Positions 1-64,000 of a stretch of DNA of 64,000 nucleotides are shown here, in pieces (within the stretch, counting starts at the first letter, position 1; each line of letters starts with the position of its first letter). Under the pieces are notes generated by a model, which worked only from the letters and a program-made list of their open reading frames with translations, had not been told where the DNA came from and ran no database searches. The DNA lies in NCBI GenBank assembly GCA_965153455.1, contig OZ234493.1:5208001-5272000 (forward strand), given 5' to 3'. Source of the DNA: Sphagnum compactum (Eukaryota). The position numbers and the translations under genes were made by a program.

Positions 1-1037
1 CTCCAAAACTATCAGTGAATGATGTGAAAGGTCAACTCACACATAGGGAAGGTGTGCATATATATGCAAAAAAGTGGTTGAAGTCTTGTAATTTAGATTT
101 ATTATAGTTGAATGTGGTGTTGCTTGAACTTCTACTACACATATGTCATATCATATTCACATGGGTGAGTTTTCTTACAATTCCCATCTCCTTGTTGAAT
201 CTATACCTCAATGAAAAATAAGTGGGAAATTGTCACCTTGTGAATCTGTTTGAATAATGTAGGTTTACATCATAAGCCCATCATGTTTTGCATCACTATA
301 GTTACATTCTTGAAATATGCATGTTTTAGCTTTTGTAGCAGCAAATGTAAATTAATTAGTTTTCCTTGCAATTAGTGGAGTTACATATGTATATTACCTT
401 GCAAGTAATGGGGTTGCATTTATATCACTACCTTGCAACTAATGTAATAAAAAATGTGTCATTGTAATCAACTAATCTATTCACATGTAACATGAACCTT
501 GTAATTATTTCAAGCGCATATGTAGGAGGCAAGTTGTTGCATGAGTTTAGAACCTGAGCTTAAAGCCTAAAGTTGGAACTTGGGTGGTAAACTGTCTTTT
601 CCCCTAAACACATGCAAGTGAAACCCAAAAATTTAACCACAAAATGAATGTTATATAGGTAAACCTATAAACAAACATGAGGATGAATGTAAGCATTCAT
701 ATTCATTATGGATGAATGATTTTTTTCATTCATCTAATGTATGGATGAAAAAAGTTAATTGAATTTGCATTTTTTATTATATAAAACTTCAATCAAAATT
801 ATGGATGAATGTTTTATTTTATCATTCAATTTTTATCAACGAATTTTTTCCTGCTAGTTTTAATTAACTAGAGTTTCATGAAACACAATTCAATAATATA
901 TGATATAACATTTGTCGAATAATATGTAAATTCCATTATAAACATATTTGATAGTTATGGTGTTAAATGTCAATTTTTTCAATGTTTTAATAATTATCAT
1001 GCTTACATCCACCTTGTGGTTTTTGTTTCAAAATAAT

Positions 1038-1082
<45 letters not shown>
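1038..1082. repeat. (TA)n microsatellite
   Basis: Near-perfect TA dinucleotide run with one CA interruption; explains the YIYIYI spurious ORF at 948-1211. Confidence 0.95.
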
Positions 1083-1085
<3 letters not shown>

Positions 1086-4000
1086 CAAATTGACCCAATT
1101 TCGTTGACGATAATGGGGTTTTTCTTTTCCTCTCCAAAAATGCCACAACTTCCTTCAAACACATTTATAAGCATCGTGGACAACAATGGGGGACTTTTTT
1201 CATTCTTTTAATTTGAGGGTGCCACAACTTTCATCAAATCTAACTAATGTTGTTAACAACGATGGGTTTTGAATGCTTAAGATATTTTTAAACTACTTAT
1301 TGTCATTGATGACAATGGGTTTTTGAAATAAACTAAAATTCAATTTCAAACACCTTAATTAGCTCCTTCAAATAACATATTATCATACATAATAATGGGG
1401 TTTTTCTAATAATAATTCATTTTCAAGGTGCCTTAATTTTTCACATAGTACATATATTATGTTGTTGACAACAATGGGGGGCGGGGGTTAACACTCATCC
1501 CATGACAACCTTTTTTTTAATATTTAACATTGTTGATGAAATGATTTTTTAAACAAAATTTAGAAAATTATTTTGGTCCCATCATCATATTTTCCATTAT
1601 AGTCACATTATCCATCATTATTAAATGACATTCAAGTTTGAAATATTGATACTTGCACATCAAATGAAGATGGATATAAATAAATTTTTATTTATTTATC
1701 TTCCAATCATGGATGAATTTCATATAATGATTTATTTATTTAATCCAATTCATAAATGACATTCATCTATGGACACATTCATCCATGTAGATGGATTAAA
1801 ATTGCAATAAATTTTAAGCTACAAGTTCAAAGCTCCATGCACAAACCATCTTCGCACATGTAATTACATTGTTGGCATACTATGCAATTACCATAGTCAC
1901 ACATATGTTTCCCATGTAGTTGCGTGTAAATGGCATCATGATAATCATAATATCTTCAATTTTAAAAGGTAAATTTCTAAATTATTGTTCACTACCACAT
2001 GTTCACTATTCAACATATAGTCTTTGTTTAATTATCAAATGGATTCACCATGTGGATACATCATAACCAATCCACAATATAATTACAAAACATTTTATTA
2101 TATTGAAATTTTTGTTAAATTACTATCAATGACCATGTGGACACCATTTAATAGATAATCCATGGTTCAATTGTCGGACAAATTTATGGCATGAATATAC
2201 ATCCTAGTTATGCTAAAAATGTATTTATGAAAATATCAATATAGAAATTACTTTTTAAATTATTGTTTATTGCCATGTGTATATCATTTAACAAGTTATC
2301 CAAATTTGGTTATTGAATTGACTTTTGCCATTTGGATACAACCTAGCTAACTATCAACCACCTCATTACATCATACATGTTTACACATTTTAGTTGTAAA
2401 ACCAATCACAAATCACCATACCACATAGGAATATGTCATTAAAGATTGTAGTCATAAAATTAGTTGCAAATGATTGTGCAATGTAAGCATATGTGACTAA
2501 ACATTTTAATGGGCGCAATCACAATCAAATGAACCAATGGTGATGAAGGATTCAAGGATTGCAATCCTTATGTGGTCATTTTCACTTTCTCATAAAAAGG
2601 ACTTTTGGGATGAAATCTTTTGCAATATGTTACCAAAAATACATATAATTTTTTCAGTATATCACATTTTTGTATTAACTTTTCATGAATAACTAAGAAT
2701 TTTTTTTTAAGTGTACACACTCTACCAAATTATGCGTTTCGTTTTGAAAAATTATCTTAATTTCAAATTGTATGAAAATATGTTAATTATGTCAATTATT
2801 TATTTTATCATTTCATAAAATACAACTTTGTTTTAGATTTCATGTACATTACACCCCATTTACATGTGGTAAAAAACTCTTGAAATTTTTAATTATGTTC
2901 AATAGATTTTTAATTTTTAAAAGTTTCAAATTTCACAACTTTCAAATTGTCAGTGTTTTTTGAATGTGGATAATCAATTAACATCATCTCAATTTTTTTC
3001 TCATCAAATTTTTTTTATAAAAAGAGTCTTTAACTTAATAATTTACAGAATTGATTATTTTTTATGCAACTATTGTTCAAATTCAAATGTCTTTTACTAA
3101 AACCAAAACCCAAAATAATTTTTTTTGAATTTTTTTTTGGAATTAATCAACACTCATATTAGTCATTTAGCACAACATTCCATGATTAACATGGCATTAA
3201 AGTGGCACCACAAAAATATATCTAACAATATTACAGTTTTTATTGAGTTTTGGCGGTTGCCCAACGTGTTTTTTGGTTAGGTTGATTGTGACTGCACCCT
3301 AGTTGTAAATGTTAGTTGTAGATGACCAGGCCATGTCAATTGGATGAAAAGTTGGTGTTAGTTATATCTTGATGCAACTATAATTTCAACTTGGTACCAT
3401 GTAATGTTTTTTTCAATTAAAACCTTATGCAACTTGTCTTAGTGAGTTGTGACCAAGGGAATTTGTTGTCACATATGTCATTAACGACTCAAGAATAATC
3501 AATAAATTAGTCATTAATATGCAATTTTTACTGTGATAGTCTTGGACTTGGAAGATTCAAATGTGTGGATATAAGCATGTAATCATACAACACAATTCTT
3601 CAAAAAAATCATGTCAATGGCTTTTGAAAGGGTTGTGACACGCATTATTGTGACATGTTCTATTTTGTTGACATTTATGTATGTAGGTGCTTGGATAAGG
3701 TAACACACAACTATTAGGATTAATTTGAATGTCTCATAGTTCAAACATTTGTAAGCAAGTTTTAGCATAATCTTAGTGTGAACATGGTTCAACACCGTTG
3801 GTTCTTGAAGATATTATGTTGTCAATAGAAATGAAATACTCTTTTTTAAAAAGTTGAATATCCTTCATTATGTGTTGGGTGTTTTGTTCAAAGTTTGGTT
3901 TTGATACATAATGTTAATGATGTTAGGCACATATTCTCTATTATAAAATGCATAGTGCTTTTGATTACATGTGTGCATGTGCTTTCTTAGCAAGATTATT

Positions 4001-5897
4001 GTGACATGTTTTATTTTGTTGACAATGATGAATGTAGATCTTTGGATAGGGTAGCACATAACAAATATTAAAGTTATTTACAATGGATCAAAATCCACAA
4101 CATAATCAAATGAAAACATTTGAAACTAAATCATTTTTTAATCAGTCATTAGCAAGTTACACTAAAATACTAGTCATAAGTTGGGAAATTTCTATAATAA
4201 TATTTATTAAAATCAAGGTGAAAGTTTTAATCTTTAATGTATTTGTCAACTAGAATATAATTATGACTATGAATTGGACAACCCCATGCTAATGTCATGC
4301 ACATTATGTTTCATTCCACCAAAATGTTGAAGTTGTTTTGAAAAATGTTTTAAATCATTTAAATATTTTTATTAGGCTCCAAAAACATGATTTCAAATGT
4401 ATTTTTTTGGCAAAGACAAAGTGAATTTAATTGGCTATTGCCGCACATTTGTGTCACATGTCACATTGCAACCTTCAACATCATCACACATATACAAGAG
4501 GAATGTAAATAGTTTGATTATTTATGGATCCAATACCTAGTTGGATTCCCCAATAATGTTTAAATTGAACAATTCATAGGAACATGACACTTCATATATG
4601 CATCCTTGCAATGGACCCCTCACTTCTCATATCTATTGATGAAATATACCTTAAAACATATAATCATAATAATACCTTCAATGTTATCTTCATCTTTAAC
4701 AATAGCTAGAAAATAAAAATTATGACGAAATCTAGCTCTAGATCAAAGCTTCCTACAACTTATTATGATGTAGTTTTATGAAGGTCTTTCTAGGCTATAG
4801 TTGTGAACAAATTGTTCACAAGAAAACAAAATCAAAGCATGTGGGTGTGCACATTAGATCACCATCTTCACATGTATAAAACCTTGATCACCATATGATT
4901 ATATTCTCACTTCACACTAATCAAATGGACATGAACTAAATATTGTGCAAACAAATAAGGCTCACTCACATTCATGTTCTTGGCACATGGTTGTCTACCT
5001 GATCATGATTCCAACCAACCATCGTACTATATTATTAAATACATAAAATGTGGGCCACATTTATGATTTTTTTTCTTTTTGAAAGTTTTGGTCATATGGT
5101 AAAAAAATTGGTCTAGAAATATGGTCCAAAGGAATACATTTGTTTTGTTTTTGGACAAATTCATCATGTTTGATCACTTTTCCATTCAGATTTCCCAAAA
5201 GAAATTACTTCCAAAAGCTTGATAGGGTACATAATGAAGGTCGCCTTAAATAAAGGTATTGAAGAGATTTAGCCAATATAACCACAAACATCAAAATATT
5301 TGTATTGCAAATTGGAAATTATTTCTTGCTTTTAATTCTTCCTAGATAAGCATTAGCCACATTTTTAAAAAATTACCTACCAACCAATATGCCAAACCCT
5401 TGTGAGAAAAATATTGAAATTGATGTTTAATCATGTTCTTAAGAACCCAAAACTAAGTATACCATCTCTCTATCCAAGTTTTCACTTTCTTCATCTTGGA
5501 GCAACATATAACTCCACTTTTACCATGCCAAAAATTTCCAAGTTCAAAGATAGAGAGCCATGCCAACACTAAGTTGAATGTTGTGATTTTCTCCCTATAA
5601 TAATGTTGTTAGAATATTCAGGTATTACTTCATTCTTGACCACATTTTGCTTCCTTAGAATTAGAAGTTGAAAGGGGAAAGATAGGTGGCAACAATAATA
5701 ATTTATAATATGAGAAATATTGTGTACCCGTTCAAAATAATTGGTCTATCAAAATGCCAAAATGTGTAATACATTTTTTGTGTATAATCTATGTTTATAT
5801 TGTGTATATCTCTTTTCGGAGGGAGGGTGAAAGACAGCGAGTTAATTTTTTTCCCCTTCAGGGAAAGTGAGTGATGAACTTTTGGATTCTCTCACAC

Positions 5898-5963
5898 TGG
5901 ACCACCAACCATTACATCGGGTCGTCTCTTTGGACCACCCGTCGTTACATCGGGTCGTCTCTC
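5898..5963 (+). repeat. 33-bp tandem duplication in the putative 5' leader of the CaaX gene
   Basis: TGGACCACC...TTACATCGGGTCGTCTCT occurs at 5898 and 5931, at the AT-rich to GC-rich transition. Confidence 0.8.
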
Positions 5964-6397
5964 TCCTTCGCTCTGGGTCAGTGTTTCGGTTCTTTCGCAG
6001 GACTCGTCGCAGTGGCTGCCTGGCTGGCTTTCGAGCTGTTGTCAGAGTTCGGTGCGCTAACTCCACGCTCTCTGTCCCTGGCAGTCGCTTCGGGTAGTTG
6101 TCGAGGTTCGTAACGAGCTTCGAAACGCCGCATTTGGTGCTCTGTAGCGTTTTATTTTAGACTTCGGAGATCTGTTTGTCGGCGGAAGGCGAAGGGAACT
6201 TCTTTCTTTGTGTGTGTGTGTTTTGGGCGAGACCGAGGGATGTAAATCGATGAAAGATCGAGGCTTTGAACGCAGAAGGATCCGAATTGTGATATCTCAG
6301 TTGGAAGAGAAGGATTCGTTCTGAAACCCGCCGAGAACACGAACAAGCGGAGGCTTTTGAGAGGAGGTCTTGAGCTAGGATTTGTGCAGTAGTTAGA

Positions 6398-6543
6398 ATG
6401 AATGCGGAGGTGGAGGAGCAGTTTGAGAGATTTCGTAAACAGTCCAATAGAATGCAAGTCTCGGATCATAAGTAGGAGAAGGAGGAAATCCATGTCAGGG
6501 GGTTGGGAGGTGTAATGAGAGCCGTGCAGTGATGGATGTGTGA
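6398..6543 (+). promoter_or_regulatory. Cluster of four upstream ORFs
   Basis: ATG-stop ORFs: 6398-6475 (MNAEVEEQFERFRKQSNRMQVSDHK*), 6492-6515 (MSGGWEV*), 6515-6532 (MRAVQ*), 6532-6543 (MDV*). The last three are linked by TAATG and TGATG stop-start overlaps. Confidence 0.55.
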
Positions 6544-6608
6544 GCCACCGGGGCAGTGGAAAGATTGATGATAACGGGAGGGAGAAGAAACCGGGGGGTG
6601 GACGGGTT

Positions 6609-7159
6609 ACGGCATTTCTTGAGGGTGGACAAAGGATCCTCACGCTGGCGCCTGAAAAAGTTGCGCCCCAGGGGTGCACGAGTTTGTTGTCCTGCTCGAG
6701 TTGTTGTTGCTACAGCTGCTGCTGCTGGCCAGCCCAGAAGGGCTTGCCACCCCTCAAAGTGGCCTCCAACTCAAGAGTAGACGACGGGGGGGATGCTTAC
6801 ACGGTCCCCTCTTCACATGTGCCACTTTCTCCTCCCGTCATTCCTTCTCCTGTAGCTGCTGCTGCAGCAGCAGCAGCAGCATCTGTTGAGCCTCCTTCTG
6901 GCGTCAATGGCCACAGCCAAGTCCCCACTGTCAAGCTCCCAAGAAAGAGTAACCTAAAGCAGTCTTCTTCATTCTTCTCCCATGCAGAAAACGGAGTTAG
7001 GGTTTCAAGTGCAGAAGATCATGTATCAAACTCTGAAGCTGGAGAAGTCTCTGGTGTTGATGTGGCCGTAGACGAATCCGGGGAGAAACGTGAATGTAAA
7101 GTGCAATGGATTGATAACTTTGGCAAAGACTTGATCCAGGTTCATGAGTTTGAACCCAG
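6609..7159 (+). CDS. Exon 1 of an uncharacterised plant protein with SILK-like/RVxF-like motifs and C-terminal CaaX; start codon uncertain (ACG 6609 proposed)
   Basis: Frame open 6519-7159 with no ATG; encodes AFLEGG...GCTSLLSC...PPLKV...KSNLK...KVQWIDNFGKDLIQVHEFEP; donor CCCAG|GTAACA at 7159/7160. The motif order matches the land-plant family I recall as LKSSLKK...KVQW.D..G.EL..IREFEPS...C.C.I[LMQ]. Confidence 0.8.
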
Positions 7160-8050
7160 GTAACAACCACAACCGCAACAAAATACTCTTGTTTTTCTGT
7201 TTCCATCTGATTCTCATGTTCTTCTTGTCACATCTTGCCCCGCTTCAGACACTTCTTTTTAACTTTGTCTCTGTTTTCCTGGATCTCCATCCCTTCATTT
7301 TCATGCTCGTTGCATGAGCTTCAGCTTTACTTCGATCTCAATCCATGCTTTTTTAGCTCAGATGCCAACTGAAATGGAAGTGCCACTTCTTGTTTTTGAG
7401 CCCATATCATTCGGGCAAATCTCTTCTGGATTGGGCACTACTGCTATGATATGCTTTGTTCCTTCTGTTCCGGCATGTACACCTGTGCATGAAAATGAGC
7501 TGGAAGGCAGATTCAATTGTAGATTCTGCATCACAAAGTGTCTAAATGTCTGCAGCTCATGTGGTGACCATCCTTGATGAGAGCTACTCCGAAATCAGAA
7601 CCCCCTTCTTAATCAGTCTACAAGAAATGGAGCCCTGATGCATCTTGCAACACACGTTACAGTCGTTGGACTATTGATTTAGATGCCATTAGTTAGATGC
7701 AGCTATTGGTGTAACTGCAATATAATGAAAATCTTGAGCTGTTTAGATCTTTTGTGACTTGATTTTCAATTGTGTTTTAAGTTGAAGCATTTGTGGTTTG
7801 AACCCTAGAAGCCATGAAAAGCAACTTTTGAAGCTGTGCTTTTCTGTTTTTGGTTCTTGAATCCCTGTTGAATGCATCTCATGTTGAGCTTCATCATGGA
7901 GTCTGAGGCTATCTTCGAAGAAGTTGTGCTGCTCAATCCTTTGCATGAATTTCTGTACTGATACCTCAAGGGTCTGGTCTCGAGTATGTATGAGGGTTTA
8001 TGAATTCAAAAGCTCTAATTCATGTGTGCAATGTGTTGCATGATTATCAG

Positions 8051-8123
8051 TGACTCAGGTGATTCAGAAGATGATGAGGATGACAGGGAACCATTGCAGA
8101 CATGTACATGTGTGATTCAATGA
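8051..8123 (+). CDS. Exon 2 of the same gene (acidic tail plus CaaX)
   Basis: Acceptor TTATCAG| at 8050; the phase-2 join gives ...EFEP-S-DSGDSEDDEDDREPLQTCTCVIQ*, stop TGA 8121-8123. Confidence 0.88.
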
Positions 8124-11100
8124 TGGTGTTGGCCAATGGATCCCCAGGTTTGGTGGATTCAAGCATAGGTGACCCAGATTTCAAGTATATTGGTTGGTGC
8201 AGACCTCTGCTGGCCTCATTTCAACACTGCTGTATGGATTTAATTGACTGCGAGACAATGACCTGAGCACTGTTTCCTATCATGATGTAATTCTCTTGAA
8301 GCTCATGCGATGTTCTTTCATCACTCTGCTCAAGTGCAGGTTTCATCCCTCCACAGAGCCAAATCTTCAGCTTCACCTCTGGAAGTGACAACTGGGTACA
8401 GGATAACTTTTCCACGATTCCAAATTGGAGTCTGTCTATGAGATGCTGTCCTCTTTTCCAATCTCAGGGACCAGCAGACTTCAGGTGCGGTGTGAGTGTG
8501 CATTTTCTACCTGTACCATGCAGAAGGACTTCCAGAAAGCATGTTGGGAACATGCTCAGTTTGGAAAGAGACACCAGGGCTGTGGTGATGATAACTCAGG
8601 ACTTGCAACCAAAAGAGCAATCCAGAAATAGGCACTCTTTGACCCCTGTGATTTCAGCAAACATCAATCCCCAAAAGAGGGGATTATAGGCCAAGAAAAG
8701 TGATGAGTTTGCAATGCAGTTTTGGCATATGGAAATGGCAAATAGAACTGTTGGATGCCATCTCTTTCTTTCTGTGCAAAGCCTTCTTTGCAGTGATACT
8801 GTTGTGGTCCCCATTTGTCGTGAGGTGGGCAACTCTATTTTCTGTGTACTTGAAGGTGAACTTGAGACATGCATGCTTCTGGCATTGCTAATGCAGGTCC
8901 CTTTAGGACTAATGCAAGGCAGAGTTAAGGTTATTAAACATTTTAGCAAGTGGGAGCCCTACAATTCCTCTCTTCTGGAGTTGAAAGTAGCAGAAGTGAT
9001 TAAATTCAGTCAGGATATGCAGTTACCCAGAACTCTTGGTTTCAGTTTCAAAATGCTCAGGTTTTGTGATATGTCCAATCAGGGTCCACATGCTGGCTGG
9101 TTAATTTGTTGCATCAGTTTGCTGGCTCAGTCTTTCTGAGGCACTTGTGCAGTCATGATGTCTGGTTGGTGAGGACCTGGTGTTTACCTGTTTGCTTGAG
9201 ACACATGGGGGTGAACAGAATCTCTTTGTTGGCAGACGGCAGTAAAAAAGTTGAAATTGACGAGCAATTGAGCTTGCCATTGTGGATAAAGTCTATCATT
9301 TCCAGTCTTATGCTTCAGAGGTTGTCAAGCCCAGGTAGAAAAGCAATCTAAAATGAGGGGATGAATGTTTGGGGGAAAAGAAACTCTTTTCTATTGGGTT
9401 CCAGATTCCTAGCTAACCACTGCTAAGCTCTGGTTCTGTTTTTACTAACTACTGATTAACAACCCACTAGATCTTACCTATGTACTGTCCATCTACATGC
9501 ATCAACCTACAATGTAGTAACATATTATCCTACTCACCTACCCGGAGGACCTCTCCTTTTTAGGATAGGTAACCTCTTATCTTACCTACCTACTTAGAGG
9601 TTTCCAAAGATTGAAACCTACCATCAACTCAAGTTTGGACTCATCCACAACTGAGCTATAACAACTCAGTTGAGGTTCATCCTGACTTTAACTCAGTTGG
9701 GTTTATCTATAACTGAGTCATAATGAACTTCCAGTGCATGCTGCACTGGTGTTAGCTCAATCTGGCCCTCTAGAACATGCATTAAGGATAATTTCTTACA
9801 TCTTGAGTCTACCTGCCTGACTTTGGGCTAGCAATGTAAATATAATGGATCATGTGACCCTTAGCACTCAACAGTGCATCATCCATTGGAAACCCCTCAT
9901 GACTCAGTTGTGATTCATTCACACCTAGGTTACCAAGTTTACACATTGGTGACCTATTGTGGAAACCCTCCTATTTCCCTTTCAAACTACTATGTAAAGT
10001 AGTATGTATGTTAGAGCATCTCCACCGTTAGTTGGAAGCACCCCTCAATTGGTAACTTGTCATGCACCACCGCCCCCACCAAAGCATCCAATTGATATAC
10101 TTCCTCCTAGGCTGGGAAGAAACATCTCAATGGCCTCAACATCACATCAAGATATCATGACGAAATTTGATATCATTAAAGGAGTTTGAAAGTGTTTTTT
10201 TATTTTCAATATATTTTTTTTTGAAGTCCAAGCTTGCAAAGCAAGAAGCATTTTCAGAAAAAAAACATTTTCAAATTTTAAAAAAAGATAGTGTGAACTA
10301 ATGTGAGGTGATTATCGGATGATTACACAAGTAGGATTTAGGGTTTTAGTTTGTCGTTGTTTACTTTCTACACAAAGCTGGCGAAAGGCATCTCATTGTT
10401 GTTGTTTTTCCTAGATTATCCATCACCACAAGTGATTTCATGAGGGTAGGTGAGGGAAAGAAGGCTTGTTTGTTGTTTGTGTGTAATGCAATACTTATCT
10501 TTATGGAGCTTCTAATGGAGCAACATTTATGGTGAAACTTCATTAGAAGGAGCAAGGGAAGCTTATGTTTTGGGGATTTAAACAAGCTGAAAATGAGCTA
10601 AATGATCATATTGTTGTAGTGAATATTTTTGAATTAGGTTTTTGTGTTTGTGACTATTGTATTTTCTTCCATTGCGCTCATAGCTGCTCAATGACAATAA
10701 GCAATGTACTTAGGATTTTATATAAGGGGTCGATGCTAAGACATGATGATAAATTCAAGAGATCTGAATTGTAGCAAGTTGGGCATATAGAAAAATATGT
10801 AAGGGATTGGAACTTGGATGTCTTGATGAACATGGAAACCTTTTCTTTAGGTATCCTTAAGTTGGAGCGGATTGTGAAGATGAAAATCAAACCTTAGCTT
10901 GTCCTATTGAAGATGAATTTATAACTTACCTTCTATGCTAGCAAATCTACCCCATACTTTTAGTGATTTTTGAACAAAATTTCATGTTTCTATCTATTTG
11001 ATATGGAGAGTATTTAAGCTGTAAGGGGATGGGAATTCACATCTTCTTTTGTTGCCATATAGGAACTAATTTGATGCATTACATGGTAAAATGGGTTTAA

Positions 11101-12529
11101 CAACTCCATGGATCCAATGAATAATGAAAGGTCTAATCTCTCATAGACTTCAAGAAGATTTGACCCGATGTATGTGGAAGGTGCTAGTGGCATAATAAAA
11201 GGTTGTTGAATGATGTTGAACATGAGTATTCTGAGCATAGACATTGTCAACACCAGAAGCTTATTTACTTTGCTTTTTTAGTTCTTAAAAAAAAGTTTCA
11301 AGATAGTTGATGACATTGGTTGTTGGAAAACAACATATGTATTGTTGTTAGTGTTGTTTTAAACATTGTTTTTTTAGGTTACAACATCATGAGTTATTTG
11401 AGAGTTCATAGAGAGGTGTGCAAGTTTAAACAACGATGCAAAAATGTAGAGAGAAATGAAAAAATGTTCAAAAAGAGGTGTGAGCAGAAAGAAAGGCATG
11501 CAAACAAAAAATTCAACATACATAAAAACATGTAAGCAAAAAACCCGACACTATATAGAAAGGTGTTCAAGCAAAAATCCAACATTGTGCAACCATGAAA
11601 ACATTGAAAACCCAAAAATTGCAAAGCGTTGCATGACCGATTACACATAAAAAGTCACTACTAACAATAATGTAATTCACAAAAATCAAAGGGGTGAAAG
11701 CATGGTAAAGTATACCAAAAAAAAAGTTTAAAAAATACAATAAAAAATGGTCCAATTTTTTACACAAGTATAAGAAATTATATTGAAAATAATTTAAAAT
11801 AACATAATAAAAACATGGTGCTTTTCCTTGAGTTTATAATGAGGTGATTACAAAATTTGAGAAACCTTGGCACAATAAAATAGACAACAAAGATGTTTGA
11901 AAATAACTAGTCAAATTGAGTTTAAACATATTTTTCCATTAGAAGTTTGATGTATCCTACTATAATATTTAAACGTTGAGAACTTACAAATACATTTTAA
12001 AGTTGCATCATGTTGAAAATGGAGAATATTCAATAATTCATTTACTTTCATCTACTTGTACAAGTTCGGACAACCTAAAAAGTACGGGAAAAAAATTACA
12101 ATTTTTAATTTTTAATTTATTTGAATGCATATTAGAAATATGTGATCAATCAACATCATTGTGATAAAATTAAATATTATTCTCATGTTGATCATTAAAT
12201 AAAAAACATTAATACTTTCAATACATTAAAACTTGTTTACAGCTTCTTCTTCTTTTTTGTGAAGGAACAAAAATGGTTTACTTTACCTTGCTAACACCTA
12301 GAAAGCCATTGCACACAATGAAAATTCACTACCTAACTGAAATTTCAAAAAATATATTCCAAATAAAACATCACTAGTTATTTTCTTTGAAAGCCCAAAG
12401 GTAATCCTCAATGCAAAATGTTTATCCAAACTTTCTAATTTTTATTCCATCTCTATAATTAGCAAAATTGAAACCTCATTACATATGAAGATTCCATTTT
12501 TCAAAACAAAACTCAATCTTGTGAATGAT

Positions 12530-13300
12530 CACTTGTGCTTGAAGGATGTCATTAACAATGTTCATATCCCAATGTTTATAAGAATTTTGGATTATGCGAA
12601 AGCAAGATTGCAAACATTAAAACACCGTTCAATTATGCAAACCACTTCTTTTTCTCCCCTTATAGTTCATGAATAGTTTGCACAAATTAAATAATGATGT
12701 CCATTCAATTCAAAGTTCAAGTCATTTCTTGCACCTCGCAACATGTCAAAAATCAAAAGCGACATGTATAGCACATTCATGTGATTGTTGTCACCATTAA
12801 GACCGAAATGACAATGCCATATGCACAAGCTTTGATTTGCAATTCGTTCTAGGATTATACAACAATGTTTATCCTTGTCAATATGTGAGCCTTACTAAAT
12901 AGCTATGCAATTCTTCCAATAATAATGCGTGCATTCCAAAGAGGTGAACATCCTTGGCCGATCTCACAAGTGCATTAATTTGCAATTAGCATTCCAAATC
13001 TTCTTGTGTTGGTTGTTTCAAGTACACATGTTCAAACAACTTTCGAATGGTTTGCATAAATCTTTTTAGACTTTCCATTGTTGTGTTTTCCCCTTGATGA
13101 TACTTTTCATATATTGCATCAGCTGCAATTCCATATTCAAGCATGCAAAGGCAGATGTGCATTTAATTTTTTTAATAAAAGATCCATCTTCCCTAATGCA
13201 TCCTGGCACTGCACAAAGTACCCATCATGTGCAATGACAACTTCAAGCAACTTCCCCAAATAAATTGTCGCTATAAAAGATTGCAAAAAAGTAATTGTGC
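12530..13300 (-). pseudogene. PIF/Harbinger DDE transposase remnant (frameshifts and stops)
   Basis: Minus-strand peptides YFVQCQDALGKM, FEHVYLKQPTQEDLE and LQSCFRIIQNSYKHWDMNIVNDI match plant Harbinger transposase motifs (YFxQRxDAxG, YLRxPTxxD, FGVLQxRFxII) in the correct order. Confidence 0.75.
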
Positions 13301-13508
13301 ATGATGCACACCTCACCAAGTGTTCAATCCCTATAGTTGTTCCATCATTAGCCTAATTTACTTCCTTTATGTTGTTTAGAGACTGATTTGAAATAAGAGG
13401 TTTTGAGCAACCCAATCATCTTCACCATTATCATTAAGTTTTGTGCACAACTACATTAGCTACATGTGACACCAAGCTTCCATCTTGGACCTTGCAAAAA
13501 GATTAATT

Positions 13509-13645
13509 CACTAAAAGAAAAATCCCATTTTTCGACTTGTCTTAGGTGACTAAAAATGTCTTTTGCGACTATTTTTGGTAAAAAATAGTCGCAAAAGACA
13601 TTTTTAGTCGCCTAAGACAAGTCGAAAAATGGGGTTTTTCTTCTA
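13509..13645. repeat. Near-perfect foldback inverted repeat with a CACTA-type left terminus (MITE-like)
   Basis: Arms of ~62 bp around a GGT(A) loop at ~13577-13580 with two internal mismatches; left end CACTAAAAGAAAAA, right end TTTTTCTTCTA (truncated). Confidence 0.85.
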
Positions 13646-14242
13646 AGCACAAATTGTATAAAACAATTAAAATACACAAAACCAAAAGTTCATAGAGGCA
13701 CACACACAAAAATGTTCAATGTCAAAAGAAAGGTGTGGAAAATCATGTAGAAACTCCAAAAAGAGGCACTTATAATTTTTTTGGCAAAAGTTCAAAGAAA
13801 GATGTGCAAGTGTAAAGAGAACATGTTACCTCCAAAGACAAATGTGAAAGCATAAAAAGATGTGCAAAATTAAAAGACTAAAAAAGAAAAATCATTGTGA
13901 GATTCTAAAGGGAACTTGTTGGAGGAACTACAAAATCAAAACAAACAACATACCAACTTTTTATTGAGAATATTAGCGGAAAAGATGAATCAAATAAAGG
14001 CCGCCTACATGTTGTAACCTATACAGTGGCCTACACACAAACTATGCAATGTCATTTGGGTCTATGACAATGGAGATGTTTTAGTACTTTAACCTACCTA
14101 TTAATAGACACTTCAAAATATCATAGGTAAGTAGGTAGGGAATGTCATTAATTCTTACGTAGGTGGGTAAAGTAGATGGTGGTAATGAGGTTAATAGATG
14201 TATGAAAATAACCCATGTTATTAACTAATGGGACATGAATAC

Positions 14243-14668
14243 TAGTGTTGGGTAGTTACTTGTTTTGGCTAGTTAGAGCCACCAATTCTAGTTGGTAAAA
14301 ATCGAACCAAAACTAGGTTTGATTTTTTGGAATTAAAACCAAAACTAGCTTTAAAACCAAATTTGTTTCTAGAACCAAAACCAAACATGGATTAGATTTT
14401 GGAACTAGAACAATAATTTTTTTTGAATCGGGGGTTAGTCAACAATTAACCACCAATTTTAGAGTTGTTTCCTCAAACCAAAATCAAAATTGAGTCTAAT
14501 TTCCAAAACCAAAACTACGACCTAATTTTTTTTTCAAGAACCAATTCAACCAAAACTAGACCTAAGGTCCCATTTTTGGTGGAACTAGAACTAGAGTGTA
14601 GCATTTTTTAAAAAATTAAAACTTGGAACTGAAGATTTTTTATAAAAATCAAAAACTTCCCAACACTA
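14243..14668. mobile_element. hAT-type MITE
   Basis: TIRs TAGTGTTGGG / CCCAACACTA; exact 8-bp TSD ATGAATAC at 14235-14242 and 14669-14676; internal AACCAAAAC/GGAACTAG subrepeats. Confidence 0.85.
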
Positions 14669-17274
14669 ATGAATACCCTACTTATATAACAAGTTTAGCT
14701 AAAATTATATATTATTATTAATTATTTTATTTTAGAGGTGTTGAAATTTTAATTATAAAAATTTCTTCCCAAAGAAAATTGTGAAGGAAAATTAATCGTT
14801 TTTTGAAATAATCTATGTATTGAGTTTTATTTTTCCAAATTAATTCATTACCATGGGCAGCTTTGGCACTTGCGTGCTGAATAATTAGTAAAATTTATTA
14901 TAAAAAATTGGCACTTGAATTTTTAATCCTGAAATGTTTTGCAAATAAATAATAGTTTTAATAAAATCACAACAATTTACAAAACTTTTGAACTGTCCTT
15001 GTGGTTGGATCGTTCACATTTAATATTATTTAGTTGGATAGGGACAAGTTTTGAATTTGAATGTTTTCAAGTGTTACTATAACATTTTGACTTAAAATTT
15101 TGAAAACTTTGGCATTAGGCGCATCTTGGAAAATAAATAAAAAATGTAGAAATCATTTAATTTATGCCAAAGGTCCCAAGTATTATATATTCAACAAAGA
15201 CATGCCGCACCTACTATTTACCTACAATAGAATGGAAAAACATTGTCCCCTATCCATACACCATCCATCTTGTGTGACATGTCATTTCACTTTGGTCACA
15301 TAGGTCCAAACAAATTGAACCTTTCGCTACATTGGGGCCTCTAGAACCTGTTTGATAATTGATTATTTGACACAAAGCAATGCAAGTAATTTCCTATTGT
15401 ATTTATGAAGCAAGGTAGTCTATTTTATTTTGTCATGTGGAAATCTCCCAAACCATGGTGCTTCATCCCATGCTCTGGTATCTTTGGAAAACTCTCAATG
15501 AGTATGGGTGCACCAACTTGGTTTGAGAATGTTTGGAATTACGGTGTGGAAACTATATTTGATTTATTGAACCATTTTTTCTATGAAAATTAAATAAAAT
15601 TGAAACTAAAAATTGTACTAGAATCTGGGGTGCTTTTTGTGTTGTTGGAAAGTCCTTGATGAATTAGATTTAATAGAGTTTATTTCAAAATTTTCAAAGT
15701 TAAGGTGTTGAAGATATTTATTTTTGCGTGAATTTTGTTGTTGGAAATTCAAAAAAAATTCAAAAATTGGGTTTGGAAGCAAAAATCAGTTGAACCTTCA
15801 ATGTGTTCACACTTGGTAAGGGATTTTGCCCTTACTCCTTGAAGAATGGTAGGGAAATTATGTTTATTCATTAAGTGTAAGATCCCTTTAACTCTTAGGG
15901 AGTGGGTGTAAGAACTAAAAACCTCCCCTCTTGTGCACAGAAGGATGTATGTGTGTTTAAAGAGTACAATAATCCTTGAAAAACAAGGTGTTCCTAAAAT
16001 AAATGCTTGCCCAAAAATAGAAGCCAATGGTGCTTACTTTGAGAATGCCCTACTTTCGAGGGCATTAATTTATGTAGAGCATGCCAAAAAATTCTTATAA
16101 TACCTATAGATCCATTAGGTATCAAGGATTAAAAACAAAATTCCTAATGGATCATGCAATTCACTTTTCAATGCCCCTTTGCAAAGGAAAAGTTTTGCAT
16201 GCATGGTAATGTGCCTTCCACATACACTAGAATTTTGCTACCAATTCAATGTTCACAACAATGTTTACTTACACTTGCAATGGGTAAAGACCACATGTGG
16301 GCAACATTCTCCAAATGTGAGGTATTCAACTACCATCTTGTCTTAAGCCCCTTATTTTGGGAATGCCCCCAACTTGGGGCTTTATTCTAGTAAATGTTAA
16401 ACATGCTTAAGAAAGTAAATGTGCTAGGAGTTTTATGCCACCACAACATGACATCACCACACATCCCACCCCCCCACCCTTCTCGTCACCCTTCCCATTC
16501 ACAATCCCAATGGCCTCGTATGCATAACCCGCCTATCATCATGTTATGTCAAATTTGTAACCTACCATACCACCCCCATCTCCATGGAAGCCTTGCAATC
16601 AACATTCCATGGGATGCCCTGCCATAAGCATCACAACAGGGGAAGTTCCTCCCATTTAGGTTTATGTTTTATAGCACCTTTTGTAGCCACGTTTTGTCGT
16701 TTCAATTTTTTTTGTTTTTTTTCATCTTGTTGCACCTTTCATTGTGCAAGTTATTGGTTGAACTTGAATGCTATTAGTGAGTTTGATTGTATAATAGTTT
16801 CAAGTTGTGCAATTTGATTAGTTGCTATCGATTTGGTGTATGTTTTTCTTAAAATAAATATGTTTTTTTTAAAACAAAAATTTGACAATAACATAAATAT
16901 TTGGTAGAATCTCAAAGAAAAATGAAAAGATCATTTAGTTTAAATGGAAGTAGTTCCCATTTCAAGTTTGCATTTAAGGTGTGTGAATGCTTGAAAAAAT
17001 TGAATGGTTTGTTGTAAACAATTTGAAATTTTGGCCACAATGTTGCCAATTAAGGTCACAATCTTTGAAAGGCATTGTGGCGTTGCACAAAATACACCGA
17101 TCCAAGTTCGTGCATTTGAATGTGTGCAAAATCAACAGATCTGAATGTGCACGTCCAAGTATTCCAAGTGTTATAATTTGAATTATAACCTAGGTAATTC
17201 TCTTCTTCCGAATCTATTGCACATCATGGTAAATCATTGATTGTTGTGTATAACATGGGAATTGAGAACGTAGT

Positions 17275-18514
17275 TGTAACAACACGGGGCAAGGACACAT
17301 AGTCGTGGGTATATGCACAATCTAGTGGTTCACTTCTCTGTTTGTGCAGAGTTGGTGGTGCTACTACATGCAATAGTGTTAGTACACTTCCGTTTTCTAT
17401 CGTCTTCCTCCATATCTCATGTGATGATCTATTGTAAGAAATGTGTATACCACGGAATCTGCCTCCATTTACATCAGTTATATATTTTGCATCATTAGAG
17501 ATTTAAATCACGTGTGAACACATTCTCTCCCACGAAAACAAAATTGGAGAAAGTAGGGCGAAGGTGAAAGACACGACTTAGGTCTCATGAATTTTGCTTA
17601 CACAAGGCAGCAGACAAGTTTGTCTGCCAGTATTTCGAAAAGATAACGCAAAATTTTCAATATCCTCGACCCACCGTGTTGCTTACCTATTTGGTGCAAA
17701 TGTTTTCGACATTTACATATCCGCCCCAAAACACAAAAAAAAACCCCCGATTGTGCCCCAATTGGAGTTGGCTTGGACCTGTAGCCAAAAATAAAAATAA
17801 AAATCCGAATCCATCCGTCCTCCCTTGATGGAACAAGTTTGGAGAAATAAAAAGATAGTTTCAAAAGGTGGGAAATTCCCCCTCTTCCCTTGATGGAACG
17901 AGTTTGGACCTAGAAGTGAAAAATATTGAAACTCGCCTTCCTCTTCCGTCAAAGCGGATTTGGACTACTAGAGAATGATAAAAGGATATATGAAGGACAA
18001 TGGTAAATTGAAAACAACAAAAAACCAAATGATCTTTGCCCAAAATAAAAATAACTTCCTTAATTCCCAAGGAATTATGTTTAGTGGCCTTTCAACTTAA
18101 CATTGCTACTACTACGCCCACCATTAATAACTATCACAACATTAGAGACGAACACTTATTATTTGAAATAACTTAAAGAACATAGTTCGCCCGCCTTTGC
18201 CTTGAACCTAAATCCTCACTTACGTTCACTCGGCATAGGAGAAAAAACCTTGAAGATTTTGATTCATAAACAAAACATGTATCCCAAGAAATGACTACCA
18301 TGAATTCCCCTCAATTCTATCACACTTTGTATTCTTTACATCGACCACCATTGGTACGAGTTGGGAAATCTAAACCATCAAGGTTCTTCAGTTGAACTGA
18401 ATTGTTCGGGAACACCTCTTTGATGATATAAGGTCCAGTCCAGAAGGCATCAAACTTGTTCAAAAATTCTAACCTCCTAGCATCTTGCACCATGACCCAC
18501 ATACCCGCATTCAT
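17275..18514 (-). mobile_element. 3' fragment of a Ty3/Gypsy LTR retrotransposon (integrase C-terminus, 3' UTR, PPT, probable 3' LTR)
   Basis: ORF 18320-18514 encodes KFDAFWTGPYIIKEVFPNNSVQL (GPY/F motif); minus-strand purine tract GGGAGAGAA precedes TG at ~17520-17522. The distal LTR end is uncertain. Confidence 0.7.
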
Positions 18515-21500
18515 GCATTAATGTAATCTTTGAGTACTAAAGTTTCATTCAATTTTTAAAAACCTTTTAAAACTAGATCAAAACCCATATTGAAAAATGT
18601 TATTATTTGGTATGGTGAAATCACTTTAAAATCCCCCAAAAAAAAAACTCATAAAGTTCATAATAATAAAATCCCATTTTGATATTTCAATTATGTACCC
18701 ATCAGGCACAAAAAAATTTGACAAACAAAAAAATCATTTCAAATTGACTTTTGAAAACAAGGTCCAATTATAACCCTTCAAAAGTTCATAACTACCATTT
18801 GGTTAAGTTTTCCAAAAAAAAAAAATCATATTTAACTTTATGATTTCATTTCTCAAATCATGATTAGTCACTATAATTTTTTGGAATGGAATTGAATATG
18901 AATTTGGGTGCAAATTCTTTAAGGTGTATCAAAATCTTGTCATAGTGTCACCCTTTTCTATCTTTTTTACCTAGTCCTTTTCTACCATGTAAAGACACAT
19001 TTATGAATGATTATGATGGAATCTAGAATGCAATAGTTTAAAATATAGTCCTTCTGAAAATTTTGACAACTTTTGATTCATTATTTTTTATGGGGGATCA
19101 AAATATAGGGTAAAAAAGGATTGCATTAAAGATTAGGCCCTTTTTGTCCTGTGTGGTACACCTTAAAGGATTTTCACCCTTCTTAACAATCCAATCAACT
19201 AATCAATCCATATTTTTGATTTCAAAAGTCCATTATTGATAATGAATGGATTACTTTCAAAAATAATTGTGCAATCTTTTTCACAATCAAATTTAGTCTA
19301 GAATGAATCATCGTTTTATTTATTTAAAATTAAATTATTCACCATAAGCATTTAAATGCAAAACGTCCTATAAAAATTGCTACTATGACTCCAAAAGTGA
19401 ACCACCACACCTTGCATTCACCTTCATTTTGACATCAATATCAAACCTTATATCTGGCATTGCAAACTTGTGAGTTGTGAATGGACATAATGAGGTTTGA
19501 AACCTTGTAGATGTTCAAAACCCTATTATGAACAATGAAAAAACGTATGATTTGTAGTTTAACATTAACAAACAACTTTTTTGAAATGTTAACACATGAC
19601 CTTGAGGCTTTATTAGATTTTTTGTGTTTTTTCCCCACAACTATGGGTACAATTTATTGCCAAATAATTCCTTTTTGACATTGTGGCAAGTCCACAATGT
19701 TGTAGGAAGCAACACAATTTCAAGTGATAGTTGGAGGAGTTTAATGCTCTAGAGATTCTATCCACTATGGCTACAAGCTTGTAGGAAGCTTAAGGAAGGA
19801 GACAAGAATTCCAGATGGGTTTGAGGGGTTATTGAGGTTGACAACTACTTGATTTATAGGATAGTGGGTCACTCTTAAACTCCATAATGATTTTTATTGG
19901 AGTAATTTTCATCACAAGTGACCCCATTAAATGGGACAAGGATCATCTTAACCTCAAGGTGTATTGTGGAAGGGAATGGTCGAGTAAGTTATGATTTCTG
20001 ACCATAGGTTTAAAGCGTGCCTGGATGAGTGCCATTGACCTAGTAACAAATAACCCCATCACTATTCCAGTATTAACTAATGCCTAGCTATCAAAAGAGC
20101 TTAATCGAACAATGATGCCTCTTTTATTCAATTGAAATTGAGGACCCAAGTTGATGTAAATGTAGAAACATTGGAGAAATATCCAATCGATTTTGAGCAC
20201 AATTATGTCTAGGTGTGTAGACCTTCAAAACTCTCAAAAGATTATTATCGAGGCCTCATTATAATAGAGAACATAACAAATGTGTAACTAAAAATGCGGG
20301 TCAAAGGATGTTAAAGTCAAAAGGGCCTACCATCACCTAAAAGGTGGCATGCTACAAGTATTTCAAATGGCATGTGCGTGGTGGATGTGTCACAAAAAGA
20401 ATTGGATGTGGCACTTGAGATGAGCCCAAATTTGTAATTTAAATGATTAAAAAGACCAACCTACCTGAAATTATTGATTGAAATATAACTACCAACATTG
20501 GCAGTAGAGGTGAGATTGTGAAATAATGTATTTACCTCATTATATACTTAGTAGTATGGCAACTACCATGCAAAAAAACAAGATATCAAAGGTGAAACTA
20601 TTACACAAGGCCTAACATCCTCCAAGACATGTTAAAGTCAATTTTTTTTGAAGTAACACATCCATCTCATCCAAAATAGGGATTAGAGAATTAAAGTGAA
20701 CCCGAGATTCCTTCACACCTTTGTCCATCTATACTGCACCTAGATGTTGTTCTACTTGACTTACACACTTTGAAAGATATCCAAGATGCTTGAAATCATT
20801 ATTTGAAACTTGTGGAGGCAAAAGCTAATCAACATGTAATAGTCCCATGGGAACCACGTGTACCTCTAGCAATCATACATCCACTTGGCTTACTTAACTT
20901 GCTTCCATACATTTTGAGGAAGTTTGATTGGGAGAATTCTTCCTTTGATGATTTCAAGGCTAAGCTTGCAAATTATCGGGCTTGTCTAAGGGGATGAAAT
21001 GAATGGATCAACAATGTGTTTATGGCATCATTTGGGCTGTAGATTCTCAAAAACTAGGTTAGTTGCACATGCCTCCATTCTTAGGTTTGTGAGATTATAG
21101 TTTCATACCATGTTTTTAGTTCATGCCATGTGGTTGGATAATTGTGCAATTTAAAAACATCTTTAAAACAATTCCTTTGTTGTCACCCATTCTTTGACAT
21201 CTTTAGAACAATTCCTTTGTTGCATACTCTTGCCGCCCTTTTCCTTGGACACATAACAATAATCAATGACATTATATTGTGAGCTTGTGATTGTGAACTT
21301 ATGAATGTAAGCAAGAGCATGTGAACATGATCAGGAGCCTGTGAGAAAATATTGTTAAGTATATTCTAGCCACGTCATGGAATACTTTCCAATATAAATT
21401 TCCAATGTGGCATAATATAAATTTTTAACAACAAAAGTATTTTTTCCATGTCAATACAATATTCAAATATTCTATTGCATCATTCATTTACACATCATTA

Positions 21501-23449
21501 TCTTGTTGAAATAAATGAAATCATCCTTGACACCAAAAGATGTTTTTTTTTTTAATTTTGAAATAATGCACAAGGTCTTGGAAACGATATTTAATACAAA
21601 ATTGATAGTTAATGTCAAGTCAAGTTCAACATAGTTGTAACATCAAATTGTTAGCAAAACACAAATGAAATATATTTTGGTGGTCAAATATGATTTTTTT
21701 TACAATACATAAATGTTATGATAAAAGATATTTTAGCTAGTCTAACCACATTATATGGGAAATGGTTATTGTAATAAGACAAAGTGAAAATTTCAATTTT
21801 GCATATGTATCATTGTAAGAGTGTTAGGTATCTATGGTCATCAATGTAGGACTATAAAAAGAGGATGTGAGAAATTTATAAATGCACTATTATGAATATC
21901 CTTATTGAATTTAGCACTTTCATTCTCCATATAAAATCTAATTGCCATTATCATTAAATCTAATAGGTTTGAGGCCATTGTAAGTCATATTAAAAGACCA
22001 TTAAGATTATATTTCAAAACAAACTAGGTTGTAATTATTGGAGGAGTTGGTATTTAACCCGCAAGCTTTCAATATAACACACATTATTAGTAAAAATGTG
22101 TTCATTTGCTATGATGTGAGCTTTTGTGCAAGTTTTCTACTTTCAACTTCTTTGTTCCACTTTGCAAAAAATAAACAAACATGCCTTGTCAAACTCCTAA
22201 GGACTTAAACTTGTACCACACAATCAGGAAGAAGAGTTGAAGTTTATCGATGCAAATTATCAATCAGAAGTGGGATATTGGACATAAAGAAATGCTTACA
22301 AGATTACAAAATCTATGTGATGGTGATTTGTCTATTTAACAAGGGCTTTCTCAATAGCTTATGACAACCTTTGAAAGACAATCCTTAGCTAACACACCTC
22401 ATAATTTGGAATTGTAGAATTCAATTATTGAAGTAGTTTGATTACCTATTGGGATGTGTTTCCCGAAACAAGTATCTTTTCAAGATCAGAATTGGCAAAA
22501 AATGGCTAAAGAACCATATCAACCTGAAGAAAATGAGTATGAATCACCAACACTTGTTTATTGCAGGGAGGCAGACATGTTGGTGCCACTGGTGAAAGTT
22601 AGCATTTTGGACTCTGCCTAGAATGGAAAGATCTTAGGGTGATGACAACAATGAAACACTAGAAGTTATGATAGAATCATGTAGGAAAATGAATGACAAA
22701 CCAAATCCGAATGTCAAAGGCTCCTCACAACATTACAATAGACGAGGTCATTGACATCAATGAGTTCCTGAGCTCAAAAAAAAATGGTAGATTTTTGGGG
22801 ATAGGAAGGAGTATCATTTGCAAGGCCATGGAAGAGTTGAGCTAGTGCAATATGTGTATTTGTCGATGCGTGTGTTTAATTATTTTATTGTGATGATGTG
22901 AAGAATATTGTATAACATAAGAAAGCCTTAAAAGAAGTGAGGTTGATAAGAATGATATAATACCTCATCAAAGCATTACATGTGTTGTATTCACATAGCT
23001 TAATTTTGAAATGACCCTTCTTATGGACATTAACCCTTAATATGAAATTTTGGATTCTAAAATTTGTGATTTGCATTATGTTCTTTTATATTCAATGCAC
23101 AATGTTTTCAAATATGAAACTTGTGATTTACTTCCACTTGAAGTCATTTTGAATTCATCTACAATGTCATATTTGTGATTTGTATTATTTTTAAAAAATT
23201 TCAATGCATATTGTTTTCATATATGAATTTTGTGATATCCTTCCACCAAAACTCATTTTGAACTCATCTCATTAGTACAAAAGTGTGGTGCAATTCACTA
23301 GCCTAAATCACTATGGGACCTTAAAAGTGAAATAGGTTCATTAAATCTTAATGATTTCACACTGGTTAAAGTTATTTCATTATAGGATCACTATGTAAAT
23401 ATCATGTTTCACTATTAAGTGACATAATTCACTATTACAATTTAATATG

Positions 23450-24640
23450 GTAAATAGGTTTTTTATTTTGTTATTTTCAATAACCCAAGCTACTTTATGA
23501 TATGTTTTATGTTATTTTAACTTATATCCTAAATTATTATAAGTTATTTTATCTTAAGGTATAATAACTTAAAATAATTTGAAATAAAATATAATGACCT
23601 AAGGTAAAATAACATATAATAAATTTGTATATAATAATTTAAAGTGGAATAACCTAAGGTAGATTACTCCAAAATAACCAATAATACCTTAAATAGCCAA
23701 AAATGGCATATGGTAAAATAACCAATAATAATTTTAGACAACTTGTAATAAACTAGTTTAAAATAACAAAAAACCCCTAGAATAATCAATAATAACTTAC
23801 AATAGAATAGCCAATAATAACTTACAATAAAATAGTCAATAATAATCAATGATAAAATATTAACAATAGTTAAAATTAACCTATGATGAATAGCCTAAAA
23901 TAGACAATAATAACCTATGATAGAATAATCAATAATAACCAATGGTAAATAACATTGAATAGCCAATAATAATTTTTTATACAATAGCCAAAAATAGCAT
24001 ATGGTAGATAACTTAGAATAACCAACAATGTACTAACCAATAATAGATTACGATGGAATAGCCAAAAGTAGCTTATGGTAAAATAACCTAAAATAACAAA
24101 AAAAAACTATGGTAAAATACCTTCAAATAGTTAAAATAACCTACAATAGAATAGCTAACGATAGTCAATGATAAAATAATTTAAAATAGCCAACAACAAA
24201 TTATGATATAATAGCTAAGAATAACTAATAGTAAAATAACCTAAAATAACCGACAATAATCTACAATAAAATAGCCACCAATAGTCTATGGTAATATAAT
24301 TTCAAATAATCAACAATAACCTATAATAAAATAGCCACCAATAAAATAACCATCAATTGTCATCAATAGAATAAGCATTAATAAGCACCAATAGAATAGC
24401 CACCAATAGAATAACCACCAATAGCTTACAATAAAATAGGCATCAATAGCCTATGGTAATATAAATTAGAGTAACCAACAATAGCCTATGGTGAAATAAC
24501 ATAAAATAACCAACAATGGTGTATGATGGAATAACTTATAATAACTTATGGTAAAATATCCAAAAATTGCTAAAAATTGTTTACGGTACAATAGTCAAAA
24601 ATTGCCAAGAATAGCTTAGGGTAAAAATAATTATGCCCAA
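23450..24640. repeat. Degenerate AT-rich minisatellite (AATAACCTATGGTAAAATAGCC-like units), probably LTR-associated
   Basis: Many short AATAACC/AATAGCC/TATGGTAA motifs, upstream of the Gypsy gag remnant. Confidence 0.7.
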
Positions 24641-25999
24641 TAATATTTGGTGACAAAAAAATATCATTCATTTAAAGAGTAGTTCAATGGTTAAAGATTT
24701 TGTTACCCATATTTAGTAATAGGTGACCTAATAGGTTATAGATTTAAGAAGATTGTTATACTTAACATGTGATTTAACTAACCTATTATATTAATGTAAC
24801 TTATGGCATTAACCTAACCAGTTATAAAACATGAAAGGGAACATCATACTAGGTTAATAGATTGGTTGACATGTTGTTAATCAATCGGTAGTCTACAAAA
24901 CAGATTGGCATAACAAGTAATGAAACATGTGGTTAAACATGGTGTAGTTTTTAAATTTTAAGGATTATTAGTTTAGTACTAGCTATTGATAGTTTATATG
25001 GTTTGTTATGATTGTTTAAATTTTGAATTAATTAGTATGAGACTAAAAGGACAGACTTGTTTAGAGAGGACTTTTGATGTTATTTTTGATTTTGTGTTTA
25101 TTTTTCACTGAAAACGTGAAAGCATTTTGTTTTTAGTAATACTTTTGTTGAAGCTATGTGCAATTTGAGTACATCTAAGGTATAAGAATTGTAGATAAAA
25201 TTAGTTTAGTTTAGTTCAAGTGTATATGTTGTTTTAAAAACTTGTTGGAAAATTTAGAAGTTGAAAACCTTAATGGGAATAGAAAAACCCATTAACATTC
25301 GGTAGCCATGCAATGGATCATAATTTAGAAGCAATTATGCTTAGAATCTCTAGTTAGACTCAATGATTTTAGTAGATTAAGTTGAAAAACAATCACACTT
25401 GAAATTCTAATTTGTATCATGTTTTGTTTGTTTTTGTGATATTTTTAAAATTCAAGTTGTTTTTTATTTGGTTTGAAAGCATTAGGAAATAGGGTGAGAT
25501 TAGTGTAAATTTTTGGAAGTAAATTAAACACCCAATTTTTGAAAGAAGTTTTTTTCAAACTCCTGACTGTTGGGAGGAGCCGTTTTGAAGTTTTTATGTT
25601 AAAAAATAATGCAAAGGCTTTCCTAAAACCTATTCATTTCAAAAGGTGTGAAGGGTAGTCACGAGAAGTTTAAAAAAAAAACTAGAATAGGTCACACATC
25701 AACTTGTTCCAATATCTACACAAGAGCAAGATGAACAAGTGTAACCTACATGAATTAAACATTCACTGCCCGTGGTTGGGTTGATGTTTATGATGTTGCT
25801 TGATGAGTGGTTGAGAGTGTGGCTAGGTCTTTCTGCACAACCTATTGAACTACATTTTGCTCATTGGCTTCTCCCCTTTGTACTGCATCCGTGTTTGGTG
25901 CATTCACATGTTCATCATGATGACAATCATGAACCTATTATGTAATTTGATGCTTCAATTGTCTTCACAGGACAACCATGGCAATCTATAACACCAAGT

Positions 26000-27406
26000 T
26001 ATTATTTACCCAACACTAGTGCACCTACACCAATTGCAACATCTATTGGTTTTCAAAACCAACCACCAAACACCAATATGAGTTTAGTACCCACTAATTC
26101 AGAAATGGAAGCGATTCCAACTATTCAATAGATTAAAGCAACTTTGTCACATTGACAAAAGACCTTCCAATCAGTCAGTTTCATACCAAATTTGGAACTT
26201 GTTGAACCCTAAGCAAGACTAATGATTAGTCAACAAGAAACAACATACCAACAAGGCACCTAAGCAATTAGATTAATACCTGGTCAAGGTGAAAGATCAC
26301 AAGTTCCACACCATAGACCAGTTTCAAGAGGAAACCAAGGTGTTGGAACTATAATTTGTTCATATTCTCAACAAATGGGACACTTGTTCAATTGCTACCC
26401 ATTTGTTAATAATAGATTAAAGCAATTATTAAGGGAGGGGGTGATGAATGTTCATCAACCTATTATTTCAAACACTACAACAATAGTACCCAATGTCTAT
26501 GTATTAGGAATTCAAGCCATGAATCCTAATATTGGTTATACAAGATTACCTATTAACTATCAAACAACCTGGTCACAACCTGTTACACTAATCGTATTAA
26601 GCAAAAACTAGTATGCTTACCTACTTAATTTGACATACCCAATGTGGTATAATGTCATACCCCCTTTTGTGCCTTTAGATCTTAGTTTGTATATAACATA
26701 CCCAATTAGAACAAAAGGATTTGATACTTCAATATTTATGAATTATACATGTTATGTAGTTAGCTATGTCTATCCAATATTTAAACAACCTATTGTACCA
26801 CCCACACCACATATTGTTGGAAATTAGTTTCATGTAATGGTTCAACTAATAACCAATATGGATAGAAGACCTGTTCAACAACCTGTTACTGCACCAGTAC
26901 CAACCACTGTACATGTTAACATCAATCTACCAATTTATGTACCCAAAGGTTTTGCTTACCAACCATCGGATGGAGGACAACTTGGAGATTCACATGGAAG
27001 AAGTTCACCTAAAGGAGATCCACAAAAAGGACCACCATTTGATCCACATGTTGGATCATATGGATGGTCGGCACCTGACCCACATGTTTATACCACCATG
27101 GTATCAACCACATGTTGTGCAACCTATACCAGAACCAACAATCAAGCTACCATACAGGAAGTTACAAAATCCAACCTATGTCAACGACATTGATTTTGAT
27201 GTTCACATTTAATGTTCAAGAAGGCCATTAAAGCTAATGGTGAAACAATGGAAGCTGACATCATCAACCTATTTGGTTTTACTCTCAGAGATGGTATCTT
27301 TGAATGGAGTGAAAACTTTGTTCAAGACCATCCAAATTGCATTTTTGAAGAGTTGGAACAAGCATTTTGCAAACGATTCAAAACTATGAAGAATGATGAG
27401 GATGTT
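26000..27406 (+). mobile_element. Degenerate Ty3/Gypsy gag remnant
   Basis: Pro/Gln-rich fragments, then KLPYRKLQNPTYVND...FKKAIKANGET...INLFGFTLRDGIFEWSENF...FEELEQAFCKRF (retrotransposon gag-like), with stops. Confidence 0.75.
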
Positions 27407-29695
27407 TGTGAGCCATGGATTATAACTCAACAAATAGTTAAGCTTTAATTCCTTAAATTTCCTTAGTACTAATGATTTGAATGCTTATAAACCTTCAAGT
27501 AGTGATTATTAATAGTTGAATTAACTTTTGTGATATTTCTAGGCATAGAGTACTCTTTATTTCAGTTGATGTAACGCTTAATTAATTTAGGACCTAGTAA
27601 ACCTTTAAAAGTGCATTGTCCTTTTTTATGTTGTGGAGAAGGGAAAAGGGATGTAAAATTAGATGGGATTTATTGATATATTGGGAATACAAGCCCATAA
27701 TTAACAATAACATTTCACCATGACAATGTTAAATTAGTATGTAGAATGACCTTCAAGCACTAATGATGTACTTGTAAGATTTTAGGATGCAGTCCTATTA
27801 CATATTTATTTACTTCTCACTCTATCAGATTCTTAAATACAATCAAAATCAAGCTTAAATATTAACATTTCCGCCTGAATAGCCTCAGGTGAATTATAAC
27901 TGAATAACTGACTTAAAGGCTAGATCACAGTTGTAAAAAATCTAGGATGTGACGAATGGTGCGAGCGAGGTACTCAGCTCGATGCTCCAGGGGAAGTGGG
28001 TTGATCAGGCCTCGTAGCCAACGATAATGGCCATCACCGGGAACCCACGTTCGACAATGGAGACGGACATCATCATCTTCACACTAGCACTCTTCAAACC
28101 TTTTTGGCGCGGCTTCACAAGCAGGAACAAACTCTAAATAAATTGCTAAAGCATGTGGGTTAGGAGACAATCGACGATCCCATACAGAACGATCGACTCA
28201 AGTGCGCACCACTCTCCTGGGCGGTTCTTCTTCGCGCGGCCGTTGAGAAACATTCAAGTCGAGCGGTGCTTCTTTAAGCTCTTTTTGTTGTACGGGTGCG
28301 ACTGGAGGATTTGAAGGCGTAACGTCATCGTCCGCCATGACTAGTTGCACCTGCATCAACAAAAACCAAAAAGGTAGTACAAACAAGGTGGTACTTGCGT
28401 TCAAAAGGGGTCGAAGCCTTTATATTTAACAAATTAGGGTAGGCGTAAGGTGTGGGAGTGACGGCGGAACCTCATGAAAACTCGAACACCCTAGATCTAA
28501 GGGATTCATCAAACCCTAAATTCAACGGTGGATCTAGAAATATGTGAGAGTTTTTTTTGTGATGCAAATTGTAATTCCAATTTACTATGTACTACATAGT
28601 TAATTAGTGCATAGTAAAGTAAATAGGTAGGGGATATCAAAGGAGTAAATGTTACACGGAAATGTTACTTCAACCATTGAATTAGTCAAGTAAGAACTCA
28701 AGGACTCTTCCTTGTTACTTCCGATAAATTATGCTAGTAGTTAGTTACTTGAAGTAATTAGGATGAAGAAGTACGATGTGACGGTCAACGGACGGAAAAG
28801 ATAAGGATCAAGCTCAAGAGACCTCATCAAGATATCCAAGATAAGGGGGAGGTTGGATCCTCCAATCCCATTAGTCATGGGGATTGTCATCCTCTTTGAT
28901 TGGAGGATGAAATATCTCTTGTGTTTCATTGGGCCCAAGGATTCTCATCTTAATTTCAATTGGATGGCAATTCATTCTCAAATTCTCATTGGCCCTTGAA
29001 GGACGAGGAGGCCATTGATTGGTGCAAAGGGATTTCGAAGCTTTCATTGGACAAGGGGAACAAGCTTAAGGAAGGTCAAGGAGGCTCACCAAGGGAGAGG
29101 TTTTGTGGGTGTATGTGAAAAAAAAAGGAAAAAAAAAAGGAAGGAGAATGAGTGTGAGGAAGGATTTAGTTCTTATGTGTGGAGAGGTGCTCATGGGAAG
29201 TGTGTGTGTAAGGATTAAGCATGAAAGGAACTTGTGTAGCAAGTGCTTGTGGCAAAGCCTCTAGACTTTTGGTTTAATTAGTTGTTTCTCTCAAATTCAC
29301 CGTTGGATTTGTGTCAAATTTGAATCAGTTTTAGCTTAAAAGGTGTAAAAAGCCCTCCCAAAAATTCAGCTTGATCGGGCTTTCTGTAAGGGAGTTACGT
29401 TAGTTGGAAGTAGAGGGGGTTGAATTATCTGTTTTTTCTTCAAACTAGGCAAGTGGCTCCTAGCTCCGAGGCTAAACTCTTGATCAAAAACATAAAATAA
29501 AAACTTATGAGATTTGTTTAAACATGGCTCCTTTTATATTAGCTTCCAATTCCAATGCATGTTAGATTAGGATGTTGTATGTAGTTGTTATGACGAACGG
29601 AATGGAAGGTTTCAAACCATCGAACATGACATTGAAATGAACATCAACATACGGCTCCTCAATATTCCATCATGGTGAGTTACAATTCCCTCACG
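27407..29695. mobile_element. Probable 2.3-kb solo LTR or non-autonomous LTR insertion truncating the gag remnant
   Basis: Termini TGTGAG...CTCACG (inverted, last base A>G), flanked by the 5-bp direct repeat ATGTT at 27402-27406 and 29696-29700. Confidence 0.55.
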
Positions 29696-30071
29696 ATGTT
29701 TTGTAGCTTCAATTTGGACACAACGCATTAGATTTTTGGTGGATTTCATTATTTACCTCGAACCACCTTACTTGTTAGATTACACTACATAGTAGTTCCA
29801 CTTCCAACCGGGTTTTTACTGTGAGTGCATATCTTAGTGGTGAAGGCGTGCAATAATTCCTCAAAATGTTTATATGCAATTATGAAATATACAACAACAA
29901 ACTACCAAACATGTTAAGGTTTATTATGAACACTTATTGAAATTAGCTAATTATTTATAGGTTGAAACAATAGATGTTTTTCTCGCCACTATTTTTAGAA
30001 TAGGTTTACTACCTTATCTAATATTAACAACAATAAGAATGAAGAGAGAAACTTTAATTGAACACAAAAAA

Positions 30072-30174
30072 TGTTAGAAATACTATTCGTTTCTAATTCC
30101 CAATGTTGATGAATGTGGTAAACATTCATCAAAAGGATGAATAGTATTCACATCCTTATAATAGTTAGGTTAGG
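30072..30174 (+). mobile_element. Truncated LTR fragment of the Copia family at 52084-57644
   Basis: TGTTAGAAATACTATTCGTTTCTAATTCCCAATGTTGATGAATG... is the near-identical reverse complement of ~52470-52571. Confidence 0.85.
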
Positions 30175-31344
30175 TTGAATAGTGAAAAAAACAAAACAAA
30201 GAAAACAACGACAAGCACCAACTCGTCATCATCTTCTCTCAGTGCACAAAAACAAAACAAACAAAACAACGACAAGCGCTGAGGCTCATCATCGTTTTCT
30301 GCAATTAATGAAAAAAAAGGAGACCTAGGAGAAAAATGTACTTGCATTCTAGCAAAGATGATCGGTCTTGTCCTCTAGCAACAATCGCTCCACCAAACAC
30401 GATCACTCCACCAAGCTCTGTCTAAGCATTGATGAACTTTGTGAGCAGTCAAAGCAAAGATCTCATAAACCTAAACCCAAATTGAAAATGTAGAGAAACC
30501 ACAAGTGCAAAACAATTTGTAGAATACAAACTTTGTTTTGGTGTCTTCTTGAAAATATTGCACCTCGTGTTGCTCACACCTTGAAGTTGTGGCAATTCCT
30601 AGTTCTTCTCTAAACATCAGCGATGACAACGGATGATTACACAGTTGTAGCATTGACAATGACAACAAAAAGAAAGAGAGCTTTGAAAATAAAATCCGTA
30701 ACATAAGTAGAGGAGCAGGGTAGGTGGGAATATTTTTTTTGAGCAGGGTAGTTGAGTGAGCAGGTGAGGTCCTCAGGTGAAAAAAAAAATCTCTTGAAGG
30801 GGCCCAAAAAAAAAAGTGTGACTCAACCTTCGTGACTGCACCGGGTTTAGTAATTGGATGAGCATTAGTTCATCCGAAACGGAACTGGTGCAGTCATGGG
30901 GGCTGGGTCACTCAGGCCCTTTACTGGCACACAAAACTAAAAATTGTAAGTGCAATTTTTTATCACAGATTTTTTTTTAACATAGGTTTTTATTACATGT
31001 TTTAATATAGCTAAATGCATAGTCACATTCCAACTCTGCTTGACTTATAAGTCAAACATTGACTAACAACGTAGAGATCTGAGAATTGGAAATCAACTTG
31101 TGAAAGTGACACCTATCATCTCATTTTAAAGTTACTTACAAATCATCCATTTGTTGTTTTTATTCAAGTGTTCCTGACACAGATTAATAATAGATTTCCA
31201 AAACAATTGGATTGATCCAATGGAAAACCTTTATTCATTCAATAAATTACATCACCAAATTTCAATTGATTTCCATTGGCTTGTTGTCATCACAATACAT
31301 CATGTGCAATTGTGACAACAACAAGCTAGGTAATGAAAAATGGG

Positions 31345-32640
31345 TCATATGATCATAGGATTGGCACCTAATGGTATGACCTTGTAAGCATCCATTGTGA
31401 GGCAGATATGTGGAACACAAAACATTAAGCATTTGAAGACTGTCCCAAGTCCAAGAAGCGCAACCACCAATTCATTGTTCCCAAACCTCAGAACAACATT
31501 ACCCAGGCTGTGCACTGTCATTCCTCAACCTACAAAGCTGACATAATTTGATCACCCTGGAGAGCCACCTAACATAGTGGCAAAGTGCCTCTCAGCATTT
31601 GTTTAATGTGATGAATTTTCGCCATTTTGAAAAAATTACTAATGACCCAGCAACCTCATCAAAGTTTTTATTATGGAAAAAGGACCTAAATTTGAGAGAT
31701 TTTGAAAACAAAAATTAAGAATAGTCAGATTTTTACATTATGCTTTGGTAGGTAGCCACAAAATAGAAGGCACCTATGAGCCTAGGAGGAACATTATGCC
31801 TTGTAATGTAAGTGCAAATATGAAAGAAAATAAGTTTAGGTTTTAATTTGTCTTACAAAGATCTGAAGCTCCTTCCAACCCCTTTTAGCAATTCACATAC
31901 AAACAATCAAAATCCAAACCCCAAAAATACAATCCAAGTGGAAGTAAAGTTCTGAAACTATTGAGAGTGATGTCTCCTCCCAATGGAAAACACAAGAAGA
32001 ATACAAGACCAAAAATAAAAATAAAAATCCAAATGACCAAAAAGTTAAAAAATCAATGAAATGATTTCCTTCCTTGATTAAAGAACATTAGACGACAGAA
32101 ATCCAAGTTCAAAACACAATATTATAAACATATAAACTCAAGAAATAATCAAAGTGATGTCTCTTAAATGATAATGACAGAGCAAAAATCAAAACCCAAG
32201 AAACCCAGTGGCCAAAAATTGCAAAAACCAATACAAGTCATTTCTTCCCCAATAGAAAGAAAAAGAAATGTGAATCCAAACCCCAAAAGAGAAGCAAATA
32301 GCCAAACCACCAAAAATAATATCTAACCAAGTCAATGGAAAAAAGAATGAAAATAGAAACCAACCCGCTTCCCTTCCCAAAAACAAAAACCAAGTGACCC
32401 AAAAGCTAAAAGTTCGATCAAAGTGATTGATGTCTTTCCAATTACATATAGTAAAGGAACAATGGTACCGACAATGAAGCCGCCCCTGAAGCCGGACGGA
32501 CAGTCTACTTCGTGACCATGTGTGGACCACGACACTCGGCTGCCTCTGACCTGGAACTCGAGTGCGTGTGAATATCGCGGCCGTGGAATTTCGGCTGTGG
32601 ACGGATTGGATCGAGTTTTGGCAGGCAAATGGGAAGCCTT
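31345..32640 (-). ncRNA. Candidate two-exon Pol II transcript (lncRNA or small-ORF gene) divergent from Lunapark
   Basis: GC-rich block 32469-32640 with TATA-like CTATAT upstream; donor TCG|GTACC at 32469/32468; U-rich ~940-bp intron-like stretch; acceptor TTTGTAG| at 31530/31529. Confidence 0.35.
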
Positions 32641-32925
32641 TGGATGGATATAGACTATAGACAGCCCTACTTTTTTTTTGTTGGAAATTTTAATGAAGGG
32701 AGTGGGGGGGAAAAAAAAACTATGGACCTGTGGGTACTTATTAGGAGTTTTTTTAATTAAAAAAATTGGGGGTGGGGAAGGGGGTGTATAACTTGGGGTT
32801 ATTGATTTTATTTCTCATAGTTGCAATAACCCGTGGTACCTATTCATTGAATTGAGGGGTGGGCCGGGGTCCTTTTGGGTGATTTTTTGGGGGTGTTTTT
32901 TTTTGTCCGGAGTCAGGCACCGCAC

Positions 32926-33169
32926 AAGGCACTTAGGTGTAAGATCCCTCCCACTCTTAAGGCCTAGGCATAAGAATCCCTCCTCTTTTCCAAGTGGGAG
33001 AATATTCAGGGGGGGATCGACGGGTTAAAGACCCGGACTTGGAAATGCGAAGGACCGGGCGAGGGGGTCTCGACGGGTTAAAGACCCGGAGTGGGAAATG
33101 CGAAGGACCAGGCGAGGGGGGTTCGACGGGGTTGAACCAAACATTGTTGAAATAACACACCTGTGCCTT
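32926..33169. mobile_element. Small TIR element with an internal 53-bp tandem repeat
   Basis: AAGGCAC(TT)AGGTGT ... ACACCTGTGCCTT termini; 53-bp units start at 33017, 33070 and (partial) 33123. Confidence 0.6.
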
Positions 33170-34301
33170 AGGCATGGGGCACACACTATTAGATTAAACA
33201 TGGTCACAGTACCTGTTGTTGCTCCTATTAATTAGCTAGTTGAGGGGTGCAACCAAAGTTTTTGTTTTTATTGCAAGGAGTCACTTTGATTAGCCTTTCA
33301 CAATTTTCTTTTGGAAACAATTCGAAGTATAGAGGTGCTTCCCTTTGGAACAGCTTTCTAAACTATGAAAGTTGAAGGTTGGGCAAAAACTATCGGATAA
33401 AAGTGTGGTTCTATTGGGAAGATCTTGGGGATCACATGGAGTACCTGCTGGGAACATCCTAGTGTTCCATTGGGAAACTATGAGAACAGACTAGGAACAC
33501 AGTGGGAACACCAATATCCGAAATAATTACAACCCACGACCCCTCCCTTGCAAAAGACGCTCGGAGTGCTGACATGCCCAAAATGAAGGCCCAAGCACGG
33601 GCTCTGATCGCGCGTCGCATGGGTCACTTTGGAAATGCCCCCTCTTGGGGCCTTCACTTACACATGTAAGGTAAAATATCCCTGGGTGCCCCTACCAGGA
33701 CCTCCAGGGGGGCCCTAGTCACGGACCTAGGGGTAAATCATTGACAAGCGTGTGCTGCTATGGAACCTATCGAGCGTTTCTGCGGTAATAGGGTTCAGGG
33801 TTTCTCGTCTGCAGCTGCTGCGCTCTCGCTCTCTCTCTCTCTCTACCTCTCTCTCTCGGGGTGCCCCTACGAGCTTAGATCCAATTCCGATCCAATTCCT
33901 AGTGTTTTGTTTTGGTCAAACATAGTGCCTGTTGTAGTAGTGACAAAATTCTGGGATCACTCTACTGCTGCATTCCTTCCTTTCTTGTCTACTGTCTGTG
34001 AAAAAATGCACTAGATCTGGCGTTTGTCAATTCGATCTCTCTCTACACATGTTTGTTCACTGTGTTGAGGGTTGCTTTGTCGTCCTTTTTTAATGTGAGT
34101 ATGATTTCTGGTCGTTGCGCCATTTGCTGACTAATTTGTTAGGTCAGTGGTTTTCTGTTTATGGTTTGGCGAAGTGAAAATGGGGTTGGCGTGTTGAGAA
34201 ACGGAGGAGGAGGAGGAGGAGGAAGAAGAAGAAGAGGAGGCACACAGAGGAGCGCCGCAGCCAAAAGGGAAGTCGAAGAAGGTGGGAGGTTTTAGAGCGC
34301 A

Positions 34302-34469
34302 ATGGGACTGATAGTTAGCATCTTCTCCAGAAGTCGGAATAACGACTTTGAGAAGAAACTGGAACATTTGTCGAAAGAGGAAGTAATGGTGCACACTCGA
34401 CTAAAGCGGCGCACTCAGAACTGGAGGAAGCTTGCGAGAGCTTTGATCGTCTACTCTGTCATCGGCGAG
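34302..34469 (+). CDS. LNP: Lunapark (ER junction protein), exon 1
   Basis: gcaATGG start, in-frame TAG 9 nt upstream; MGLIVSIFSRSRNNDFEKKLEHLSKEE...WRKLARALIVYSVIGE; donor GAG|GTTGGT. Confidence 0.88.
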
Positions 34470-34602
34470 GTTGGTTCACTTTCCTGTTTCTGCAGGTATC
34501 TCGAAAGTTTCCCTATCGTGAATCTCTCTTCAAATAAAAATGGTGTTGGAAATCGATCGCAAAACACAAGGAGTCTGATGAAATTAGGTTTCGGGGTGGC
34601 AG

Positions 34603-34747
34603 GCGTTGCTTCTGGGGCTAGCGATCCTCTCTACACGATCGGTGCAGTTGCCATGGCAGGTGCGCGCTATACGGGTGCTTCCTGTTTTTGCATTGCCGGC
34701 GGTTGTCACGCTGCTGTATTCCGGGTGTGCAAGTTACAATCGAATGA
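34603..34747 (+). CDS. LNP: Lunapark exon 2 (transmembrane segments)
   Basis: Acceptor GGCAG|; ALLLGLAILSTRSVQLPWQVRAIRVLPVFALPAVVTLLYS...RM; donor A|GTGAGC. Confidence 0.88.
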
Positions 34748-34900
34748 GTGAGCCTTGTTTCTTCAGGACCTTTTTTTGTCTGGAGGTCGTACATTTCTTT
34801 CAGTGCACCCAATTTTTCTTGTGAACCTCAGCCTTCCTCCTTCTGCTATTTCTCCTTTGCTAAACTAAGGTGGATATCTGAAAGGCTGGTTTATTGGCAG

Positions 34901-35010
34901 GGGATCGCAAGGATCATCAACGTCTGGAAAGATTGAAAGCTGAACGGCAAGAGAAAATCAATGAATTGAAAGAGAAGACTAACTATTACATCACACAGCA
35001 GCTCATTCAG
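34901..35010 (+). CDS. LNP: Lunapark exon 3 (coiled coil)
   Basis: DRKDHQRLERLKAERQEKINELKEKTNYYITQQLIQ; canonical AG/GT borders with consistent phase. Confidence 0.92.
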
Positions 35011-35249
35011 GTGAGAACACAGGGCCATGGTTTATTTTCTGCTGTGCTAATGGTTAAGATTTCTCTGCAATGGCCCTTTCATGCAACTGGTTTGAATTCA
35101 GTTGAATTTTGTTTCTTTCTCTGTCAGACATAAGTGCTCATACTTTGTCTGTTTGCTTTAGCTGTTCTTACCCCCGGCATGATGTGAGAAACTCAGGTAA
35201 ATTTGTAAAGAGAATAGGGAGACTCTGATATTCTGAGTTTGGTGGGCAG

Positions 35250-35706
35250 CGTTATGATCCTGATCCAGAGGCAAAAGCTGCAGCAGCAAGTATCCTAGCA
35301 TCTAAGTTGGGAGCAGAGTCCGGTCTTAAATTGGCACTGGCTGCAGGCCTTACCAATAAAGAGGAGCTGACTGGAACTAGCAGTGGAAGTGATGTGATCC
35401 CAGGCTCTGGTAAAAGCTGGGTCGCTGATAAGGGAAAGTCAATGGGGATGAGAAACCGCAAGCCACAAGGGCATCAAGGTAGTGCTGGGAAATTGACATC
35501 ACCTGATATACAGAGAGTGGAGGGGCCACCACAAAACAGACAAGGTACCCAGGAGATTTGGGAGGATGAGCAAGGTATGGAGTTGGCACCGCGTCAGAGC
35601 AAGCCAGGTAATGGAGGCTGGATTGCACAGCTTGCAGCTATGCTTGTTGGTGAAGACCCCTCCCAGTGCTATGCTCTTATCTGCCAGAGGTGTCACATGC
35701 ATAATG
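35250..35706 (+). CDS. LNP: Lunapark exon 4
   Basis: RYDPDPEAKAAAASILASKLGAESG...GGWIAQLAAMLVGEDPSQCYALICQRCHMHN; donor G|GTAAG. Confidence 0.92.
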
Positions 35707-36254
35707 GTAAGAAAGCAGGAGTTTTAAGGCACTGTGCCAACATGTTTTCAATATCTCCTCATGTAATGTGTGTTGCGGCTCTCACTTTTTGAAATTGCTT
35801 AATTTATGTTAGCACCTGGCACTGTGTGGCTTTGCAGAAGCCACACAGTTGCCTGATGATATGCCTGCTTAATCTTGACAAGTACCACTTGATCCAATTG
35901 TATATGGTTATAAGTTTGTGATTGGGGTCATTTCCATCTCAATTTTTTTGAGTTCTCAGTTGTCTCTGAAGAGTGTCATTGGTACCATTTCATTCAGCTT
36001 GGACAACATGAGGGACATATCATGTAAGATTGTACCAGAATCGGTCTAGTATCATACTCAGATTGTCCCACAGCCTTTCTGTGTCTTCTGTACTCAATAG
36101 TTCATTCCCCCAAGAGCATGGACACCAACGTTTATATATTTGCATAGCAGTTGAAAGGCTGCTCATGTTGGTGGAAGTGTAGTAAACAATGACAATGGCT
36201 CCAAATGCTGACTTTTAACATGGTGGGCTGCTATCTTGTGTGATTTATGAGCAG

Positions 36255-36574
36255 GGCTGGCAAGGAAAGAAGATTTTCAATACATAACCTACTACTGTCC
36301 ACACTGCAGTACTCTCAATGGCTCTCAGCAGGTAGGAGATAATGGGGTTGAAACCAACAGAGGCCTTGATGGGTTGTCAACTAGACCACTACAGTCAACA
36401 GGAATGTCTCCAGTGGGAGCCAACCCTAGTACCCATAAGGGGGAAGATCCAACAACACATAGTCCAGCTGATAGCATTTATGCCTCTGGTGTAGAATTGG
36501 GCAGTGCTGAAGATACCATAGTTGAAGATGACACTTCACAACCTACCTCCAAAGAAGCTGAAGGAAATAGTTAG
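36255..36574 (+). CDS. LNP: Lunapark exon 5 (second half of the zinc ribbon, C-terminus)
   Basis: GLARKEDFQYITYYCPHCSTLNG completes the CxxC...CxxC Lunapark zinc ribbon; stop TAG 36572-36574. Confidence 0.92.
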
Positions 36575-39500
36575 TGACGTTGAGGGAGGGAGGGAACAGT
36601 AGATAGAGAAAAACCCTCAAGCTCAATTGACCAATACCAATGTGTCTGATATGGGTAGAGCATGTTTTTTTTTTTTTTTTTGGGTACAAATGAAGAGCAT
36701 GTTTGAATTGGCTTCACATATTTGAAGTACACAGGATTTTTTTCTTTTCCTCTTGCTTTTTCAGCTCAGAAGAGCCCTCTGTAACCAGAGTAAATTCAAT
36801 CAGAATCTTACTGCCAACAGCAAAGAGTACATTCCATCTTGGTATGTTGTGCACATACAAAGTTGTGTCTTCTTAATAAGCATGCAAAGTTGTGTCTTCG
36901 TAATAAGCATTGATGAAGGAAAAAGATGCAGTGCCCCAGAAGATGGCAGAGAGGAAGAAGATAACAGAAAAGAAGCATAATTCTGTGACTCAGATTTTGG
37001 GGTGAACTTACATCACAGAAGATTCAATTCCCAAATTTTCCTTGCTCAAGAATATGGCAGGGTTTGTCAAGATCTTGATGAGAACTTCCCCTTTTTGCAT
37101 TGGATTTCAGTCATAGATTCAAGCTTGTGTTGCATCATCATTGTGTGTGTAATGGAGGTGGATGGACCGCAGTAGCTGATCATAGGAGTGAAGGAGTGAA
37201 AGTGGGACCCAATCCTGATCTCATTCAATGGACACAGTGAGCTGGTGATTAGGTGCAATAATCTTTCAACAGTATTTAGGAGTATTTTAGTTTTCAATAT
37301 TGAATCTTTAAATTTGATTAACTAATTATTTGATAGACATGTGCTGTTGTTGCCCTTGTACTACAATATACTTCATCATTGGACACTAGTGTACAAGCCA
37401 TTTCCTTTGTTTGGGTGTAGATGATCTCCATGTAGGAGCTTCATCTTTATAACAGCTCCATCATTGACATTGACCTACATAATATATTTCAGGTCGAGTA
37501 TAGCATTTACATGTTAGTTTGGGGTTGCAGATGTCATTTAGGCCAACAAATTTACACAAAATCCTATGCTTGTTAAAGGCCATGTAGTTACAATGATTGG
37601 TCTAATGTGATTGAATTTAAATAGTCTCTCATCTTCTATTATCTCATTTTCCATGATTATGAGATTGGGAAAGAATTGTACACCATGTTGGACATGGTAA
37701 ACATTGGTAGAGGCCTAAATAGACGGTATGGGTGAAGATCTTGTAAGTACACGGTGATGGTGACCATTGATGGACATGATTTACAAATTTGCGAATGTAG
37801 TGTGATGAGAGGGTTTAACATGTGACATTTTGTGGGGCATGGAGGTTTTGGGTTGTTGAACATGGTGGGATTTTGTTGATTGGAGTAAAGAGGGGAACTA
37901 GATGCTTACTATATACATGCTTGCAAGTGTGTATGTTGACTTCAAGTTGATGATAGTAATGAGAAGTGATTGTAAGATAAATAACAAGGAAAGGGGGAAA
38001 AAAGGGAAGAATTACTATATAAGAGAAGGGAAGCTTGTTTGGTGCTTTTGTTGTTGTGAGAAAGGAGGGGCAATTACATCAAGATCTCAAATATGGATGG
38101 AATGACATGATGTCATTAGAAAATGCAAGACATCAAAAACCCTCTTACAAATTTTGTGAGTGTCAATGTATTGACCTATCCAACATTCATATGTAATGTT
38201 GCAAGGTTTGACTAATGTCAACGCAAAGTTTATTTACAATAAATTTGGGCACTTTTGCTTGTAAGTGATTGAAACTAGATTCCTAATAATATGTGACCCT
38301 TCTCCTAAAAGGTTGCAAGTTCAAAGGTAGGAAGGAATGGTAGTGCATGCATCAGTATACACCCTTATAAACTTTGTGAACGTTAATGGATAGTTCTAAG
38401 GAATGCTTAATTCATGGACTTTGTGGTCAACACTTGTGTTGACTTGAAGTTGGAGATAATAACTTTGCATGTGTTGATGGTTTTAAGCACTGTTTGGTTC
38501 ATGGACTCCATGGTCAACACGTGCTAACTTGAATTGACGTTCATAAAAATGTTCAATGGTGCACGTAATCAATCCTTATTGACTTTGAACATCTAACCTC
38601 TCCAAAGATGGGCCACATTATTATCATAGCCTAGTTTCATTGACAAGCAGTAGTGTCCAAATTTATTTTAAATAAACTTTGCACCAACATCAGTTGACGT
38701 CAATCAAACCGAATGAATGCCACGCATGTCACATAACATAACATTCACAAAGTTTGTAGGGAGTTTTTAACATCCTATACCCAAAGTTTCGTAAAAAAAT
38801 GGATGGAATAAACTAAGGGATTATTTAAATCTCACCACCTAGGCCAATCATAATTTTTTAAAAAACATTTAGTCTTGTTGAGTGTCTAACAAGGCTTTTC
38901 ATATTCTAATTTGCATCAATTTCATGTTGTAGCGCAACAATAATAACTCTTTTGTTGTCATCTAAATGCTTTGATCCATGGTGGGAAATGGTTGGTGTTT
39001 AAAACAATAATGTGGTCTCATAAATTGACATCGGTATTATAACATGCAACATCTTTATGAATTCACATTTCTTCTTGAATGATTTTTGCAAGGGAGACGG
39101 ATGCCAATAGAATGTTTTTGGTGGCAATACACAAGTGTGTGTAGTTTGTTCTAGTTTTCAAAGTGTGTTTTTATGGCTTGAATGATTCTTTATAAACATT
39201 TGTTTTGTGAAAATGCACTTCTTTCTTTCTCTTTCTCTCTTGGATTTTGTTCTATATCAACATCATAAATTCTGTTGTTTAGAGAATGATGTCAAGATTT
39301 GCTTTGAAGAAGTAGGGTTCTAATTTTGGAATGCCACAAATAAATTTGGTCTCATAATGTGTACTTGAAACACATTCATATATGTTTCCGTTTTGCTATT
39401 GTGATTCATCTTTTTTTAGGTTTTCAATTAGTTTAACTTATGTTTCTTTTGCAGGGCCTCTTTTTTGAAGATGATGAAAACATTGCGCAAGATCATGACA

Positions 39501-39849
39501 ACAAAGGACAAAGGTGATGCAAATGCAATAAAAGGCAAGAAGACTAACCAACAAACCCTACATAGTTGGTTGTTTTGCTTTTCCCTCCTTGTATCTTGTC
39601 CCTTTTCATATCTTATGGAATAAGAATGCACCAATATTGAACAAGCCACACTATTTAAAAAACCATCAACTAACCATTTCAACAACAATTTTTTAGTAAG
39701 CAAATATGGAGTCGTTCTGTAGGTTTTAGAAAATGAAGAAAACTTCAAATGTATTAATCACCAAATTTTTTTCATGTGCAGAGATTTTTTTCAAATTTTT
39801 AAAAGGCATTGGCATTGTACAATTTTCAAAACCTTTATAGATTAGGAAC

Positions 39850-40560
39850 TTGAAGAATTTCCAATTTAATCAAAGGTTCTTCCATATCAATATTGAGTGT
39901 GGAAAGAGATTAAAAAAGGTTTGAGTTAGGTTTTAGCAAGACATGTAACTTATGTTTATAGATGACATATGTTTGTTCACTTGGAAGATCATTTATGTTG
40001 GCTATATGATGTCATTTTATTTTGATTTATGAAACTAATTAAGGATGGTGCAAGATAATGAACCACGAAGATTTCAAACATGTTTGGATTTTTTAAAATA
40101 GTTGTTGAAGGCACATATGGTGGAACACAATGCATAACCTTACACCTAAAAAACATTGTTATCTGTCAAACTTTTTTTTTTAAATTCTCAATGGGTAAAA
40201 AGGTAAAAGGAACCAACACGGCCTCCTAAGTTGTTGCGACTAATTTTAAAAGGATGATGTGGCAACATGGGATCACTTGAGGTTGAAAAATACTAAAACA
40301 ATGTTGATCAACGATGCTTGTTTATATACATTGTTTCACAATCTTTGAAAACATTGGGTTTTGACTTTCAAAATGTGTTGAAAGATACTTTATATTTGTT
40401 GGATTACTTTCAAACTTACCTAGATGTTAGATTGGTATATTAAAAAGTGTGTATCACAAATTCAACACACATTTTCAACATTAATTTGATGTACTAGACT
40501 TGCAAGCATGTCAAATAAGCATTGATTACAGTAATGTTGGCTCTTTTTATCACGATTTGA
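39850..40560 (+). pseudogene. Highly decayed hAT transposase C-terminal remnant
   Basis: Weak resemblance around 40455-40530 (SQI..FS...L..C) to the hAT dimerisation motif SQIETERIFS; many stops. Confidence 0.3.
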
Positions 40561-43252
40561 CTCCAATCTCTATGGATGATGGAAACATAAATCAAGCAAG
40601 AAATGCACCCTAAATAAGACACCAAACCAGCCCTCAATTAATTGCCCACTAAATTGCTAGGAGCCTCACTTGAATCACACTTTTGAAGATTTTGATGACA
40701 CTAACTGTAATATGGGGTTCACCCAAGATCCAATGGAACGGGTATCACCTCTAAGCCTACCCCCATCAAAAGAAGAAGTACAAAATGGAGATAACAAAAC
40801 AAGCAATGATGATAATGACTTGGATATCCTTGAAGATTTCTGAACTCTTATTATAAGGTTTCATCTTGAAAAATAATCACAATTTGAAATCATAACTAAA
40901 ATTTTCAGTTTTTACATTTTTCGTTGCCTTGTATTATAAGCTATAACTTTTTTTAATACATCATGTAGATTATACCCCATTTATATGTGATAAAGGACTT
41001 TTATTTGGTTTTCAATTTTTGAAACAATTTTGAAATTTTCTTTGAATTTTTAAATTTTTAAAATCCGACATTTTAAAAACTATGAGTGTTTTTGAATGTG
41101 ACGAATAGGCTTATCATCTTTTTCCATCAAAACGTTTTTATTATATGAAGCCTTTTGATAGTCCTTTGTAAAATTGACTTTTAATGCAATAAGGTTCGCT
41201 TTCAAATGTCCTAAACTAAAATTTAGACTTAAGATTTGATCAAATTTATTTTTTGGTTTGAATTTCTTAACATCCATATGAGCAAAAAGTTAACAACTTG
41301 CCATGATCGCCATGGTTTCAAATGGCAAAACATAAATAATTATCCAACTTTGATTAGTTATGTCTATGGTTTGATGTCCTTTTTGAATTGTGATTACACC
41401 CATCTATAAAACTACAAATATCCTACCATTATGAAGACATGGAAAACATTATAAAAATCGTCACCTATTTTCTAAGTTTCTTTTTTCACCAACCAATAGT
41501 TTAACATGGGTGAATGGATGTTTGATATTCATCAAATTTTCCTTGTGTTCTCATTTGAATCATATAAAGACATAGGTGCACCACCTTATCAAATGCGTGT
41601 TTCATAACAAGTCTAATATCACACCACCTAATGAATTTCCCTAGCTAAAAATAAGAAGCTTGTGATTTTGTTTCTAAAAATCTATCATTATCATTATAAA
41701 TAGCCTTCACACTTTTTACTATGGGGTGAAAACACATTACAATGACCCATTTTTAGGCCTTTTGGTATTATATTATAAAATATATACCTCCCAAAATGTG
41801 TTGCATTTAATTTTGGGTTTGAATTATAGTGTTGGGGCATTAAAATTATAATTTTCACAAAACTAATGCTATCTAATATTATTTGAAATAAATAAATATA
41901 GGAACCATGGGTATATTTATGGTATACATGACATAATAAATATCAACATTCATTTAAAAACATCCATAATATCAAACATGTGTTATTATGTGTGTATTGT
42001 AAATAAACAATTATGTTTTTTTGGGTGTGTATTTGCACTAGATATTTGGTTTCATCAATCATTCAATAAATGTTTGAAAATGGATTCTATGCATTGGACC
42101 AATTCATAATGCTTATCACCTTGCATTTCAAAATCATTATTTGTTAAATTTTCAATAATTTACAATGTACTTATGCTTAACACCCTAGAAGACCCTCGTT
42201 TATAAGTTGAAAATTATCAAAATTTTCACATGGTTCACAAATATGTTCCAAATTAATTTAAATCACATGTGAAATTAATATTACAAATTTCATAAAGGGT
42301 AAAAACAAATTCAATTGGAGGAAAAAATACACAATTACAAATATTATTTTTGTACAAATATATTCTAGTCCACCATGATATACATATCAAATAATTAGTT
42401 TCTTTCTTATTTTATTCATTGGGTTATGTTCTACCATAAATATGTAGGCTCGAAAACACACACTCAAAAAATAATTACAACACATGACTACATAAAGGTT
42501 GTCATTATACAATGTGCTTTCACCTTATGGTTTAGAATAGTGTTTTGGGAATACTTGGGTTTGCCAAGGACTCATTGTTGGTTTCTATTTTGGTTACTTG
42601 AAACCTAGTTGGACATGGGTTTAAAATGTGGATTTGAGGTTGGGAAGGTTAGAGGAACTAATTGAAAACCCCCTACATTGAAAGGTAATTGTTTGTTTTA
42701 CGAAAAAACAAAACCAAGCCTAGTTCTTAAATGATCCAAAGAACCAAAACTAAACCAATGTTTTGAAAAAAAAATGGTTCCAACTCTAATTTAAGGCTAT
42801 GGGTTTTCATTGGCATTAAAGGTGGTGAATTGTTGTCAAAGGTTAAAGGTTAAAGCTTTTTTCCATAGTCATGTTCTTTTCATCGTTTGTTGTTACTTGT
42901 TACACCATCGCCATTTTCTTCTTGATTTTATTTTTGCATCAATGTTTGCACAATCGTATTATTTTTGTTTTTTTCACAGTAGCCCATAGTAGTGGTTGTG
43001 GTGTTCTCATTGTTGTTGTAACTTGCCATCGCCCGAGTATACCATCACCCTCCTCTTGTTCACCTTCTTATGGTCTCAATTATCATTGTCATGGTTTTTC
43101 CAATACTATAACTAATAATTTTTTATAATCACTTTCTTGATCTTGATGATCTTATGGTCCTTGTCTCACCATGGTTTTTTGTTGTTGTAGTCAACAATTG
43201 GTCGCCATCACCTTCATGATCTTCATAATCTTGTGTCTTGGTCATCATGATG

Positions 43253-44050
43253 GGGGTGAAAGCACACTAATGGTGAACCACTTTGTTCAAAAAAGGTGAT
43301 GTATAACAAGTATTATAGTACGCAATAAACTAAAATCATGATGGCATCCTTCAGCTAACCTAAACACAAGCAAAAAAATTTAAAATTTGCACAACAATAT
43401 TTTGAATCTCAAAGTTCACTTTGAGTCAAATTAATCTTGATCCACTGGTTAGATGAAGAGGATTGAATAAAATCAATGTACACAAAGTATATAACTTACA
43501 AATTTTTGATGACCATAGGGCCTCATGTTTGTGATTCATGAAACACTACCAAACAAAAGAAAATTGAAAAAATAATGTAATGCCCATTTATAAAATCTCC
43601 TCTTCTTTGATATGGTAGTGGTTTTTTCCTGAAAGGAGGATATTATTATGCATTCATTGCTAACAAAATGCAAAAATCACATTTTTGAATGCAATTTCAT
43701 GCAAAAGTTTTAAATTTTTAAATTGTTATATATTTAATTAATGTATATCAATATCATGCACCATAAAAAAAAAATCACCCAAAATTCCATTGACAACCTT
43801 ACTTTTGAAGTACATATTCAAAATTTTGAACTTTGTGACTAGTATTATTTGGTCACAAATATACAACATACATTCAAATTTTTCAATGTTTGTTGGAATT
43901 TTCAAAATAATTTCTAAAACTAATCAAATATACTTTTAAAAAAGTAAAAATACTCCAAGATGTGATGTCCATATGTTACCAAAAAAATTCATTGTAAAAA
44001 AATTATACTTGTGACTACAATTTTTGGGGGGCTTAGTGTGCTTTCACCCC
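43253..44050. mobile_element. MITE with perfect 18-bp TIRs
   Basis: GGGGTGAAAGCACACTAA / TTAGTGTGCTTTCACCCC; related termini at ~11691 and ~41723; no clear TSD. Confidence 0.75.
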
Positions 44051-44405
44051 TGGTTTTATGGTTCCTACATCCAATAACTACTTACCATCGCCCTCTTGAT
44101 GTTGTTAATCTTATGGTCTTGCTTGTTGTCATGGTGTCTTATTGTTATAATCAATAATTACCCAATTTTTTTTCATGATCTTGATGATCTTATGGTCTTG
44201 GTCATCGTCATGGTCTTTTCATTGATGTAACCAATAAATTCCCGCCATAGCCTTTTTGATCTTGATGATGATCTTGTGGTCTTGGTCATCATCATGGTCT
44301 TTTCAATGTTGTAGCCAAAACCTAAAATTATTGCCCTTTTAATTTTGATGATTTCTTAGTCTTATTCATCATCATGGCCTTATTGTTGTTGTAATTAACA
44401 ACTAC

Positions 44406-44559
44406 CATTACAACAAAAGGTGTTCCTGTACGCCAAGTGATTTCATTGGATTTTGAGTGAATTCACTGGTTGTAGTGAACGAGGATTAGTGAAAAAGCAG
44501 TGGATTCACTGGTCTAATGAATGGGGACTAGTGAACTGCACCCACATTTTGTAGTAGTG
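44406..44559. mobile_element. 154-bp CACTA-type mini-element
   Basis: CATTACAACAAAA...TTTTGTAGTAGTG termini, 3-bp TSD TAC on both sides; a second copy of the left end at ~62610-62655. Confidence 0.8.
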
Positions 44560-46699
44560 TACCACCATTACCTTCATGATCTTGATGATCTTGTGGTTTG
44601 TCATGGTCTTTTCATTGTTGTAACTAACAATTGTTGCCATTGCCTTCTTGATGTTGATGCTCTTGTGGTCTTGTTTCTCATCATGGTATTTTCATTGTTG
44701 CGATTAGTAGTTATTTACCATCTCCCTCCTGATTTTAGTCATGTTATAGTCCTAATTCTCAATTGTGACATTTGTGTTGTTTTCATTGCTACTTATTATA
44801 GCCAATAATTAACCATTATTGAATGTCTTTTGATTTTTTGGGGGTTTAGGTTTTAATGCCATGGAAATTTACCAAATTCCTCTTGCAAAGGTGATTGTTC
44901 CCACTTAACCTCCATTAAAACATTATTGTTATGGTTTTTGCATTAGGTTTTGGTGCAAGTACAAGCATAACACAAGCAAAAAACTCTACAACCATAGATG
45001 GTACATGGTAAAAACAAATTACACTCCCCAAAAAGTGTAGTCACAAATAGAGTTTCTATAAATTTCATAATTTTGGGTTCATATGGACATCACATATTGG
45101 ATTTGTTTTGTTCTTTTCAGGTATATTTGATTAGCTTTAAACTTAAATTAGTCAATTCATTAAAAATCTCCAACTAGCATTGAAGAATTTGAACACATGA
45201 AATATATTTGTGGGTGAATGCACAATCCACTTGCTCACTTTTAGACAAATTAGGAAATCCATATAAGTCAAAAGTTTAATTTTTAGCCCAATTAATTAAT
45301 TACGTGGACTACTTTTATTGGTTAATGTGATGTCATGGTTTCCTCACGCAAGAAGTACGTGTTCGACACAGGGTAATTTTTAAATATGTGTTAGGGTTTT
45401 TGGCTGGTTCAACTATAACTATCCACCAGCTTCAAGTTAGATGCACCTAGGGAAGACCTTCAGTGCCTTCATGCTTGTCGTGTACTGCATTGCTAGATTG
45501 TTACACGTGTTGTGGCAAAGCTTTTACGAACGTAGGAAATACCATTTGAGTGTATGACACCAATATTCTAACCTTCTTTTAAAACTTGAATAGTATACTC
45601 AAGATCTCTTAGTATGTCACAATCGGTAGACACTGATGTACGTATAGGCGGGAAAATCACGACTAAGGTGAAAATAGAAGGCGGAATTGTCCCAACATGC
45701 TATGTTGACCCTTTGTATGGAATAAAGCTTAACATTCTTTTTGACGAAAACTAAGTTGTTTCGGATAAGTTTTTGGGAGAAGTATGGCATCTCCAACAAA
45801 GGTATAACACCTAAAAGACTAAAGATAGGGAAAGATAAAAGAAGAGGTTATAGCCTTATTTGGGCCTTGTAGTCATAATGGTTATAAATACTGCCACAAC
45901 AAGGATGAAGCTTGATATCCAAAGTAGAAACCTTGTGGACGATCTTACACTAGAGTATTCAAGTGTCCAACACTCGGATGATTAACAAAGCCGAGGCCCA
46001 CGAGATTGCTTACGAAATCAAAAAAGGCCAGAAGGTGAACTAGTGCGTGTTGGCCGAGTGGACCATACGTGGCCAACTTCATAGGTTACAATCTTTAGAA
46101 GTAGTTATATCTAACAAACTTGTCCCTAGACTAGATCTAGATAATTTTGTGGGTTTAGATAGGGAGGAGGAGGAGGGTTTTATGCCATATTTGTCCAACA
46201 TGCCCAAATCATTGAGCAAATAATAGGTGCCTATTCTTGGCGAATCTTTGGTCCAGTGCATCAAGCATTAGTAAGTGTACATTTCCAATTTGCAGAGGGA
46301 CCTTCCAGCCCTAAAAGAAATCGTCTCCTTACTACAAAAGGTGAAAGAGGAGGCCTAGAAGGAATTTGATAAGGTCGAAGGTCAAACTAAGTACAGACTC
46401 ATGTTTATTTCATCTGGACACACAAAGTTGACTTGTTGCTTGAAGAGCTTGAGGCATTGGTCAAGAAGGTTGAGGTTTTGCATTGTCATAATAACACAGA
46501 GGAGACAATGAAAACAACTTTTGTTGAAAAATAACTTCTGCAAAAGAAATTTGATACGCAAATCTGCTCGATTGATAGCTTTAGAGATTTATCCAAATAG
46601 GGGACGAAGAGCGCACGAGGTTGCATAAAAAACATGAATCAATAGAGGAGGCATGGTGCTCTACACTCTTGAAGTTGGATGGCTAGAAGCGACACAAGT

Positions 46700-46985
46700 T
46701 GACGTTATGTGTTCAAATCCAAGCGATGCTAAGTGGGAATCAACGCCCAACTTTCGCCCCATCACCATTGCCATTTTTAGGTTTGGAGGGTGAAAATGAA
46801 GTTGCTTATCCATGCCTAATAAGGATTTTGCCTTGCCCATTTTGTCACAAGTTGTTTGAGCCTGCTCGGGATGTTAAGATGACGTCTTACAAACACCCAT
46901 ATCATTTTTAGCATGTGTTAAATCATTTGTCTACATCTACTAAATGTTTGTATAAAGGGTGTGGGCAAAAGATGCATCCCCTGTG
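46700..46985 (+). pseudogene. Decayed RING-finger-like coding remnant, probably a TE accessory ORF
   Basis: CPFCHKLFEPARDVKMTSYKHPYHF*HVLNHLSTSTKCLYKGC shows RING-like Cys/His spacing with substitutions and an in-frame TAG. Confidence 0.4.
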
Positions 46986-47109
46986 ATGGGTACAAACAAG
47001 AATAAAAAAAGCCCAACGTCGTTGAAGAAGCGGAACCACGAATGGATTGGACTACAACGGTTCTTATTTCGGGCGATTATGATAATGAGTTATTTTGCAT
47101 CCCCTATGT

Positions 47110-47740
47110 TGTTTTTGTTTCCTTTGTTGATGTTTAGTTTTGCAACATTTCTATCTTATAATTGTGGGTTTGCATAATCCAAACAACCTTGATGTTGCTT
47201 AAATGTTTTTAAGTCATAAGCAAAAGTTTTTGTAGTCAATCAATTTATTATTGTGTAAATCAGTTGTGGCCTTCTCCTTGAATTAATGCCACCTTGAATC
47301 AAGTGTGAGCCATAGACTTGTTCAAATCTTTGTGAGTTTTGCATCATTTGTGTTTTAAGGTTATAGGTTTGCACAATCTAAACCACCTTACAATTGTTTA
47401 AACTTTTTGCCTATCATAAACATAAGTTTCTATAGTCAATCAATTTATTACTATGTATATTAAGTGCTATCATTGTTTCCTTGAATTATTGCCACTTTCA
47501 ATCCAATGTGAGCCATGGATTTGGTTCAAATCTTTGTTGAGTTTTGCAACATTTCTATTTTAGGGTTGCAGGTTTACCCAATCGAACCACCTTGCTATTT
47601 ATAAAAAAAATTAGATCACTTGAGCAAAAGGTTTTGCAATCTGTTAGTTTATTGTTGTGAAGATTAGCTATGGCCCCCTCCCTTAATTAATGTTACCATG
47701 AATCCAGTGTGAGCCATGATTTTGTTCATGGATGCAAAGT
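47110..47740. repeat. Three diverged ~200-bp tandem units
   Basis: ATCxAxTGTGAGCCAT...TTGTTCA recurs at ~47298, ~47500 and ~47701. Confidence 0.7.
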
Positions 47741-48564
47741 TTCACAAGTTTGTTTAAGGATTTTATTTTTCCAGTAGTTTTGCTACAATGTGTTGTGGTT
47801 GGCAGACTCACACCACAAAGTACCTTCATAGTCCATGTTATTTCATAATCATCACAACTTTTGTCAAATACCTAGTAAGTTTGCCATTTAGTCCTTAAAA
47901 AGTCATGTCAATTGTTCCATTTTGCCTAAATTTATCTTATGAGAATACTCAAGTATTTGTTTAATAATCAATCCAAGCTCTTCCAATGTTTACAAAATTC
48001 CATAAATGTCTTATGTCTATATGAAAGTCACTTAAACTTCCATTAGTGTTCACGTTTGGTTTCATTGAATTATTTCTTGAATTCTGTAAGTTTCTTAGAA
48101 CCACAAGAAGTTTCTCCCATTTTCAAAAGCCTCCATGTGACTCTTCAATGGTCCAATTCAAGTGGTAGACATTTACTAACTAGTTTCCAATGTCCAAATG
48201 TCTTCATTTAACTTCCCATTTATTGTTAGCAACTAGTATAACCCTATGTCTGTCCATGTAATTTCCATCTTTAGTCCAATGTGTCTTGTTGACTTAGTCC
48301 CTGAAATTTGATTGTAGTCCAAGTATAATCCCTCTTGAGTTTCACGTGTTGTTGACAGTCACTTTCACCCCATCTACAATCCTAGAGTTTTCATTTGGAA
48401 TCCCACAGCTGTTGATGTCATCACTAAAACCTAACAACACTCCATTTTTAGTTCTTCACATCCCAAGAATTCATTGGAACCTTGCATTGTGGTCCATGGG
48501 ATTCATTTGGAGTCCTTTTTGTAAATTAGCCATCACTAAAACTCCAATTTGCCATCCATGAACA

Positions 48565-48785
48565 CATAACCTGCATCTTTGGTCATGTATTTCACCTAGT
48601 TGGTCCCAAACACCTTGCAATAATCCATAACTTGCATCTTCAATCCCACATGTCTCCTAGTTGGTCCCTAACACGTTGCAATACTCCATAACCAACATTT
48701 TCAGTCCCATATGTTTCCTAGCTAATCCCTAACACCTTGTGCAAGTCTATGTAACCCACATCTTCAATCCTATATGTTTCTTAGC
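48565..48785. repeat. 61-bp tandem repeat, about 3.5 copies
   Basis: CATAAC...CATCTT...CCTAGTTGGTCCC.AACAC.TTGCAA units start at 48565, 48626, 48687 and ~48750. Confidence 0.8.
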
Positions 48786-51071
48786 AAAATGCAAGAAAAC
48801 TCAGCCTACAAAGAAGAAATTGTTGTTAGGTTCTGCTGCTCGAGAAAAGCAAACACTTGCAGACAATTTAAGATTTTCACAATGTGAAGAGGAGGATGGG
48901 GAAGAGGAGGTTTAGGATGAGGAAGAGGACCATGAGGAGGAGGAGGAGCAGGCGGTAGAAGGTACAGGTACATTTAAGAAGGGTAAATTTGATAAGGAGC
49001 AGCAAAATGACCAAACTGTGGAAAGCCCCCTAAAGAAGATGAAGAAACGTGAGAAAATGCCAGTTGCTATGAGGGTTTCTACTTGTACAAAGATTCGAGT
49101 TGTAAAGGCTACCAAATTGAATCCTAGGAAATAGACTATATGCCATATGTACCATGTATGCAATCTAAATGCCAAGGATTTGGATAGGTGGAGACAAATC
49201 AACTTGCACATGAGTTTTCAACATCACATCTCACTTGGCTACAAGCACCTTGCAGACTATATAGAGTTAAATTATAGCTCAAGGTTTAATATAGCAAGGT
49301 TGATGGCATTATCAAACTTTACACATTAATTCTCATATCAAGTCTGCTTGCATTATTTTGTATTGTGGGCTTTAGGGTTTTTGTGTATGTGGAAGTGCAC
49401 ATTGTAATTGGATTTTAGCAGCACTAGGAGAAATGTAATATGTAAAAATATTGGCCTATGCAGCATGGCAGTTCTCTAAACATTTGAATGGGTTCTTGTT
49501 CTCTTCACAGCTCAATTTCACACATTGTGTTTACTAGCTTGTTACAATTGTCTTGGCATGAATTTTATGTTGTTTTACTATGAGGCTAATGTGTCCTAGT
49601 TTTGAATGCAAGTGGGCCATCATCCTGGGGCAACTTAACAAAACTTGGGTGGATATCATCCATGCACCAAGCTTTAAGTCTTTAGCCCAACTATTAGATC
49701 CACATGATTCAAACATGCCATCTGCATTAGAGAACCCTAAAATTAACAATTGCCTTTAAACAAAAGGTTTTGTTTGAGTTTGAGTTTGATTAAGCTATTT
49801 TCATCCCCTATTCACAACTCTTTTTAATTTGTGATGAAATAGATTGAGTGGAAACTCTATATTAGTTGCCAAGTTGTTGGCAACGAATGGTTTTAAAGGA
49901 GCCATTGCTAGTGGCATAGAAGGCCTAGTTATTTGGCCAATTTGTTTCTCGCTCTTCTCTCCCATCATCATTCCATTGTTTTCTTTACATGATTCCCTAT
50001 GTTCAAGCTATCAATTTTCTAACCCATAAGTTTTAGATCAAGTTGGAGTTTTAAATAAATGGATTATCTATCTCCTTTATAGAAAAGTACACTAAATAGA
50101 TTTGTAACCTTTTGCAAATTGTCTCCTATATGTTTTCTTGCACAACTGGTATCCTCAATGGGGTTTGTGTGTGTCATGGTAGTTTTTTATGCATATTCAT
50201 GCGGTTATTGAATGAATAGTCATACGTGGACATTTCTGTTCTTGGGGGTTAATGTGTGATTTTCGCAGGTTATAGAATTAGCTAAATTGATTATTTGAAT
50301 CAATGTTGTCAGTATATGATTAACATTGAAGGAAAAAGTGGTGAGTTGATTGAATCTGGCAGGTCATTTGGTACTTGATTGAATCACCAAATGCCAAATT
50401 CACGATATGAAGGAAAGAACTTTCCTCTTTTATTTCTATATCCCGGGAGAATTCTTCCGACTAAACAAGTGCTCCAAGTTGAGGATCACATCAACAAAAC
50501 ACACGATAGTTTATGCCTAAGTTTGATTACATATGATAACAATTGGACACCTAGAAATAATTTTCTAAACTCTCTAAATTTTTTTAACTTTATGCATAAC
50601 CCTATTGCATTGTGCATTTGTGTAAGTCTATGTCCGACGTGCATTAAGCTATAGTAAGGGACAATTTGAGTTTCATTATGTCGTCGTCTACCCAAATTAT
50701 TAGGTAGAGTTTTTTTTTACTGAAATAGTCTAATGCCCTTGCATCCACTAGATCTGATGCTCTTGCATCCATTAGATGGCAATTTGGGTTGCAAATTAAG
50801 CCTCCTTCAAAAGCTTGTTTTCATTAGGGTTTGTACTAGTTTTTCAATTTTATGTTTTTTGAGTTGGTGTCCAAAAACTTTTAATGCTTTTAATGGAGTT
50901 GTGAGCTCCACATTATATTGTGCTTTTGGGTGAGAAAACTCTAATGGATTTAGTTTTCTTTGTCCCAATGTTGTTCAATCTTGTAATACATTGCCATTAA
51001 CACTTTTACTTATGTGTTGTCAGTTTAAGGTTCAATGATTCCATAACCTTAGTGCCCTATTGTTGATGTAG

Positions 51072-51805
51072 GATGCAAAGAAAGGAGTCTTTTTCATTGA
51101 TTTTCCTCCAATGCTCCAATTGCAGTTGAAGCGATTTGAATATGACTTCATGCGAAATATAATGGTCAAGGTGAGTAAGTTGTTCAAGGTGCTTTATTGG
51201 GGATAAGAGATCTTATTGTCTTTTGGATGTCACTACAAGGAAAAGAACCCAATCCTAATTTGTTATTCTTTCAAATATGTGGGTAGAAGGTGGCTTTCCA
51301 TCATGCTTTGCTGCATGATTTTATGATAGCTAATCACTACCATACATGTTGTTGATGGTTGTTGAACACATATGACTGTTGCTAGCTCCCAATTATTTTT
51401 TTAGCTTTTCTCTAGTTTTTGGGGTTGGGTGGTTCTTCCACCAATTTTTTTCCCTCTTTCCTATTTATTAATGTCACCATGTCTAAAATATTTATACTTT
51501 ATTGCCAGTTCACCTTTCAAGTTGACTCAAATTGTAAGTAGGATAGGATAACATATGTTAACTACATGAATAAAACAAGGATGAATAATAGATGGGTGTG
51601 GCCACTTTCCTACATTCACATTTTGGGAATTCATTGTCACTATTGCTGAAAGTCAAAGATATTTTAGGTTGATAAATATTGGCTTGCTTTGGCAGATCAA
51701 TGATCAATAAGAGTTCCCACTATAGTTTGACCTTGATAGGGAGAATGGCAAGTATCTCTCTCCCAATGCAGACTATAGTGTGCACAACTTGTACACCTTG
51801 CACAT
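51072..51805 (+). pseudogene. UBP12: Two pseudo-exons plus intron of ubiquitin-specific protease UBP12/13 (USP7-like)
   Basis: 51072-51170 DAKKGVFFIDFPPMLQLQLKRFEYDFMRNIMVK|GTGAG; 51696-51805 INDQ*EFPL*FDLDRENGKYLSPNADYSVHNLYTLH with two stops; no other UBP12 exons recognised in the window. Confidence 0.85.
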
Positions 51806-52083
51806 GTTTGTAATCAAAGCTATTTCTTTTGATTATCTTTTTTCATTGCACCCAAAGTGATGTGTTAGAAAGTTAATTAATACTCATGCATAAGAAAGGA
51901 ATCAAAAGTCGCTAAAAGTAATCTTAAACTTTGTTTGTGTGTGCTGCAGGTAGTTTAGAACCAACAACAGTGCAAAATATTTACAAACCTTTGGTAATGT
52001 AGGCGGCATCGTTAAAGAGTACTTGATGAGTATGGCTGTATAGTCCTTTCAAGTTTTGAATTATCTTTTCTATTGTCACCTTC

Positions 52084-52571
52084 TATTGGAAACAACTTGA
52101 AAACAAGCAAGAAATGAAAGATTCAAGGTTCATGAAATGGGACAATTGTATTAACTAACAAGAATCACAAAGGTTGTATGCTTCCAATGCTACAATCACA
52201 AAACTATGGTTTCCAACAACTAATAAGGCTTAAAGGTTTTTTGTGCACTCAAAACCATGAAAGGAGAGAATGAAATATTCTTCAAAACCACTCCAATATA
52301 TACTACCTCCTAACCTTAAAGTAGCCGCCACTTAACCCTAACCTAGCCACTGCCTAACCCTAGCCGCCACCAAACCCTAACCCTAGCTGCCAACAAATCC
52401 TAACCCTAGCCGCCACCAAACCTTAATCCTAGCCATCACCAAGCCCTAAGTAGCCTCCACTTCCAAACCCTAACCTAACTACTATAAGGATGTGAATATT
52501 ATTCATCCTTTTGTTGAATGTTTACCACATTCATCAACATTGGGAATTAGAAACGAATAGTATTTCTAACA
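52084..52571 (-). repeat. 3' LTR of the Copia element
   Basis: Direct repeat of ~57270-57644; adjacent to the PPT; terminal CA appears mutated to TA. Confidence 0.88.
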
Positions 52572-54619
52572 CTCCCATTTTATGAAGTTTCTAATCCAAA
52601 CATGGTTATCAATTTGTTATGTCGTTCTTTTGATAATGCCTTGGAAAGCACATCCGCCACCATGTCCTCCGTTGAACAATATTCGAACGTAACTTTGCCA
52701 TTTTCAATTCGTTCTTGAACAAAGTGATGTTGCACATCAATGTGCTTTACTCAAGCATGTTGCATGGGATTCTTCGTCAATGATATTGCACCTTGGTTGT
52801 CACATCGAATCACCATCGCCTTTTCCTCTTCCATATACCTTAATTCCTTCATGAACTTTGTCATTCATATGGCCTCCTTGGTAGCTTGCGTACTTGCCAT
52901 GTATTTGGCTTCTGTCGTCAACAAAGCGATTATGGGTTGTCGTTTGCTATTCCAAGAAATGACTCCACCTCCTATCACGAATACGAACCCTGTGGTGGAT
53001 CTCTTATCCTCAAGGTCACCGGCCCAATCCGCATCGTAATATCCGACCAAATCTTGTGGTGATAATCCTCCGAAGCGCAATTTGAATTGCAAAGTGCCTT
53101 ACAAGTATCAAAAAATGCGCTTGACCGTAATCCAATGTTCTAGGCTTGAATTTGCCATGTATTGACTCATTACGCTTATTGGGTATGCCAAATCTGGTCG
53201 AGTACACAACATGGCATACATCAAGGATGCCACAGCTTATTGATAAGGAATCTTCACCATTTCATCATCCTTGTTCACATTCTTCTTCAACTTTGTCTTG
53301 GGATCAAGTGGCATTCCGATGGCTTTGCAATCCTCCATGCGAAAACGTTTGAGAATCTCCTTGAGATAACTAATTTGGTTGATGTAAAGAAAACGTTGTG
53401 CACAATCCCTTTCCACTTCCATGCCAAGGAAGAAATGCAAATCACCAAGATCTTTCATTTCGAATTTTTGAGAAAGTTATTATTTCATTTGCAAAAGCTT
53501 GCCCTTATTATTGCACATCAATATGAGATCATCGACATAAATGACAATGAAAAATTTGACATCTCCAACTTGCGCAATGTACACACTGAAATCCACATCA
53601 CTCTTCACAAACTCGATGCTTTTCAAAAAAACATCTAGCTTTTGGTTCCAAGCCCTTGGAGATTGTTTCAAGCCCTATAATGATTTGTGAAGCTTACACA
53701 CAAGATGTTCTCCTTCATGTGTGAATCCTTCGGGTTGTTCCATGTAGATCTCCTCTTCAAGGTCACCATTGAGAAATGTGGTTTTGACGTCCATTTGATG
53801 AATCTCCATGTCTTCAATGGTCGCTAGTGCAAGGATACAACGAATTGACACAAACTTCGCAACGGATGCAAAAGTTTTGTTATAATTGACTCCAAATGTT
53901 TGGGTGAAACCTCTTGCCACAAGTCTGGCCTTGTAACATTCGACTTCACCATCGACCCCATGTTTGATTTTGAACACCCATTTGCAACCCACCAATCATG
54001 AAGCCACTCTTTATGTTGTTTTTGGGGCCTTTCTCTTCGTCCATCTTGTTGCGGTTCATTCAAACCTTCATTTTGTGGAGGAGCACATTCTTCTTCTAAA
54101 GAAGTGTTTGATGTAGATTCATTACCTTCCACATCTTCTGCTAGTCTCTCTTTCAAAGATATAGGATTAACATCCTTAACAAGTTCATCATCATTCACGA
54201 TTTCATCCACAACAACGTGTTCTGCTTGATTTGAAGGGGGTCTATTATCATGAACACCTTTAACTTCTTTCGTCCCTTCAAAAAACACAACATCTTGACT
54301 TTTGATGATCCTTTGGTTTCTACACACATCAAGCGATATGCTTTGGTCCCTTCACAATACCCTAAAAACACATAAGGTATGGATTTAGACTCTAATTTGC
54401 TTTTCTTTTCATCAGGAATGTGCACAAATGTTTTGCAACCAAAAACTCTCAAATGAAATACATCGGGCTTTGTACCAGTCCATGCTTCTTGCAAGTCTTT
54501 GAATCAAGAGCTTTAGTTGGGCATCGATTTTTGATGTAAACCACCGTGATCACTGCTTCGGCCCAAAACTCCAAATCAAGTCCTTGTGCATGAATCATGT
54601 TTCTAGCACATTCCATGAT

Positions 54620-55439
54620 TGACGCGCTCCTTGGTCCCGAGGTGAACCCACTTGAGGGTTCACCAATGTGAAGTTGCGGAAAGTGGGGACCGAAGGGCAC
54701 GCTCCCGACTTCCAACTCTAGAAAGGGGTAGAGGGTCGAGTTGGAAGCCCCGAGATTAGACTAGGAAGATGGACTAGTAGATCAAGCACGAATCTGCATC
54801 CAAAACCAACCACAAATGGGTTAGTTCACATTCGGGAACACCCTTGGGTGTTGGGACAAGCCACGGGCACTTTGGATTACTTGACTCACCACGGCCCGGA
54901 CTTGGGGGAAGCCACCACCTTCCCCCTTATAGTTATCTCTGTAGCTCATCACGGAGGTTACATCCAAATGGCACATTTTGTTGGGACTCCCGAAATGGAG
55001 TCCCGAAACTGTCCTGGCGGGACTCTTGGGACTTTGAACGGTCATAACTCCCGATTCTAAAGTCCGATCGCGACAAGGTCTAAATCAAAGTTGTAGCCCT
55101 CGTCGAGATCTTTCCAACGCCATGTCGCACTCCCTAAGGCGACGTCGGGAAAGGGTCGATTCCCGACTTTTAGTGGTCGAGAGTCAAACTGCCAGTTTGA
55201 CTCCCGGCCCTTCTTTTGCCCATAACTTGGGCTTCAGATGTCCAAATGGTCAATGCGAGGCCATTTTCGATATTTACGTTTCAAGACCTTTACAATGACA
55301 CCAAGAACATCCCAATGCGAGGTGTTTTGGGCCTTGCTGTCGAGCTCTGAACATTCGGGAGTCCCGGAGGACTCCAAACCTCCAACTTTTCCAAGTGTTG
55401 GGCTTCACCCCCACACTTGGACAAAGTGGGGTTGCGACA
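54620..55439. mobile_element. 820-bp solo LTR nested in the Copia integrase
   Basis: TG...CA termini, exact TSD ATGAT at 54615-54619 and 55440-55444; removing it restores AERTNMTI-MECARNM; GC-rich relative to the host element. Confidence 0.92.
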
Positions 55440-57269
55440 ATGATGGTCATATTGGTTCGTTCCGCAACTCCATTTTGTTGTGGTGTGTAAGGTGCACTTG
55501 TTTGTCGTTGGATTCCACATTCACGCAAAAAGTCATCAAACTTTTTGAACACAAATTCTCCTCTGTGGTTGGATTGCAAGGTTTTGATCTTCATGTCGGT
55601 TTGATTCTCCACCAAGGCCTTTTATGCCTTAATTTGTCAAACACTTCTCTTTTCATTTTCCAAAGGTAAACGTGATTTTTTTTCGAAAAGTCATCGATGA
55701 AAGTGACAAAGTATCATGCTCCAGCATGAGATCTGGTCTTCATCAGTCCACACACATTGTTATGCACAAGTTCCAAAAGTTTGGAAGCCCTAGTCGCTTC
55801 ATCTTTCAAAAAAGATGTCCTTTGATGTTTGCCTTCAATGCAAGCTTCACACACATGGTGCAATGGCATTTCTTTTAAAATTCATGCCATTGACCATTTT
55901 CTCCATTTTCTTAAGACTCGCCATGTTGAGGTGGCCAAATCGTTGGTGCCAAAGCGTAGTTCCATCATTCAAAGACTTTGCCACATTCGCGCTCTCCTTT
56001 CGAACATTAACGTTGAGAAGATACAAGTTCTTCTCTCTGTGTGTTTCCACCGCAATGGTTCTATGGACATCGTTCACTTTACAATGATCCTTATCAAACT
56101 CCACTTTCAAGCCCTCCGAAATGGGTTTGCTAATAGAAATGAGACTATTCTTCATTTTGGGAACATGAAGAAGTTGAGTGATGGTTATAGGCAACATTTT
56201 ACCTCCAACTTGCATTATGGCTTTGATGTTCCCTTTATCAATGGCCTCCAAAATGGTGTCATCTCTCATGTACACCTTTCGTGCAACAATGGATTCGTAA
56301 GTGGTGAACCACTCTTGTTAGATGTCATGTGTTGTGTTGCGCCAAAATCGATGATCTAATTGTACGTCGTATGATCATTAGCACCCAAGGCAGCAATAAA
56401 CATTTGTTATTGATCTTCACAAGCTTGGTTTGCCTTTGCTTTCTCATGATTCTTTTTCTTCAAACAATTCCTCACAAAGTGTCCGGGTTTGTTTCAATAA
56501 AAGCAAAGCTTTTCGTTTGCCTTATGAGTTTTGTTAAGCAATGCGGCATTTTCCATACTTTCACTTTCTTTTCTTTTGGAAACTTCATGAAGCAATGGAG
56601 CGACGATGAATTGAAGGTCAACATCGTTGGTGGACATGGACTCCAAACTTGTGACCAAGTTATCACAAGATGGGGGAAGGCTCATGAGAAGTACCATGTA
56701 CACATCTTCACCTTCAATCTTCACCTCAATGGAACGTAATTGATTCGCAAGCGCCTTCACCATGTTGATGTGCGTAAGCAAGTCTTCCCCTTCTTGCATT
56801 TTGATGGTGAAGAACCTCCTTCGAAGAAACAATTTGTTTCCGATAGTCTTGGCTTCATGGACACCGCAAAGTGTCTCCCAAGCACTTTTGACATTTTCGC
56901 AATATTGAATTTGTACAAGTTGTGCATCCGTGAGATGTTCACAAAATAATGCAAATGCCTTGGTCGCCTTTTCCTTATAATTCGTGATTTGATTTTCATC
57001 ATCAGGAATTGTTGCACTCCCATCAACAAACTTCCAAAGCCCATGTTTGGAAAGCATCATATGCATTTTGAGCTTCCAAAGGTGAAAGTTTGCACCATCA
57101 AACGTTTCCATGACTTTCAAAGACTCCATTTGGAAGGATGGCATTTTGTTGAACACAAATGTTAAAACAAACACTTTATGTTTTCCTATTCAAATGAAGT
57201 GCAAGTGGGAAGATTTCAAGTTGAAAAACTTGCTAATGTTTGAAGACCTCACTTGAAGCTTGAAGCTTT

Positions 57270-57644
57270 CAACAACTTGAAAAACCACAAAACACAAAAC
57301 TATGGCTTGCAACAACTAATAAGGCTTGAAGGTTTTATGTGCACTCAAAACCATGAAAGAAGAAAATGAAAGACTCCTCAAAACCACTCCAATATATACT
57401 ACCTCCTAACCCTAAAGTAGCCGCCACTTAACCCTAACCTAGCCACCGCCTAACCCTAACCTTAGCTACCAACAAACCCTAACCTTAGCCGCCACCAAAC
57501 CTTAATCCTAGCCATTGCCAAACCCTAAATAGCCTCCACTTCCAAACCCTAACCTAACTACTATAAGGATGTGAATACTATTCATCCTTTTGATGAATGT
57601 TTACCACGTTCATCAACATTCCCAAACAAATAGTATTTCTAACA
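57270..57644 (-). repeat. 5' LTR of the Copia element (about 100 bp shorter than the 3' LTR; PBS not found)
   Basis: Aligns by eye to 52195-52571 plus the AACAACTTGAAAA block. Confidence 0.82.
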
Positions 57645-58899
57645 CCTTCATACTTCAATTTAATGTCTGCAATAGAATATGTGCTCCAGATTGGTTGTAA
57701 AATATGAGAAGTGAATAAAATATTTTGAACCTATTATGTTTAAGTGATTATGTATGGATGTAAATTTGGTCCAACCCAGAGTAAATATATGTACAAGCTT
57801 TTCATCTTATTTGTCATTGCACAAATTTTTTGTTGTAAATCAACTTAGGGGGCTCCAACCAAACCCCTGGCAGTTGGGAAATTAGCCTAGATATGTAATA
57901 TTGTCCAGGCTAGTTAGTGGTTACAAGAAATCAAGACTAGTACTATAGACTGTTGTCCTTTGAATAAGAAATAACATGTGATTTCTGGAATCTATGTAAC
58001 TTCAAAGTTATTGAACAAGGGCCATTGCTCCATGCCACCAAGAATATGACCATCTAAAGGATTATTAAGTCTATATCCAAGGAAATACATTTTTGCATTT
58101 CCATTTCACTTCACAACAATTGTGATTGCCATTCCAATGTTTGTTAATCCTTTTCAATCATGGACAATTTGGGTTGGATATAATGTAGGAATTGTTTGAG
58201 GTATTTTGTACCATGGATTCAGATGGTTTACATTCCATCTGAATTGTGGTTTAAATTATGGGCTACAAAAACATGAAAATCACTTACTAATTCCCAATGT
58301 CCAACTAGATTTTCCTTTTATTTCCTACGTGTTACTAGCAGTAACTAAACCTCTATGATTGTCCATGTAGTTTCCATCTCTAGTCTAGTACATCTTGTTG
58401 GTAGTCCCTGTAATTTCCATGTAGTCTAAGTAGAATCCCTCCTGAGTCCCACATGTTGTTGATAGTCATTTTTACCCTATCTGTATCCATAGTGTTTTCC
58501 ATCTAGAATCCCATAGTTGCTAATGTGAGTCACTAAAACATAGCAATAGTCCATATTTTTCAATTTTCAATCATGATTGTTCCAAGAAGTCACTCAAACC
58601 TTGGATTATGGGAATTTATCAAACTTTTCCAAATTTCTAGTGTATGGATTCTTGCACTATCATACATTTTTTGTCATTTAGAGAATGTTTTCTTTGGTTC
58701 TTAACTCGTTTTCTTCATGCAAAAGACATATTTAGACTATTAACAATCATTGAAAGCAGGCCCATGTTAGAAATGCCCAACTCCTATACACTGCCAACAA
58801 TGACCATGCTAAAAAATTTGGAAAGTACTTTGCCATGAATTGAGTGGCATGCTGGAAAACACAAATAAAGAGATGTGTAGACCTTGAAATACAAACCCT

Positions 58900-61800
58900 A
58901 GAAGAAAGGATTTGTATCATGCAAATGGTTCTAAATTATACCTGGCACATTCAAACAATAAGGGGTTGGAACATAGTGTTGTGAAGAGGACCTCATGTCC
59001 TATGTCATATACACATACACACCCCACTTAATGGAAACCACTTAATAATGCTTGCTCAAAAACCTGCAATAATGCCCCATTAGTTCAAAACCAAAGAAGG
59101 CTCAATTATAGTACAAATCTATGAACTACATTCTCCAATGAGCCATGAGATGAACAAACCAGATAGTGCTGAAGCAAATCACCCTTCACAGGTGTCTATT
59201 TGAACTTCATAAGGTTTAGTTGTGAGCCGCACATCTGCACGACCTAATATCACCTACATTCAAGAGAATAAGTGCATACCTCTTTGACTGGCTTCCACCA
59301 TGCAAATCAACAAGGCTTGTTCAAACTTTCGATAATGTAGTACCCATCTTGAGAATGCATATTTTGTAGGTAGTTAACACAATGAATTGTGTTGCTTTTA
59401 TTTGGTCCTAACTATTGAGGGTTGTTCACGAGGTGTTAATGTTATTGGTTTGAACTTGTCACAAGGGGCAGAACTATTACGTGATGAATTGCTCATTGAA
59501 ACTAATGCAGTCCAACTAATCAGATCTCACATTGTGTTGAATTATGCAGGCAACAACACTTCTATGATCTGACCATTACTAGGAATGTCTCAATAAATCA
59601 CAATTGTGCCAATTTGCACCATAATAAATCCATGGAATTTGCTAGAATCAATGTTTTAGAAAACTATTGTGTTTTTTTATACATAAATAACTTTGCTAAG
59701 TATAAAATCCATTCCATTAAAATAACACAATCATGTAAGGAATTTTGCAACACTAAAATGATATAATGTGAAATTTCATATAGTTGATTCTTTTGTGAAT
59801 GAATGGTCTTGTTGTGAAATGCCCACAATTGACTGTGTTTGATTTTTGTTGTTTAATACATCCACACATTGATGGACAATACCAAAGCGCTATGTTTATG
59901 AACCACTTGTTCTATGATCACGAATTTGAGGGTCTTTCTTGAAAATGAACAAACAATGTACTTACCATCTTCCATCTAAAATTTGTCATCTTTATTTTTT
60001 GTCTACAAATGCTTCAAATGCAGGTTGGTTTGTCATGAATGTTCACAAGACTTCTTAGTTGGTGCACATGTGTTCAAAGATTGATCCCATGTCTTGTAAC
60101 CATATCATGAAGCACCAAAGAATTTCAAGGGACAAATGTGCTTGTGATAGAAGAGATATATACAAATGTTCATGATTTTGTGCGAGAGGTTTCGATCACT
60201 CAAACTATCTCCAAACATGACCAACTTGAAAAGTGCATCTAGTGGTGGACAAATGTGCCTAATTTGACAAAGAAGAGATATCACTGTCCAAGATCTACTC
60301 ACAAATTTTTTAGTATGAGAAGTGTTTTTCACCTCTGATCCTTTTCATAGTTGACAGCTTGAGCTCCTCATATAATGATTCATCTGTAATTGGAGGAATG
60401 GCTTGCTGCTACTACACTAAATGAGAACAAACACTTGGTTAAACATGGTAGATAATATTAAACACTTCTTCAAATTCCATTTCATTGCCCCTACTTACAA
60501 GGATTGGATAGTAGGATTCCACAACCAAACAATAGGAGTAATTGAAATCCAACTTAGATTCAGAATTTTGTCTAGGATCTAGATCCCAAGAATAAATTGT
60601 GTTTAGTGCAATTAAATCACAAAACCAATTCAACTCGCAAAAATGAACTACAAAAATATTTTCCTTGAAATTGGACATCGTTCCTTATTGTGATGAACTA
60701 TGCTTAGCTGGCCCTTTGCTAAAGGTATCAATTATTGACCTTATGACTTCTGAATCTAAAGTTTCTTTTCCTATTGGTGTAATTTAAAATGTAAAGCAAT
60801 GAATTTTGGATGTATCAATTTTTCCTTTTAGTTGTAGCAGGCAATCATTCATGATTGTAAAAGTATGGAAAATAAGGATGCTCACTCTACAAACTGATAT
60901 AACATTGAAAGGATGCATAGAAAATGTCAAGTGCATGAATGGGGTTTTCAAAAAGTTTCAGTTATTTGTAACCTCTGCCATATTAATTGTGGAAATAGTT
61001 TTGACAAAATATCTGTTGTTTCAGGATGAAACTTCCTCACAAATAGAAAGTAAGGTCGGTGTTCCCCATTCCATAAACATGGAACTATAGTTTTTTTTGC
61101 ATGTTAGCACTCATTTCACAACACATGAAACTTTGTCAAAAAAACATCCATAGGAGGATAGTTCAAAGATCTTGACAATTCATTTGTGGGTCTCAATAGG
61201 AGGTTGAGTTAAGGTATTTTAAGAAAATGACCTTCAACCCAATGTTTGTGACTAAAGTTTGTGCAACTTTCAAGAATTTACAAGAGTTGGTGCTCTAAAA
61301 CTACTTTCATGTTGAGGTTTTGCATGAATAGTGCAATTTGCACACCCTACCAATGGTTTACCACATCAACCAATTGTTGAAAGCTCTTTTTAAAATACTT
61401 GCATGAGGTTTTTCACCTACTTAGAACCCATTCATGTGCACAACTAAATGCAATCACAAGTAAGTGTCGAATGATTAACACCTTGATCAGTGACCAATCT
61501 AATTTAGCTTTCCCACTACTTGTGCATTCTAGTTTCAAAAAATTGGTCACAATGTCATAAACAAGTATAGGATACTGATATCATCACCTATGTGTAGAAG
61601 CAAGCAAAGTTAACCTACTTATTTTTCCATCATTGTTGACATGGACATGATAGTTAATTGCCTGCAAAAATTCCATAGTTTGTATCTTGAAATTTGTATC
61701 ACCACACTTCATTCAGAAGATTGAAACAAACTTGTAATGATAGCTTTGTATGCAACAATTGTGCTATGAATATGATCCATTGAACTTTTTGAGCATCCAA

Positions 61801-63500
61801 TCAAAGAAGTAGACTTTAATATTTAAGAGGAGATTATGTTAAGTAGGCATGACATTCGCCTACACACATCACAACAGTGACGCAAGCACTAAACAACTCT
61901 AATGCAAGTTTCCAACGAAACTCAACTCCACACTTGACCTGCTCAACTCCAACATATTTTACCCTACTAGAATCTTATATGTAACCTTGGTATAAAAATA
62001 TCAATACAAGTGACACCATGAGGAACATACCTTCTAAGGGTTTTGAGTTCGTATTATAAGAAGCCCTGTTGACAACACTAGGAGCCCCATTCTCTTGTTG
62101 TTTCTCCTGTTCCTTTCTATTCTTTGTGGACTCTTCATGGAACTCGAGGACTCGTTCGTTATCAAGCACCACCCAACAACCACTACTATTTAGGTGGAAT
62201 AGACCAAACGAATTTCATGTATCCAAGGTATGGCATTACCCAATTTCATATGGTAATGTGTATGTCAAGAAGCTAGAGGTTGTAGAACTTTGTTTGACAA
62301 AATGTTTTTTTCCTTTCACAACAAACAGTGCAATTGACCAATTCAACTGGCAATTTACCCATCTTGAAGAGCATTATGGCAAGGGTGGGGAATATAATCG
62401 TGCTTTTGAGTGACAACATGCTTTTCTACCAAGGTGAGGCATATTCGATACTCATTAATCAGTTTACTTGTGCAACACCATTTTACAAAAGCAAAAACTA
62501 AAATAAGAGGTTGTAGACCATATGTGTGTACTCACTCAATTGAAGGTCTAACATTTGACATTATTAGCTCTCATGATCTAATCACATAATATAGATGTTG
62601 TGACTTGTTCATTACAACAAAAGGTGTCCTTGTACGTTAAGTGATTTCACTGGGCAAATAAATTATGGACATACTTCATAGTAGATGAGCTCCCCGACAT
62701 CTTCCTTGTTGATCCTTTATCTTTCAAATTCAAATTCCATTTTAGTTAAAGGTTCTTGGTCAACTTTTGCAAGTCCTTTGAAATAAGGATCTGCCAAAGC
62801 CTGCACAAGACATGTAACAAACTTATTATAGAGTGTACTTACAATGAAGCCCCTAAGAAAATGCCAGATTTAGATTATTGTTCCATACTAGATTCAGATT
62901 TTATAATCCATAGTGCAGAGTGCAAAATTCTCACGTCTAAAGTTTGGTGATCATCTATCTAGCTACCTCTTCTATTGTAAACCGGTCTTTTGGGTCAAAT
63001 GTAAGCAATCTTTCCAAAATTCAAACTCCCAGAGGGTTTGCATTGGCAAAAATATTCCTAATAGACTAATGGCTTCAGCAAATGCACATAGAATAATTCT
63101 AGTGCTTAAAATAGGCAAAGATCATTACCAGCTTCAATCAATCAAGTCAAATTTTCAGAGATTAAGAGCCCAAATCTTCTTTTAGAACCCTAACAACAAC
63201 ATAAACTTAATATGAACATAAAATAGTCACTCAAATAATGATGAAAATTCTTGGAAATTCCACAACCAACACCTCATGACATGTTGATATCATGGAAATG
63301 GAAATGTCTAACGGTTTGTGCATAAGCATCATCAGTACATCAAAAAAAGTTCAGAGGCATGGATTTACATAACCCCAAACCCTAATTTCAAACCTAATCA
63401 ATCCCTCTGAGTAAAATCCTATTTGACAAGGGACCCGTGGGACTCCACAACCACTAATCTAATCTAAATTTTAAAATGCGTAATCCTCAAAAGGGGATCA
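58900..63500 (-). mobile_element. Heavily decayed coding-like region, possibly a Mutator-like transposase remnant
   Basis: Fragmentary Cys/His/Trp-containing minus-strand peptides with many stops; no intact diagnostic motif seen. Confidence 0.25.
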
Positions 63501-64000
63501 AGGGGAATAAAACAAAAACCACCTTGACATGTGCCTCATAGTTATTGGGATTGCCAGCCACTGCAACCTCCAACTGCTCCAGTTGCACACTACCTTGCCC
63601 ATCATCACTCTCGTCTTCAGAGCCGAAATCGAAAGCCTTAGAGCTAGGATCATCATTTTCATCATCCTTGTGTTGGCCCCCACTAGCAGCATGTATAGAA
63701 TGTAGTGAAACAACATTAATAAGGTCTTCCCCTGCAAGAAGGATGGATTTCAGTTATAATTGTTTGCACAATCCCAACAATGATAGTATTAACCATAGTA
63801 ACCAAGATTGCATAGCTAAAGGCCAGAGTTCAAAGAACACACTATTGTTAACTTATAAATGGACCAATTAACTTACAACTGCATAGATCGATCCATAGGA
63901 GGATTAGCAAAAATCAACTACAACGCATCAATCTTAGGTTTCCAAAAACATTGTACACATATGATAATTCCTTTCAATCAACGCAATTTGTTGTTAGTAC

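Follow-up and report, generated by a model that had tools for sequence, protein, structure and literature searches.

Riechmann et al. are said to have demonstrated by experiment in 1999 that the main open reading frame (ORF) of AGAMOUS in Arabidopsis starts at ACG, and Simpson et al. reportedly described a CUG start for Arabidopsis FCA in 2010. To our knowledge, genes whose sole product comes from a non-AUG start are rare, and few in plants have been proven experimentally. Among non-AUG starts in plants, one source finds CUG and ACG enriched most strongly, both depending on a −3 purine and a +4 G (PMC7605272). In the accessible part of another, plant non-AUG extensions are described as little conserved, and the terms “moss,” “Physcomitri,” and “Marchantia” have no match there (PMC13096810).

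The gene described here lies, with all its features, on the + strand of a 64,000-nucleotide (nt) stretch of Sphagnum compactum DNA (contig OZ234493.1), which we call the window and whose positions serve as coordinates. It resembles AGAMOUS in being a plant nuclear gene with a conserved coding region that has no AUG at its start and a near-cognate ACG in good context. The AGAMOUS start, however, was reportedly established by experiment, whereas the present one is known from sequence and RNA; the two families are unrelated, and the Sphagnum gene, unlike AGAMOUS, appears to have lost two ancestral AUGs in turn and has an mRNA with ten upstream AUGs (uAUGs). Its relatives were grouped into Sphagnum paralogs G1 (the window gene and L001 to L005), G2 (eight loci), and G3, and the other moss lineages L022 and L024/25. 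FCA and the plant non-AUG extensions share with it a conserved in-frame region upstream of an annotated AUG and a CUG or ACG whose context shows a −3 purine and a +4 G (PMC7605272, PMC13096810). The layout of extension plus internal AUG found in genes of the FCA kind fits G2, L022, and L024. The window copy, in contrast, is without any downstream AUG, so that a non-AUG form would be its only proteoform rather than an alternative one. It also differs from the extensions treated in the accessible part of PMC13096810 in that an extension of the window type is common to deep moss paralogs.

Results

A spliced gene with intact signals and no ATG in its reading frame had been reported in the initial annotation, and every structural element of that description was recovered when the sequence was re-checked. 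The frame (frame A) is closed upstream by the tandem stops TAA (6513 to 6515) and TGA (6516 to 6518), runs open from 6519 to 7163 with no Met codon, and is Met-free in exon 2 as well; within positions 1 to 16000 it is the longest stop-free frame. The coding part of exon 1 covers 6609 to 7159 if the 5'-most favored start is assumed (from frame, RNA, and substitution pattern). The sole intron (GT..AG, 891 nt, 7160 to 8050) has an intact donor (AG/GT at 7159/7160) and acceptor (AG at 8049 to 8050). Exon 2 (coding part, 8051 to 8123) encodes an acidic tail and ends in TCTCVIQ, with the CaaX box CVIQ at 8109 to 8120 and the stop codon TGA at 8121 to 8123, in agreement with the spliced cDNA-type ortholog L003. 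The 3' untranslated region (UTR), followed from 8124 to 8450 at an RNA depth of 7 to 15, extends past 8450.

Since the protein's frame contains no AUG, the protein, if made, must start at a nonstandard codon. A Met-free composition by itself appears not very unusual, the family being Met-poor (the G2 paralog has 1 Met in about 245 codons); what seems unusual here is the loss of every one of the relatives' one or two start Mets. Shuffles of a 64-codon stretch with the same composition were stop-free in 8.9% of cases, and the absence of ATG from all frames between 6571 and 6792 was matched by 3.4% of shuffles.

Transcription from the + strand, which the initial annotation had left to be checked, was found in stranded poly(A) reads from the same species (X23): 93 reads map to the locus, 85 of them at least 99% alike, and they span about 5980 to 7159 without a gap. 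X23 depth is 0 in 5750 to 5931, 0.34 in 5932 to 6022, and 4.7 to 14.9 thereafter, and contigs from X2, X1, and X12 begin at 5977, 6009, and 6051, respectively. The predicted 7159/8051 junction is carried by four X23 reads and by one contig each from X1, X12, and X2 (joint 7156>8048, cut +3) and is the only exon junction listed in X23. Across the whole leader and ORF, X23 lists neither substitutions nor indels, and ATG at 6609 is absent both from the reads and from five full-length orthologous loci (L001 to L005). The splice by which an upstream ATG might have joined the frame (6471/6716) is a deposited model in three species; it is absent from X23, at a depth of about 9 to 11, and from the contigs. 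A stop-free frame of 185 codons on the minus strand (6152 to 6709) was set aside, as there were no antisense reads (first mates on the + strand numbered zero in 30 of 30 bins).

The 5' leader (5977 to 6608, about 600 nt) is a single exon without an intron, with its 5' end at about 5977 to 6010, as judged from RNA depth, contig starts, and colinearity. cDNA-type contigs are colinear with genomic DNA across it in both G1 (L003 versus L004) and G2 (L008 versus L007 and L012 versus L010). The first of the ten uAUGs forms a start-stop mini-uORF, ATGTAA (6240 to 6245), that is the same in orthologs L001 to L005. A 25-codon uORF (MNAEVEEQ..., 6398 to 6475) has its ATG spliced onto the main frame in three public annotations. 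The last uAUG opens a 70-codon ORF in frame +1 (6568 to 6780) that overlaps the main-frame start; its context is weak (T at −3, A at +4), it is present in all G1 orthologs and in G2 locus L012 but missing from G2 loci L006 and L008, and its 70-amino-acid (aa) peptide has no match in the protein collection. A −1 frameshift out of this ORF was rejected, given its absence from L006 and L008 and the lack of a canonical slippery heptamer by eye. The ten uAUGs, including the 70-codon ORF across both candidate starts discussed below, should strongly depress initiation there; the leader of the G2 paralog, which is annotated as coding, is equally rich in uAUGs. A search for a start-promoting hairpin downstream of the candidates gave a fold of 6600 to 6730 no more stable than shuffles (z = 0.16).

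By its sequence, the gene is a nuclear member of an uncharacterized, AT1G22790-like land-plant family, for which 26 related loci and 119 profile-search matches were collected. The name “like AT1G22790” comes from one source; elsewhere members are called “uncharacterized” or misnamed “low affinity potassium transport system protein.” No Pfam model matches seven proteins of the family, a literature search on AT1G22790 found no paper, and the search of solved structures returned only low-complexity chance matches (best E = 0.022). The protein consists of a Cys-rich N-terminal part, a KSNLK motif, a CKVQW..EFEPS motif, an acidic tail, and the CaaX end. With its angiosperm relatives it has in common GC.S..C, KSNLK, (R/K)KVQW.D..G..L..(I/V).EFE.S, the acidic tail, and a C-terminal C.C.IQ. 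The Cys-rich segment CTSLLSCSSCCCYSCCCW (6675 to 6728) matches the GC.S..C segment in relatives from angiosperms, liverworts, and mosses, and LAPEKVAPQGCTSLLSC (LA(S/P)xK ... GC.S..C) and KSNLK likewise align with moss, liverwort, and angiosperm members. K-V-Q-W (7098 to 7109) begins the family's most conserved motif in the alignment, CKVQWIDNFG..L.QVHEFEPS. The C-terminal motif (R/K)KVQW.D..G..L...EFE.S is present in the window as CKVQWIDNFGKDLIQVHEFEPS followed by DSGDSEDDEDD, and all 14 aligned sequences share its V, W, D, G, L, and EFE.

The C.C.IQ end (CTCVIQ and stop, 8103 to 8123) recurs in 11 of the 12 aligned sequences reaching the C terminus. The CaaX prenylation consensus is a Cys fourth from the C terminus followed by two mostly aliphatic residues and X; C-V-I-Q fits it, making the protein a putative prenylation substrate. 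The RVxF consensus, [RK]-x(0,1)-[VI]-{P}-[FW], binds the catalytic subunit of PP1, and K-V-Q-W, which we take by eye to fit it, is a putative PP1-binding motif. Angiosperm members, unlike the window gene, are AUG started (MLLAVEGG...) and have about 50 further N-terminal residues. The initial annotation had named this beginning correctly: it occurs in four of five angiosperm-type long forms, including that of Acorus calamus, and the fifth reads MLLAVESG. Bryophyte members have a Met (MAPSAP) that the angiosperm members lack.

The window gene, L003 to L005, all eight G2 loci, L022, and L024/25 lack an in-frame ATG ahead of the Cys-rich part, yet the part itself stays open in these four moss lineages. 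An apparent ATG in G2, the “M” of protein call P0007, is actually a GTG call; P0143 has V there, and the DNA agrees. The LA(P/S)xK...GC.S..C segment aligns inside the AUG-started proteins of angiosperms, MRVLPW-type relatives, and the liverwort Riccia, and this homology marks the N-terminal part as ancestral coding sequence. In paralog G3, an ATG of its own (MRVC...) stands just ahead of the Cys-rich part, and L017, one of the seven G3 loci covering the N-terminal region, has an in-frame stop (TCG to TAG). Another is found in L022, and these stops indicate that the core from the internal Met can apparently suffice; the window gene lacks that Met.

The conserved region has two candidate starts at its 5' end, each with a −3 purine and a +4 G: ACG at 6609 to 6611 (gttACGgc, G at −3), which would give 207 aa, and CTG at 6645 to 6647 (acgCTGgc, A at −3), which would give 195 aa. 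The contexts and the length of 207 aa agree with those first noted. ACG 6609 is identical in the window and L001 to L005 and is GTG at the aligned codon of the G2 paralog, whereas CTG GC(G/T) at 6645 is kept in G1, G2, L022, and L024, the CTG being the sole strong near-cognate codon common to all four moss lineages. The TAA of L022 stands at the window's CAA 6630, between the ACG and CTG sites, with the CTG 4 codons further on. Because of this stop and the retention of CTG in all four lineages, ACG 6609 is not singled out. The initial proposal of a near-cognate start is thus supported in part: it encountered no upstream junction, no ATG at 6609, and no lack of expression, but its choice of ACG 6609 could not be separated from CTG 6645.

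Two further ACG codons stand where relatives have ATG. The one at 6678 to 6680 is ATG in sister species (C6679T in L001, L002, and the X1 and X12 contigs). The other, at 6801 to 6803 with T at −3, aligns with the bryophyte Met of MAPSAP, the annotated start in Sphagnum G2, Physcomitrium, and Marchantia; as this is the paralogs' one internal Met, no AUG is left in the window copy. The Physcomitrium homolog is XP_024384012 and the Marchantia homolog MARPO_0020s0145. ACG 6801 is common to all six G1 sequences, so the frame has been intact since before those species split. The six sequences agree in frame from 6568 to 7159, and all their ORF indels are multiples of 3, whereas their leader indels are not.

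Between 6645 and 6800, frame A gave pN/pS values of 0.55 to 0.56 for G1 versus G2 (p about 0.03), 0.47 for the window versus L022 (p = 0.004), and 0.51 for L006 versus L022 (p = 0.013), compared with 0.59 to 0.64 in the annotated core of G1-G2 pairs and 0.70 to 1.88 in the other two frames of the G1-G2, window-L022, and L006-L022 pairs. The region therefore appears to evolve like coding sequence, as in the core (pN/pS of 0.47 to 0.56, p = 0.004 to 0.04). In the same N region, L024 comparisons gave no coding signal (0.91 and 0.76, not significant), and window versus G3 gave 1.05. The 12 codons between ACG and CTG (6609 to 6644) also showed none (0.51 to 1.46 in seven pairs; 0.72 to 1.10 for G1-G2). 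The purifying-selection signal between paralogs could partly predate the AUG losses.

Among G1 orthologs, counted relative to the CTG, 18 variable columns fall in −261 to −42, none in −41 to +33, and 4 in −41 to +170 (Fisher p = 0.004). The last variable leader site is 6603, placing the boundary at 6603/6604, just ahead of ACG 6609. Within G1 there are 10 synonymous and 11 nonsynonymous changes, against an expected 76% nonsynonymous (p = 0.014); three of the synonymous changes sit in a GCT/GCA Ala repeat, and without them the counts are 7 and 11 (p = 0.12). In the core, the window differs from L001 or L003 with a dN of 0.015 to 0.019 and a dS of 0.086 to 0.089, and in the coding part of exon 2 none of 73 bases differ from L001, L004, and L005, against 3.0 to 3.9% in the intron. 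Neutral sites of the G1 species have diverged by only about 3 to 4%.

Discussion

Transcript structure, the absence of AUG, N-terminal homology to AUG-started coding sequence, and coding-type substitutions point to near-cognate initiation as the best explanation for this gene (probability of about 0.55), and from them we infer both that initiation occurs and which codons it may use. 40S subunits, scanning or reinitiating, would pass the short uORFs and begin at a near-cognate codon with a favorable Kozak context, which the initiator tRNA would decode as Met. ACG 6609 and CUG 6645 would be favored, and both may serve. In the order of events that we envisage, the ancestral M-R-V start, still present in G3 and vascular plants, would have been lost in the ancestor of G1 and G2 and the internal Met later in G1, leaving a copy wholly dependent on non-AUG initiation. 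More tentatively, and at somewhat below even odds, mosses may rely on non-AUG initiation as a conserved mechanism for producing the long Cys-rich form, kept since the loss of M-R-V through CUG or ACG/GUG across deep paralogs, with the internal AUG giving the short form. That would make the window gene a natural knockout of the short form and one of very few AUG-less plant genes, and the ATG/ACG changes would record start codon turnover at 6609 (GTG in G2), 6678 (ATG regained, S. magellanicum type), and 6801 (ATG in all paralogs).

The MAPSAP ATG, which the initial annotation overlooked, is kept by bryophyte paralogs and is ACG 6801 here, so that an early-stage pseudogene is a live, though unlikely, rival: a young paralog that lost its upstream start and then its last AUG (ATG to ACG at 6801) would still be transcribed and spliced but make no protein, with damage yet to accrue. 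All other bryophyte copies retain the internal Met, at which public models begin, and G2 and G3 could cover the function; with a neutral divergence of only 3 to 4% in G1, an intact frame is expected of a young pseudogene too, and the selection test is no longer significant once the repeat sites are removed. Against this, dN in the core is far below dS, the coding part of exon 2 is unchanged, ORF indels keep the frame, constraint resumes exactly at 6604, and the shared ACG 6801 places the intact frame before the split of the G1 species. No frame-breaking lesion was found in the six G1 sequences, and splicing and expression are retained. The heavy load of uAUGs, which would also suit a dead gene, is matched in the annotated coding paralog G2. 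We consider it quite doubtful that translation yields just a short core protein, from ACG 6801 (143 aa) or GTG 6759, with the N-terminal region being merely conserved leader. ACG 6801 occupies the paralogs' annotated start, the frame +1 uORF stops at 6780, 21 nt ahead of it, and L022 and L017 show that the N-terminal part can be cut off; but ACG 6801 has T at −3, the coding pattern of the N region in frame A equals that of the core, and scanning ribosomes would reach the better contexts of ACG 6609 and CTG 6645 first.

Rare or condition-specific splicing could instead join an upstream AUG to the frame, and public annotations propose this through ATG 6398 with an intron at 6472 to 6715, ATG 5874 with an intron at 6106 to 6732, or ATG 6532 with an intron at 6540 to 6916. 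GT..AG sites exist, the frame is preserved, such models are deposited for S. troendelagicum/jensenii, S. tenellum, S. balticum, S. compactum, and S. fallax, and at an X23 depth of about 9, junctions with fewer than 3 reads are not listed. We nevertheless regard it as improbable: no such joint occurs in the X23 raw reads or the X1, X12, and X2 contigs, depth does not dip between 6472 and 6715, ATG 5874 sits at an RNA depth of 0, the five model types are mutually inconsistent, and each deletes all or part of a Cys-rich segment conserved up to angiosperms. Among the members listed (15 of 25 in cluster 1), the protein calls containing the region (JGI/IMG or Logan; e.g., P0271, P0279, and L003) are all unspliced there. 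Least credible is an AUG supplied by sequence error, frameshifting, read-through, or RNA editing. ATG 6568 is one base out of frame upstream of a run of six G's (6593 to 6598), but X23 has no indel that would rescue it, the six G1 sequences agree in frame, and L006 and L008 lack this ATG. Read-through from ATG 6402 or 6492, in frame A ahead of the tandem stops, would have to pass two adjacent stops, in a frame that is disrupted in L001/2 by the loss of 2 nt at 6510. Plant organelles are known to edit ACG to AUG; X23 shows no C-to-T change at 6610, 6679, or 6802 (depths of about 5 to 9), and C-to-U editing was rejected.

The locus offers an unusually clean comparative series, of three Sphagnum paralogs, several species, other mosses, liverworts, and angiosperms, that lets two AUG losses and one regain be seen. 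It may allow near-cognate initiation downstream of a leader rich in uORFs to be tested in a nonseed plant, and it provides a first entry point to a CaaX-ended family that spans the land plants and has gone unstudied.

There is also a practical side, as public Sphagnum models conflict. The expectation that gene finders would mis-model the locus was borne out: six public models give five different N termini, four of which need introns not shown by RNA, and the S. magellanicum model starts at 6678. Bryophyte paralogs are annotated from the internal Met, which leaves their conserved Cys-rich segment in the “5' UTR.” Several of the protein calls that are unspliced across the Cys-rich segment do carry the 7159/8051 splice.

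Reading frame and transcript structure

Frame A of the gene is closed upstream by TAA (6513 to 6515) and TGA (6516 to 6518), is open from 6519 to a stop shortly inside the intron, and contains no Met in 214 codons; no stop-free frame in the window's first 16 kb is longer. Exon 1 runs to 7159 (AG/GTAACA), and exon 2, which begins at 8051 after TATCAG, reads SDSGDSEDDEDDREPLQTCTCVIQ before the stop at 8121 to 8123, as confirmed, together with the splice, by a spliced ortholog contig (L003). Two in-frame near-cognate codons, ACG at 6609 (gttACGgc) and CTG at 6645 (acgCTGgc), have a purine at −3 (G and A, respectively) and G at +4. The stops, Met-free frame, splice sites, and candidate codons described in the initial annotation were all rechecked and borne out. 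The ORF also has a GCT/GCA Ala run (6855 to 6881), the length of which differs between species by whole codons only.

RNA from one stranded poly(A) raw-read run (X23) and contigs of three other runs (X1, X12, and X2) were mapped on positions 5750 to 8450. X23 is from the same species or nearly so, since 85 of its 93 reads were ≥99% alike to the window. The first mate lay on the minus strand in all X23 reads, the pattern expected of plus-strand RNA, and there were no antisense reads, including over a minus-strand stop-free frame of 185 codons (6152 to 6709) antisense to the leader. X23 depth was 0 up to 5931, began within 5932 to 6022, and was then 2.5 to 15, unbroken to 7159. The exon joint 7159/8051 was present in four X23 reads (four start points) and in one contig each of X1, X12, and X2; the only other joint listed was a 39-nt skip within the intron in one X2 contig. 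No splice joining an upstream ATG to frame A was seen in the X23 reads or the contigs over this interval, where, at an X23 depth of ∼9, an isoform with <3 reads would escape listing. Over the leader and ORF, X23 had no letter difference or indel listed; it departed from the window only in the 3′ UTR, with C>T at 8200 (6/6 X23 reads and all three contig runs), where the minority letter is the window's own. Metatranscriptome cDNA-type contigs are colinear with genomic contigs across the whole leader of the orthologs, group G1 (L003 versus L004), and likewise of a Sphagnum paralog, G2 (L008 versus L007 and L012 versus L010), with a single intron, after EFEP, in each compared cDNA-type contig (L003, L008, and L012).

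Public gene models

Mis-modelling by gene finders had been forecast, correctly: exact look-up of cluster members found the gene annotated in six Sphagnum species with five different N-termini. The S. compactum model (matching the window without mismatch over the compared parts) combines ATG 5874 with an intron at 6106 to 6732, those of S. troendelagicum/jensenii and S. tenellum combine ATG 6398 with an intron at 6472 to 6715, and that of S. balticum is a variant of the latter whose exact placement is approximate. The S. fallax model uses ATG 6532 (MDV) and an intron at 6540 to 6916, and that of S. magellanicum starts directly at a gained ATG (6678). None of these introns was seen in X23 reads or in X1, X12, and X2 contigs, including that at 6472 to 6715, which the initial annotation had named as the splice that would overturn its reading and which is deposited as a public model. 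ATG 5874 sits where X23 depth is 0, and, among the members listed, transcript-derived calls covering the region (P0271, P0279, and L003) read it unspliced.

Family and paralogs

A word-based search gave 8 relatives among 103 candidates, a metagenome contig scan gave 26 related loci, and a profile search gave 119 proteins; relatives are present in Physcomitrium, Marchantia, Riccia, and angiosperms. The gene and the relatives tested had no Pfam match, and no solved relative was found. The family label “like AT1G22790” was given by one source, and no paper in the literature searched contained that identifier. Among angiosperm homologs, several carry the name “Low affinity potassium transport system protein kup” and a single one is labelled “Phosphoribosylformylglycinamidine synthase 2”; such labels seem to be mis-annotations that have spread between records, given that the proteins are ∼200 aa and two members tested had no Pfam family.

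The 26 loci form five groups: G1 (L001 to L005 and L021; 93 to 94% identical), the paralogs G2 (L006 to L013; 53%) and G3 (L014 to L020, L023, and L026), and two other mosses (L022; L024/25). In the core, the conserved part following an internal bryophyte Met, dS is 0.39 for G1-G2, 0.81 for G1-G3, and 0.71 for G2-G3, and G1 and G2 are therefore sisters.

Ancestry and coding signal of the AUG-less region

Five angiosperm-type long forms were fetched; they start with MLLAVEGG (4/5) or MLLAVESG (1/5), and all contain, ∼35 to 42 residues from the start, an internal MRV(L/S)P(W/L/C) and then LA(S/P)xK...GC.SF.CF. In three further forms of vascular type, MRVLPW is itself the start. GRVTAF...LAPEKVAPQGCTSLLSC in the window aligns with this MRV...LA(S/P)xK...GC.SF.CF stretch, so that coding is the ancestral state of the Cys-rich N-terminal part. 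G3 keeps ATG AGA GTT (M-R-V) immediately 5′ of its Cys-rich segment, while the same site is GGA-CGG-GTT, without an ATG codon, in G1 and AAG AAA GTT in L022. In one of the seven G3 loci covering the N-terminal region, TCG>TAG (L017:1116) inside the AUG-started part reduces it to a uORF of 27 codons, and the core then has only the internal Met.

G2 (8/8 loci), L022, and L024/25 have no in-frame ATG before the conserved Met of DAxM(A/T)PSAP, which lies 3′ of the Cys-rich segment and is the annotated start in the public Physcomitrium, Marchantia, and Sphagnum G2 models. This codon (6801) is ACG in the window and in each of the five full-length orthologs of G1. An in-frame ATG at 6678 was gained via C6679T, an ACG>ATG change at CpG, in L001/2 and contigs of X1 and X12, giving one Sphagnum lineage a new in-frame AUG; it is absent in the window and L003 to L005.

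In every lineage, the stretch 6645 to 6800 stays open and keeps the reading frame of the core; a shuffled stretch of like composition stays open in one frame in 8.9% of trials. Its frame-A pN/pS is 0.55 to 0.56 for G1 versus G2 (P about 0.03), 0.47 for the window versus L022 (P = 0.004), and 0.51 for L006 (G2) versus L022 (P = 0.013), compared with 0.59 to 0.64 in the annotated core of G1-G2 pairs and 0.70 to 1.88 in the other two frames of the same pairs. Comparisons with L024, the most distant locus, gave 0.91 and 0.76 (not significant), and the window versus G3 gave 1.05, with an ambiguous alignment; G3 shows a clean 22-codon gap relative to G1 in the N-terminal region. On these comparisons, translation of the region from at least 6645 is taken to occur, or to have occurred until recently, in lineages without an AUG for it.

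Candidate start codons

ACG 6609, two codons downstream of the lost M-R-V start, is invariant in the window and five full-length orthologs; the aligned G2 codon is GTG, and each is one step from ATG. Variable columns in G1 number 18 in the 220 nt up to 6603 and 0 at 6604 to 6678 and are sparse thereafter (4 in 211 nt; P = 0.004). CTG 6645 is kept as CTG in G1, G2, L022, and L024, with neighbouring codons varying synonymously, and CUG is described as the strongest near-cognate start in plants (PMC7605272). In L022, TAA replaces the in-frame CAA 6630 of the window, and no strong near-cognate codon other than CTG therefore remains ahead of the Cys-rich segment. In this cDNA-type contig (L022:1078 to 1150), the TAA follows VFIGGG, the homolog of AFLEGG, and synonymous-type differences around it suggest that it is recent. 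The 12 codons between ACG 6609 and CTG 6645 carry no coding signal in pN/pS. The 16 codons upstream of ACG 6609 have a pN/pS of 0.35 to 0.49 for G1 versus G2 (P = 0.02 to 0.08), so that a start as far 5′ as ATT 6564 (A at −3, G at +4) is possible. The initial proposal of initiation at ACG 6609 is thus partly supported, as near-cognate initiation that may use ACG 6609, CTG 6645, or both.

The string A(A/G)ATTGAT (6561 to 6569) is shared by G1, G2, and G3 ahead of the N-terminal region; its register against the frame is different in G3, and it may serve as an element of the RNA or DNA and not as coding sequence.

Explanations for the absence of an AUG

Near-cognate initiation, an already known mechanism by which the frame-A protein would be made, probably best explains the AUG-less gene (probability of roughly 0.55). 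Cases include AGAMOUS (ACG; cited in PMC6380273) and FCA (CUG; cited in PMC6380273 and PMC7605272), and genome-wide non-AUG starts are reported in tomato and Arabidopsis (PMC7605272). A 2026 survey of N-terminal extensions found little conservation, its available text leaving bryophytes unmentioned (PMC13096810), and no moss nuclear gene without an AUG was described, by title and abstract, among the matches listed for non-AUG initiation and the Physcomitrella literature. The added value of this locus is its comparative series and demonstrably inconsistent public annotation.

The main rival, that the gene is a young dead paralog, is unlikely but deserves weight: G1 species are merely ∼3 to 4% apart at neutral sites, and the N-terminal part can be cut off by a stop, as it is in L022 and in an allele of G3 (L017), suggesting that the internal Met suffices elsewhere. 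Within G1 there are 10 synonymous and 11 nonsynonymous differences (P = 0.014), but 7 and 11 (P = 0.12) without three Ala-repeat sites. Against decay, exon 2 has 0/73 differences, ORF indels are only of 3n, and constraint resumes exactly at 6604. That a rare spliced isoform, below detection at the X23 depth, supplies the start is more doubtful still, and a sequence error, frameshifting, read-through, or editing that supplies an AUG is very improbable, being largely excluded by the RNA mapping.

Leader and upstream AUGs

The leader contains ten AUGs. The first belongs to a start-stop element, ATGTAA (6240 to 6245; G at −3), unchanged in all five orthologous loci; such AUG-stop elements regulate some plant mRNAs by trapping ribosomes. 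A 3-codon uORF at 6532 has a strong context, and a frame +1 ORF of 70 codons (6568 to 6780), which overlaps ACG 6609 and CTG 6645, has a weak one. Ribosomes would reach the frame-A start by re-initiation after short uORFs or leaky scanning past 6568. Positions 6571 to 6792 have no ATG in any frame, seen in 3.4% of shuffles, which fits a region that ribosomes must scan. G2, annotated as coding, has a like uAUG-bearing leader.

Substitutions between Sphagnum species amount to 1.9% in the leader (5980 to 6560), versus 3.0 to 3.9% in the intron (7160 to 8050) and 4.0 to 4.3% in the upstream flank. A uORF at 6250 to 6324 is identical in orthologs, 6490 to 6603 is a local hot spot of change, and a (GT)n microsatellite in the leader (6210 to 6221) differs in length between species.
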